From: Eukaryota sp. TZLM1-RC
Taxonomy: Eukaryota > Protista > Metamonada: BaSk clade
Direction: 5' to 3'
Length of the DNA: 64,000 nt
NCBI GenBank assembly: GCA_040285825.1
Contig: JAUPSS010000002.1
Coordinates: forward strand, 2,480,001 to 2,544,000
Shown: piece by piece, positions 1-64,000 of the stretch
Layout: the number at the start of each line of letters is the position of its first letter
How positions within the stretch are numbered: the first letter of the stretch is position 1
Notes under the pieces: generated by a model
The model's database searches: none
What the model was told of the DNA's origin: nothing
What the model saw: only the letters and a program-made list of their open reading frames with translations
Made by a program: the position numbers and the translations under genes

Positions 1-13
1 TTCAGATCAAAAA

Positions 14-925
14 GTGGCTTTAATTTCGATTGTTGTTGGTAAGTTTGATCGCCATAATTTCTTTTTGGAGAGTAAATATTCACTTATATTGAGAATGAGT
101 CCTCAAATCAGATTACCAGACATTGATATGGATGTTCAGGCAGAAATATTCTCTGACGAAAAAACCTTGCTTCGTGGGTTCCTCAACATTATTGGTAATC
201 ATCAACCCCATTTTTTTCTTAATCACAATTTAATGCAGTTTTATTTACAGGTTTTAAAAAATAGATTGAATTATTTTGATTTATCATTTCCCACTGTTCC
301 AGATGATACAGCAATTGATGTACTCAATCAACTTTCACTAAGATGGAGAGAAGTTGTCATCAGGGAAAATGGCTTTTTTCTTTTAGATACTTGGGTTTTT
401 GCCAAAAAATTTATTAAAATATTCTACGGACATGGATTAGGCAATCTGGCATATAGAATGATAAATGAAAAGAAAATGAAACTTCATCAGGAATTTTCTC
501 ATATTTTGCCAATTGATTGTTTAGCTACTTCTCCTCTGATACAAAATTCAATTCAATATGGGCTTCATGATTGTATTCTTTGTCTGAAACTTTTCATGTT
601 GTTTCAGAAAGACAAATTTATACTATCATCTTATAACACCATTCGTGCAACCGTCAACTCAATGGTTAAACATTCAAATGTGATACTCAAATTGAGAAAA
701 ACTGCTGTAAATTTTCAACAGTTACATATTCACACCACATGTTGCTTAAAGCTGTATTTACAGTCTTGTTTTGAACGTAATTTTATACCACCACGAATAT
801 CTGCCCAATTATATGAATCATTAATGGCCAGAATTCGTTATACTTCAGCTGAGTATTATGGGCAAGAAATGGTGAAACCAAAAAGTGCATTTCCAGAGGA
901 TTTCTTTAATCATCTTATTTATTGA
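14..925 (+). pseudogene. Family B DNA polymerase N-terminal/3'-5' exonuclease-like domain fragment, truncated by a retrotransposon 3' end
   Basis: Motifs resemble the PolB exo domain: EKTLLRGFL..(H)N..F.L.VL..R, LLDT...AK..I, YGLHDC (ExoIII-like) and NFIPP. The ExoII Asp appears replaced (QFYL). The stop lies inside the retroelement tail at 918-925, and the ORF may extend past the window start. Confidence 0.55.
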
Positions 926-1299
926 ATTTACACACTTAATTAAATTAACTCATAACTAATAGGACGACTATCATTGAACCAAGATTTCCTCTACAAAATC
1001 TTGATCTGCTTGCTGTCTAGCTAAAGCTTCTCTTATTCGATTGAAACACCGAGGTAATCTATTAAAATGGCAAATTGAATCCGTGAACGAAATAAAAATA
1101 TCAAATCTTTTCATTGTCTTTTCTTGCACCATTTTTTGGAAGTCATTCAAAAAAGTTTCTGCTTCATCTGATAATCTTCCATTTATCGAAAATGGGAAAG
1201 CAATAAAAACCAGCTGTGTATTTCTACCGGTATTAGCCTCTTCAATATCTTTATCATATTTTCTATGTTTCTCTTTTGCTTTAAAATCAAGAGCAGTCA
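918..1299 (-). mobile_element. 3' fragment of CRE-like non-LTR retrotransposon, family A (RLE C-terminus plus 3' UTR)
   Basis: Near-identical to 52541-52930 and 35423-35780. Encodes KEKHRKY...FPFSINGRLS and shares the 3' UTR ending in AATAAA. Confidence 0.9.
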
Positions 1300-3269
1300 G
1301 ATGATTTTGAAAACTTTGTTTATGGTGAAGGAGATTATAGATTATCGACCACCTTTGAACAACAAAAGTTGAACAAAACATTGAGTTATGTAGACCATTT
1401 GAGATATAGGCCTGAGTTTTTTCCACAATTTCCAACTGATGGCTTCAGTAGACCACCTCAGTATATGGCCCCAGTAATGTTTGCCAATTTTGAGAATAAT
1501 TTGAAACTAAATTATGAAAAACATATTAATCGATTTATTAATGTTTACTTTGACAAACCAGATGTGGAAAATGTGTTAGCAGAAATGCACAACTGGGTGG
1601 GTACTCAACGCCATTATCTACCATTATGTCACTATATAGATTTAGGCTTCGTCAATTCAAAAACTTGTTTTTAGTTGATGACAGAGATTGCTTGAGTTTT
1701 TTGTTTCATCATCCTGAAAATATTTCAGACCTTCTGAATGATGAATTTTTCGATTTATGTGAACAACATGATATAAGAAATAATGAACTTAGAGACATAT
1801 TTGAAGGTCTTATTGAGCCTTTTACTTGTCAAATTGAGAATTTGGTCACTGACGAGAATTTAGTTGATAACATATTTCCAGTGGATATACATTTTCTTGC
1901 AGACGCTGTTGAAAAAGATCCTCAAATATTCCTAACACCAGCAATTACAATTGTCCATTATATCTCCAGTAGAGAGAAAAAACCTTATCATATTTCTCCT
2001 GTTTCAACCACTGTAGGCCCTGGATATTTTCCCATTGATACAAGAACACTATGGAGAATTGTTAAACAAACATTGATGGATGATTTATCATCTACACAGA
2101 CGCTGAAAATGTCCAATACATTAGCCCAAATTACGAAATTCAAACCGCCTCAGCAATTTGACTTTTGGTCTAATATTCTCGATTTAAACCAACCAATATT
2201 CAAACAGAAGAGCTATAAATTCAACAACATTATCCAGACAGATGGATTTAATATTGCAGTAGAATTTGTCCGTCGGGATTTACAAGGTCAGAAATGTAAG
2301 CCAGACAACAAGGCCAGTATTTCTGATTTATATATTCATGATGTTGATGTTGATGTTGATGTTGATGCTTTTCAAGACAAACGAATTGTTGTTTGTGATC
2401 CTGGAAAACGTGATTTATTATACTTTGGGAGTAAAAAGACTGATGAAGAACTAGCCGTGGTTCCTCAGAATGACACTGAACAGCAAAGAAATAGTTGGGT
2501 GATGAATCAAGACAAGAAGTACAAATGGTTGAGAATGACTCAAATGTCCTGGTCTTTGAAAAGTAGGATGGATGGAAAACAGAAACGATGGGCGACAAAG
2601 TATACTGAGGTAGGTTACGACAGGAACTAATTGATAGAGTCTAATGAAATGACAATTGAAGATGCACACCCAATTATCCGCATTTGCTGCAAATTCAGCA
2701 ACTTTTAGAGAGTTCTCGAACTTTGTGGTTACCAAACTTCGGCAAGTTTTTTGGACAATTGACTTTTACAGTCTTGACTTGTGGAGCATTCATAAAATGC
2801 AAGCTTTTATTCACAAGCAAAAGACTGAAAGTTGGTTGTTGGAAAATCTTGTGCAGCAGTTTGACAATCCAAAAAACACTTTACTAATGGGTGATTGTGG
2901 TAAAAAAGGTTTTAAGAATTTGAAACATCAGAGACCTACTCGAGGCATTGGATGGAGTCAATTTCTGAAATGAAATGGATTTGAAGTATTGATGATTAAT
3001 GAAGCTTTCACTTCAGCAAAATGTCCTGTTTGTTTTGAAAAGGTTGCTACGTTTTTGAGAGTAAAAAACCCAGATTCTATAGAAGAGAAAAGACTCCTTT
3101 TACTACATGTCATGGTTTATTAGCTGGTAATAGTGAGAGTTGCAAACTCAGTAACAAAGGCTCAACAAAGCTCTTCAATAGAAATAAGCTGGCTTGTCTG
3201 AATATGTTTGCAATTGCTGAAGCAAGGATGAGTGGTAATGAAAGGCCTCAGTATCTGTGTAGTAGATAG
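1300..3269 (+). pseudogene. Fanzor (TnpB-like) family 1, frameshifted and 5'-truncated
   Basis: YMA..MFANFENN, IQTDG and RuvC-I VVCDPGKRDLL; MGD..HQRPTRGIG; RuvC-II INEAFTSAKCPVC; CHGLL; FNRNKLACLN; C-terminal ERPQYLCSR* at 3269. Several stops and frameshifts. Confidence 0.85.
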
Positions 3270-3320
3270 TTTTTGTAATTATTCCACACGAAAATTGATC
3301 ATGTATTTATGTCAATTTCC
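3270..3320 (+). ncRNA. Putative omega-RNA / right-end segment of Fanzor family 1
   Basis: Conserved with 19951-20003 (taattattccRcacgaaa...gatcRtgtatttatg..aatttcc), contains a hairpin, then diverges. Confidence 0.5.
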
Positions 3321-3379
3321 TACCCCTACAAATAAATCAAACCTATTCTGCCAAATACATAACCGAGATGTTGTAAAGA

Positions 3380-6300
3380 ATGAGCCTCCTTGAACAGTTC
3401 AGCAACCTTCCCAGTGATCCTTCAGCACTCCTCAAACTGGTCAATACGCTTCATAATGAAGTCACGTTTTCCTCTTTTCTTCAAAACTTTAGTAGTTCAG
3501 ATGATCAAGCCCTTGTACTAACCTCACTGAGCTCAATTCTGTTTCACCCCAACGTCTCCATTAGGTTTGCTTCCGAAAAGACCATCCTGCAAATCACTCA
3601 TCTGCTTATCCTCATCAATGCTAATCCTGTACAAACTCTTTTCTCCCTCCTCACCGACCCTTGTACCTCAAGCCCACCTTTATTCGTCTGTTTAGCTCTC
3701 TCTTTGTCGGCCACTGATTTCTCTACTACAAGGGACCTTTCTGAACAGTTTTTTGACCTAATTGCTGAGATGATTGATAAGTTTGGAAGTACTAGTACGT
3801 TTAAATCATCATTGGTTTTTGTTTTTGACCTTTTCTCCCCTTTTTTGACTGAGATGACGTGTAATTTGGAGCCCTTTTTGAACTATATTCTGTCCGATAA
3901 GCCTTCTACTGAATGGGTAGTTTTTCATTACCCTTATATTTTTGAATCTTTTGTTATCAATTATTTTAAATCAAATCTCAATTCTTGTATTAATTCAATC
4001 TCTGACATCGTTAATCTCTTTAGTACACATGTGGATGAAATAATAGGCCAAATTTTGAATTTTAAGTCAAATTTTTATGATTTATTAATGAGCTTTTTTG
4101 ATCTTCTCTTGTCAAGTTTTCACAGTAGTCATCTGTTAAATTTTAGATCATTTTGTTTATCCTGTATCAATCGCTTTGAATTTTTAGAAAAATATCAGTT
4201 AGTAAGGCTTGTCAACGTGGTTACACGTGTCACTGAGCTTTATTCTGAAATATTGGCAGATAAAATTTTTAGTGATCTCTTTTCTGACAAGTTTTCTTTT
4301 GATTTCCTTGTTTTTATTGATCTTTTCTGTCGTTATTTTATTTATTGTTGCAAACATAACATCTCCAATTGCTGTTTTCAAATCATGTATGAAAATTTCA
4401 TCTCGTCTGACTCCACTGACATTTCGAATTTTTCAAAACTTTTGATATTGATCCCTTACTTATCAAGACAACAAGTTGAAAAATTTCAATTTTCTGCTCT
4501 CACCAAATTTTTTGAGTTGAGCTCTTTTTCAGACCAGTTAAAATTTCCCATGAAAATTTTAATTTCCCTGGCCTTTTGTTCTGAAATATCTTTTGTTAAA
4601 AAAGTTAAAAAGCTTCTCATAGAGTTTTTGGATATTCTCATTCTTGATGCTCATTTTTTGCAATTCATCCAATCAAATATTCAATCATTTTCTTTGACCT
4701 TCTTTGACTGCCACGTTGACACTCTTGGTTTATTCATCCCTTATTTAAGCTATCCTTTAAATGACGGGCTTTTTTCCATCATTAAATCAATTGTTCTCGA
4801 ATTAACTCAGCTTATATCAAACTCAGAGACCAAGAATCTTATTTTTGACCTATTCAGCACTGTGATGTTTCTTTCACAAACCGTTATTAATGCTGAAAGA
4901 TTTGTTTGCCTACTTGAAATTTTGTTTTTTTGTTTGGATCAATCAGATTTGATTGATTATACTGATTTGATTGATGAGGATGCCTGGGACAAATTGATTC
5001 ATCTCTTGCTGTATTTAATGAACAAATACGGGGAAGATGTCAAATTTTATTCATCGAGTAATGAGCTTTCTCTGAAATTTTACTCTTGTCTGACAAAAGG
5101 GGATCAAAATGTTCTATTTTCTTCTAGCTTTCAGGTAATCGAACTGGCCATTGAGCTCTTTTCCAAAATTTTGACTCTATTTCCACGTGTTTCGGAAGAA
5201 AATCTCTATCAATTCAAAAACATAATGAAACTGCATTTAAATCACATTTCTCCTGCCATAATTGATTGCTTTCCGGCTCTCAGTAGAGCTTATCCCGAAA
5301 TTTTCGCTGATATTCTTCCAAATATTGACTTTTCGAGCTCCTTTTGTTCAAATTTTTCCTTGTTGCGATTAGCTACTTTGAACTTTGTTAATTCAATGCT
5401 AGAAGGTGATACACCTTTAGTTTCTGAGTTTGAATTTTTCCAAAACCATCCCATGTTGTTACCAATATTTGCTTCTTTAGTTGACTTTAGTTATCTTTGG
5501 AGGAAGAAATCTATCAAAGAGTTGCGAAAAGTCAATCGTTTTATGACCCTTATTAATGACCTTTTGAGATTTGATCATCAACCAGAAGAATCTTTTCTTG
5601 AATTCATTTGCTTCTGTGTTTTGCCTTTCAATTTCAGTTTTGCTGAAAATCATTTTGATTTAAATTATATCATTTGCAATTATAGATCAGTTTGTCTTCA
5701 ATTTATTTATAAAATGATCCTTAGGTTTGAAAATTCCCTTTCTGAAGTTTGTATTGAGCCAATAGTCGCCATGGTTGTTTCAAATTTTCATAATGCGACT
5801 TTAACTGAAAATTTAATATTGTCGAAAATTGTTAAAATTTTGGATCGAAATGGTTATTCTTTTGACACATCATTTTCTGATATGGTGAAATTTTCAACTG
5901 ATGACCAAGTTGACACGATCAGATCACTCAATTTACAGGCAGAATATTCAAGAGAAAAAGTCATCAATTTTTTGGAAATTTTTGAAAATATACCTCTATA
6001 CTCCTTGATTGATCTCTTGATGAGCCCTTTTCTAAAATTCTTATTATCAACTCAAAATTTTGAATACCTTATAACAGTTGTACGAAATCACTCAGACCTG
6101 CCTAATTTTTTGGATGGATTGACCCTCCTTGACCCAGAAACATCTACAGTGATCCCTTTTAACTGTAGATCTCTCTTGGCCATTGAATTTTTAATTTCAA
6201 ATGAACTTATTACAATTGCCAACCCATATTTTTCGAATATTTTTAAATGTCTTTGTGCTCTTTCAGTAGATAATGGTATTGATTCTTCTTTCAGAATTTG

Positions 6301-7552
6301 CTGTTTTAAACTATTACCATCAATTATTCAATCAAATATTTCGGTAATCTCTCACTCAGATCAAAAATCACATTTTGAGCAAAAAATTCGATTTTCTTTC
6401 AATTTTTCTTCACCCGAAGCTATCACCACTGTAGATTTTCCCAAATTTTTAGGCCTTAGGCACGCGAAATCACTACGAAATATTCAATTCGAAGGTTTTG
6501 AATTAGATCAACTATTAGATAATATTACTCACTGCGTATCTTGTTTACTGATAGAGCCCGACAAGCTGAACTTGCCAACTCTTGTCTATTGTTTACAAGT
6601 TGTTTCTCTTACTTGGAAGTACTTTCCGGTGTCCGTCCAGTTTTCGTTGTTAAATGGACCACTACAAGTATTTATTACCTTTTTCAATAATAATTTTAAA
6701 GCTTTTTGTCATTTGAATAGTTTAATTTTGGCGGTGTTCAGAACTCTTTCGTACATGAGCTCTACTCAGTTAGATAGAGGTCCTAAATTTTTAACCAATA
6801 GCTTAGTCAAATTAATCAAATATTTCACGAAAAATCACAATTTGTTTAATTTTTCTGAAATATTTGATATTTCTTCAACTCTTTGTGGACTTGATCTCCC
6901 ATGTGTTAAAAATCTAGGTACCGAGCTCTTCTCTAGAATTTCTAAAATATTGGACCACACCAACAAGTCCTCTGATATTGTCAGTAACTTTGGTTTCTCG
7001 TATAGACTTTATTCTTTCAATAATTTCATTATTCTAAAAAAGGCTTGTCTTTTGCTTTCTCAGTTATGCCAATCAAAATTGATAGATCAATCTAAAATTT
7101 TTGACCTTGTCTCTTCACAGAACAGCTCATTATTAACTCTTTCCGTTTTGGGTTCTGTTGATAATTCACAATTAAGAGCTGTTTTTTCACAGAGTTCAAA
7201 CTGTTTAATAATTTGCTATTTATCATCTAAAAATTGTTTCGAAATTGATGAATTAATTGTTAAATTATCTGAACTCATTTTAGAATTAAAAGATTCCATA
7301 TCTAGCTCTGTAATTGATACCATTTTATATCTGTTTTCCAGAGTCGCTAGTACTTCCGAAAGCTGCAGTGTGTTTTCTTTAATGTTTACTTTGTTACCTA
7401 ATCCTTTGGTAACAGAACTCATCTGTTGCTTGCTTCGTTCAAGTAGTTGTTGCATAGTAAAAGATTTTGTGGGAGAACTTATTGAGCAAAATTTGATACG
7501 AGATGATAATAAATTGCATAAATGTCTTGAAAGGATTAAAAAATTCGTTTGA
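3380..7552 (+). CDS. Large hypothetical protein, probably alpha-solenoid (ARM/HEAT-like)
   Basis: 1390-aa uninterrupted ORF with Leu/Phe/Ser-rich helical composition; no recognisable motif. Confidence 0.7.
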   Translation: MSLLEQFSNLPSDPSALLKLVNTLHNEVTFSSFLQNFSSSDDQALVLTSLSSILFHPNVSIRFASEKTILQITHLLILINANPVQTLFSLLTDPCTSSPPLFVCLALSLSATDFSTTRDLSEQFFDLIAEMIDKFGSTSTFKSSLVFVFDLFSPFLTEMTCNLEPFLNYILSDKPSTEWVVFHYPYIFESFVINYFKSNLNSCINSISDIVNLFSTHVDEIIGQILNFKSNFYDLLMSFFDLLLSSFHSSHLLNFRSFCLSCINRFEFLEKYQLVRLVNVVTRVTELYSEILADKIFSDLFSDKFSFDFLVFIDLFCRYFIYCCKHNISNCCFQIMYENFISSDSTDISNFSKLLILIPYLSRQQVEKFQFSALTKFFELSSFSDQLKFPMKILISLAFCSEISFVKKVKKLLIEFLDILILDAHFLQFIQSNIQSFSLTFFDCHVDTLGLFIPYLSYPLNDGLFSIIKSIVLELTQLISNSETKNLIFDLFSTVMFLSQTVINAERFVCLLEILFFCLDQSDLIDYTDLIDEDAWDKLIHLLLYLMNKYGEDVKFYSSSNELSLKFYSCLTKGDQNVLFSSSFQVIELAIELFSKILTLFPRVSEENLYQFKNIMKLHLNHISPAIIDCFPALSRAYPEIFADILPNIDFSSSFCSNFSLLRLATLNFVNSMLEGDTPLVSEFEFFQNHPMLLPIFASLVDFSYLWRKKSIKELRKVNRFMTLINDLLRFDHQPEESFLEFICFCVLPFNFSFAENHFDLNYIICNYRSVCLQFIYKMILRFENSLSEVCIEPIVAMVVSNFHNATLTENLILSKIVKILDRNGYSFDTSFSDMVKFSTDDQVDTIRSLNLQAEYSREKVINFLEIFENIPLYSLIDLLMSPFLKFLLSTQNFEYLITVVRNHSDLPNFLDGLTLLDPETSTVIPFNCRSLLAIEFLISNELITIANPYFSNIFKCLCALSVDNGIDSSFRICCFKLLPSIIQSNISVISHSDQKSHFEQKIRFSFNFSSPEAITTVDFPKFLGLRHAKSLRNIQFEGFELDQLLDNITHCVSCLLIEPDKLNLPTLVYCLQVVSLTWKYFPVSVQFSLLNGPLQVFITFFNNNFKAFCHLNSLILAVFRTLSYMSSTQLDRGPKFLTNSLVKLIKYFTKNHNLFNFSEIFDISSTLCGLDLPCVKNLGTELFSRISKILDHTNKSSDIVSNFGFSYRLYSFNNFIILKKACLLLSQLCQSKLIDQSKIFDLVSSQNSSLLTLSVLGSVDNSQLRAVFSQSSNCLIICYLSSKNCFEIDELIVKLSELILELKDSISSSVIDTILYLFSRVASTSESCSVFSLMFTLLPNPLVTELICCLLRSSSCCIVKDFVGELIEQNLIRDDNKLHKCLERIKKFV

Positions 7553-8699
7553 AATTTAGATTAATTTTTTTTATCTATAAATGTGTATTTACTAAGGTTG
7601 TATGTTTTTCTTGTTTTGGAATGTGTACTTTATTACTTGTATTGTATCAACTCTTGTTTATTGTCTTGGTTAATAAAATTTCGGTTTATTTTTTTTACTT
7701 TTATCAAATGCTTTTCCAGAATTATTTTAGTGTGTTGTTTACTTTCATAACGAACTGTTCGAACTGGTTTTTCTCAACTGGAATTTCCTTCATCCGAAAA
7801 CTTAGTTATGAGAAAGACCCAACTACAAACATGATTGCAACTGGAAATTTCACTTTCACCTTCAATAACCCCGAGATAACCAGTCCTCTTGAAAGTATTT
7901 GCATCATTTAGGAGATTCTCAATAAATTATTGTCTTAACACTTAGAGGGAACGCTCAACAAGTGGAGAGCTTGTGTATTACATATTCTTTAAATCAAACA
8001 TTTGCTATTTTTGTTTTTATTGTGTCACTTGCTCCCAACATAGACACCAATGATCGTGTATTTCAACAAATTTCTTCAAATTCTTCTGGAACAATAGTTA
8101 ATGAACAACTTTGATTAATGATCAGTGCTCAGATCCCTTTATATTTTCTGGCAATTCTGTTCCGTTTTTCTACTATTAGAATTACTACAAGTCAGTAACG
8201 TATTTAGAATGTTGGTAAATTCATCTCTGAAAAGAATACATCAAAATGATAAGAAACACATTCCATGTTAATTTTGAAATTGCAATATTCTGCCATTTCA
8301 GCATTAAATTTTGAACTACAAATGCTCTACAGGGCAATGTTTCACCTGTGTCAACGGCAAAACTCGATTTCTCACCGGTCTATCAGCTTCTGTTTTTGAA
8401 TAATTGGTTTACTAGTGTAACGCTTTGTATTTGAACCTCCTAAACATTGAATTTTTGTTTTTGAATTAAGAATCACAAAACTTGATTTTGAAAACTAAAG
8501 TAGTCTACCAAATGAGGTGGATCAAAAAAAATACATAAATGAACCATGTATTAATGAACCCATCTCAAGCATTTCAATGAGGACATTCAAAGTGTGACTT
8601 GGAACGTTTCTAATGATTTTATCTGTTTCATTTGGGTATAAGAAATGTCAAACTTTGGCTATTTATCATTTCTATGAATAATTTTTTTCTAATTATTAA

Positions 8700-9180
8700 T
8701 TTTATTAAAAACCTATGAATTAACATCTAAATAATCCATCTTTCCCAAAACAAAAACACTAGATGCAACTCTCCTATAGTGAGATCCAACAGAAAGCAAA
8801 GTATCAGAAACCATCTTCAACATTCCCTTGAAAATAGAAAACGCATTTCTATTTTTGCCAAAACAATCAGTTGAAATTTCTGTTAGTTCTTCTCTTTACA
8901 ATCATTTCAAAATCTGTCAAGGAACGTATAGCTGTGGGAGCAAGTGAACCAAAAAGGGAAAATACAAATGGATACAAATTGTATTTTGCATGCTGTTGAC
9001 TGGACAATTTGGACAAAGGTTCAGTGTATTTTTTGATTTTGAATTTTTCAGCATTTGAAAGAGGATTACGAATTTCAGAATTATCAAGCCTTTCATTTGA
9101 GGCATTACAAGGATCAACGGACATCACATCCAATAAATTGAAAGTTCCATCTAAAATTTCTGTGAATAAACCAATAGTTT
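8700..9180 (-). mobile_element. Non-LTR RLE retrotransposon 3' fragment, family E
   Basis: DVMSVDPC...AEKFKIKKY...PFVFSLFGSL, homologous to the RLE C-termini of the other families. Confidence 0.75.
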
Positions 9181-9892
9181 CTACAAAACATTTTATTCAG
9201 CAATCAAAACAGCATTTGAATCAAAATTGTAGAGTAAAACTGGTTATGTGGTCACCATATTGATTTTCATTTTGAACAGATCAGAGTAAGATGATTTTGG
9301 CACACCAGGTTTGTAAATTGCAATTGAATAAGTCAAATTAGTGTGAGGAGGTCATTTCCTCTGCCAAGTATATATAGTGTACTTCTTCACAAACACACAA
9401 TTTTTCACAGACATCACAAATAATATGAGTGGATAGTATTCCGTAATTGACATAAATGAAACCATTGCTCTTAATTACTGACGTATTTTGTGCCGATTTC
9501 CAACTGACCAGGTATATCGTTTGTTTGAATCCACCATACTATTTGAATAAAACAGTAGACGTTGAACTACTGATTGAAATGTCATATAATTGATCACGTA
9601 CACAGTTCTGAGAATGAATAGATTTCAAAAAATCAAATAGTTTCAAAAGATTGCATTGTGAACAAGGTTATTTTAAAATCATGATATTGGTAACAAAACA
9701 ATGATTAGCTTTCATTCTAGACTGGAATCAATCAAAAATGCTATACAGTCACTCTTGTTGAAAATGAAAAGCTACAGTTGTGACAAAAAATGTAGGTATA
9801 TCACCACACTATCCTAACATTGGTTTTCTCTTTTTTAATGGTGTGATTTGATATATTTTATATTCACTCACAAAAACTTTATTTATTTTGGA

Positions 9893-10474
9893 ATGGCAAC
9901 TCGAGTTTTTCCAGTCAAGAACAAGCACAAGTTGGATAACCCATGGAGGCGTCAAGTTCTGCCTCCGAAGGAAACCCTACTTAAGCTTGGCCTGACCCCA
10001 AGTGATATAGTATTAGATGTTGGATGTGGTATTGGTTACTTTACGTTCAGTGCTGCTCAGATTGTAGGACCTGACAACAAAGTGTATGCATTAGATCTAT
10101 CACAAGATATGTTAGACGTATTAAGAGCAAACGCTGATGAAAGCCTCGCCTCCTGCATTACCACAGTTAAAACCGATACATATGATATGAAGCTCCTGGA
10201 TGAGGTGGCAAGTTTCGCTCTCGTGGTCACTGTGCTACATGAAGTAGAAGATCCGAAGCGATTCATTCAAGAAGTGCACCGTATTCTCAAACCAGGAGGT
10301 AGAATTGCAATAGTGGATTTCGAAGCCAAAGAAACACAATATGGCCCTCCGTTAGCACATAGAATCCAAAACTCTGTGTGTAGGGAGCTTGTTGAAGACT
10401 CTGGCTTTGAAATCACTGATTATCTCTCTTTTGATGCCACATTTTATGGTATTGTCGCTGTGAAGAACAATTAA
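9893..10474 (+). CDS. Class I SAM-dependent methyltransferase, bacterial-like
   Basis: Motif I VLDVGCGIGYF, then YALDLS, VLHEV.DP..FI.E.HRILKPGGRIAIVDF and GPP..HRI. ATG at 9893. Confidence 0.9.
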   Translation: MATRVFPVKNKHKLDNPWRRQVLPPKETLLKLGLTPSDIVLDVGCGIGYFTFSAAQIVGPDNKVYALDLSQDMLDVLRANADESLASCITTVKTDTYDMKLLDEVASFALVVTVLHEVEDPKRFIQEVHRILKPGGRIAIVDFEAKETQYGPPLAHRIQNSVCRELVEDSGFEITDYLSFDATFYGIVAVKNN

Positions 10475-10809
10475 TATTATCAATAGCCATTTGTAAATAA
10501 ATCAATAGAAATACAACACCATTTAATGGTTTCCCGAGAATTCGTTGATATTGATGCTCTAATATGTGAAATGGAAAAGGAAGAGTCTTCCAAATATGGA
10601 AAAATCCAAAAATGCTACAGATTCACTGTAGTAAGAAGCTATAACTTATGACAGATATGGAGGCCTTTGACCAACACTATCCTCTACAAAATAATCTACA
10701 ATTGCCTTGATGTTGATATATGCTAACTTGTTACGATTCCATACCTTATTCTTTCCATCACACTCTTCTCTACAAACTTCAGATCGACATCTTAACAAAG
10801 ATTGACATT

Positions 10810-11943
10810 TCACAGTAGGGCACTTCTCTTTCTTTTATTACCTTTTTTTATGATTTTCCCTTTTGCCTTGGGCTTTGACGGCTGAATCTCAATTTTTGGG
10901 GCCTTGACGTCAATTCGAGGTATAGCTGCGGTATTTGGCATTACATCATCTTTTGAATTTTTTATCAATAATTTCTCAGCTGACTGTAAAGCCCTTTGAG
11001 TCATATGAAGAATAAGTGTACATCGTTTCTGTCTCGCAGATAGATTTGACGGTAAACTTTTAACGAACTCCCTGAATAGTACATTTTGTTCTGTATCAAT
11101 TGGTACAGAAGTTGAATCACTGCTATTTGAATGACTACTTTTATGTATAGTTCTGGGTTTTCTAGTAGCTTTTGATGTGTTTTTTCCGCTTTTTCCAGGC
11201 AGAGTATAAGGTTCTTGTCTTACATTTTTTGAAGGAGGGGTTGATAGCACTGTTGACTTTCTCTTTTTGAGCTGACTATCTTGTCTTGTTCCAGACTGTA
11301 GGTACTCCGCAAGGTTTCTGGTTCTAGCTTCTTTGATTTCCCTATCAGTGCAAGGTTGATTTTCTAAGATTTCTAAATTCATTCTAAATTCAGTCACGTT
11401 TAATCCAGATCCATATAATACAACTATAAAATTCACCAAATCCAAATTGTGATCATTGGGTTCATACACCTGCTTGGCTATTGCAGCGTACAAACATACA
11501 AACACCCCACAATCGTATCCATTAGTTTGTCGTGGTATGTCATTTAAAGTGACAATTGGCGCCAAGTCACCAAACTGATTAACTATCCACTTTGCAACTT
11601 CAAAATAAAGGGATTTAGTCAAAGAATCTAAATAGTACAATTATCTCGTAGTATTAAAGTTCTTAAAGATTAATAAAGTGCAATGTGAACCACCATTCCC
11701 TTGTATATTGTCATTGACAGGAATAATACATATGTTATTTTCATATAGATTCAAATGCTCTGATGCCAGCTCGTCGTTATTGAGAAAGTCGACAATGGTT
11801 GCAGAATGGATGAAATCTATGTGTGAAGATTTCAAAGTGGAAAGATAATTGGAAATAGTCGCATCATCTAACCATTCTGTACCTAGAGCTGTATACAGTT
11901 TCTCAGGTCCTGGATTCGCTCCAACATCCCCATAAATTGTCAA
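10810..11943 (-). pseudogene. Ulp1/SENP8-like (C48) cysteine protease with an in-frame stop
   Basis: WLDDATI, IPVNDN..GGSH(C)TLL, YYLDSL and PRQTNGYDCGVFV. Two ORFs in one frame separated by TAA at 11641-11643; the usual HW reads HC. Confidence 0.8.
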
Positions 11944-12992
11944 AATTAACTTAGAAAAGGGGTTGCCTGACAGAAATGTTTACTACTTGATATATAACAA
12001 AAAATTTGAGTATTAAATACGCTCATTGTATTAGAATTAATTCTATTTATTCTTCCAGAGAGAGGAAAAGGTGAAAGTGTATCGGAAAAGGTATCAATAA
12101 ATTTGACAATATTGAAAACATTGGGGATAATAAAAATATTAAAATCATTCATTACAATGAAGACACAATCATTGTTAACTGAGGTTGAATCAGTTACGAC
12201 TCTGAATTCAGTATCATTAAAGAAAAATAATAGACCAATCATGTTTTTAGAAAATAATCAAGACATCCACCAAAAGATGTTTTACCAATAAAAAATTCAT
12301 AATTTGCATGTCCGAAATTGACCAATTAACAACTGGCAAAATTATCGAGTTTAGCAGAAAGGAAAGAGGTATCCACAGTAGAATTCACAATTTTTAAAAT
12401 AGATTCTCGAAACACAGTTTTATTAGAAGTAGCAAACTCAAAATGTTGAAAGTAAATTAAAAAGGTTATAATGAAATCAGCTAGCAAGTAGATAGTTGAA
12501 TTTAACGAAACCAGCATAGTCAAAGTAACTAATACTGATAGAATAATCAAAACCGGTGGACTCGATTACTAACTTACCATTCTTTACAATAAAATAATAT
12601 ATTACTGGAGGCATGATCGAAATATAGTGATAACAATATGTACAAATAAACAATTATCAGATAAAACATTCATTATTTCAAGTTACCAGATATCTTGGGA
12701 ACATTTATAGTTATTAAATTCAAATGTACCTTCTAAAAATTTACTCCTTCTTGAATTTTTGATCGGACTTTTTGAATGGAGAATGAATGGTGGGTAACCC
12801 TCTTACACCACTTGATCATTATAATAACCCTTCTCATTACTTTAATCAATCACTTTCCGCTACACAACTATTAACCTTGAGACCGCTTTCATGCATTCAT
12901 ATATTCCTACATACCCTCCTGTCGATCCAATTCCAAATGAAAATGAAGCAGGCTATTTATGACCCAAATGTGCTGCTCAAGTAAGTTGCTGG

Positions 12993-13300
12993 AGGTCCAC
13001 AATACCCAATAATGGCATTGGTGTATCTGCCAAGCAGGTGATTTTTCCCCAATCATTAATATTGTGGTATGGCGAAGTCAAAATTGACATGAAAGCAGTT
13101 AATGACTGTCGACACAGGATGTATATTCCTGAAAATTATTTTGGCTATACATGGACTATTGATGAAAGAAACCATGTTCATGTTGATGCTAGCCGCAAAC
13201 TTTACGATTATGGTCCAGGATGAATGGTCAATGCCACATCTGAAAAACAATGCAATGTTTATGCAATTGTTGAAGATGTCACAATCAAAACGTTATTAAT
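12993..13300 (+). pseudogene. SET-domain remnant
   Basis: RSTIPNNGIGVSAKQVI.....I.WYGEV, Y...ID...VDAS and GPG*MVNA follow SET motif order; in-frame stop at 13221-13223. Confidence 0.55.
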
Positions 13301-13359
13301 GAAGAAGAAGTCATTAATGTCATTGCACATCGTGCACGCCGAAGAATTGAAGGTTTTTT

Positions 13360-14290
13360 TTTAAAATTTTTAATTTATTACTTTAAAACAATTCAACACA
13401 AAAATAAAAATTCTAAATCTTCATATCCCACATCAGCCAACAAAAATTGACTGGAAGTTTTTCCTTCATAAAAGCGATCAAAAGATAACAAAACAGAAAA
13501 CAGTAACGGTAAAACACCTTTAAAACTTGAAAATACAATTCTGTTCTGCCAAAACGTTTTGTCAAAAATTCTTCCTGAACGTTGTTTTACAATTTCAACA
13601 AAATCATCCAAAAAAGATAAAGCAAGTGGTCCAAGTGTACCATTTAAGGAGAAAGCAAATGGACAAAAGACATAATGAGTGTGAGATTCAGTATTCAAGG
13701 AAACCAACTTTGTTTTATATTTATCAATTTTAGAATTTTTGGCAACAGACAACAGATTCTTGTGTTTTGACTGAGCTAATGGTATGAAAAAATTATTACA
13801 CACATCAGTTGCTCTCACATCAGTAATGATAGTGGTCCCATCAAGTCCTTCAAGCATTAAATTACCTCTGTTACGACCAAAAGAATTCAAAGTGTCCTCA
13901 TCAACCAAACGAGAAAGTAATGGTTCCAAATAGGAGACAATTTTGTGAGACTTAAACATACAATAGAGCTAATCTCTAACTGCATCATGGACTTTTGATC
14001 GAAAAGTGATAAAATGTTTACAGTTAAACAAATGATTTGGAGAAATTTTCGATTCACATTTGCAAACCAAATTATGAGGAACGTTATTAGGCCAAATAAA
14101 ACATCGAAGGCGAATTGTACAAGAAAATGTGGTATCATCTACAAGAAGTCCATAATTTTAGGAATTTGAGAAATTATACCAGACGAAGAACTATGTTGAG
14201 CCTCTAACAAAAAATTTGAGAAAGCGGAATATCTTTTCTGACCGAGCCAAGACGAACATTAAAATCCAAGCCTTCACAAATTATTGATAA
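13360..14290 (-). mobile_element. Non-LTR RLE retrotransposon 3' fragment, family B
   Basis: HLFNCKH..HDAVRD, EPLL, RG(D/N), DVRATD, K..KY and PFAFSL.G; close match to 26390-27250. Confidence 0.85.
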
Positions 14291-14789
14291 TTTTTTTTGC
14301 ACAGAAATTGTAGAATTGAAAGTGATGAAGAGTTGTTTGTTTCGTATTGGCATCAAGGTGCTTATTTGTCCAAACTGCATTTGTGGTTTGAATCGTACTA
14401 CTGTTACTCCATCTGAAAAGTTTATGCGTTTTGTTGTAAATTGTTTTATCTTTTTTATGAATGAATAATAGTTTTTTTATCATAATGATCTAGTTGAATA
14501 ACAGAATAAAACTTTTTTTAACAATCACATGGAGGTTTTTTAAACCATTTAAAAGATCTATGTATGACACCGACATGTGTTACGTGATCCTTGCACAAGG
14601 TCATGGTGTTTCTATTTTAGTTGAGTCCTTTTTCTATACTTTTTATGCAAAATCATCAGCATTGAGCTATGAAAACTTTGACCTGCTCTCTTCGTCAGGT
14701 GTTTACCATAATGATCCTCTTGGTCCTTTTACTTTTTGTTTGGCGACATGAGATATCAGAAATGACGATATTTTTATTGAAATTCTTTT

Positions 14790-14960
14790 AGCAGATTTTG
14801 AAATGAAAAAGATGTCCATCCTCTCTTTGCAGCAGTGGCCAAGGACTATTTATCGATACATCGCACCGTGTATTCTATTCTTTAACGGGTTTTTCAATTG
14901 GAGGAGATATTGCTTTTTGTACAACGAGAGGACAAGGTGATGAATAGACTATGTTTGAAA
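14790..14960 (+). mobile_element. hAT transposase C-terminal dimerization-domain remnant
   Basis: Translates as HPLFAAVAKDYLSI...(R)VFSIGG, like FPRLARMARDYLSI...SLFSLAG in the hAT at 56707-57237. Confidence 0.5.
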
Positions 14961-15039
14961 ATGGAACTGCAAAATGACCTTAATTCAATCATTAGAAGAT
15001 TGGAGATAGCTGAGTTTCGTCCCATTTTTTTATACATTT

Positions 15040-15720
15040 CTTTATCGAACAAGGAATAAAATATCATCAAATACACAACTAAAGCTCCACATCCTCAAAA
15101 CCTGCCTCCTTTACAACGAGACAGTCAATTACTAAAGATTCAGAAAATTTTCCAAAAGAAGAGTGTGAATCAGCAATGAATTTCACCTTTCCTTTAATAA
15201 TAAAAAATACAATACCGTTTTGCCAGTAAACACGATAAAAAATTCTTCCATTTCTTTCCTTTACAACTACCTTAAAATTCTCCATGAAAGCCATAGCAGC
15301 CTTACCTAAAAATCCAAGCAAAGAAAAAACACAAGGAAATATATTATATTTGACATAAGACTTTTCATTGACAGAAGATAGAGGTTCCGCATTTTAACAA
15401 TTTTGTATTTGTCGCCAGCAAGAAGAGTATTGTTGACATCTGAATTAATGAAATGTTCGTTAGAGGAATTACAAGGGCCTATGGACATGGCATCTAAAAT
15501 ATTAAAACTACCATTTAAGACGGGAATAACCGTATTACCTCTTGTAAGACCCATAGAAGCTCTGTTTTAGCGCGTCCTATCAATATTGGGGCCATCGAGA
15601 ATTAATTTGATAGCAAAGGCTCTAAAAAGGAATCTACTCGATATGATTTGCACATTACATAAATTTGGTCCCTGTCATTATTATGTACTTTACATCTAAA
15701 TGTAATGAAATGTTTACAAT
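15040..15720 (-). mobile_element. Non-LTR RLE retrotransposon 3' fragment, family C
   Basis: Matches 47170-47880 (GLxRG, LDAMSIGPC, RVYWQN). Confidence 0.85.
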
Positions 15721-15869
15721 TCGTCCCATTAGTTATGAGTTTAATTTTGTTAAGTGTACAGGTTTAATAAATATAAATAACATAATTGAGTATTTTACAA
15801 TTTTATTAATTTTACAGAAATAATAAAAATAAAATAATAAAACAAACTAAAACACATAAGAAACAAAAT

Positions 15870-16140
15870 TCTCCACGCCAACTCTTGATGAATCCTTATA
15901 CAGCTTGGACATCATTTAACTCAAATACTTGGGAACACTTCTGTACAAAGCGAAAATGATACGATTCTTCCATAAATTCCCTGCAAAATTCTTACCACTT
16001 GAACGACATAAATTACCAAAATCATTGATAAAATTCAAGGCGGACTGTCCAATGTTGCCAAAAATCGAAAAGGCAAAATGAACAAACGAAAACTTCGAGT
16101 AAAGATTCTTATTTAAATCATTTAATATAGTATTTTACAA
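15870..16140 (-). mobile_element. Degraded non-LTR RLE 3' fragment
   Basis: Reads roughly FVHFAFSIFGNIGQSA...NRIIFA, similar to the other RLE C-termini. Confidence 0.55.
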
Positions 16141-16348
16141 TAGTTCTTATTCTGCATTTAGTGTAGTTCTGGTATTCTAATTGTAACATTGGTTTAGTGT
16201 TAATAAAGAAATCATGAGCCTAGTCTTATTTTGAGAGTGCAACATCTGATTGTCCACTTGATGATACAGTACTTGATACTAACTAATCAACACTAAAAGG
16301 ATATCTGCTTTAATCTTCAAAAGCCATCAAAACCAACAACTTTCTTCA

Positions 16349-18034
16349 ATGCAGATAGACATCTCCGCCTCTTATCTTCTCGAGAATGGAGAAGACCCTG
16401 TGCCCCTCTATGTCAGTAGAGAAGAGTTGGAACAAGCTGAGAATACAATCTCTCAACTCAAAAAAGAAATAGCTCAACTTGAACTGTCGCTTGAAGATTT
16501 ACGGGTAACTGAATCGGCCCTGAGAACTGATCTTTACCATATGGAAGATCAATTGAGTAAACAAAAGAGTCTCAAAATTCAGGATCAACAAGCATTTGAA
16601 GAATGCAAGAATCAGTTTAATTCAGAAATCACCACATTGAAACAAACAATTGGAACATATTCTGAAGAAAACAATTCTCTTACGTCACAGTTGAGTACAC
16701 TAACCACCAAACACACAGAGCTTCAGAAGCTATTGACCACCCTAAAGAAGGAGCTTTCAAGTTGCCAAGCTGATGCTGATGCTTCAAAGAATGAGGTAAA
16801 GGCCTTAAGAAATGAAACAACTCAACTTAGGTCCCAAATTCAACAGCTACAACACAACAATAATGAACTTTCTCGCCAAATACGAGCCTCAGAAAAAGCT
16901 TTCGCTGAATTCAAACAGACTAATAATAGAAAAATCCATGACTTGGAGAAAACATTAAAACAAAACGAAAAAGAAAGCGAAAAAGAAAAAAAGAGTCTAT
17001 CCAAGCAAGTAAATGTTTATCAGCAGCAAATTAATCAGTTGACTACTTCAATGGAAAAGTATGATGAAAGTCTTGCTAAATACAAGAATCAATTAGTGCA
17101 AACCCAGGCAAAACTTTCAAAGGTCAATGATGAAAAAGCACAGAGTGAAAAAGTCTTGAGAGACTGCTTTGAAAGGGAAGTTGAACAGTTGAAGGGGGAA
17201 ATAGTAGCTCAAAAACAGAAAATTTTGAACCTTTCAAGAGAAAAAGAGCAACTGGAGAGCTATATTAGGACCTTAGAATCTGAAAGAGCTAAAGAAAGGG
17301 GTCAATTGAGTTCAAATTTAACAACATTGAAACAGTCAATCAGTCAAAAAGAAAAGGAAACAGCTCAAAAAGAAAAGCAACTTGGGGAACTTAATGAACG
17401 TCTTATGTCCAGTCAACGAAAAATTAATCACCTAATGGTTGAAAAAAAGGAAATATTTGATGAGCTGAAAGAAACAAAGAAGCAGAATTCTAAAATGTTG
17501 ACCGAAGTTGCTGCACTGAAAAAGCTTACATCCAAAAGACAAAGACATCCGGTCCATATTTCAATTGTTAGTGATCCCATTGAATTATTTGAAACAATCT
17601 TTTGTTCAGTTGGCCGCTCTGCTGGTGTTCTGAAATGCTTAATGTCAACGGAGTACGTTGATGGACACCAGTTGTTTGATTTGATGGTGAAATATTCACT
17701 GACTTTGGTAAACATTACTTTATCCACAGGATTTCAAGTTTGTTTGTTTATTTCGCTAAAAAGAAACAGAGAACTTAGTTGCCCGATTCAAATCTATTTA
17801 CTCAAAGATAGTCAATACTGTCGTTGTGACCAGCTTAGTAACTGCGACTATGCAGGAATCACTGTTAATGGTCATTCCCTTGAAATTTTAGGGTTGGTGC
17901 TAAACGGTTATTGCTGTGTCCTTTCTCAATTCGAGGAGTGTTTTACACAAGGATTTACCATGGAAGAAGTTACAGGGTCTAGGGTTGGTGTTGGTGAGAT
18001 TGGCAAAGTACAAGTGTTTACAGTTTCTAATTAG
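16349..18034 (+). CDS. Long coiled-coil protein with a globular C-terminal domain
   Basis: 561-aa ORF; about 380 aa of E/K/Q/L heptad-rich sequence. Confidence 0.8.
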   Translation: MQIDISASYLLENGEDPVPLYVSREELEQAENTISQLKKEIAQLELSLEDLRVTESALRTDLYHMEDQLSKQKSLKIQDQQAFEECKNQFNSEITTLKQTIGTYSEENNSLTSQLSTLTTKHTELQKLLTTLKKELSSCQADADASKNEVKALRNETTQLRSQIQQLQHNNNELSRQIRASEKAFAEFKQTNNRKIHDLEKTLKQNEKESEKEKKSLSKQVNVYQQQINQLTTSMEKYDESLAKYKNQLVQTQAKLSKVNDEKAQSEKVLRDCFEREVEQLKGEIVAQKQKILNLSREKEQLESYIRTLESERAKERGQLSSNLTTLKQSISQKEKETAQKEKQLGELNERLMSSQRKINHLMVEKKEIFDELKETKKQNSKMLTEVAALKKLTSKRQRHPVHISIVSDPIELFETIFCSVGRSAGVLKCLMSTEYVDGHQLFDLMVKYSLTLVNITLSTGFQVCLFISLKRNRELSCPIQIYLLKDSQYCRCDQLSNCDYAGITVNGHSLEILGLVLNGYCCVLSQFEECFTQGFTMEEVTGSRVGVGEIGKVQVFTVSN

Positions 18035-19109
18035 TAGGCTTTGAATGGTCGTTTTGTGTTTATAAATGGGTTTCATGTTGTTTGTTTGGCGGTGCATTAT
18101 TCAAAATAACTTCTTGACAATGACGTCTACTGAAAATTTTTTTTGATCATTCAACAATTTTTTAGGTAAATACAAGTTTTTATTCTATTCATTGCGTTTG
18201 CACCATTGATATGTCTTTTTGACAACACAAATTGTGCTCAGTATATAACATTATTCCTCCAAAAAATATGGAAATTGATCCCTTAAAGATATTTTGTTAA
18301 TTTCTGGTAGGCTTTTCTCAATTACAGCATGGTAGAAACAACAGACCACAAATTTTAGTAGTACTGAGCATCTTTCTCTTGTTCGAAATGTGTCACCAAA
18401 GTGATGAACTGATTTCTTTAGGGTCGTCAAGTGTCTGGGTTTGGAAAAATTCTAGTGTCAATTTGTAACGATTGACTTGACTTCACAGCTTTTGTGTTTT
18501 ATAATTCTATGCAAGTTTTGTAAGATATATATTTGTTCATAAATTGAACCAAAAATTTCAATTCAATTTGAAAGCAAAAATTTGTAAATCAACAAAAAGA
18601 TACACGTTTCATTGAATTTTTTTGTAATGTAACATTTTATCGATTTTATTTATTTTTACTACCTTTGGGTTTGTTTCAGTAATTCAAAAATCCAACTACA
18701 GGTCAAGTCATTGACTTCCAACCTGAGTCACAAATCCTTTGACAACACTTAATTCATTTATAAAAAAACTATATTGAAATGAATAAACAGAAGAGACTTC
18801 TCATGGATGATGAATCCTCGACCTTGCAGTACAAAATTCAACTGTTCTGACTCTGACAACAATTTCATCATCTAATTTATTGATTTTGATTTGATATGCT
18901 CATGAATTGGAAATGGAAGACATATTGAAAGTGAAATGGTTTATATGAAGCAATTGACGATAAATCACCATGCTGTAATATCGCCTGAATGAGGTGGTCT
19001 ATTTTCTGTAACTCCATAGTAAATGAAGAAATTACAGTTTATTGGCTGAATCAAAATGCAGTTCAGGTAATAATTATCAATTTCCAAAACAAGACTCTTT
19101 TTAAATTCA

Positions 19110-19605
19110 TGAACTATTAATTTATCGAATAAAGAAAATAAAAAATCATCAAAAGACAACTAAAGCTCCACATCCTCAAAACCTGCCTCCCATACGTCGA
19201 AACAGTTAATTACTAAAGATTCAGAAAATTTCCTAAAAGAAGAAAGTGAATCAGAAATAAATTTCTGATGCCGTTAGCCAGAAATACCAAAGATGAAAAG
19301 AATAAAAGAGAGCTTTATTAATAAAGATACTTGTTCTTGAACAAGTGCCACTTCATCACGTGAATTCCTCATCTGTCTACCAGCCGAGTTTATCAGTAAC
19401 AACAACATATCACCATTCCCTTAAAAATAGAAAATACTGTCCTGTTTTGCCAGTAAATGCTATTGAAAATTCTTTTAGTTCTTTCCTTTACAACTAAAAT
19501 GAAATCCTCAAGGAAAGCCATAGCAGCCTTACCTAAAGATCCGAGCAAAGAAAAAACAATGGGACATAAATTTTATTGGGCATGAGAATTTTCATTGACA
19601 GAACA
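19110..19605 (-). mobile_element. Non-LTR family C 3' fragment, interrupted by a solo LTR
   Basis: Matches 15040-15380 and 47520-47870 on both sides of 19266-19407. Confidence 0.8.
19266..19407 (-). mobile_element. Solo LTR related to the mini-LTR element at 21706
   Basis: Termini TGATGCCGTTAG...ACAACAACA are the reverse complement of the 21706 LTR ends. Length 142 bp, with an imperfect 4-bp TSD tttc/tatc. Confidence 0.75.
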
Positions 19606-19674
19606 ACACTTGGTGATGAAGTTTACTCATTCAAAGTATTCTGTCCATACATCATCACCATTCCATGGACTTGG

Positions 19675-20003
19675 ATTTGAAGTATTGATGATTAAGGAAG
19701 CTTTCACTTCAGCAAAGTATCCTGTTTGTTTTAAAAAGGTTGCTACGTTTTTGAGAGTGCTATAGAAGAGAAAAGACTCTAGTTACTGCATGTCATGGTT
19801 TACTAGCTTGTAACAGTGAGAGTTGCAAACTCAGTAACAAAGGCTCAACAAAGCTCTTCACTGGAAATAAGCTGGCTTGTTTGAATTTGTTTGTGATTGC
19901 TGAACCCAGAATGAGTGGTAATGAAAGGCCTCAGTATCTGTGTAATAGATAGTTATGGTAATTATTCCGCACGAAATTAGATCGTGTATTTATGGGAATT
20001 TCC
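19675..20003 (+). pseudogene. 3' fragment of Fanzor family 1 with its conserved downstream segment
   Basis: Aligns to 2977-3320 (GFEVLMIKEAFTSAK...CHGLLAC...GNKLACLN...ERPQYLC). Confidence 0.85.
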
Positions 20004-20094
20004 CATATATAAATAAATATAAATAATTAGCAATTATTGCTCTCACTAAACCTATCTAAACTCACCACATCAATCTGACAACCTCAACAGCCAC

Positions 20095-20688
20095 ATGACT
20101 TACGATCAATTTGAAGTAGCTGTACATGACAATCGCATTGATGCTCAACGACCGTCCATGATTAAAAATGTTTTCTCAATGCGTGAATGGGATGAACTCT
20201 GCGAAGAATTGAATGAACGACTCTCAAAGCGCAACTGGACTTTTGTTCCTGTCACTGCATTAGGTTTCATCTTATTTTTTGGGTTCTTTGTTGGATTCAT
20301 CGGCTTTGAACCTATTCCTTGGGGACTTGTTATTGGATTTGGTTCATTTTTCGCTTCTGGACCATTGATTGCTCTCGGTATGACAATGATGCAAAAATCA
20401 TATGATCGTGCTTACAAAGATTCGGCTGCCTGGATCAGGAGAACTATCAACGCTGCTGTCGAATCCCGTGGCCTCTTCTTTAAACTAGAAATTGGCAAGA
20501 AGAGAACCTTTTTGGTTATACAACTCCAGCACAATCCACCCTCGCAGCAACAGCAGCAGCAGCAGCAACAATATATGCCCACACACAGTGTCGCTCCTTC
20601 CCAACCAGCCATCCACCAACCACCTCAGATCCAACCTCCTACAATGTACAGTGGAAAGGAAACCGTTCCCGATGTTTTTATTCCCTAA
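20095..20688 (+). CDS. Small two-TM membrane protein with polyQ/Pro tail, possibly Erf4/GOLGA7-like
   Basis: EWDELCEELNERL, two hydrophobic helices, IN....RGL and a CAG repeat. Confidence 0.7.
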   Translation: MTYDQFEVAVHDNRIDAQRPSMIKNVFSMREWDELCEELNERLSKRNWTFVPVTALGFILFFGFFVGFIGFEPIPWGLVIGFGSFFASGPLIALGMTMMQKSYDRAYKDSAAWIRRTINAAVESRGLFFKLEIGKKRTFLVIQLQHNPPSQQQQQQQQQYMPTHSVAPSQPAIHQPPQIQPPTMYSGKETVPDVFIP

Positions 20689-20924
20689 TTTATCTCAATT
20701 GTTTATTTTTAGCTTTGTTTTCATTTGTTGTATAATTACGTAGTCGTTAAATCTTTCTTCATTTTGAACTTATTTTATGTGTTTTGAAAGTAACAAGACA
20801 AATGAATACACTCTCTATACCTTGACGTTGTCAGGGGAAAAATCAGATTGGCTATTAAATGAATTCAATTGACTTATTTAATTATTCATTTGCATTATTG
20901 GGTGCCCAATTCTAGATCTTCAAC

Positions 20925-22612
20925 CATTATTATTAAAAAAATGTGTGAGCGAGAATAAGTCATCAGATTCATCACTATTTGTCACCATTGTGCCACGAAG
21001 ATTTGGGATTTGTGCCTATAATGAAGGTTGTGTAACAAAAATGAAATTTGATTTGAATATCCCTATTGACCAAATTCTATTAAAAGAAAGAAGAATCTAA
21101 TTGATCACAGCTCGCCTTACTGTCATGCATTAAATTGTCCCAAATTGATAATTTACCGTTCTTCATTGCATGATGCTGTCAGGGACAATGTTTTTTATAT
21201 GGCAAGAATTGCAAGAATCTCGTGTATTAGGAGCCTTTGCTTAGAGGAAAACTGTCATTAAATAATCTTGGTTCTGATGACAGAGGTGATATATACTGTG
21301 ATTGGATTGATGACGCTGAAGCTGTTGTTGATTTTGTCACCTGTAATGTTGATAAAGACACTTTGGTTCAAACAATGAAACTTATTCCTGTGGAAGCTCT
21401 TGAATTTGAAGTGAATGAGAAACATTGAAAATATGACCAAGATAGCGAAGAAGCTAATATTGATAGAATCAGACCACTTGTTTTTATTGCTTTTCCATTT
21501 TCTATAAACGAAAGACTATCAGTAGATGCAGAAATTTTTTTGAATGATTTCCAAAAATTGGTTCAAGAAAAAACAATGAAGAGGTCGGACGTCTTTTTGT
21601 GACGGTTGCAGATTCAATTTGCGTATTTTAATAGGTTACTTCGGATTTTTTAGCGAATAGGAGAAGCAATGGCAAGAAAACAAGCAGATCAATATTTTGT
21701 AGAGGTGTTGTTGTCGAACTTAAATTGAATTAGTAGGTATCTTTGTATTTTGACTGATGACGTGATACTCGTTTATGAATCAGTTTTATTAATAAACTTA
21801 GATTTCTCTCTCTCCCCTTCGTGTGTTCATCTGCCTAACGGCATCATTAATTATTGGCCCTTCTTATTTCAGATGACTGTTCCCTCTGTTAACCTGACGT
21901 CTCTTTCTTCCATGAAAGTTGAAAGTGTTCTTCTGTTCCTATAGGAGTGAAAGATTTATTCTTCGGTGACTCCTAAGAAAGAGCTTGTTCCAGCAAGACT
22001 CTTGGTCGATTCTTTTCTGTTAGAGTCCCTATCTCTCCAGAAATCCGACGTCTCATCCAGTGACGATGTTCTTCTCAGACATCTACAATCTGTCGTATCG
22101 TTCGTCACGTACGAAGATTTTAGTCGGGCTATGTCAGAACTGAAGCTTGATGTCCGTATTGGTGACGTCCGAGAACGCATGTCCTGTTACCTGCGACGTT
22201 TCCTCCAGGTAAAGAGTAGGGCTTCCGGACTGAAGTTGCCAGACATAGCTTTTCTGAACCGATTTGCCAGAGGAATTCTTCCCGTAGGTCTCCAACGTTC
22301 TCATACCAACGATGCACCGGAGTATTTAACAAACCCCATATCTTCCCTCTATTGAGCCAGTACTGTATTTGTCCTCAGAAAAATGGGAAAAAGTAGTGTT
22401 GTTGTCGAACTTAAATTGAATTAGTAGGTATCTTTGTATTTTGACTGATGACGTGATACTCGTTTATGAATCAGTTTTATTAATAAACTTAGATTTCTCT
22501 CTCTCCCCTTCGTGTGTTCATCTGCCTAACGGCATCAGAGGAAATTTTGGTTCATTGAACTTAGTCCCGTTAGTCCTGATTTAATTTGATTAAGCATAGT
22601 AGTTCAATAAAA
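20925..22612 (+). mobile_element. Diverged family A non-LTR 3' fragment, interrupted by the mini-LTR element
   Basis: HALNC..LHDAVRD, DDRGD and DFVTCNV; the sequence resumes after 22537. Confidence 0.8.
21706..22537 (+). mobile_element. Non-autonomous mini LTR retroelement (TRIM/TR-GAG-like) with a gag remnant
   Basis: Two apparently identical 141-bp TG...CA LTRs (21706-21846, 22397-22537), GAGG TSD and a polypurine tract. The internal ORF resembles the gag at 27923. Confidence 0.9.
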
Positions 22613-23659
22613 ACAACATTTTTGAATAGATCATGATTGCAATAAAGATAGAAAGATGCAATCTACAATGCACACGTGTACGTGTTGCATACACTGAGGC
22701 GAGAGAACAATTCTCGTCTACTTTATTCAACTGTTGGCTACAAATTCCACGATTTTCATTGTGGTCACACAAAACCACCATTGAGAAGTCAATTGAACAC
22801 AAATTAGAACTAAAGTAATGGTACAAAAGATCAGAACACAAAATTATTATAAATATTGTTTACTGTCATTCTGTGTTAAGTAATTGTCATTAAATTGCTA
22901 ATTAAAACCCTCAGCATTGCTTTCAAAATGGCTACAATTTTGTAGTGGTTAGAGATGAGTGTGACCTAATTTCTAATTTTGTTTGACCATTGATCAAACT
23001 ATTAGCAACTTTTTCGGTTGTTATGGTTATAACAAATGTTGATTAGTTTATTTTACTGTTTTATTATTTTACTTTTTTCATTATTTTATTATTTTATTTT
23101 TATTATCATTTTTTTGTCTAACAAAAACACGTATTGTTTTTGATGGCACAATGGGAGAAATTCACCGAACACTTGAATACTTCAACAGTCCATGACATCC
23201 ATGACATGGTTTAAACGGTGTTTTTCAACACTTTTAGTGTTTATTTTGTTTGCTTTAATCTTTGTTTCAGGCACATTCTCAAAGCAAGAGGGACACCTGA
23301 TGAAAAGAGGGACACAAGATGTATGACCTTCATCTATGAAAACCTATAACCTATGGTTATCATGTACCTTTCAGAGGACACAAACTTTACAGCCGGTTTC
23401 ATTCGATTTTTTATCTGGATTTGTGGTAGTTGACAGTTTTTGAACTGTATTGATGTTGATCCTCAATGGTGATTATGAGATCTTGCCTATTACTATGACT
23501 GTGTCACACAGCCAAATGTAGCCCAATTATTTTCTATTGAAAAAAATGGAACGCTGCTGTTGTCAGGCTAGTAGGTTATTGTTCAACTAAATGTAGAAAA
23601 CCTCAACAACGGTTCGTAATCATGTATCACATCCTACTAGTTCTCTGTACACAGTTCTA

Positions 23660-24328
23660 ATGGACGACGCTCCCTACTGTAGTTTTTGTCTAGAGTCTGA
23701 AAATGAGCTACAATGGATCAATCTGCCGTGTGCTCATAGTTATCATCAGCAGTGTTTACTCCGCTGGTTGCATCATGGAAAATCAACGTGTCCTCTATGT
23801 CTGCGCCAGTTTGCAATCAACAAATTGTTCCCTTCTCCTATGTTCAAAGTATACAACATATCGGTCAGCTGTCAGCCTAGTCCTGAGGGCCTCTCATTGA
23901 GGCCTTATGGATGGTTCAACGTTCAACTTCGAGTTGTTCCACTCACAAAAGGTATTAAAATAAGAAAAATCAGTTACTACTTTCATCCAGCATTCTCTAT
24001 TCCAATGGTCACAATGAAGAGGGACCCTTATGATTTGCTTGTAAAACTTTGCTCGAGCGATGTGGTTGTTGTGATCTCGATTGTCTACAAGTACAAGGGT
24101 GTCATTCAGGAATTGAACATTCTACACAGGTTATTGAAAGAACCTGCGATGAGAGTTTACATTGGTGATTATTTCAACGGAGATGAACAGTCTTCAGAAA
24201 TAACTAGTCCTGAAACTTATTTTGAACCACTGTTGAGTCTTTACCAGAGACCCAACGATTATTACCAGCAAAATAATAAGCAACGACAAGAGAGAAGGGG
24301 CTGGGGTTTGTTTAAGCTGTTTAGGTGA
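23660..24328 (+). CDS. RING-H2 finger plus YEATS-like domain protein
   Basis: C-x2-C...LPCAHSYH..CL..W......CP.C, then IRKISYYFHPAF..P.V....PY.L. Confidence 0.8.
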   Translation: MDDAPYCSFCLESENELQWINLPCAHSYHQQCLLRWLHHGKSTCPLCLRQFAINKLFPSPMFKVYNISVSCQPSPEGLSLRPYGWFNVQLRVVPLTKGIKIRKISYYFHPAFSIPMVTMKRDPYDLLVKLCSSDVVVVISIVYKYKGVIQELNILHRLLKEPAMRVYIGDYFNGDEQSSEITSPETYFEPLLSLYQRPNDYYQQNNKQRQERRGWGLFKLFR

Positions 24329-24708
24329 GGTTAGCATGTAGTCATTGAGAGCATTATGGATTCAGTAATAAACCTGTGGTTATTTAATAATTACTCAAAC
24401 AATGCCTACTATCCCAGCTTAACGCTCAACAATCACTACTTTAAACTTTTTTTCCACACATTGCATCAGTGGCAAGAAAACAATAATGAATTTTCTCACC
24501 AATTAGCGCTATTAGTGAAGTCAATAAATTCAATTATTTTGAAAGATAGAAAGAATTGATCCTAAACAAGAAAATTAGTTATTATAATCCACATTAAACA
24601 GCTCGCCCTATATTTGTTTTGATAATTTAAAATTTCGTACCATTCTCAAAAATCAACAATTAAGGATAAATAGTAGAAATTTATTAACTTTTGAGGATAA
24701 AACAGAAC

Positions 24709-25242
24709 TTAAGTGCAAATGCCTATCTTCTTACAAAAATCTCTTTCAAAATGATGCAGGCCTAGGCTTTCTCGGATATTTTCAAGGTTTTTATAAAGAG
24801 AGTTTCTACAATTGCTCTGTTTCTGGGATTCATCGAACATTTTTTGACAAGCAAACTCACCAATTGTACGTACTCTCTTCAAGTCGGTTTGTTGCTTTTC
24901 GGGCAAATACTTTCTGATAAATCCAGCAAGTTTGATGCAAGTCTCACAGGTTGGGGATTCGCAAATACGCATGGACTGGCAAAATCTCTGGGGTAAGTCC
25001 CCTTGTTTCATCCAATTGTTGAGGTCTTTTTTGTTCTCCTCAAGCCAATACAAGCAGCGAGGTTCATAACTTCTTGGTAACAAGTAACATGCTCTTTTCA
25101 AGTCATGGGTAAGGTCATTTGCTTCCTCAATTGGTTTTTCAGGAAGTATTGATTGTGTCATTTTGAGGCATGTATCACAGTACGGCCCTGAGCAGTGTAC
25201 TGAAAAAATAAACAACCCTAGAAGTGTAAGAATGACTTTCAT
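24709..25242 (-). CDS. Secreted protein with two saposin-B-like domains
   Basis: Signal peptide and two repeats of C-x2-C...C...C...FC....C. Confidence 0.85.
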   Translation of the reverse strand: MKVILTLLGLFIFSVHCSGPYCDTCLKMTQSILPEKPIEEANDLTHDLKRACYLLPRSYEPRCLYWLEENKKDLNNWMKQGDLPQRFCQSMRICESPTCETCIKLAGFIRKYLPEKQQTDLKRVRTIGEFACQKMFDESQKQSNCRNSLYKNLENIRESLGLHHFERDFCKKIGICT

Positions 25243-25589
25243 TTGAGAGGCACATCAAAACTGGCCAATACTGAAAAAGACCAAACAGGGTTAGTAGATA
25301 TCAAGTAAGCGTTTAAGTGAGCAAAAAACGCCCCTTCACGAGGACCGACTCTCTCCTTTTATCACTAACTTAATCTCAACGTCAGTGGTCGCTTCCAAAT
25401 TCTTACCCCGCATTAGTCCTCCCATGATGGCTTTCGTCACAGACAGGGAAGGAATGGAGACGACAGAACAAGAGGAGAAGATTAGGGGAGAGATTTAACA
25501 GCACTCAGAAGTCAATTTCTTTTTGATTTTTCCAATTTAAAGCTAGCTGATTCTTTTAAAAAGTTAGTTTCACAGTCTTGGAGCAGTAA

Positions 25590-27250
25590 ATGTTATCCTA
25601 TGTTAAAAATAGTAGGATACATGGATGATATTTCAATTATTGGTCCATTGAATGTTTTGAATGAAATTGCCACTGAAGCTTCACTTTTTTACAACGAGAT
25701 TGGTCTTTTGCATAACCCCGACAATTGTCTGCTCTTAGGAAATGTAAAGGATATTTTAACCATTGATAATGTTGAAATTCCTTTTGTAAACTATTCCTCA
25801 GACGCATTTCGCTTCCTTGATTGTTGGCTTGGAAATGTTCCCAAAACTACCGATGAATGATAAAATCTTTGATTGAAATTGGGATCTTGATATAATTTGT
25901 TCTTTTAAAATGGAGAAACATATTAAATTTTTTAGTTTAAAAATTTGTTATTCAGGGAAAATTGCTGACATTTTGAGAACAACTTTTTCTGATATTTCAC
26001 GTGCTTTATGCCGTTCATTTAATTACTTGAGAACAAAATTTTTGCGTCTTTGATTGATGTCAATCCTGATCTAATTCGAAGCCATGTATATTCATCATCT
26101 AATTTTTGGAAGTAATTTCACTAAATCGTCTATTCTCTGTCAAAGTGCTTTCCTTGGTGGAGGGAAAAATTTTGTTTTTGAATTTTGCAACCGGTCTCTA
26201 AATGATGTTAATTTTTTGAATTCTACAAGCAATAATTTTTTAAGAGACCTTGAAAATGCCCTTGATTGTTTGCCTCCTGAAATCTGGAGTAAATGCTTTC
26301 CCGATAATGTGCAGGAAATAGCACCTAGAACACTAGCTAATTTGAGGTATTGTGTTAAAAAATTGCAACAAAAATTAACAATAATTTGTGAAGGCTTGGA
26401 TTTTAATGTTCGTCTTGGCTCAGCCAAAAAAGATAATCCCGCTTTCGCAAATTTTTAGTTAGATGCTCAAAATAGTTCTTCATCTTGTTGAATTTCTCAG
26501 ATTCCTCAAATTTTTGGTCTTCTTTTAGATGATACCACATTTTCTTGTACAATGCGCCTTCGATGTTCTATTTGGCCCAATAACGTTCCTCATAATTTGG
26601 TTTGCAAATAGGGATCAAAAATTTCTCCAAATCATTTGCTTAACTGTAAACATTTTATTACTTTTCGAAAAACAGTTCATGATGCAGTTAGAGATCAGCT
26701 CTATTGTATGTCTAAGTCTCACAAAATCGTCTCCTATTTGGAACCATTATTTTCTCGTTTGGTTGATGAGGACACTTTGAATTCTTTTGGTCGTAACAGA
26801 GGTGATTCAATGCTTTAGGGACTTGATGGGACCACTATCATTACTGATGTGAGATCAATTGATATGTGTAATTATTCTTGAAAACCATCAGCTCAGTCAA
26901 AACACAGGAATCCGCTGTCTGTTGCCCAAAAATCTAAAATTGATAAGTATAAAGCAAAGTTGGTTTCCTTAAATGCTGAATCTCACACTCATTATGTCCT
27001 TTGTCCATATGCTTTTCCCTTACATGGTACGCTCGGACCACCTGCTTTATTTTTTTTGGATGATTTTGTTGAAATTGTAAAACAACGTACATGAAGAATT
27101 TTTGACAAAACGTTTTGGCAGAACAGAATTCTATTCTCAATTTTGAAAGGTGTTGTATCGTTATTGTCTTCTGCCCTATTATCTCTTGGTCGCTTTTATG
27201 AAGGAAAAACTTCCAGTCAATTATTGGCTGATTTGGGATATGAAGATTTA
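25590..27250 (+). mobile_element. Non-LTR family B fragment (RT YMDD through RLE), degraded
   Basis: VGYMDDI, RFL..WLG, AFLGG, HLLNCKH, HDAVRD and RGD; many frameshifts. Confidence 0.85.
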
Positions 27251-27922
27251 AATCAAGATCTTCACTCATTGTTATTGGAAAAGAATGTTTGTGAAAGCAA
27301 GTCATCAGATTCTTCACTTTTTGTAACCATTGTACCACGAATATTTGGATTGTGTGTCACTAATGAAGCATTTGTAACAAAAATGAGATTATATTTGAAT
27401 ATCCCCATTAATCAATTATTATCAAAAGAAATATGTATTTGTTCGAATTCACCTTAACTCACTTTGCGCCATGCTCTGAATTGCTCTATATTGATAACTT
27501 ATTGTTCTTCATTACATGATGCTGTTAGAGACACTGTTTTCAATATGGCACAAACTGCAAGAATATCGTGTATCAAAGAGCCCCTGTTTAAGGAAACACT
27601 TTCTCTGAATAATTTTGGTTCTGATGATAGAGGTGATGTATACTCTGATTGGAATGATAATTCTGAAGCTTTTGTTGACTTTGTCTCATGTAATGTTGCA
27701 AATGATTCTTTGGTTCACAGAAGAAAACTTAATCCTGTGACTGCTCTTGATTTTAAAGCAAAAGAAAAACATGTTGGCTCCTCGCCATAGTTAGTTAGTT
27801 GTTTGTTCTTTACAGTAATCACGTGATGCCACGTCATCACGTATTTATCTAGATTCTAGTATAATTTCACCTGATTATTCACACCCGCTGTAATAAGCAC
27901 CCTGTTTTCCGTTTATTACCTG

Positions 27923-28816
27923 ATGCATGCCCATATTGACCCAACAGTAATTACTGTGGCCCAAACGAATAATCCTGGCCGAGTTGCCCCAATTCTCCGA
28001 AGTGCTGACCGCTCCTCTTGCTCGCGCTTCGTCGACGAGTTGCGAGACTTTGCCGTCCGTATGTCCTTAATGAGACCTGAACCCGCTCCCACTAATTCCC
28101 AGAACTCTAGAAGAAGTTCCCGAAATCCCGCCCCTGAACCAGCTGAAGAAGCTGAAGAAGAAGTCAACCCTGAAGAGATCCGTTTCAATCTCCATGATGC
28201 CTTGGCTGAAGATAGTCCTGTTGACCAAGAGGAGGAGGAAGAAGTTCCTCTCCTGTACTCTGATAACTCTGATGTTTCTGATGAAGAGAAACCCGACCTG
28301 TTATGTCTTGTAGGAGCCCAAGACCCTGATGACCTCGAGTCCCTGTTATTGCCTTACATTCCTAGATGTATTGCCCCTGATGTTTTGGATACTTTTCTAG
28401 TAATTCACCAGATCTCTCCTAAGAAGCCCAAGAAGATCCTGAAATACCTGTTGTTCTCTACGCGCGTCGAAGATACCGCTAAAGCGTACCAGATGTTTAA
28501 CCGTGTATCCTTGCCCCTGAATTGCCGTGATGCTGATGAAGCCATCACCCGATACACCCGAGATTTCATGAAGGTAGCTCGCAAAGTACCTTCCCTCCAG
28601 AAAGAAGAAGCCCTAGCAAGAAGATTCCTGAGTGGAATACGCCCTAAACCCCTGAAGAGATTACTGAAGACTGAAGCCGAAGATGGTCTTATTACCTCCA
28701 TCCCTGAAGTTATTTTCCGTTTAAAAGAGTTGCTCCCTGATTACCACCGTCCTTACTCTCGTAATGCCTACTTGTTTGAAGATAAGTTAGCTCAGAAATA
28801 CCAGGATTTTCCGTGA
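27923..28816 (+). pseudogene. Ty3/gypsy gag
   Basis: Follows the 5' LTR; RRFLSGIRP capsid-like segment; the zinc knuckle lies after a premature stop. Confidence 0.75.
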
Positions 28817-29024
28817 GCAAAGAGCCAGATCAACCACCCAAGTAAGAAGAAAGTCATATAGAACCCCTAGGCGAGGTTCCCGAACTCAGTCATCCAGACC
28901 CGATACTAGATCAACCCAACCTCGTACTCGTACTCCACAATCTAATCAATCTCATGAACTGATTTGTAATTATTGCAAGAAACCCGGACATGTAGTCCGC
29001 GATTGCCCTGACCCTAACTGTAAA

Positions 29025-32000
29025 TTGAGCCAAGTTAACAAGAAGAAACCTTATAAGAATCCAAGGAACCCTACTCACTCTAGAACTCATTCTACCCGTA
29101 ATAAGACTCAATCAAATTCTATCGTCGAATCCATTAAGGAAGGATTAAAGGAAGACTACTCAATCGACGAAACTTATTATTCTCGTACTGTAACCCACTC
29201 CAGCTCTTCTGACACTGAAGATTTAGCTTATAACGTATCATTAAACCCACTTTCAATAAATTCCGATAGCTACTCTGAAGACACTTCAAACTCTCCTAGC
29301 CCTAATACCTTTCTCTCTGACTCCAATTGCTATGATCTGGACGATGTGTTTGAAAATCTAGATTTTGTCCTCCCTGGCCGAGATTTCCCCTCATTTCAAG
29401 ACTTAACGTATGTTGAACCTAGCAAACCACAGATTGCCAAGCAGAAGACACCCTCTTTTCCTGCTCGTTGTGCTAGAAACGAAGTCCTGAAATCTTCTCG
29501 GGCAGCCACGATTCAGGACGAAAGGGTGAGCTCCTGCGAAGCTTCTGTTGTTGAAAAGGTAACTGATTCTTCACTAACTTCAAGAGACTCTTTAGAGACT
29601 GATTTGCCTCAGATACATGACCAAAGGAAAGCCCTGATGGATAACATCCATGATTTCTCGTTGGAGAGAGCAAGTTCTCACCTCGATTCTGATATGGCCC
29701 TCCTGGACGCTGACTGTGCACAAGGACCTGGTCCATCTGATAAAAACTCATCTCTCGAAGAATCTTCTGAAAGTTCAGTAACTGAATCTGCAAATACTTT
29801 AGTCGCAGCTAAAATCTCCGCCCCAGCTCCTGCCTGTCTGATATTCCCTGATAAGTCTAAGATCTTTTTCACGCTGAAAGAACTGAATCAACCTATGGAC
29901 AAAAATTTGTTACACCTGAAGATATTTACCAAACCTGATCACTTTCTGTATGGTATGGTTGACACTGGAGCAACCGTATCCTGTATTTCCGAAGAGATCG
30001 CCGAAGTTGCCAAGCTCCACATTGAGAACCAGACCACCTCTTTAAGTTTAGCTGATGGAAAGCTAATTGATGTTAAGCTAGCAAAAGGAAGATTCGCCTT
30101 CATGTTAGGAGAAACCGCTAAGCTAATTTATTTAACCTTGAGACTCTGTCTATTACCCTGTCCCAACAATTTTATTCTCGGTTGTGACGCCCTGAAACGC
30201 CTTGGCTTATCAACTGAAGATTTTCTGTTTATTAATCTTTCAACCCGCAACTTACAGATTCAAGAAGATGAATCTATTCCTGACTGTTTCCTACCTGATT
30301 CTCAGAACGTTTGCTCTCACGACGACCTATCTGATACCTCGACTGCCCTGAATTTGTCCAAGCTCTAAGTGACAATCTATTAAAGAAGTTACCTGACATT
30401 GAGAAAACCAGCTTCAATCTCAATGATACTACCCTGTCCGTAGACGTTAAAAAACTACTACTTAAATTCCCTGATATTTTTGCTAAACTACCCGCTCCTG
30501 AAGGAATAAAATGTGAACCAATGAAGTTAGAATTCTATGATGAATCCTCAATTGTTAGTAAGAAGGCAAGATTCTTACCTCCAGACAAGCTAAAGATTGC
30601 TAATGAAGAAATTGAATACTCTACTGAAGAACGGCTTTGCCGTCCCATATGATGGCCCATTCGCCTCACCAATTCATCTTGTTTGTGCCCCTGACAAGGC
30701 ACCACGATTAACAGGAGATTATTCAGGTCACAAAGGTATCAACGATCTAACCATCCCCGTCCCTGCTGACTTACCAAGAATTACAGATGTCTGTGCCTTC
30801 CTGTCTTCCGCCACCTATGTCGCAACTCTAGATCTCCCCAAAGCCTTTTGGCAATTGAATTTACGACCAGAAAATCAACCCAAGACTGCTATCGTAATAC
30901 CTGGAAGGAAGGTAATGTTTACCCGTGCCGCTTTCAGTCTGAAGAATGTACCAGCCATCTTCCAAAACTTAATGAGGAAAATTTTCGATTGTGACGGAGT
31001 TTTTATCTACCTCGACGATATAATCGTAGCCGCAGAGAGCAAAACAGATTTCTTGAACCGCCTAGAATATATATTCATAAGAGCCCGAGATTACCGTGTC
31101 CGAATTGGCCTACACAAATGCGCTTTTCAGACCAAAGACTACCCAATTCGTGTATTAGGAGCTATTTTCGAGAAAGGTACTCGAAGAATCTGCCCCTCTA
31201 GAATTGAAAAGCTGAATAAAATTCCTATCCCAACTTCCGTCCCAGAACTACGTTCTTTCGTTGGCGCAATCAACTTCGTCCGAGATTGGTTACCTGCAGT
31301 AAGCACTGAACTCGCCCCGCTCACTGAACTGCTGAAAGGATCTCCCCGCAAGATACACTTGAACCAACAACAGATTGAATGCTTTCAGAACATTAAGAAG
31401 TTGATATCAATAGTGTACCACTAGAACTTCCCGATGACAGTTCTCAAATATTAGTCTCTACTGATGCTTCGGAGAAAGGCATCGCTGGCATTATCTGGAA
31501 AGAACTTTCCCCTTTCGAACCTGAAACCTGTCTCTCAGAAAGAAATGTAGCCCCTCTGTCATTTTATTCCAGGATACTCACCCCTTCTCAGCAACGATGG
31601 TCAACTATACAGAAGGAATTATTCGCTATTGTTATGACCTTGAACCAGCCAAACCTCTCATCTTTCCTGAAAACTAAACATTTAACCCTATTCTGTGACC
31701 ACAAGAATCTATCCTACCTGCTTTCCTGCCCCGACTCCAACAGCGTGGTTCTGCGTTGGATCCCAGTACTTCAGTCCTACTCATTTGACTGCATCCATGT
31801 AGATGGACCCAAAAATCATTGGGACGACTACCTGTCTCGATCCTTCCCAGTAGAAGAAAAGAAGAAGAGAAAGACAAGAACAGCTAACGCAAAATTAGTA
31901 AACTCTATGATCTCTATCGAAGACGGAAAGACCCCTTTCCACCAAGTAACTAGTTATGACCCAGAAGAACGCTTCAGAGGACCCCCGGCTAGACTCAGAA

Positions 32001-34042
32001 CCGCTTCTTTCTTAGAAATGGCTTCATATTATAACCCTGACTGTCGATCCTTGCCTTGTCCATGTCAAGCCGGACATGGTTTCCATTATTGCCCTGGCGA
32101 AGTACGTTTCTGCGAAGTAGTTGATGATAATTATTATACCGAAGTAGGAAACCGTAACCTCGACACCCGTCTCACTTATATCTCTGAACCTGTATCTCCC
32201 GCAATAGACAAAATCAATGTTTTACAAGTTGTTGTTCCGCTTGTTCCGTCTCCACTTATCTTTTTTGACTCTAAGATCTTCCTATATCCACCAAACCAGA
32301 TCTTCCCCTTCTCTCCTCTCGAAATTAACTCTAATCTTCACGCCTACGACAAACCACCATCCTGGTATACCCTAAACCATAGTGACGCTAAGAGACTCCT
32401 GACCGCTACTGCCCTCCGCTCCGAATCAGATCCTTTCGCTATTATTAATTCTCTGAAATATTTCTCTGTCCTCGATCGAATTGATATCAACTATATCAAT
32501 GAAGGAACCGCCCCGTACCATTTTGTACTTTCCACCGATCTATGCTTCATTTACCAACACGTTTTCCCCCTTTTCAAGTCAAAGGATCCCTACGCCTCTG
32601 TTGCTCATATGTACCCTGAAACTCCAATTCATCCAAAGATGCATAATCGCTCAATTCCTATAGCCGACATGGTTCAACATGGCAATTGGAACAACCGATT
32701 ATATTTCTATGACCCGATATTCTCTGCTCGATCGTACCTCCCTGAAGTGATTTCCCCGAATGCTTTCTTTGTAAGACTAAACTGTTTCCCAGCTAGCATT
32801 ACCCTTGGTCAGTTAATTAACAACATTGACCCTCTGCACTTAGCCCCCCTGCCACTTGAGATGCTTCCCTTTTCCCCTGATTATGCCACTGATATCTCTC
32901 TCGATTTGGAAACCCTATTCATCAGTGATGAGCTATATAAACTCACTGAGAACGAAATTCTGACCTTGCCTATCAAAGAGTTCCTAGAATTCGGAATCTT
33001 GAACCCTAGCCAACGAAGCCCAATTCCTCTATCCAGATATAGCCTCCAGTATCATGATGAGATCTACGAAGAAGTCCTATATTCCCCTTTTCTTAGCTCC
33101 CGATCCTGGACTGACGCTGATATTGAACATGAACTGTATATGCAAGAACTGATAGGTGATGAAAATGCCGGATCATCCGTTCCCTGTTACATCCCGCCGC
33201 CTGCTACTGGCGCAACCACTAACACTCATCAACCTTTGATACTTCGTAATTCCCCCACTGAGTCTCTGCCCGAATACCTGAAGCGCCCTGTATTCGTCTT
33301 TATCCACCATTATCTTGATGATGGCAATGCTTGCCCTCATCCCGTTGTTACTTACCAATATGATCACCAAAAAGTTGAAAATAGTTCTGTTCCAAAGCAA
33401 CTACTGACTCCTGTCCCTCGAAATTATTACCTTTCTTCGAAACTCAACTCCTGCAACACCTGCCCACACGTAGATAGTATACATAGATCCTTGCTAGACG
33501 AACTTTCGTTAACTAATTACATCCTAACGTCCAAGCCTTTAGACACCATACCGTATAACTCTAAGATCGCTTTCTATGATGAAGAACTCCAAGCAGTAGC
33601 CCTCCCCAGACAGCTCCCCGATGGAACCTATAGTAAAGTAATGCACTCCCTTATTCCATTCCCAGACCCGGACCAGTCTTTCGAACCTGTTTGTTCGATT
33701 GTAAATGTAACCACGAGATCTCAAGTTCCCCGAGAAAAAACTGAAGAAGACACTCAAGAAGTTGACCCTGAACCCAACTCAGCCGAAGCAACCTCATCCG
33801 ATTTCATTGACCAGAACTCTGCCCACTCTCCTGCTGAAGCTTTCTTAAGGAAGATATTTAATGAACAACAGAAGTTGTTAGATGATGACGAACTTTTCTC
33901 CAACTGTGCAATTGATGAAAAGACTGGCCTTAAACTAACTCCAGATAAGAAGATAATCATTCCCCCTTTGATGATCCCTGAAATACTAAACCACGTTCAC
34001 GGCTCTACCGAAGCAGGACACCCAGCCTTAATGAACGCCTGA
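29025..34042 (+). pseudogene. Ty3/gypsy pol: aspartic protease, RT, RNase H and a large unknown insert
   Basis: VDTGATVSCI; LDLPKAFWQ; YLDD; LRSFVG; STDAS; CDHKNL; DYLSR; then about 600 aa of unknown sequence; then an H-x6-H integrase zinc finger. Confidence 0.9.
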
Positions 34043-34078
34043 AAGTCGTTAAGAAATTCTGACTTTTTCTGGCCTTCC

Positions 34079-35302
34079 ATGAAACGAGACTTAGAACAAC
34101 ATGTCCGTCAATGTATTCCATGTCAGAAGAATTCGAATGTACCCAAAACCCTAGTCTCCTCTTCCGGCTCACTGACTCAATCCCGTAGATCCTTCGAGTA
34201 TCTCCATTGTGATACGATAGGTCCATTCTCTCCTGACTCTCGCAAGAACAAATATGTTCTACATTTCGTAGACGCTTTTTCTAAATTCAGTATCTTATGT
34301 CCTGTACCAGATATCAAATCCATCACTGTAGCTGACGCCATCCTCTCAAATGTTTACGCAACCTTCGGTGCTCCCAAAGCAATTCATTCCGATAACGGAA
34401 CTGAATTTTGCAATGCCGTTTTTGACTCTCTTTGTAAGTTGCTCAACATCACTCACTCTACGTCCATCCCTCATTTTCACCAGTCAAATGGTTTAGTTGA
34501 ACGCCAGCATCGTATCATCCTACAGAATCTCAGGAAAGTACTCTTAGACTTTGCCGTTTACGACAATTGGTCAGACTACCTTCCATTTTGCCAGATGATC
34601 GCCAACAGTTTCAGAAAATCCCTTAATGCTTCTCCCTACGAACTCATCTTTGGCTCCGATACCTCTCCCCGACTGCTTCCTGTCGAAGTAATGAAATCGT
34701 TAGAATTAAGTCCCGATCAGCCTGATGTCCCAGACTATATGTCTTCCCTGTCCAAGCTTTCCTTAACTATCAAGGAAAAGTGGAATTCTGTCGCAAACAA
34801 CACTCCTTCCTCAGACGTGTTACCTGAACCTAAGTTCAAGCCTCAACCTGGTTCTCGAGTCTTTGTCCTCCGAGAACACCCTGACAAGCTCCATGGTCAT
34901 TTCGCTGGACCCTATATTGTTAAAAAGATAATTTCCCGTAGTTCCCTCATGGTGGAAAACCCAATAACTCGTTCTCAGCTAAAAACGTCCATACACCTAG
35001 TCAAATTCTTCCTATCCTCTCTCCCTGAAGAAATCCTGAACGCATATGTTGCCGCTGACGCCGGTGAACTCCTCATTGACGCCATCTTAGATATTTCAGA
35101 TGACCAAGCTACCATTTTGTGGTTCGATGGCACCCAATCGTCCCAACCTGTAGATACCGTTAAGAATACTGTAGCTTTCCAACGGTACTCAAAGATGCTG
35201 AACCTGGACAAACCCAGAAGAAGAGGAAAGAGAAGAAGAAGAGGTAGTGTTGGCTCCTCGCCATGGTTAGTTAGTTATTTGTTCTTTACAGTAATCACGT
35301 GA
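34079..35302 (+). pseudogene. Ty3/gypsy integrase with GPY/F motif and chromodomain-like tail
   Basis: C..CQ, DTIGP, VDAFSK, SDNGTEF, NGLVER, SPYELIFG, GPY and IDAILD...ILWFDG. Confidence 0.9.
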
Positions 35303-35985
35303 TGCCACGTCATCACGTATTTATCTAGATTCTAGTATAATTTCACCTGATTATTCACACCCGCTGTAATAAACACCCTGTTTTCCGTTTATTACCTTAT
35401 GCATGCCCATATTGACCCAACAAACGTAGAAAATATGATAAAGATATTGAAGAGGCTAATGCCGTTAGAAATACACAGCTGGTTTTTATTGCTTTCCCAT
35501 TTTTGATAAATCGAAGATTAGCAGACGAAGCAGAAACTTTTTTGAATGACTTCCAAAAAATGGTGCAAGAAAAAAAAATGAAAAGATTTGATATTTTTTT
35601 ATGGCGTTCACAGATTCAATTTGCCATTATTAATAGATTACCTCGGTTTTTTAATCGAATAAGAGAAGCTTTAGCTAGACAGCAAGCAGATCAAGATTTT
35701 GTAGAGGAAATCTTGGTTCAATGATAGTCGTCCCATTAGTTATGAGTTAATTTAATTAAGTGTGCAAATTCAATAAATACAAAAAATTGATATGAAGATT
35801 CAGAATTTTAATTTTTGTGTCTAGTTTTTGAAAGTAATAAATTAAAAAAAGAATAAAAAAAGTCTTGGAACTTTCTTTCATTCAATAATGAAATTTTTGA
35901 TGTTAGGGACCAAATCTGTGATTTCATATAGAGGAATTTTTCCAAAATTGACTGGAATACTTGGTCAAGAAGGTTCAAGGATTAT

Positions 35986-37294
35986 TTGATCTTTTTTATT
36001 CAAAAAGCTGATAATTACTATGGTTTATTTAAAAACTATAAAGTTTCCGAATTTGATTCAATTTTAAGCCATATTGTTCATCCAATTAATGATTTTATTT
36101 CTTATAGAGAATCAGCATCTATTGACGTTTTGAGGGAGTTGATACTTAAATATTTGGGTGCCATGAATATCGGACAAGCTTATTCAAAGGCATTGTCCAT
36201 TGGGTCACAAAAAGGTCTTGATGACATTTTGGTTAGCTCAATATTCAAGGATTTGATGGTTAAACGATCACAATGCAGTCAAGTTTCTCTGTTTGGTAAC
36301 ACTTGCCAGTGAAGTCTTCATTTCTGGTTTCCTTATGTCTCTGTTCCAGGTACCTTGGTGACAATTCAACAAACTCAAAAAAGGACAATAAAGGTACCAA
36401 TGGGGAGATATGCTTTGACTCGGGGGTCAAAATTCGCAAAGTTATTAAGCCCAATTTAATTGATGATTCAAGTGTGCGCATTTTTGAACCTTTCTTGTGG
36501 CATGATGACGTGATGATGGTCAAAAAGGATCAGAAAACCATTGACTTGAGGTCATTTTCTAGTGAAATCAACAGTAATTCACGAATTTTTGGCTTTTGAA
36601 TCGACTCTTCATCCCACAAGCAGTTCTCATAAATTCAATCATTGCTATTTAATCTCGTTATCAAGGTTCAAAATCTTTGTTTAATGGGCATTGTGGTAGA
36701 TTTGCAGATTTTTCAGATCCACCATTTTCTTGGGATTTCTTGTTTTATTTTGATTTGATTAAAAAACCTCGAACCAAAAAGAAGCCTTTATCTTGTAGTT
36801 ATTGTTCATCTTCAAGTCGACTGTGGATTCAGTATCAATTTGTTTCACAATCACTTAAAATTGAATTAACTAGTTCGCCATTTACGATTTCCTGCTTGAC
36901 AATTCTTGACCAGTCCAAATTGATTGATGGTCTTGATGATTCTGATGGATCAAGGGTAAATAAGGGATTCATTACCGGCCATGGTTGCTTTCCTGAACCT
37001 CATCTATCATTTACTTTTGCTGACGTTAACTTACGTGGAATCAATGGGGGTTTGATTGGATTGGCAGTCGAATATGAATGTATTTCACCATTCTTGACCC
37101 ACTCCACGTGTACAGGTTGCCGTTTTCTCCTAAACAGTTCTGTTTTGGCTTCTGTTGGCATAATACCTCCTAGTTCTAGTTCAGATTTAGTTTCTTTTTT
37201 ACTGAACAATGATTTACTCTTTATTTTACCATGTTCCAAATGTGGTAGTATTTCAGCCTACCTAAGTAGACTCCATGTCTTTACGCCTAATTAG
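35986..37294 (+). pseudogene. Fragmented hypothetical gene with CxxC motifs
   Basis: Successive + strand ORFs with CSYC, CTGC and CSKC motifs; no family recognised. Confidence 0.3.
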
Positions 37295-38422
37295 AATATA
37301 AATCACCAATTAAAACCAATAATTAAAGCAGGTTGTTTTGCTGATGATGCCAGACATTCTTTGCTGTCTGGCTTACTGCTTCCCAGTAACTCTATTATTT
37401 GTTATAGGTTGCCAATTGTGTTCCACTCTGAAGGAAGATCAGTTGCACCTAATAACAGATGCTTTTTGTTGAGAAGATGGCTTTCCATGACTTTAAATTA
37501 GCAATTATTGTATTTTGCTTAATGTTTTGTACAAATTAAAAAGGATTATAGATATTGTTTTTAATATGGAATTTTTGTACACTTTAGCGAATGAGTATTT
37601 TTGATTATAAGAAATATTTGTATTCATTTTCTTCTTATTGATTTGTCGATCTTATCACTTATTAAGAAATATTCAATTAATATTGGTTGACTTTAATATT
37701 TAACTCATTTTGTCAATAAGTGAGAATTTTAAAAGAAGTGTTGTTTTTGCTGAAACCTGATCTTCAATTTTTCAATTTGAATGCTTTGCAACATTACATA
37801 ATACTCATATATACTAATAGGGCAAGCTTTTCTGTCTATTGTTTCTATTATTTATCATTCGTGGTACCGTGTGAGGTGTTCAACAATTCTAGCGTCTCAA
37901 ATTTTCGATTATCTGGTTCTAGCAATCGGACATATTAAGTTGTTCTTCCTTTGAAAAAAATTGAGTAGAAGCTCATCAAGTACAGATTTCTTTCAATAGT
38001 GTAAGAGTTTTGTTTTAATTAATGAAATTCGGTTCTAGAATGGTGACATTAAGTGATTGGGGAAAGTATTTATTCCATTGTTGTATGTCATTGTTTTGAA
38101 ATTTCTTTAATGTAATTGAAATTGAGCTCTCGCTAGTCATTAATAAATCTATTCAGTATGCAAAACTTTCAAAAAACTCAAATTGAGCGTTTCTATATCC
38201 ACCAATAGAAGCACAAGAAGCAAAAAGTGGTGCTTTAGTCCACAAAATGTTTTTTTAGAAAGCTCTTTTGGTAAAATAATCAAATGCAATGCTTTTCGAA
38301 CTGAGCAAGGGTGCTTCAATTGATTTATTCCAAAAAAAATTGAAGTATTGCGAATGAGATAACAAAACAGTCTATGCAAAAATGTACAAACTCAGAACAA
38401 CCATGCTTTAGAAAATGATGTT

Positions 38423-38587
38423 GTGAGTAAAAAACGCCCCTTCACGAGCACTGACCCAGCAATCTGTACGAAAACTGAACAGATCAGTATTTTGCCAGTA
38501 CTCAGGGCGTAACCACTGGAGGGAATCGAACCCTCGACTTGTAACAGTTGATGCCAAAGTCCTTCCGTTTAAGCTACAGACAGTGGT
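38423..38587 (-). ncRNA. tRNA-derived Pol III unit: tRNA-like head, long hairpin and T6 tract (SINE-like or unknown ncRNA)
   Basis: ACCACTG/CAGTGGT acceptor stem, A box TAGCTTAAACGG and B box GGTTCGATTCC in a GAGGG/CCCTC T arm, with a non-canonical anticodon arm. Followed by stems ACGCCC/GGGCGT, GAGTACTG/CAGTGCTC and ATCTGT/ACAGAT, then TTTTTT. Confidence 0.65.
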
Positions 38588-39365
38588 GTTATGTATTCTT
38601 CAAACTTGATTTGATCTTCACCTATTGTTCATTTATAAAAATCATTTTGTTATTTCACATTGTAAATGTTTTTGCAATCCCATCATAGACGAGTATCACG
38701 ACAACGACGTTCCTTTCTTACTGTGTTTATAGTGTTGGGTTAGACATGTATCACGAATTATTTCTCATTACTATGTCTACTCATCAAGTTAATGAGGAAA
38801 TTCTGAAATATCAAGTGTACTTTTAACAATTTTGAGCTCCATTATTGGGTTTGGTTTTATTTGAAGAACAGAGTTAGGAGTAGGAAGAAGAAGTGACATT
38901 GTAGGAGAGAACAGTCTACTTCCCAACCCAATAACTAGTTCAGTCATTGTTGATTCAAGTTCTAAGATAGATCATGTTATGTTTTTTCCTACAACTTTGA
39001 ACCTTGTGTGAAAATTGGAAGGGAAATTCAAGGAAGGGAATAGAACTCTTAAGTGAAATTTCAATTATAATATGTAATTCTATGACGTTTGGATAGTTGC
39101 TCGACTCAGCGGGTCGTAAGTCAATTGAGTACGGAGCTTTTACTTCATAAAAGAAGTTTGTCGCGGGGACTGTTTGTCTAAATGAAGCAAGCAGAAATAA
39201 ACACAATTAGTTTGTATTTGAAAAATCAATAAAAATTCAATCATTTTGTTTGAGCACAAAATACAATACCAAACCAAAAAAAAGCAAACTAACTACTTGA
39301 TAAAGACAAACCTATAATACAAAAGCAACTCAAAACAACAAAGAAAACCAAAAAAAAACCAAATA

Positions 39366-40007
39366 CTATTGGGGATATTCTACACCATTAATCTTGGCTA
39401 AATACCTTTCGTGTTCCCTTATCTCTTTCTTTAACTGTACTTGGGCTACCTTATCTTGAAGTTGATTAGTCCTGTGTAATATGTCGGCATAAACATTATC
39501 AAAAGTTAGTTCAAAGGCCCTTGACTTGTTTTCTTTAATAAAATTCCGTTGACATTTCTTTCTAGCTTCTAATTTAGCTCTATTTCGTTCATTAGAAAAT
39601 TCCTCCACATATTGCAAAAAAGAAGCTTGGGCTGCTGCATCTTCTTTCAGTGTAGCAATGTGTCGAGATATTTGCTGGGTTAGGTTTTTTGACTGGTTTT
39701 CTGTGTTAGCTCCAGGAAGGGAATTGAGAATCGAATAAGAATCTTTACTTGATAAATTAGGATGGTTTGAATCTTTGGAAGGGTAGAGGCGTCGCAGAAG
39801 TGAGGACTGACGAACTAGTTTAGGTTGTTGCTTCTGTTTTGGTGAAGATGGTTGTGGTTCAACTGGAACATGTTTGGATCGTTGTTTTGGTTTGGCTTGT
39901 ACAGGTTGAGACTTGAATTGATTGGATGTTGTAAGTCTTTTCTGAAAAGTGCTGAGGAGATGCTCAGCTTGAGATAGAACAGGTTCTTCCGGTTCTGGTG
40001 AGGTCAT
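39366..40007 (-). CDS. Hypothetical protein with a low-complexity N-terminus and coiled-coil C-terminus
   Basis: 213-aa ATG-initiated ORF. Confidence 0.65.
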   Translation of the reverse strand: MTSPEPEEPVLSQAEHLLSTFQKRLTTSNQFKSQPVQAKPKQRSKHVPVEPQPSSPKQKQQPKLVRQSSLLRRLYPSKDSNHPNLSSKDSYSILNSLPGANTENQSKNLTQQISRHIATLKEDAAAQASFLQYVEEFSNERNRAKLEARKKCQRNFIKENKSRAFELTFDNVYADILHRTNQLQDKVAQVQLKKEIREHERYLAKINGVEYPQ

Positions 40008-40049
40008 TGTTACAGATATTGACTACAATAATGGGAGGAGTATCCTTTC

Positions 40050-40215
40050 TGTGGTTTTCATTTGAAATGCATACTTTCGTCAAGCATCATTCAAACTTAA
40101 TCCAAGAACTTTCATTCTTGGTGAGATCGTCCACAGATGTTCTAGAATCCTCGAATAATTGGCCACCAATCTCAGTGAGCCCATTTCTCCTCTAAAACAA
40201 TACGTAGCTTTGAAG
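40050..40215 (-). ncRNA. Putative omega-RNA scaffold of Fanzor family 2
   Basis: 166 nt after the Fanzor stop, with 7 substitutions against 63822-63987. Several hairpins including a GAAA tetraloop; sharp divergence after GAAAACCACA. Confidence 0.8.
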
Positions 40216-42045
40216 CTAGTTTCTTTGTGGTCTCTGGAACGCTTCTGGTCTTGTTCCATAGTAGTGTTCACTAATTGCAATTTCTAGCTGATTTAGTGAT
40301 GCATAAATGTCTCTAGACCATACTTGATTACATTCCGGACAACTGAAATAGGCGTTGTGAACTTTAACTTCACCATCAACTTCTCTATAGATCTTTTGGT
40401 GTAGCATCTTGCAGCAGTTCACCTTTGCAGATGTCATATATTCATCTCCGATCTTCACATTAGCAAATGAACATTGTAACAACTTGAGAAATGCCTTACG
40501 TGGAGTTTTCACTTTTTGACGTGATGTACCACCACCTCCATTGCCAAACCACACCTTTACTTCTCGACCGTTTGCAAATTTTTTCACTTTGTTGATAATG
40601 GAGCTGAATCTTTTCTGTTTTCTTATAAAGAAGTCAAATGTGTTTCTCCTCAATGCTTTTCGAGCACTCAGATATAATTGCTGCTTTAGCAATGATCGTC
40701 TTACGTTATTACCTTCATAGTCCTTATAGTCACCGATAGTTGATATTTCAAGCAGATAATGGTTCAATTTCTGCACGTCATAAACATCTATTGATGAGTG
40801 GGTCAGTGAAGCGGAGTGATTGATTTTTCGTTGCTTTGGTGCCAAGAAGATATTGGATACGGTCGGCCCTGAACATGTTCCAATACTGGAACCACATAGA
40901 TTTGAGTGGTTAGGGTCGATGGCCCAGAACACCATTTCCGTTTGGTCATCAGGTGCCTGCCACTCAGTAGCTTTTGGTTTCTGCCGAGGTCTTGGCCGTT
41001 CAACCTTGGCTTGCAAGGTATGTTTTCTATTCCGAGTGGTTTCGTAGTAGTCAAGTTCCCCTCTGGATCTCTTATTATTCAAGGCTTCTCCGGACAATCT
41101 CACTCGTGTTGCTTTGGGGTGCGGTCTGAAAGTCATACGGACACTATCACCATTAGAAGACATGGTGTAGTCATTAGCTTTTGTTTTAAAAAATAAATAA
41201 GGGTTTTTCAAAATTGTTTGTGATGTGTTTTTGGAGATAAAATGGTTGAGAACCCATGTGGAAAAGGGGACAAAAGCAGGCTTCAAACTAGCGATGGGAG
41301 TGAGTCTATGTCGTCTAAAGGTATATGGAAAGGCTTGCTCCAGGTAGTTTTGGATTGTTAAGCCGCAACGAAAGATGTAGGTACTCTTCTCTTGATTAAG
41401 AGTCACTCTTCGAGAAGAAAGAAGAGTGTTGTACCTTTGAGGATCACCAACCAAAAAGTTAAACAGAGTAAGAGCCATGGTATGGTGAGTGTTGAACCAA
41501 GAAAGAAGAGGTTCACGAAAGTTCGTGCTGTTGTGAAGAACAGAACCAGCATAAGTGGCTGGTGCAGGGCAGTTATAACCTACCGCATACGAGCGGAAGA
41601 AGTTAAGCTTCCACGACACAAGTCCATCAGCAAGAAGCTGCTGGTAGTTGCCTTGCAGCTGGCGGCACTTTGCATCCACTAGTTGTTGTAGAGGCCTACT
41701 AGTGGGTAGTGCATGATTACGACCTGTTCTTGACAAGAACAAGACAGCAAACGGCCATGATGTAGAGATTCGCTCGAGCTTCTCATACACATGGCCTTTG
41801 CCAGGTCTGTTAAATGGATGTCTGACTTTTGGCTTAGAGACCGCCACAAAGTCAAGACACTGGATCCAGAATTGATGCTGAGTCAGGAAATGACTGTGTT
41901 CAGGGAAGCGCACAGCAAAAACTCTGGCCAGCAAACTGCCGAGGTGAGCCATGGTGGTCACCTTGGTCAGCTGTCCATCAATGTAATCACACACTGGCCG
42001 CTCAAAGAACTGATAAAGGGAGCAGGCACGTGCCCATGACTGCAT
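40216..42045 (-). CDS. Fanzor RNA-guided endonuclease, family 2, apparently intact (~609 aa from ATG 42045; frame open to 42294)
   Basis: RuvC-I WAIDPNHSN; VWFGNG...PRK; RuvC-II GDEYMTS; CC...CPEC zinc finger; RuvC-III WSRDIYASLN; terminal RPEAF. Confidence 0.9.
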   Translation of the reverse strand: MQSWARACSLYQFFERPVCDYIDGQLTKVTTMAHLGSLLARVFAVRFPEHSHFLTQHQFWIQCLDFVAVSKPKVRHPFNRPGKGHVYEKLERISTSWPFAVLFLSRTGRNHALPTSRPLQQLVDAKCRQLQGNYQQLLADGLVSWKLNFFRSYAVGYNCPAPATYAGSVLHNSTNFREPLLSWFNTHHTMALTLFNFLVGDPQRYNTLLSSRRVTLNQEKSTYIFRCGLTIQNYLEQAFPYTFRRHRLTPIASLKPAFVPFSTWVLNHFISKNTSQTILKNPYLFFKTKANDYTMSSNGDSVRMTFRPHPKATRVRLSGEALNNKRSRGELDYYETTRNRKHTLQAKVERPRPRQKPKATEWQAPDDQTEMVFWAIDPNHSNLCGSSIGTCSGPTVSNIFLAPKQRKINHSASLTHSSIDVYDVQKLNHYLLEISTIGDYKDYEGNNVRRSLLKQQLYLSARKALRRNTFDFFIRKQKRFSSIINKVKKFANGREVKVWFGNGGGGTSRQKVKTPRKAFLKLLQCSFANVKIGDEYMTSAKVNCCKMLHQKIYREVDGEVKVHNAYFSCPECNQVWSRDIYASLNQLEIAISEHYYGTRPEAFQRPQRN

Positions 42046-43369
42046 AGTCCTTACTGAAAACGGAAGGTGCAGACAATCAAAAATGATTGATTTCTCAGTT
42101 TCAGTTACTTTTAAAATTTGGTGTATTTTCAACTCCTTACATCCACAAAACAATGAAACATGCACAAACTGATAAATAGACACATTTATAATAGATACTG
42201 GACATGCTTTAAGCATTTTCTTTCCTAAAAATAGTAAACTGATGCGAAATTTGACGAAATTGTTGTTAGTCAAAGCAGTTGTTCGTTTAATCAAGGGTGT
42301 TTGTAGATTCGAAAGATTGTAGATTGTCCTTTATTCAATACAAACACGTTACCAAGGGAAGTCACAACACCCGTTTCTTTCTTCCCATTTCTTTCCTTCT
42401 TTGACGAAGAACCTTTTGCTCCTCGTTCAACTATATCTGAATTCGCCATGGATCTTTGTGGAACTGTTGGCTTTTCTATTATAGCGATTATAGGTTTCGT
42501 TTAGTGCGCTCACACATTGACTATAAAACATATAAAATAGACTAACAAAAGACAGTCTGTAGAGGCATTACTGGCTATTCTTGAGTCTAAACTCGAGTCT
42601 ATTGCAGATCGTCCATCCCAAGCTGTGCCAACAACTTCTGCTGTGTCACCCCTTTCAGCTGCACTTCTTGTCTTGAAACTAGACATCTGAATACTTATTA
42701 TTACCTTGTCTCTCTACTTCGCCCTCTTCACCCTCTTTCTACTCATCTTTCTTCCATAGAAGATGTTCCTCCTGTCTTCACTTGTATTACCATCAGTTAT
42801 CAATATACACCCTTACACCTCTGGTATCGTTTGTTCACTCTCTACGAATCAACTCACTCCAATCTTAATCTACTCCAGTCTAACCTACTGCTAATATACA
42901 TGAACTTCTAAAGTCTAATGAGCAGAAGATTTTTGAACTTAATGAACTCCAATTGAAACTGAATTGAAGACACTTGTAATGTTAGTCAACATGGCTTCCT
43001 TGCAGAGATTGATTTTGACCAATTTCATATTAATGTAGTGTGATACGATGATAAGTCTGAAGACATCCACGCTGCTATGAGTGAAACATATCCCCTTGAA
43101 TTCAGGTTCGGACTCTTGAGAAAGCAGATTTTCTGGTTAATAACCTATTTCTGAACCTTCACTGTTTTGAATGTGCGTGGTTGATAATAATTTGTGTAAA
43201 TACTAGTGAATAATATTTATATAATAATATATATAATAATATAAAATATTAGTGACGGTAGTATTATAGGTGATTTAAATCGTAACTAAAAGTGCTAATA
43301 CTTACCACATAACTAATAGTTCCCAAATAAAATATTATCGATTCATGTTTTATTATAGTGTTCGTTCAA

Positions 43370-43640
43370 GTGTTGGTAAAAAGAATAGTGTTGGTGAAAG
43401 AAGTGGTGTGGTGAAAGAGGATTTTATAATTAAGGTGAAGATTGAGGAAGATTTACCTGTTCAATAAAATAGAATCTAATACTCCTCTTTTAAAATTAAC
43501 ACAGTAATGTTGTTAATTCTAGGATCTGACTGGTACATACCATAATGCTGAAATTTGAAATGTAAGACTCATATAAGACAAAAGGTAGTTAATTGAGTTG
43601 GTGAAAGAAACAGTTGGTGAAAGAAAAAATTTCACCAATA
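43370..43640. repeat. Dispersed short repeats TGGT(G/A)AAA(G/A)A, possibly transposon subterminal repeats
   Basis: About five direct copies plus one partial inverted copy (tttcaccaa). Confidence 0.4.
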
Positions 43641-43689
43641 TGCAACCAAAGTGAGAACCACAGTTGAATTCTTAACAAATCTCCTTTTT

Positions 43690-44180
43690 TTAAGAAAAGA
43701 GATTTTTGATAAAAGAAGGGTAGATTTAGTAGCTCCAGGGCTCGCTGGTGTTCTCAATGTTATGGATGTTGTCTCAGTCGATGTCTGCAAAAATTCTGCT
43801 GCTGATTTGGTGTATTCTGCTGAATTGCCACTATCCAACGCCGAAAAAACGAAAAAAAAAATATGAAGAACCATTGGCGCATTTAGGTAGATTCGATTAT
43901 GGGAAATATCAGTTTGTGCCGTTTGCTATTTCTCTTTTTGGCAATATTGGGCATTCAGGATTGCACTGTTTGGAAAATTTTAAGTCAGCATTGCCAAACA
44001 GATCTTGTAAAAATTGAATTCTTCTTTCTGGTTAAATACAATTGTTTTTTGCATTTTTAAGTCTATTCCAACAATGATTTCTAAAGCTCTTTTAGCTATT
44101 GGTGTAGAATGAACGAAATGCTGTGAGTAGGTTTAGTCATAGTGATGTTTGTTTGGAGGATATAGAATATTAGATAGAAT
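43690..44180 (+). mobile_element. Non-LTR RLE 3' fragment, family D
   Basis: KRRVDL..MDVVSVDVC..AEK.K..Y; matches 60870-61340. Confidence 0.85.
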
Positions 44181-44393
44181 ATTCGATCAATAAAAATATG
44201 GTTAATAAAGAAGTTTTGAAGAGTATTGACTCTTAATCCTCGATTTACTGTTTTTTCGCCAGCAATAAGTGTTTCAATCAAATTGAGAATAATAATAAAA
44301 TATAAAATAACAATAATAATTATAATAAAAATATAATTAATATAATTTTTTTGATTAAAAAAATAAGTGTTTATAAATAAGAGTAAAGGAAAC

Positions 44394-44585
44394 TTACTCA
44401 CGCCTACCACTATCCCTGCTCATTGACTCTATCTGTTGTGTCAATGACATTACTTTAGACTCAAGTTGATCGATCTTTTCCTCCAGTTGTGCAATTCGAG
44501 ACTCAGAACCTCCTTCTCCCATGAGAAACAAGATCTCTCCAATTCCTTCTGAGGAATCGTCTGGCTCATTTGAGTTCGGTTCCAT
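44394..44585 (-). CDS. Small coiled-coil protein
   Basis: ATG start and heptad RIAQLEEKIDQLESKV. The ORF is short and might be spliced. Confidence 0.4.
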   Translation of the reverse strand: MEPNSNEPDDSSEGIGEILFLMGEGGSESRIAQLEEKIDQLESKVMSLTQQIESMSRDSGRRE

Positions 44586-44694
44586 GACAGATGACAGGTT
44601 AAGTTATGTAACTAAATCTGCGAAAGATGTCCTCACTTAAGATATCCTAGGTCGGCATCAGTTTGAATTACAATTTGGATACGAAGATCTCTTA

Positions 44695-45195
44695 ATGCCT
44701 CGACACTCTGTTTCTGAAGCTCACCAAGACAAACTCCGTAACAAGCATAAGCAGCGTACTGTTGTTCTTTTTTGCCAAGAAGGTACTCATTCCCCTTTAC
44801 AATTCGCCCAGGATATGGGTAAGACACTGGGGTGTCCGGTATTCGAAATGCACAGATTTGACACTGGCCAACTGCACGATTTGTACAATGTGATTCTCAT
44901 TACTGACGGATTGCAACATAATCCAACCAAGGATTCTACTGAACTTTTCAATTACTTGCATCGAGAACGTCCTGACTTGAAGCATATCAACTATTCCGTA
45001 TTCTCAACTGGTAATCATAACAGAATTGGTTCTAATGTTTTAGCCAAAAGATTTGATGAGAAATTCAGTCGATGTGGAGCAAGAAAGCAGTTTTGCACAT
45101 TTGGAGATTCCCAGCAAGGAGATCTGGGACAGCAGTATGAAGAGTTTAGAGAAAGGATTGCGGCTTCTTTAAAAGAAGGACGAGAAGTGGAATAG
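44695..45195 (+). CDS. Divergent flavodoxin-like domain protein (CPR/MioC-type fold)
   Basis: VVLF..EG....FA, VILIT.G...P, DL..INYSVFSTGN and AKRFDEKF..CGA; the FMN loops are degenerate. Confidence 0.7.
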   Translation: MPRHSVSEAHQDKLRNKHKQRTVVLFCQEGTHSPLQFAQDMGKTLGCPVFEMHRFDTGQLHDLYNVILITDGLQHNPTKDSTELFNYLHRERPDLKHINYSVFSTGNHNRIGSNVLAKRFDEKFSRCGARKQFCTFGDSQQGDLGQQYEEFRERIAASLKEGREVE

Positions 45196-46469
45196 TTTGG
45201 AATAAAAACTGAGGTTTTCACTTCTATCACATAATAAAAAAAATTTAGACCTCTCATAAACTGTCCCTATTATATCTTTTCCTTTCGACTTTGATGCCAC
45301 ATTCAACAGTACTTCTACTCCTGCCCAGTCTTTCATATTTTTGGATCGTGAATCTGGTGAAGATTCTACACCTGCTTCATCTCGTTCATTGAACGATCAG
45401 TCTTTTCCTGACACCGTCTTTTGCAAAAGTTCTGTACTGCAGATCTTTGGCCGATAAGGCCATGTAATTTACACTGACCAATATAAAAATCTACTGTTAG
45501 TGAAATTTTTTCTTTGTAAAACTACAACGCTAGTTCGTCTTCTATATCTAAACGGAACGCTTCAATCTCCTCAATCTCCTGAAATATACTTTCTCTGTTC
45601 TCAAACTGCTTTTGTTTATCTTCAACGAGGTTCTCTGCCATGTTTCCTTCTACATTTTCAAAATACTCTACAACTTTGATCCAGCTCTGCTGCTTTTCCA
45701 TTTAAACAAGAGTCAATGTTTTAGACTCTACTTTTTTTGATTTCAGTGTGAAGTAGTGCAATATAAAACGTCGATTTGACTTGTGGAAAAGAGAGAGAAT
45801 ACCAATTTCAATTTTTACAAACAAAAAAAATTGAGAGGTAGATGCTTCATCAAGCTTCAAAAACACCTACATTCAATTTTCAAGTGTTTGGAATAAAATT
45901 ATGAATTAAACAAATTGCCCGATTTTGAGACTTCGGCCATAATAGTGGTGGTCATTTTTTTACATTGGCCAAAGATTTGCTGTGTCAAACATTTGCAACA
46001 GACCGTAAATTTATATCTCTATTGGTAATTTTGATTAGAATTATCCAAGTTGAGGACCATTGTACGTCGTGCAGCCTGAAGCAAGCTACAATATTTTTCA
46101 TTTTTCATGCACATCTTATGCCAAGACTAATAAGGAAGTGCTTGTTTTTATTTGTTTGGTTCTCCAAATCATGAAGTTGCAGAATAAACAAAACATTCTA
46201 TGATTTCTGTTAAGTTGTTTTTTCTAATTTTGGCATTTAATCAACAATAGCAGATAAAATTGCGTTTTTTTCAAAAACCATTGTATAACACTGAAAATAG
46301 CCCAAACATTTGCCTGACAGTAACTGTATTTTAAAGTTGTTCCTTAGTGGTTGATCGTTTGTTCTCTGAAATAGAATTCAATAAACGTGTACGCTTCGAT
46401 TTATCCTCAAAATGCTGAAGGCGGAATTTATGGTGAAACATCGTTCAGCAGATAAAGAAAAACTTTTCA

Positions 46470-47890
46470 AATATTAAACTAAAAATTTGTTATTCTCGAA
46501 AATTCACTCTTATTTTAAGGTCAACTCCCCCTCAGTATCTCTCAATTTTTGCAGATCTTTCAACAAACGTCGGTCAAATTTTCTTCTTTGTAAGCTAATG
46601 AATCTTTGATACGAAGTTTTTTATTATGTTCTGCTAATTTGGGTGGAATCGGCTTTACCAAATCTTCTCTTTTGTGTAAAGCAGCATTTTTAGAAGGTGG
46701 TAAAAATCTGGTTTTTTGAATTTTTCCAAAGGTTCCCTTTTGATGTTCATCTGATCAATGGTGAAGCAAATTTTCACCTAAATCAACTTCAATTTGAATT
46801 AGATCATTTGCCTGGTGATATCTGGATTCAGTGTTTTCCTCAGAATGTTCAGGAAATTCCCAACCGATCACTCCCAAATTTACCTTTTTGCCTGGAAAAG
46901 CTTCAGCTCCATCTGGTTAAATTATGAAAAGGTTCGATTATGAAATCAGACTTGGCTTGGCCAAAAGTGAAAATCCCACTTTCGGAAATTTTTTGATGGA
47001 CATTCGTAATAGTTCTGTTGCTGCTTTAGTTATTTAAATTTCATCTTTATGGATTTTTTTAAAAAAACAGTGAATGTTCTGTGAACATGTGTTTTCGTTG
47101 TTTTTTATGGCCAAACAATTTGTCCAATCATTTAACTTGTAAATGTGGTAATTGTTTACTCATCTTTTGAACTGTAAACATTTTATTACATTTAGAAGTA
47201 AAGTACATAATACTGTTAGGGACCAAATTTATGTAATGTGCAAATCTTATCGACTAGGTTCCTTTTTAGAGCCTTTGCTATCATATTAATTCTTGATGAC
47301 CCCAATATTGATACTGCGCGCTACACCAGAGCTTCTATGGGTCTGAGAAGAGGTGATTTGGTTGTTCCCGGCTTAAATGGTAGTTTTAATATTTTAGATG
47401 CCATGTCCATAGGCCCTTGTAATTCTTCTAACGAACATTTCATTTATTCTGATGTCAATACCCCTCTTCTTGCTGGCGTTAAATACAAAATTGCTAAATA
47501 TGCGAAACCCATTTCTTCTGTCAATGAAAATTCTCATGTCCAATAAAATTTAAGTCCTTTTGTTTTTTTTTCCTTGCTCGGAGCTTTAGGTAAGGCTGCT
47601 TTGACTTTCCTTGGGGATTTTATTGTAGTTGTAAAGGAAAGATCTGGAAAAATTTTCAATCGTGTTTACTGGCAAAACAGGATTGTATTTTCTATATTTA
47701 AGGGAATGGTGAAATTAATTTCTAATTCACTTTCTTCTTTTGGAAAATTTTCTGAATCTTTACTAAATGACTGTTTCGTTGTAGGGGAGGCAGGTTTGGA
47801 GGATGTGGAGTTTTAGCTGTGTATTTGATGTTTTTTATCTATTTTTTATTTTTTTATTTGATAAATAAATATATTGAATAAATAAATACA
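46470..47890 (+). mobile_element. Non-LTR family C fragment (post-RT region and RLE)
   Basis: LGGIG, CKCG..HLLNCKH, RRGDL and LDAMS; AATAAA tail. Confidence 0.85.
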
Positions 47891-48314
47891 AATCACTGAA
47901 AACAACAACAAAAAAACTGCAAGCAGATAAAGACTATGAAACTGAAGAAAAAACAAAAATCATAAATTCCAATTACACTGAATTTGAAACAGGTAATTAA
48001 TATAATATGTTAGATAATCAATCAATCTATAAAGGACATGAAAAAAGAAAATAATAATGACAACAGCACATCACTAATGTGAAGACAATAGAAAAATCTG
48101 CACGAATGAATTATAGAAACCATTATGAACAGTGAAAAGTTTTGATCAGTTTTTGAGAAGTCTATCTCGAGTAACAACAGAAGTGCACTGTTTGAGTTGT
48201 TAAATAGTGTACCTTTTTTGGTTTTCAAATCAAATTTTGATGTATTATTCATCTCTTTCACTTGCTCGTTGATTCTAGGAATCAAATCTACATTTCTCTC
48301 TACAGTGTTCGTTG

Positions 48315-50246
48315 ATGGATTTGACAGAAGGCGATACAGATGATATTCAACTCCTTTGTACACTGCATCACGGGCTTCTCTTTGATCCTATAGAACTTTC
48401 CTGTTGTTCAAACCCGTTTTGCCGTCCTTGCATTGATGGACTTGTCAAATGTCCATCATGTAAAAGATCTTTCACCAAAGATAACATTGCTCCTCATTTT
48501 TTCCTCCGAAATGTACTCGACCTCCGTTTTCAACCACTTATCATCGACATGAACTCGATCTTTAACAGAAAAGAACTGGATGATAACCGGGAATACACAA
48601 TCGAACAGGGAAATTATCAAGGAAAAGCTATTGTCTGGAAAAAGCTGAAACTAAATAATCAACTTTTAGCCAAGAAGAAGGTAATTAGGCTTTATCAAAT
48701 ATCCGCTGACTTGGCTCATTGTCCAACAATAGCAAAAGCTGTAGGTATCAGTGTCAAGCCAATTGGTTTTGTGGCCGTTCGGTACACAATGGATGTTGAA
48801 AGTATGTTGAAAAAGAAAAGTCTATTATCACTCGGTGAAATTTTATTGGTGGCTCGATCCGTCGGACAAGCATTGGGTTTCATTCATGAGAGAGGGTACG
48901 TGCATAGGGGGGTTTGTCTTTCGGCAATACATGTAAATATGCAAAAGAATGTCATTGCATCATGTTTTCTCAACCCCCCAGTAGACGTCCCTTTAGAAAA
49001 AAGCTCTTTTGTAACAAAACAGGAGTACTCAGCCCCAGAAGTGAAGAAAAGAAGTTACTTTACTACCACTAGTCAAGAAAGCGACGTTTATGCTGTGGGA
49101 AAGGCATTACAAATTTTGATGGAAAACAGTCATTATAACAGTGTGAAATCTAAGCAAAAACTATCTGAATTGAGTTGTAAAAAGTTTGAATTATTGTCAT
49201 TACTGATTACTTCTTTAATTGAAAACAATGCCAGTGATAGAAGCGATATGACATCATTTTTGGTTAAACTGGATGAAATAAGTACTTTTGTACTTCCGAA
49301 AAAGGAAAACGACACACCGCCTGCAGAAGACAATCACAGTGTAGAGATAATAGGATCCAGTCATGAAGACTTACAATCTAATGGTACAGTTGCTTCAACT
49401 ACCACCACCCCAGGATCCAGTGATCCGGTCACTTCCATTACCATTACTGATTCACAGGAAAGAGAGCGTAGTTTTTCCCCACCACCAGAAGAGCTTTACA
49501 ATCGGGCCAAAATATTGTTTGAATCAGGTACAGAAGACAACCAACAGCTAGCAGTGTCATTATTCACCAAAGCGGGCAAAAAAGGACACGTTCGCAGTCA
49601 AAACGAGCTAGGTGTATGCTATGAAAGAGGAGAGGGCGTGCAGAAGAACGATAAAACTGCTGTTTATTGGTATAAAGAAGCCGCTAATGCAGAGCACGCC
49701 ATGGCAATGAATAATCTAGGTGTCTGTTTCTTTCATGGTATGGGAGTGGATCAAGACAGAAGTGAAGCAAGATTTTGGTTTGAAAAGGCTGCCAGGAAAG
49801 GCCTAACTGATGCTTGTTACCATTTGGCTATTGTTTCAGAAATGGATGAACAATATCAAGAAGCCACTCGGTGGTACAGACAAGCTGCAGACAATGGGCA
49901 TCCTTTATCTCAAAATAACTTATCCATTTGTTATACTTATGGTGAGGGAGTGACAAAGGATCTAAAGTTGGCCAAGTTTTGGGCAGAAAAGGCCATTGAA
50001 AATGGATACACTGATGCTTCAGCCAATTTGTCTATATTAGAAGAGCGCTGCTTATCCAGACCGACCACTAGTAGGGCCTGTAGTAGGGATTCCTCAGTAC
50101 GAAGGACACGTTTACAGAGTAAATCAATAGGCAAAAGTAAATTAAACGATGAAGCGTCAGAGCGATGGTGTTCCCCTGTTCCAAATGTTCATCAAGATGA
50201 GAGTTTTGCAAATGTGAGCAAACGACCACGTTGTACATTATTGTAG
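48315..50246 (+). CDS. RING-like zinc finger, pseudokinase and Sel1 repeat protein
   Basis: N-terminal C..H...CC...FC..C....CP.C. Kinase fold with HRG in place of HRD and no DFG, but with YSAPE and SDVYAVG. About four Sel1 repeats (NLG.C...G.GV..D...A..W). Confidence 0.85.
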   Translation: MDLTEGDTDDIQLLCTLHHGLLFDPIELSCCSNPFCRPCIDGLVKCPSCKRSFTKDNIAPHFFLRNVLDLRFQPLIIDMNSIFNRKELDDNREYTIEQGNYQGKAIVWKKLKLNNQLLAKKKVIRLYQISADLAHCPTIAKAVGISVKPIGFVAVRYTMDVESMLKKKSLLSLGEILLVARSVGQALGFIHERGYVHRGVCLSAIHVNMQKNVIASCFLNPPVDVPLEKSSFVTKQEYSAPEVKKRSYFTTTSQESDVYAVGKALQILMENSHYNSVKSKQKLSELSCKKFELLSLLITSLIENNASDRSDMTSFLVKLDEISTFVLPKKENDTPPAEDNHSVEIIGSSHEDLQSNGTVASTTTTPGSSDPVTSITITDSQERERSFSPPPEELYNRAKILFESGTEDNQQLAVSLFTKAGKKGHVRSQNELGVCYERGEGVQKNDKTAVYWYKEAANAEHAMAMNNLGVCFFHGMGVDQDRSEARFWFEKAARKGLTDACYHLAIVSEMDEQYQEATRWYRQAADNGHPLSQNNLSICYTYGEGVTKDLKLAKFWAEKAIENGYTDASANLSILEERCLSRPTTSRACSRDSSVRRTRLQSKSIGKSKLNDEASERWCSPVPNVHQDESFANVSKRPRCTLL

Positions 50247-51808
50247 AACTCATCCTAAGGTTACATCTGTTATCATTTATAATTTAAACAAACTTTCACA
50301 CCACTGAAAACGTTTACAAAAGTGTTCTCTTTTCTTTTATTTTTGAGACTGTAATACGGTGACTTGAATAAATGAAGCAAACAACATTTCACAGTTATAG
50401 ACTTTCTTCTATCCTTTATTAGTGTACAATTATTCAAAAAAAATGGCCCTGTGGCGGTGATTCACACAAATTCAGTACATTCTGTTCTGTCTATTGTTTG
50501 TTTGATTGTTTCAGGAGCTGATCCGAATCATTTGTTTTCATGAATTTGGATCCATGATAGTAGATTCATGTTTTTGGTCATTTCAAGGTTAACTAACAAC
50601 TTACATTATCAACGATAGAATATCACTGTTGTTGTTCAAACGTTTTTGGATAGTTTTTACAACAATTAGCGGTTTAGCTTTTGTAAAAGTTACCATTGTT
50701 TATCTGTTCACATTTATCGCAACATTCACTATGTTTTGGCTTTCTATTCAGATCCAATGAAGTTCACGTAAGTATGCACAGCAACAAATAAACAAGAGAA
50801 TCTGCAATACCAGAACTAAAGGTTGCTTGATTCAGCTAAACTACTTTTACATTTCAATTAAATCAGTTTACATCAACAAAATCCGTTTCTTCTCAAAAAT
50901 TTAGACTCACATGTTATCTGCACCGAAGTTCAAAAGGTAAGAAGAAGGCGGTTTCTGCAAAAGACAGTTTGATGTCACGTCATGGGAATCAAACTTGAAT
51001 CACTCCAATAATGAATTGTTGGTTCAATACACTATTTAAGTTGCATTTTGCAGACAAAACCCACTTATGGCAAAGTCACTGCTAATTTGCAAAATGATTA
51101 TCTCTCGAAAATTCAGATTTGCTCAACAGCCACAGAATGACCCTAAAAAGTCAAATCTTGGTAATCAGGTACAGTAAATTCAGATTAAAATTTCAGTCAC
51201 ACGGCTGTGACACTCATTCGAGTTAGTTCTGACACTATATATTCTACCATTGAATTGTATGACATTGTGTTTTTCAATATGCTGGATAAAAAAAGTGATA
51301 CTATTAACTTCAAAGTCTGTCACAAAATCGGTATTGTGTAAGTAATTTTGTTGGTATTGTTGTCACTAATACTGTTGGTTTATTTTGAAAGGTAGTGAAG
51401 GATGATCTCATGGTGCAATTGGCCCAGAATGTGGCATTTTATGAATAACATTAATTCTGTTCCAATTTCAACAATTCAATAATCAGCTGATAACAGGTTC
51501 AAAATCAAAAAATTTTCTCTACAAAATCATAGTAATAGCTGAATCTCAACAAAAGGGTGGCCGAGTACATGCCTTCGAAAAGGAATTTCCTAACTTAAAC
51601 ACCATCTACTATTGCTGACTGATGAGAACATTCACATATCAGACCTTGAATTAGGAACTACTTTTGAGAAAAAGAAAGCTGAGTCAAACCCATGAAACCC
51701 CCGATGCATTGAATTCGATAAAAACAGTTTAACAACAACACAAAGGAGAAAAATTAAGGTCAAAAAAACTAACAAAGCTAATAAATGAAGGAAAAGCGTT
51801 AAAACAAT

Positions 51809-52483
51809 TTAAACAGCTACGGTCTTCGATTTATAAAACGAAACAAACTCTTTGCAAGAATTGCGTGTTTCCAATCTAAGAGCAAAATCGTCCGCAAATG
51901 CATTGACCTTAGCCACAATTGATCTTATGTAGTTGTCAATTGGCATGAATGTTAGAATAACAGTCCACATAGCACACAAAGACTCAATGGCCCAGAGTTT
52001 GTTTGGTCTCATAATCAGTTCACTTGTGACTTTGGCGATAGTAGCTGGGTTGACGATCTTGAACTTCAACAAGTGACCAATAAAAGCGACGCTGTTGATG
52101 ATGACATCGCCCATTTCGGAAGTTTCAGTAACTGTGAATTGATCTTCAACAAAGAACGACTCAAACCCATCTTTCACAAAACCTAGAAGGAGGGATCGAA
52201 ACTCCTGTGATATTTGACACAAATCATTGGCAAGCTCGGCAAACAAAGGCTGTATTTCGGCATCACTAGTGACTTCATCTAGTAAAACTGCCACAGTCTC
52301 TGAAAGTAAAGTGTCATATTGTTCATCATCAAGATATTGTGCTGTGTCCTGGCGCTTCAGAAGTTTAATGATTTCGGGAATAAGGATGGACTTGTTGTTG
52401 TCAGTTAGACTGGTGATCATCTCTGTCATCTCTTCAATTACAACACTATAGACAGCATCAGAATCATTTTGCTCGTTATCCAT
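51809..52483 (-). CDS. Stand-alone MIF4G-like domain protein
   Basis: FAEL...C, FRSLLL, FIGHL and IESLC follow the MIF4G pattern. Confidence 0.7.
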   Translation of the reverse strand: MDNEQNDSDAVYSVVIEEMTEMITSLTDNNKSILIPEIIKLLKRQDTAQYLDDEQYDTLLSETVAVLLDEVTSDAEIQPLFAELANDLCQISQEFRSLLLGFVKDGFESFFVEDQFTVTETSEMGDVIINSVAFIGHLLKFKIVNPATIAKVTSELIMRPNKLWAIESLCAMWTVILTFMPIDNYIRSIVAKVNAFADDFALRLETRNSCKEFVSFYKSKTVAV

Positions 52484-52540
52484 TTGGTCTTTGGTGGTGA
52501 AAATTGGTATTTATTTGTCAAATTCAACTTTTCTCACATT

Positions 52541-54765
52541 AATTTATTTATTGAACATGCACACTTAATTAAATTAACTCATAACTAATGGGACGACTAT
52601 CATTGAACCAAGATTTCCTCTACAAAATCTTGATCTACTTGCTGTCTAGCTAAAGCTTCTCTAATTCGATTGAAAAACCGAAATAATCTATTAATAATGG
52701 CAAATTGAATCCGTGAACGCCATAAAAAAATATCAAATCTTTTCATTGTTTTTTCTTGCACCATTTTTTGGAAGTCATCCAAAAAAGTTTCTGCTTCAAC
52801 TGATAATCTTCCATTTATCGAAAATGGGAAAGCAATAAAAACCAGCTGTGTATTTCTATCGACATTAGCATCTTCAATATCTTTATTATATTTTCTATGT
52901 TTCTCTTTTGCTTTAAAATCCAGAGCAGCCACAGGATTAAGTTTTCTTCTGTGAACCAAAGTATCATTTGCAACATTACATGAGACAAAGTCAACAATAG
53001 CTTCAGAATTATCAATCCAATCACAGTATACATCACCTCTATCATCAGAACCAAAATTATTCAGAGAAAGTGTTTCCTTCAGCAGGGGCTCTTTGATACA
53101 CGATATCCTTGCAGTTTGTGCCATATTGAAAACAGTGTCTCTAACAGCATCATGTAATGAAGAACGATAAGTTATCAATTTAGAGCAATTCAGAGCATGG
53201 CTCAAAGTGAGTCGAGGTGAATTCGAACAAATACATTTTTCTTTTGATAATAATTGATTAATGGGGATGTTCAAATATAATCTCATTTTTGTTACAAATG
53301 CTTCATTAGTGGCACACAACCCAAATCTTCGTGGTACAATAGTTACAAAAAGTGAAGAATCTGACGACTTGTTTTCACAAACACCCTTTTCCAATAACAA
53401 TGAGTGAAGATCTTGATTTAAAACAGCCGAGCTGCATATATTATTATAAAGTTCTTTTTCATACATTCCAGTCAATCGTTTCTGTAATGTTCGAAGAGTG
53501 TACTTCAAATTTAAAACATTTTTTTTCTGGAATATTGCCATTGAATGATTGGGGAAAACATCGACCCCATTTTTCTACATCAATTTTTGAAATTTCTTCA
53601 TTTAATGCAAAAACAGTGGAACTTTGCGTTGTCATCAATAAATCTTCCCAATCTGCAAATCTTTCGGAAAACTCAAAGATTGCATTTCTGCATCCACCAA
53701 CAAAAGCACACGATGTAAGAATAGAAGCCTTCGTCCACCCTAAACCGCCATAATGTGGACTAAGGTAAGCATGATCTGGATTTTGAAACATTTTACATCC
53801 CAGTAATTGAGACAAAACTTTTGCACGTAACTCATTAAATTTCTGAGCCAAAGATCTAGTGACGAGAGGATTTGTAGATCGAAATATATGATTAAAATTG
53901 GAACTAAAACACAGTCTTATAATGGTAAATTTGATGTGTTTTTTTATATCTAAATTCATCATTCGGTCAATTTTGTAAGAAATTGAGTTCAACTTTTCAA
54001 ACAATTTTTTGGTAATTTCATCATTATTTCCTAAAAACGAACCCAAATGCCGAATAGCATCAATTGAATATAATTTGGCTTGAATTTCAATACCATCAAC
54101 TATTTTGGAAACTGGAGAATTCGATAACAAAACACATTTAAGTAAATTGAGTCGGAGACCAATTTTGGTAAATAATTCTTTAAAAATACAGTTGCTTGTT
54201 TCACAATATTTAAATCACCAATAAGCACAACATCATCCATATATGCAATCATTTTTAGTGAAGGAAACATCTCTTGAATTTGCACTAAAATAGGATGAAT
54301 GGCCAAACAAAACAAAAGAGGCCCTAACGGATCTCCTTGCTTTACACCACTTGATGAACTCAAAATGTTGTTACCAAAATGTAAATTTGAATATGTGCAA
54401 TATGTTGATTGAAAATACGGTATTAATTCCGGCATATATTGCAATAGAGCACCATGGATACTGCGACGACTTAGTGAAATGAATGCATTACTAAAATCCA
54501 ATGACATACAAACATTGGATTCATTTTGGCGAAATAGTACATCAGTAGCAAATATCGCTGAAGAGACTCCTTCAGTGGTATTAATTCCATATTGAAAGGG
54601 TAATAAAATCTTTTTTGCTTTCTCATTGAACCTGCTCAAGCAACACGCAGAAAAAATATTTTGTAAGCTCTCAGAGACTGCAATAGGTCGAACATCCATT
54701 TTTGAATTTTTGACAAGTGCAGTCAAACTTGAACTTCTTAATTCTTCTGGATATCTGAGTTGGCT
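52541..54765 (-). mobile_element. CRE-like non-LTR retrotransposon family A: RT, CCHC/RLE and 3' UTR (frameshifted)
   Basis: VRPIAVSE, QYG, LDFSNAF, GVKQGDPLGPLLF, AYMDD, GGLG, CIC..HALNC..HDAVRD, KEP, RGD and KHRKY. Confidence 0.92.
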
Positions 54766-54792
54766 TGCTTGAATGCTGAATCTCACACTCAT

Positions 54793-55050
54793 TTTGTCCG
54801 TTGTCCATTTACTTTCTCTTTAGAAGGTACGCTTGGACCATTTGCTTTATCTTTTTGGATGATTTTGTTGAAATTGTAAAACAACGTACAGGAAGAATTT
54901 TTACAAAACGTTTTGGCAGAACAGAATTGTATTTTCAATTTTGAAAGGTGTTGTCCCGTTATTGTCTTCTGCTTTATTATCTCTTCATCGCTTTTATGAA
55001 GGAAAAACTTCCAGTCAATTTTTGTTGGCTGATTATGAAGATTTAGAAAT
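54793..55050 (+). mobile_element. Non-LTR family B 3' fragment
   Basis: Matches 26990-27250. Confidence 0.8.
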
Positions 55051-55713
55051 CTAGTTTTTTGTTCACTTTTTTGATAGTGATAAAATAAACATTCTCATTT
55101 TGACCAGGAGGTTCATCGTGACTCTTGTCCCCTTTCCTGCTGTTATCCAAATTTTGGATTTCTTTGGTAACGCTTGGAGGTTCCTCACTTGAGATGATAT
55201 CAGAAGTGGATGAAGAAGAAGTTATATGTGTATAACCAGTCGTGTACTGCTGCTCCTTCACTTCCTTCACCCTCTGTTCCAACGTTAGAACTGTTGGTGT
55301 TTACTAACGCGCTATATTTACTTTGTTCGCTTGGAGTAAGAAAACTCTTCCTGCAAGGGAGGGTCTCCAAGGAATTGCACGGAAAAGGTGCGTACAATTC
55401 TGAATCATCATCACCGTGATGAAAACTCCCCTTATTGGGGAGGTGACTTCCTTTCTGAAAGGCAAGGCTCTTCTTAGCGGGAAGTTCACTCTCCTGAGAA
55501 GGATTACTCTTCCCGAAAAAAGGATTACTCTTCTTTGTAGGAGGACTTTCCTGGTGAGGTGGATTGCTGTTGATGTCATGGCCGACTAAGCCATTAATTA
55601 ATGATGCTGTTCGGTGTGACATCTACAGATATAGAAAGAGATAAGATAATTTATTAGATTCACCGGCCATTATAAAGGCCATTACTAGTGAAGTATCTAT
55701 GACAATAAATGTA

Positions 55714-56407
55714 CTAGACTAATTGTCCAAAGTACAACATTTCATAATAAAAATATTCACCTGATGCATCAAAAATTATTCCCACAACAGATTCATACCA
55801 CTGTTCCCACCACCCAGCTAAGGAAGATGGCATGTGGAAAACGCCATGATCATAAATATCGAGAAAAGCTTTTGGGTTTGGACATTCCAGCTCTTTGGCT
55901 GTGGCAATCAAAATCTTTTTCTCTCGAAGTAGGAAACAAAGAAGCATGCATGGCTTCAGAATTGATTGCAAGATTTTTGCAAATATCTTTTATTATACGG
56001 GAATGGCAACTGTGTGTCTCTCCATTGCAGTAGACACTGGATACAGAAATTATCTTCAGGTAAGGCTGAAACATAGTTACCAAAACATTGGACTGAAAGT
56101 TAAGATCATAAGGAGATTCAATAGGTCTTTGCTTTTTATTAGTGAACCAGTCTTTCATTGAGAAAACATCAGTGGTAGTATGCCTAAAATTTTGATCTGT
56201 AAGAGCAAATGCCAAATCAGGATAAGAGTTGATAAACTCTCTGGTAAATAGGGAAGTGTAACGCATTATTTTATCAGCTGCGTTCAAATGGCTCCGAATC
56301 CACTTGATGTTGGATCGTGGAAAGAATTGTGAGATACTAGCAGAGAGAGTAATAGCAGTAGTGGGAGTATTTGGTGTAACCATATCCAGATCATCTTGAT
56401 TTGACAT
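55714..56407 (-). pseudogene. N-terminal half of a diverged family 2 Fanzor
   Basis: SISQFFPR..I..HL...M..TSLFTREF...YP....LT...F aligns with SLYQFFER..I...L...M...SLLARVF...FP....LT...F of the 42045 protein, and CPNP aligns with CPAP. Frameshifted and truncated. Confidence 0.65.
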
Positions 56408-56438
56408 ATTGAATTTGTAAAAGGAGTAGTTTATTACG

Positions 56439-58762
56439 AAGTTGGGCAAAACTCGACTCGAACTCGACTCGAACACGAAATTGGAAAAATGGTAACTCGA
56501 ACTGGACTCGAACTCGACTTGAACAACTCCAACTCCACTCGTACTCGAGATCAAAAATTCTTACTCGACTCGAACTCGAAATCAAAAGTTTCAACTTGAA
56601 AACGGCAATTAGCAAAACGAAATGGTATAAAAATCAGTATTTAGGCAAACATAACAACTTTTATTGATGCAATTAAAACATAACACAGCCTCCCAACACT
56701 AGAAGTCTATTCTTCGTTCTTCTTCCATGATTTTAAACACATAACTGCCTCAATCATCTCATCAGACAACAAATTTCGTTTGTCAGTAACCATATTACCC
56801 GCAAGTGAAAAAAGACTTTCAGATGCGACAGATGATGCTTGGATTGATAAATAGTCCCGAGCCATTCGAGCTAATCTTGGAAAGCGAACCTTGGTGATGT
56901 TCCACCATTGTAGAATGTTTGTTGAAATGGGTACAAGTTCTTCTCTTTCGTAAGCCATTATTTCAGTGACCATTGGTTGAGCAAGATTTTGTTCTTGTCC
57001 CCTTTGTGTCGCCAACATCTGTGCTTCTGCCCAGAAATAATTAATAGGTTCTTCTACTCTCATTGGAACTACAGTTTCGGGATATTCGTCTTCAAAGATT
57101 TGCAAAAGACGTTGTTTGTGCTCTTGAGTGTTGATAAAACGGGAGAGCAAACGACCTTTCACTCTAGGATCGAGAAAAGCTGCAACATATGCTGTATAAT
57201 CAACATCAAAGCTGTATAATTCTTCTCTATACTTCAAAAACGTTTTTTTTCATTTCCTCACAGCACTCCATGAACCAATTTTTGCTTTCGTTCTGTTCTT
57301 CATAAGTCAAAATGTGGTTTTCTAACGTACTGAAAATTAAATCCACCGACGAGAGAGTTGGTTGCTGACTTTTAGATAGTTCATTAGTGGCATCATAAAA
57401 TATTTCCAGAAAGTCCATCAGCAATTTGAGTTGCATTTTCTCATTTGCTGAGACCTGAAGAGAGAGCAGCCGTTCGTCCTCTGAGTCTACTATCATGGAG
57501 TCTATGATTTCAACAATTCTCAAAAAACTTTTCAACATTAAAAAAGTAGAAGACCAGCGAGTTGCAACGTCTTGCCGTAACGAAAATTTATGTAATTCTT
57601 CAAACTGATCTTCAATCTCCTGAACCATGTAAGGAGACCTGTGCAAAAATTCGGCAAGTGAACGAATCTTACGGATGACTTGCTCCACTTTCTGGACACC
57701 AGCCTGAACTATCAGATTGATGATGTGAGAGGCACAACGTTGATGCTGAAAAGCAGGTAGGACAGATGTCAACATTTTCAAACCACTGACGTAGTTTGTC
57801 CCGTTATTTGTTGTAATAGCCATCAACTTGCCCACTTTCAGTTGATCCAGCATCTTTTCCATAATAAAAGCAATCCTTTAGGTGTTGTGAGGATATGCAA
57901 AAGCTCTCATATCTGCCACAATGGACTTTTGTTCAAATGCGGCTGTGATGAAATGAACCGTTAAACTTATGAACGGGATATTGTTAGGAGAAGTCCATAA
58001 GTCGGTAGTAAAACTGACAGCTTCATATCTTAGCATGTCTATCAAGATTTCTGACTTCGTAATATATGCGTCCTGAATGCGTCTTCCCAATGTTCTTCTA
58101 CTAATGAGTTGATACTTTTTACCAAGAATAAAACGGAACAAAGAAATGAATCTAGGAGATTCTATCAGCCGGAAAGGTACATTGTCACACACGAAGACAT
58201 CCACAAGTAGATCTTCAAACGTTTGCTGTTGTGTAGGAGACAACTGAAGCGAAAATGGTTGTTCTAAGTAATTGGTGACAGCTGGCTGAGGTTGTAGATC
58301 CTCTTCAGGGGGAGAGATGTCGAAATTAGGGTGTTTCTTAGCGTAGTGTGCAATAAGAACAGAAACTGATGTTGAAAGGGCATAAGTTTGTTCAAGGCAA
58401 TGATTACAAACACGACGCTCTTCAATGACAAGCCCATCGTAGAAAAACTTATAAACACCATAGTGATTCAGGATTTTATGACTCTTTTTGGTGTCTGGAG
58501 GACAAACATTGTATGAAAAACCCTCAGAAAGCTTATCAAGACGGTGTTTAAGTGAACCTCTTTTATTCCAGGGAACATGCATTGAAAAAAACTAGATTTG
58601 ATACCAGATTTCGAGTCGAGTAAAACTCGAACTCAACTCAAACTCGAGTCTGGAAAAATCACAACTTGAACTCAACTCGAACTCCACTCGAACTCGACTC
58701 GACTGGAGTCAAGTTCGAGTGAAGTCGCAAATCGAAATTTCGAGTCGATCTTTGTCCAACTT
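56439..58762 (-). mobile_element. hAT DNA transposon with a disrupted transposase
   Basis: BED-like finger, TTDLWTS, RCASHIINL, TRWSST, LDPR and WW..RFP.LA..ARDYLSIQASSVASESLFS. TIRs AAGTTGG(G/A)CAAA with many AACTCG subterminal repeats. No 8-bp TSD found. Confidence 0.92.
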
Positions 58763-58802
58763 AGAATTTAATTCTAAAATTCAACTCTAAAAATTCACTA
58801 AG

Positions 58803-59960
58803 TTAGTGAATTGAAAGCATTACTAAAATCCAATGACATACAAACATTGGATTCATTTTGGCGAAATAAGACATCAGTAGCAAATATCGCTGAAGAGACT
58901 CCATCTGTAGTATTTATACCATATTGAAAGGGTAATAAATTTTTTTGCTTTCTCGTTAAACCTGCTTAGGTAACACGCAGAAAAAATATTGTGTAAGCTC
59001 TCAGAGAGTGCAATAGGACGAACATCCCTTTTTGAATTTTTGACAAGTGCAGTCAAACGAGAACTTCTTAATTCTTCTGGGTATTTGAGTTGACCACATA
59101 ATATTTTGTTGAAAAATTTGGTCAATATACCAAGACAATCTTCTGAAGAAATAATCGCGGCTTTTACATGATCAATAGTTAAACCAGAAAGTCCGGCAGA
59201 CTTACCAAGTGGTCTCTTTTTGATCACCGAAAAAACTTCTGATGGCATCAATGGAAAACTTTCCCAGTATGTGCCATAAAAATTTTGATCCATTATAGGG
59301 TCTTCATAAGGATGAAGTATTTTTAGTTTATCTATTGTATTTTCATTGTTGGGTGCTTTAACTCCGGGACTTAAAGCTGACAAAGCCTTGGACCATTTGT
59401 TGTCAAAGCATTTGTCTTCAAAAATTTTACTTAATTTCTCGGATGATTGATTTCTCGGTGCTATATTAGTTAAATCTTCGGAATTATTTACAAAATTTTG
59501 TTCAAAAGGAGGACAAAAAGAACCAAAATAATATTCCCAAATAATATTGATAGCATACTTTCCTTTACATAATTGATCCAAAAATCTTTGAAAAACGAAA
59601 GCAAATTCATTGCATTTGGTCGGATGAATTTCTTGAGGTATTCTTATGGCAGGATGGTAGTTATCAACTATGCGGCATTTCAAGCATCGATCAGAAGTTT
59701 TTCCTTTTGCATTTTTTCTAAAAGAAATACCACAATTGTTGCAAGTTTTGTGCTTCAATCGATTGCTAACTGGTTTTGCAACAACTTGTGGAGCATCATT
59801 TATGGGTTCTACCTTAGACTCTGTTCTTCTAATAAATTTTCTTTTACATTTTCTTTCAGAATTTGCCACATTATTTTTTCCAACATTGGGGCATGTTCGA
59901 GCATTATGTCCTTGTTGTCGACATTTTGAGCATCTGTAGGAGCGTGGCTTTGTTTTTGAA
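58803..59960 (-). mobile_element. 5' part of family A CRE-like element (zinc knuckle, zinc finger, RT N-terminus)
   Basis: CSKCRQQGHNARTC, CNNC..CLKC, KSAGLSGLT..H and VRPIALSE; shares about 290 bp of sequence with 54470-54765. Confidence 0.88.
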
Positions 59961-60869
59961 CAAACTTTGTTTTCATCGTGATTTTCGAAAATTCTTGATC
60001 AGAATTTTTTTGTCCAAAAATGAAGAGAGAAAAGGATGAGGAGGAGAGGTGGAAAGGACGTCTTGAGCATCTTGTTGTCTATCGTTCTTTCTTTTGACTC
60101 CATTAGAATCAGAAACTGATTCAGGCATCAACAAGAAAGAATAGAAGCAATGATCGCGGTTCAGCCAGGTTGTAAATTAAACGGTTATATGTAGAGGAAG
60201 GAAAAAAATCAACTTTTCTGGAATTCCAAGACTCAGAATTCCAGAAACAATGGAAGAACGGAAAAGAAACGTCGAATAGGTAATCAGTTTTCCTGAGCTT
60301 TATTATATTTCAGAGGCACTTTACGTTTTAATCAGCTGAAAATGCGTTATCTACATTGATTAAACTTATGAAATTTGTGCCAATTGTGTTTCAGAAGAAC
60401 TAATCCCAGTTTGTGTTTAATTCTATCTTTTATCATAAATCTGCTTAAGTTCAACAAGATTTCAAGTCTAACATACAATTCTAATGTTCTTAAAGTTTAT
60501 TTTTATAACAGCTGGTTTTCATCTATGTTTAAAGACACAGTATGAAAAATAAAGATTCCGATCTGGTCTTTCTACATCAATTTTTTTGGAAGTAAGAAAA
60601 ATGTTTGATTTCTAGTTCTTAACTGAAAATTATATCTTTGCATTATCATTTAGATTGATTAAAAGGTCTTTGCCCTTGAATGTCACCACTGGTCATTTGA
60701 ATTGTTTTGATAGGGGTAAGAATTCGATCTTCCAGATTTACTAAGTATTTCAATTTGGAATTTGAGTCCACATTCATTATATACTATCAGTTGTATTTTT
60801 CTACCATTAATTATCAATTGTGGATTTGATTCTTTTTTTATGTACTCTAATTTTATTGAAAAAAATTTC

Positions 60870-62200
60870 TATCTAGTATTCAATATCCTCCAAACAAACA
60901 TCACTATGACCAAACCTACTCACAGCATTTCGTTCATATTCTACACCAATAGCTAAAAGAGCTTTAAAAATCATTATTGGAATAGACTTGAAAATGCAAA
61001 AAACAATTCTATTTAACCAGAAAGTGGAATTCACTTTTTACAAGATCTATTCCGTAAAACTTTCTTGAAATTTTCAAAAGAGTGTAACCCTGAAGGTCCA
61101 GTATTGCCAAAAAGAGAAATTGCAAACGGTACAAACTGATATTTCACATGACTCAATTTAATTGTGCCAATGGTTTTTTATATTCTTTTACTTTCCTTTT
61201 TTCGGCGTTAGATAGCGGAGAATCAGCGGAATACACCAAACGAGCAGCACAATTTTTGCAGACATCTACTGAGACAACATCCACAACATTGAGAACACCA
61301 TCGATCCCTAAAGCTTCTAATTCTGCCCTTCTTTTACCAAAGGAATCATCAGTTTGATCTGGAGATAGCTTACGAACTAAAAGTTTAATAAATGCCTCTA
61401 TATTGAAACTTTTACACATGGCATATAATTGATCACGAACTAAGTCATGAACAATTGAGCGATAATTCATAAAAAAATTTGCAGTTTAAAATATGGGAAT
61501 GCGTAATAACACTCTTGCAGCGACAAATTATATCATTTGGTAAAGAACAAAGCCTTAGAAAACATCTCATTCTCATTGCAGTGGTCCATTGGTGATCATT
61601 AAGTAGAAGGCCATAAATGTTGGGAATTTGGGAGATTAGGCAACTTGAGCAACTGTCTTCAAGATCAATCAAAAAGTTTGCAAAAACGGGATTTTTTTGT
61701 TTAGCCAAGCTAAGACGTACAATTTAATCCAAGTTTTCTAAAACTTTTAAGATTTTTTTTCTGCAATTTTGCAAAAGTCAGTAATAAGGAGAGCAAGCTT
61801 TTTGAAGGAAGTTCCACAATATCAGAGGGAAAACATTTAGACCAAATATTTGGTGAAAGAGTTTCAATTTCCTGTTGCAAAAAAATAAAATATGAGCTGT
61901 CACAGTTTTCAATGAAATCAATTTTTTCTGGAAAGCGATTCACAAATTGAAATATAAAATTCTTACCACCTCCATTAAAGGCAGCTTTACAAAGGTAGCC
62001 TGATTTATGAAAATCAACATCACCAAAATTTGTACCACAAAAAATGTGGCTTCGTAACTGAGATGCATCAATTTCCAATAATTTTGCTAAAAAATTGGTT
62101 CTTTGTTCATTCAAATTTCGACAAAATTCCAAAAAAAATGATGGTGATGTTGATTTCAAAATATGAGTAAACGTTCCAGACATTTCACATTTGATTCTTG
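60870..62200 (-). mobile_element. Non-LTR family D fragment
   Basis: CRCK..HILNC, HDLVRD and DVVSVDVC; matches 43690-44180. Confidence 0.85.
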
Positions 62201-62564
62201 ATTTCAATTTTTAGCGACCACTTAATAATATAGAATCATTACTCTTGTTTAGCTTGATAAAATAACACAGTTTTCAAGGCACCTAGAATTGCTGAATAAA
62301 AGTGCCTTGAAAGCTGGCCTATCTGTTTGAAAGTGAAACGTTGACTTTCAGTAATAACTCTTTTGTTTACAATGGTAGAAGTACACTTTCCAATTTTGAT
62401 CCATGTTCTTACAATGGAATATTTTTTGAATAAATGATTTATAAGTGATGCTTGTTCCTTATCAGGTTTCGCAAGAAGTAAAAAAAATCTATTTTGTTTG
62501 AATTTATTTTATTTTATTTATTTTTTGCACATTTTCAGACTCTTGAATTATAATCTTTATTTCT

Positions 62565-62864
62565 ACGTCGGATGTGTACCGCGCACTCTATGACGTCTCG
62601 TTCCGACCTCGCTGACCAATTCCTCCTATTGGCTTTCAGAAAGGAACCGACAACTGCTGTTATTCTGACATCAGAAGCTTTCGCGCATTGTAAATGGCGA
62701 ACAGCTTTTGTCAAATACTCACTGATGGCCCTGTCTCCTGGAAGCTGAACTTCTTGCGAACAATGGCTACCTTCTTTGAGTGCCTTTCTCCAAAGAAATA
62801 AGCTTCACTAGTGGTGAACACGACTGCAGCCACTATTCCTGACTCTGTGCGCGCATGGTATGAT
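62565..62864 (+). pseudogene. Remnant of another diverged family 2 Fanzor (middle region)
   Basis: QILTDGPVSWKLNFLR...EC.SP aligns with QLLADGLVSWKLNFFR...NCPAP of the intact copy. Confidence 0.75.
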
Positions 62865-62960
62865 CAGGGCTTGGAAATACTGTATTGCAATATATTGGTA
62901 TTGGTATTCAGCCCATTAAACAATATTGATAAGTACCAATATATTGACAATATTCTTTTC
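62865..62960. mobile_element. Probable hAT/MITE terminus
   Basis: Begins CAGGGCTTGG, followed by clustered CAATA/TATTG repeats; interrupts the Fanzor remnant. Confidence 0.45.
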
Positions 62961-63280
62961 TACTTTCGAAGTCTGTTTTTAGGAAGAAACTATTAAATCT
63001 TTATAAACTACAACTAATGCTAATTATCAACATTTGTATCTTCCTCTGACCAGTTTTTATCACACAGTTTACGAATAGTTGCAACATCCCACAATTCTAG
63101 ATTGTATCACAACCATAGCTGAGCTTCAAGACGATTGTTGGACAGCGAATTTCAAGTCAGTCCGATGGTTAATTTGACTCAAGAAAACAACCGTTCTACC
63201 TCAACAGACGTTGCGGAAATCCAAGTCAAATCCCTGTACTTTCTATTGAGAGCTCGTCGCTGTTGTGACAAGTCACGAGC

Positions 63281-63821
63281 TCTGCTTGAAATAAGAATAA
63301 ACGGTGACTATAACGACTATGAAGGTAATAACGTAAGACGATCATTGCTAAAGCAGCAATTATATCTGAGTGCTCGAAAAGCATTGAGGAGAAACACATT
63401 TGACTTCTTTATAAGAAAACAGAAAAGATTCAGCTCCATTATCAACAAAGTGAAAAAATTTGCAAACGGTCGAGAAGTAAAGGTGTGGTTTGGCAATGGA
63501 GGTGGTGGTACATCACGTCAAAAAGTGAAAACTCCACGTAAGGCATTTCTCAAGTTGTTACAATGTTCATTTGCTAATGTGAAGATCGGAGATGAATATA
63601 TGACATCTGCAAAGGTGAACTGCTGCAAGATGCTACACCAAAAGATCTATAGAGAAGTTGATGGTGAATTTAAAGTTCACAACGCCCATTTCAGTTGTCT
63701 GGAATGTAATCAAGTTTGGTCTAGAGACATTTCTGCATCACAAAATCAGCTAGAAATTGCAATTAGTGAGTACTACTATGGAACAAGACCAGAAGCGTTC
63801 AAGAGACCACAAAGAAAATAG
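63281..63821 (+). pseudogene. C-terminal part of family 2 Fanzor, lacking RuvC-I
   Basis: Near-identical to 40216-40757. Confidence 0.9.
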
Positions 63822-63987
63822 CTTCAAAGCTACGTATTGTTCTAGAGGAGAAATGGGCTCACTAAGATTGGTGGCCAATTATTCGAGGATTCTAGAACGT
63901 CTGTGGACGATCTCACCAAGGATGAAAGTTCTTGGAATAAGTTTGAATGATGCTTAACGAAAGTATCCATTTCAAATGAAAACCACA
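63822..63987 (+). ncRNA. Second copy of the family 2 omega-RNA scaffold
   Basis: Matches 40050-40215 and diverges after GAAAACCACA. Confidence 0.8.
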
Positions 63988-64000
63988 AATTGTTGAACAT

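What the first reader, a model, noticed from the sequence alone, without database searches (positions are those of the whole stretch)
40030..42045. Apparently intact Fanzor nuclease with a definable omega-RNA and guide boundary
Seen: an uninterrupted ~609-aa ORF with all three RuvC acids (DPN, DEYMTS, RD) and a zinc finger, followed by 166 non-coding nt also present at 63822-63987. Both copies end at GAAAACCACA, then read GAAAGGATACTCCTCC versus AATTGTTGAACAT. Known: TnpB/Fanzor omega-RNAs are a conserved right-end scaffold plus a guide taken from flanking DNA. Inference: this is a candidate active eukaryotic RNA-guided endonuclease. No transposase is visible next to it, so its carrier element is unknown.
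Basis: partly seen in the sequence, partly recalled or inferred. Interest (0 to 1): 0.9.

Follow-up and report, generated by a model that had tools for sequence, protein, structure and literature searches.

The report
Divergent Fanzor1 nuclease element in Skoliomonas
This is a real, uninterrupted gene for a Fanzor1-type RNA-guided DNA cutter, carried on a roughly 3.5-kb mobile element in the free-living flagellate Skoliomonas litria; its tail looks like a guide-RNA scaffold, but no RNA or cutting has been shown, and this copy has an odd change beside its active site.

Summary
The 609-aa ORF (40216-42045, minus strand) is intact. The 167-nt tail recurs at 63822-63988 inside a 707-nt, 97% identical partial copy.

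The genome is Skoliomonas litria TZLM1-RC (Metamonada). Pfam and plain PDB searches nearly miss the protein. Profile chaining (hhalign E 7e-35, then SpuFz1 E 2e-68) and an AlphaFold model (pLDDT 85.5; Z 18-20 to SpuFz1, PpFz1 and GtFz1 over 460-509 residues) place it in Fanzor1. D377, E535 and D579 are invariant.

Five sister subfamilies in three Skoliomonas species end in a related motif. That motif can pair with an upstream arm, with some covariation. This gives moderate, not decisive, support for an omega-RNA scaffold.

Caveats:
- No RNA data were available.
- The TAM and the left end are unresolved.
- No transposase or terminal inverted repeats were found.
- This copy alone carries S581Y in the RuvC-III motif.
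- Sibling copies include a nonsense mutant and one that lacks the catalytic Asp.

In 8 of 11 loci the right end lies 5-80 nt upstream of a same-strand host start codon. This scan had already noted that docking pattern on other DNA of this genome.

The parts
40216..42045 (-). Fanzor1-family coding sequence, 609 aa plus stop, uninterrupted
   Evidence: ORF. (profile homology to SpuFz1, PpFz1 and GtFz1). (model pLDDT 85.5; Z 18-20 to Fz1 structures).
40915..40917 (-). Codon of D377, the RuvC-I catalytic Asp, in AIDPN
   Evidence: Invariant in 20 of 20 relatives. Aligned to IDPN/IDPG of SpuFz1. Deleted in sibling copy L004.
40441..40443 (-). Codon of E535, the RuvC-II catalytic Glu, in GDEYMTS just before the TNB zinc ribbon
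   Evidence: Invariant. Aligned to LDEYKTS of SpuFz1. The position matches the description 'E on the loop between the fifth beta strand and TNB' in PMC11423790.
40303..40311 (-). Codons D579-I580-Y581. D579 is the RuvC-III catalytic Asp. Y581 is a substitution private to this copy.
   Evidence: D579 is invariant. Column 581 is N (12), S (7) or A (1) in relatives, and S in the four sibling copies. D579 aligns with the SpuFz1 NRD motif that holds D606.
40330..40416 (-). TNB zinc-ribbon region: C544, C545, H549 ... C569, C572
   Evidence: Pfam Cas12f1-like_TNB, 21.4 bits, below the 26.3 cut-off. C569 and C572 are invariant. The first Cys of the usual first CxxC (column 542) is V or T in skoliomonad proteins, which instead conserve C544, C545 and H549.
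40049..40215 (-). 167-nt non-coding right end; candidate omega-RNA scaffold
   Evidence: Shared by six copies of this family. Its MFE fold beats shuffles, z -2.1 to -3.1. The consensus fold is given.
40139..40198 (-). Predicted long hairpin SL-A (positions 18-77 after the stop)
   Evidence: An analogous first hairpin follows a shared A(C/T)GTATT-like motif in sister subfamilies, by reading the sequences.
40131..40136 (-). 5' arm (CUGUGG) of the predicted closing helix
40049..40054 (-). 3' arm (CCACAG) of the closing helix; these are the last bases of the element
   Evidence: 84% of cells pair, against 24-49% when the partner is slid. Both sides change in subfamily L006/L007: CUGAGAA with UUCUCAG.
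40060..40121 (-). Two predicted inner hairpins, SL-B (40102-40121) and SL-C (40060-40096)
   Evidence: Copy-to-copy changes in them are in loops or switch between Watson-Crick and wobble pairs.
40029..40048 (-). Flank that would serve as the guide if the scaffold ends at 40049. It lies in the leader of the downstream host gene.
   Evidence: Copies share no sequence here beyond the first 1-4 nt. That it is a guide is inferred, not shown.
39366..40007 (-). Host ORF (213 aa) whose ATG lies 41 nt downstream of the element's right end, on the same strand
42046..43152 (-). 5' non-coding part of the element, shared at about 97% by all five full-length copies; no ORF of 60 aa or more
43153..43530 (-). 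Mosaic left part. 43309-43530 is shared only with copy L001, and 43152-43256 only with L002. The true left end is unresolved.
63281..63988 (+). 5'-truncated copy of the same family: the last 178 codons plus the 167-nt tail
62574..62981 (+). Degenerate N-terminal remnant of a different subfamily, just upstream of the truncated copy
   Evidence: tblastn, 34-45% identity to P0006, P0007, P0009 and P0010.

Best explanation
Window 40049 to about 43530 (minus strand) is one copy of a young, multi-copy mobile element of Skoliomonas litria. The element has no transposase. Its only gene encodes a 609-aa member of a skoliomonad-specific, very divergent branch of the Fanzor1 RNA-guided endonucleases.

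Shown here:
- The protein has the Fanzor1 fold and full-length profile homology.
- The D/E/D RuvC triad is conserved.
- The element has a sharp right end, shared by six copies of this family.
- Five sister subfamilies in three species share the terminal motif.

Inferred:
- The 167 nt after the stop codon, perhaps with a little of the ORF end, are transcribed as the omega-RNA scaffold. The predicted fold is one long hairpin followed by a domain closed by pairing of the last six bases with an upstream arm.
- The transcript runs into the flank, and those flank bases act as the guide.
- The nuclease cuts matching DNA lacking the element, next to a TAM that is still unknown. This would help the element persist or home, as described for TnpB and Fanzor.

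Whether this particular copy works is doubtful. Its ORF is whole, but it alone has S581Y two residues after the catalytic D579. Copies L002 and L003 keep the family residue and are better candidates.
For: - Host and copy number: all close relatives are annotated 'hypothetical protein' in three Skoliomonas genomes. Its 90% cluster has 24 members, four of them 607-609 aa.
- Homology: the skoliomonad-only profile against a profile of distant metagenomic relatives gives hhalign probability 99.9%, E 7e-35, over 527 columns. That second profile hits SpuFz1 8GKH at E 2e-68, PpFz1 at 2e-57 and GtFz1 at 1e-52. The joint profile hits SpuFz1 at 5e-64 over positions 9-589.
- Structure: the AF2 model has pLDDT 85.5 and pTM 0.79. 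The top seven Foldseek hits are all Fz1, E 8e-15 to 7e-10. VIA-align gives Z 18-20 over 460-509 residues, against Z 14 or less for Cas12, TnpB and Fz2.
- Catalytic residues: D377, E535, D579, C569, C572, R578 and N585 are invariant in 21 sequences.
- Right end: the five full-length copies share about 3.1 kb at 97% and all stop at ...AACCACAG.
- Sister subfamilies at 35-45% protein identity end in TGAAA(A/T)NC..(C/A)AG, 72-135 nt after their stop codons.
- Closing helix: it appears in the MFE fold of 5 of 6 subfamilies, is recovered by RNAalifold, and is 84% paired against 24-49% in slid controls, with three pairs changed on both sides.
- Scaffold length: 72-167 nt fits the 75-150 nt reported for Fz1 (PMC11423790).
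- Selection: dN/dS among copies is 0.34-0.77.
Against: - No RNA evidence: no RNA run was listed, and Rfam has no match.
- A crude test of terminal pairing against shuffles and offsets was not significant.
- The covariation rests mainly on one subfamily (L006/L007) plus a register-shifted case (L010).
- Within-family substitutions are 12 of 13 non-disruptive. Because most are transitions, that is only about p 0.06.
- The conserved terminus could be a transposase or recombinase site, or a promoter piece, rather than an RNA scaffold.
- The first zinc knuckle is non-canonical.
- The window copy has S581Y. Siblings L001 (stop at codon 450) and L004 (loss of D377-P378) show the family is decaying.
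- No TAM, TIR or consistent TSD was found.
Confidence: 0.7

Rival explanations
1. The family is a Fanzor1 element as above, but this copy is a dead or crippled relic. S581Y beside the catalytic Asp, together with seven other private substitutions, has impaired it. Any activity in the cell would come from sibling copies such as L002 (P0019) or L003 (P0022).
For: Column 581 is N, S or A in all 20 relatives and S in all four siblings; Y occurs only here. The copy has eight private amino-acid changes. Other copies are visibly broken. dN/dS of 0.5-0.8 against siblings suggests near-neutral drift after insertion.
Against: The ORF is complete and all three catalytic acids and the second CxxC are present. 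Fz1 tolerates changes in this helix: D606N in SpuFz1 even raises activity (PMC11423790). The effect of Tyr at this position was not tested.
Confidence: 0.35
2. The conserved 3' terminus and its hairpins are mainly a DNA-level signal rather than an RNA scaffold. They could be a site for an unlinked recombinase or transposase, or a core-promoter and leader piece that keeps the docked host gene expressed. The guide boundary would then be only a transposon end.
For: The right end lies 5-80 nt upstream of a same-strand annotated ATG in 8 of 11 loci. A CAG stands at both the left junction and the right end in 4 of 6 copies, and 3-bp direct repeats flank both L006 and L007. The terminal motif is conserved more strongly than the inner hairpins.
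Against: In known TnpB and Fanzor systems the transposon end and the scaffold end coincide, and Fz1 reRNAs absorb TIR and TSD bases (PMC10711439). The two roles therefore do not exclude each other. G-U pairs and wobble-to-Watson-Crick switches fit a strand-specific RNA.
Confidence: 0.2
3. The element mimics an intron. All three left-end variants can be parsed as starting with GT, and every right end finishes in AG, preceded by an A/C-rich tract like host 3' splice sites. The element could then be spliced out of leaders it lands in.
For: Left ends read GTCAGA, GTTGTG or GTGTTT if the junction is placed one or two bases in. Predicted host introns end ...ACATCAG...AACATCAG or ...CCACAAAG, similar to ...AACCACAG. 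The element shows a same-strand bias relative to the downstream gene.
Against: The host introns I recovered are 22-139 nt, against a 2.7-3.5 kb element. The putative 5' sites do not resemble the GTA(T/A)G-type starts of those introns. Left junctions are ambiguous by 1-3 nt. A guide lying downstream of a 3' splice site would be separated from its scaffold by splicing.
Confidence: 0.06

Closest known systems
SpuFz1, Spizellomyces punctatus Fanzor1 (PDB 8GKH, 9CEU-9CEZ)
   Same: Same overall WED-REC-RuvC-TNB fold, aligned over model residues 1-606 (Z 18-20). Full-length profile match. Same placement of the triad: Asp in I-D-P, Glu in D-E-Y-x-T-S just before the TNB, and Asp in the R-D helix. Similar size, about 600-640 aa. 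Non-coding RNA is encoded at the 3' end, and the 72-167 nt scaffold range brackets the 90 nt of SpuFz1.
   Different: Only about 15% identity. Not detectable by phmmer against the PDB and below Pfam's threshold. The first CxxC of the TNB is replaced by CC-x3-H. Asn replaces Gly after I-D-P. RNA, TAM and cleavage are all untested here. The host is a metamonad, a group that appears in none of the four Fanzor survey papers I searched.
GtFz1 and PpFz1 (PDB 9CER, 9CF0-9CF3)
   Same: Z 19-20 over 460-503 residues. Profile E values 1e-52 and 2e-57.
   Different: No FRI insertion like that of PpFz1. It keeps Asp, where GtFz1 has Asn, at the third catalytic position.
Fanzor1-only non-autonomous elements (SfAV Fanzor1 element; CRe-1/2/3 Helitron2 elements of Chlamydomonas)
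   Same: The element encodes only the Fanzor, is multi-copy, and has a well-kept 3' end but a variable 5' side (PMC10711439; PMC3627910).
   Different: No terminal inverted repeats were found. Termini are not Helitron-like: no 5'-TC...CTRR-3'. TSDs are inconsistent. The right end sits next to host start codons.
IS607 and IS200/IS605 TnpB with right-end omega-RNA (reRNA)
   Same: RuvC/TNB core (Z about 12-13). The same logic of a scaffold ending at the transposon right end with the guide taken from the flank. A short identical motif (CAG) at the left junction and the right end recalls the IS607 crossover at matching dinucleotides.
   Different: The host is eukaryotic, the REC lobe is much larger, no TnpA is present, and no pseudoknot was sought or shown.
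Fanzor2 (ApmFz2, PDB 9B0L)
   Same: Shares the RuvC/TNB core.
   Different: Clearly a weaker match: Z 11.1 over 314 residues, Foldseek E 3e-3. It is not the right subfamily.

Membership tests
Fanzor1 | TnpB-like bilobed fold (WED, helical REC, RuvC, TNB) matching solved Fz1 structures better than TnpB, Cas12 or Fz2 | tested here: met
   AF2 pLDDT 85.5. Foldseek top 7 are all Fz1. VIA Z 18-20 over 460-509 aa, against 14 or less for all other families.
Fanzor1 | Full-length sequence homology to characterised Fz1 proteins | tested here: met
   Met only through profiles. A1 versus A3: hhalign 99.9%, E 7e-35, 527 columns. A3 versus SpuFz1: E 2e-68. A2 versus SpuFz1: E 5e-64. Single-sequence phmmer found nothing.
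Fanzor1 | RuvC triad with the Glu in the loop between the last RuvC strand and the TNB (D ... DExxTS ... RD) | tested here: met
   D377, E535 and D579 are invariant in 21 sequences and aligned to the SpuFz1 motifs. The arrangement is as described in PMC11423790. The 3D geometry of the site was not measured.
Fanzor1 | Zinc-binding TNB with CxxC ... CxxC | tested here: inconclusive
   The second CxxC (C569, C572) is invariant. The first is replaced in all skoliomonad members by C544-C545 plus H549. Zinc binding was not tested.
Fanzor1 | Encoded in a eukaryotic genome as a multi-copy mobile element | tested here: met
   The genome is a eukaryote (GCA_040285825.1). The family has 24 cluster members. 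Five full-length copies at 97% lie in different gene neighbourhoods.
Fanzor1 | Omega-RNA (reRNA) transcribed from the 3' end of the gene and right end, with the guide continuing into the flank | tested here: inconclusive
   The boundary is sharp and shared. A conserved terminal motif and closing helix show some covariation, but the shuffle test was not significant. No RNA run was listed.
Fanzor1 | RNA-guided, TAM-dependent double-strand DNA cleavage | not testable with these tools
   This needs RNP purification and a TAM-library assay.
Fanzor1 carried by a TIR/TSD cut-and-paste transposon | Terminal inverted repeats and a target-site duplication of fixed length | tested here: not met
   Left and right termini are not inverted repeats. 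3-bp direct repeats flank L006 and L007, but nothing consistent flanks the window family, and none flanks the window copy.
Helitron2-borne Fanzor1 (CRe-1/2/3 type) | 5'-TC and 3'-CTRR termini with a subterminal hairpin, inserted after T-rich tetranucleotides | tested here: not met
   The right end is ...CACAG or ...CTCAG. Left ends differ between copies, and left flanks are not T-rich. The variable 5' side is the only shared trait.
Fanzor2 / IS607-type element | Fz2-type protein next to a serine-recombinase TnpA | tested here: not met
   Fz2 is a much weaker structural match. No recombinase gene is in the element or next to it in any of 11 loci.

The most novel reading that the evidence does not exclude
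This skoliomonad Fanzor1 clade belongs to elements that aim at, or survive only at, the few dozen bases in front of host start codons, in the same orientation as the gene. The omega-RNA guide would then be the host gene's own leader, and the element's conserved right end would become that gene's upstream control region. On this reading the element is a promoter-docking RNA-guided element with no TIRs and no linked transposase.
Probability: 0.3. Interest if true: 0.8.

Novelty: new variant of a known kind. Interest (0 to 1): 0.55.

Why it matters
The protein is an ordinary member of a known kind in mechanism. It extends Fanzor1 to Metamonada, through a clade so divergent that Pfam and plain sequence searches miss it. 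It comes with a compact nuclease (589-609 aa), short candidate scaffolds (as little as 72 nt after the stop in a sister subfamily), and several near-identical natural alleles that could be compared directly: intact, S581Y, loss of the catalytic Asp, and a nonsense mutant.

The more unusual points concern the element. It has no TIRs and no transposase. Its right-end motif is conserved across species. It repeatedly sits just upstream of host start codons. If that placement is targeted, it would be a new insertion rule for TnpB/Fanzor elements. It would also offer a natural case for asking what Fanzor nucleases do for their carriers in eukaryotes.

Tried and rejected
- Pfam on the single protein gave only a sub-threshold TNB hit.
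- phmmer against the PDB found nothing relevant. The skoliomonad-only profile against the PDB gave only a marginal LaTranC hit. Distant intermediates were needed.
- No RNA run was listed for the element, so read laying was not used and expression is untested.
- Rfam has no family in 38000-44000 apart from a weak tmRNA-like hit outside the element.
- A crude count of contiguous terminal pairing against shuffles and offsets did not separate the true boundary. I do not use it as support.
- The right end of the P0014 subfamily locus (L012) could not be recognised without a second copy.
- A motif search for the terminal 12-mer in the window was at chance level. The second hit, at 45209-45220, abuts no gene start.
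- Searches for TIRs, Helitron termini and a fixed TSD were negative or inconsistent.
- The short annotated family members mostly start at internal Met295. They are gene-model artefacts of decayed copies and say nothing about 5' truncation.
- Domestication as a host gene is rejected: the family has many decaying copies in different neighbourhoods.
Full report
**Observation.** The ORF finder gives 40216..42294 on the minus strand. From the first ATG, at 42045, it encodes 609 residues without interruption.
- AIDPN, with D377
- GDEYMTS, with E535
- SRDIYAS, with D579
- a zinc-ribbon-like NCCKMLH...CPEC

The stretch after the stop codon recurs near the end of the window. It is part of a 707-nt inverted repeat, 40050-40756 against 63281-63987, at 97%. 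That repeat also holds the last 178 codons. The second copy is therefore a 5'-truncated copy of the same element. Just upstream of it, at 62574-62981, lies a decayed N-terminal remnant of another subfamily.

**Organism and family size.** All close relatives are 'hypothetical proteins' of three isolates: TZLM1-RC, GEM-RC1 and TZLM3-RCL. Papers identify these as Skoliomonas, free-living anaerobic metamonads from soda lakes. The window lies on JAUPSS010000002.1 of GCA_040285825.1. The 90% cluster has 24 members, of which four are 607-609 aa.

**Is it a Fanzor?**
- Single-sequence tools nearly fail. Pfam gives only Cas12f1-like_TNB at 21.4 bits, below the 26.3 cut-off. phmmer against the PDB gives nothing relevant.
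- An exhaustive phmmer search found distant metagenomic proteins matching residues 430-608. All ten that I scanned carry the TNB domain.
- A profile of the skoliomonad proteins alone aligns with a profile of those distant proteins over 527 columns: hhalign probability 99.9%, E 7e-35.
- The distant profile hits SpuFz1 (8GKH) at E 2e-68, PpFz1 at 2e-57 and GtFz1 at 1e-52. The joint profile hits SpuFz1 at 5e-64 over nearly its whole length.
- An AlphaFold2 model built on the 21-sequence alignment has mean pLDDT 85.5 and pTM 0.79. Its seven best Foldseek matches are all Fanzor1 structures.
- VIA-align gives Z 18-20 over 460-509 residues spanning model residues 1-606. The next tier (Cas12 variants, TnpB, Fanzor2) is at Z 11-14.

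The protein is a Fanzor1, at about 15% identity to the solved ones.

**Active site and zinc ribbon.** D377, E535, D579, R578, N585, C569 and C572 are invariant across the 21 aligned proteins. The Glu sits in D-E-Y-x-T-S immediately before the TNB, which is the position described for the Fz catalytic Glu (PMC11423790). D579 aligns with the SpuFz1 N-R-D motif that holds D606. The first CxxC of the TNB is altered in the whole skoliomonad clade. Column 542 is V or T, and C544, C545 and H549 are conserved instead. Whether zinc is still bound is untested.

**State of this copy and its siblings.** I fetched four other copies, L001-L004; L005 is the window copy.
- L002 and L003 encode 609 aa with all motifs.
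- L001 has a CGA-to-TGA stop at codon 450.
- L004 keeps an open frame but has a 6-nt deletion that removes D377-P378.
- The window copy has eight private substitutions, including S581Y. That column is N, S or A in all 20 relatives.
- Pairwise dN/dS among copies is 0.34-0.77.

The ORF is intact, but this copy may not be the best candidate for activity.

**The element.** The five full-length copies share about 3.1 kb at 97% (L005 2894-5997, which is window 43152-40049). This comprises 1.1 kb of non-coding DNA upstream of the ATG, the ORF and the tail. No ORF of 60 aa or more lies in the upstream part.

Further left the copies are mosaic:
- The window copy shares 43309-43530 only with L001, and a 105-nt piece only with L002.
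- L003 and L004 have a third left variant.

I found no terminal inverted repeats, no Helitron-type termini, no transposase gene in or beside any of 11 loci, and no consistent TSD. Two hints remain. A CAG stands at the left junction as well as at the right end in 4 of 6 copies. Both copies of the sister subfamily (L006, L007) are flanked by 3-bp direct repeats, AAC and TAG. The carrier mechanism remains unknown.

**Right end and candidate omega-RNA.**
The 63-kb copy has A at the last base. After that the flanks are unrelated, except that all begin with A and pairs of copies share up to 4 nt. The scaffold-guide junction is therefore known to within about 0-5 nt.
- Five sister subfamilies at 35-45% protein identity, from all three species, end in the same kind of motif 72-135 nt after their stop codons. 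In the shortest, the first hairpin overlaps the stop codon.
- In the MFE fold of 5 of 6 subfamilies the last 5-7 bases pair with an arm 48-88 nt upstream, enclosing one or two hairpins. The arms covary: CUGUGG with CCACAG in four subfamilies, CUGAGAA with UUCUCAG in L006/L007, and a register-shifted CUUG-GGG with CCC-AAG in L010.
- On the alignment the helix is 84% paired, against 24-49% for slid partners, with three pairs changed on both sides. RNAalifold recovers it independently, though with a weak energy.
- Among the six copies of the window family, 12 of 13 variable positions in the tail are unpaired or keep the pair.

Against this, a crude terminal-pairing count does not beat shuffles or offsets. 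The within-family result is only about p 0.06 once the excess of transitions is allowed for. The covariation comes from few lineages.

The lengths and the multi-hairpin shape fit published Fz1 scaffolds of 75-150 nt. They also fit the published point that Fz1 scaffolds run to the very end of the transposon. I rate the omega-RNA reading as likely but unproven. No RNA run was listed, so nothing can be said about expression.

**Placement.**
- In 8 of 11 independent loci the right end lies 5-80 nt upstream of an annotated start codon on the same strand. It is 41 nt in the window, before the 213-aa ORF at 39366-40007. Five of those genes have Pfam domains.
- The upstream neighbour is on the opposite strand in 10 of 11 loci.
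- Seven of 11 loci sit in head-to-head intergenic regions. By my arithmetic that is about p 0.008 if a quarter of intergenic regions are of that type.
- In L007 and L008 an older, right-end-like terminus abuts an ATG a little further downstream.

After I had seen this, a look-up showed that this scan had already reported Fanzor right ends docked at start codons on other DNA of the same genome. My loci agree in direction but show a gap of 5-80 nt rather than exact abutment. If the guide is the flank, it is the leader of the host gene.

**Other readings.**
- The terminus may serve as a recombination site or promoter piece as well as, or instead of, an RNA scaffold.
- The ends can be parsed as GT...AG, and the right end resembles predicted host 3' splice sites. 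However, those host introns are 22-139 nt and the junctions are ambiguous, so I give an intron-mimic reading low odds.
- Domestication is excluded by the many decaying copies.

**Novelty.** Fanzor1 nucleases, their right-end RNAs and Fanzor-only non-autonomous elements are known. None of the four survey papers I searched mentions metamonads, though their supplementary tables were not read. The protein is a new, very divergent member. The variant aspects are the altered zinc knuckle, the carrier without TIRs or transposase but with a conserved right-end motif, and the placement next to gene starts.

Noticed in passing
window 1626-3320 (+) and 19672-20003 (+): A second, unrelated Fanzor1-like lineage, broken by frameshifts. 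The ORF at 1626-2630 aligns with the WED/RuvC-I part of the Fanzor1 profile (hhalign 94.6%, E 7e-8, with VVCDPGKRD). Downstream frames read INEAFTSAKCPVC and HGLL...FNRN, so the third catalytic position is Asn, as in GtFz1. Other first-stage notes on this window call nearby repeats 'CRE-like RLE'. Those readings may need rechecking against Fanzor.
   Followed up: partly
window 55741-56389 (-): An N-terminal fragment (about 30-37% identity) of the P0014/P0017 Fanzor subfamily known from TZLM3-RCL, with no C-terminal half beside it.
   Followed up: no
P0014 residues 1-100; L009 1-1733 (-): One sister-subfamily gene model carries an N-terminal Ulp1/C48-protease-like piece (Pfam E 0.027). A 991-aa C48-like gene sits upstream of another Fanzor copy.
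   Followed up: no
L006 3695-3717, L007 3770-3792, L008 3894-3923: Annotated Fanzor genes of sister subfamilies need one very short GT-AG intron (22 or 29 nt) to stay in frame. Host genes in the same loci have predicted introns of 31-139 nt ending ...ACATCAG or similar. The window's own ORF needs none.
   Followed up: partly
window 43705-44212 and 60834-61341: An inverted repeat of about 500 nt at 86% lies on the 5' side of both Fanzor copies in the window, 175 nt and about 1.2 kb from them (pairs I8, I15, I17). It is not part of the other genomic copies. Its nature is unknown.
   Followed up: no
L007 5030-5051; L008 4945-4963: Right flanks of two sister copies contain an older right-end-like terminus (...AACCACACATCAG and ...AACCACAAACCCAAG) directly abutting an ATG. 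This suggests successive insertions stacked in front of the same gene start.
   Followed up: no
window 40957-41095 (protein residues 317-363): A basic loop that is partly low-confidence (pLDDT below 50 at residues 345-363; contains KRSR and RPRPRQKPK) lies between the WED strands and RuvC-I. It could be a nuclear-localisation signal. Not tested.
   Followed up: no
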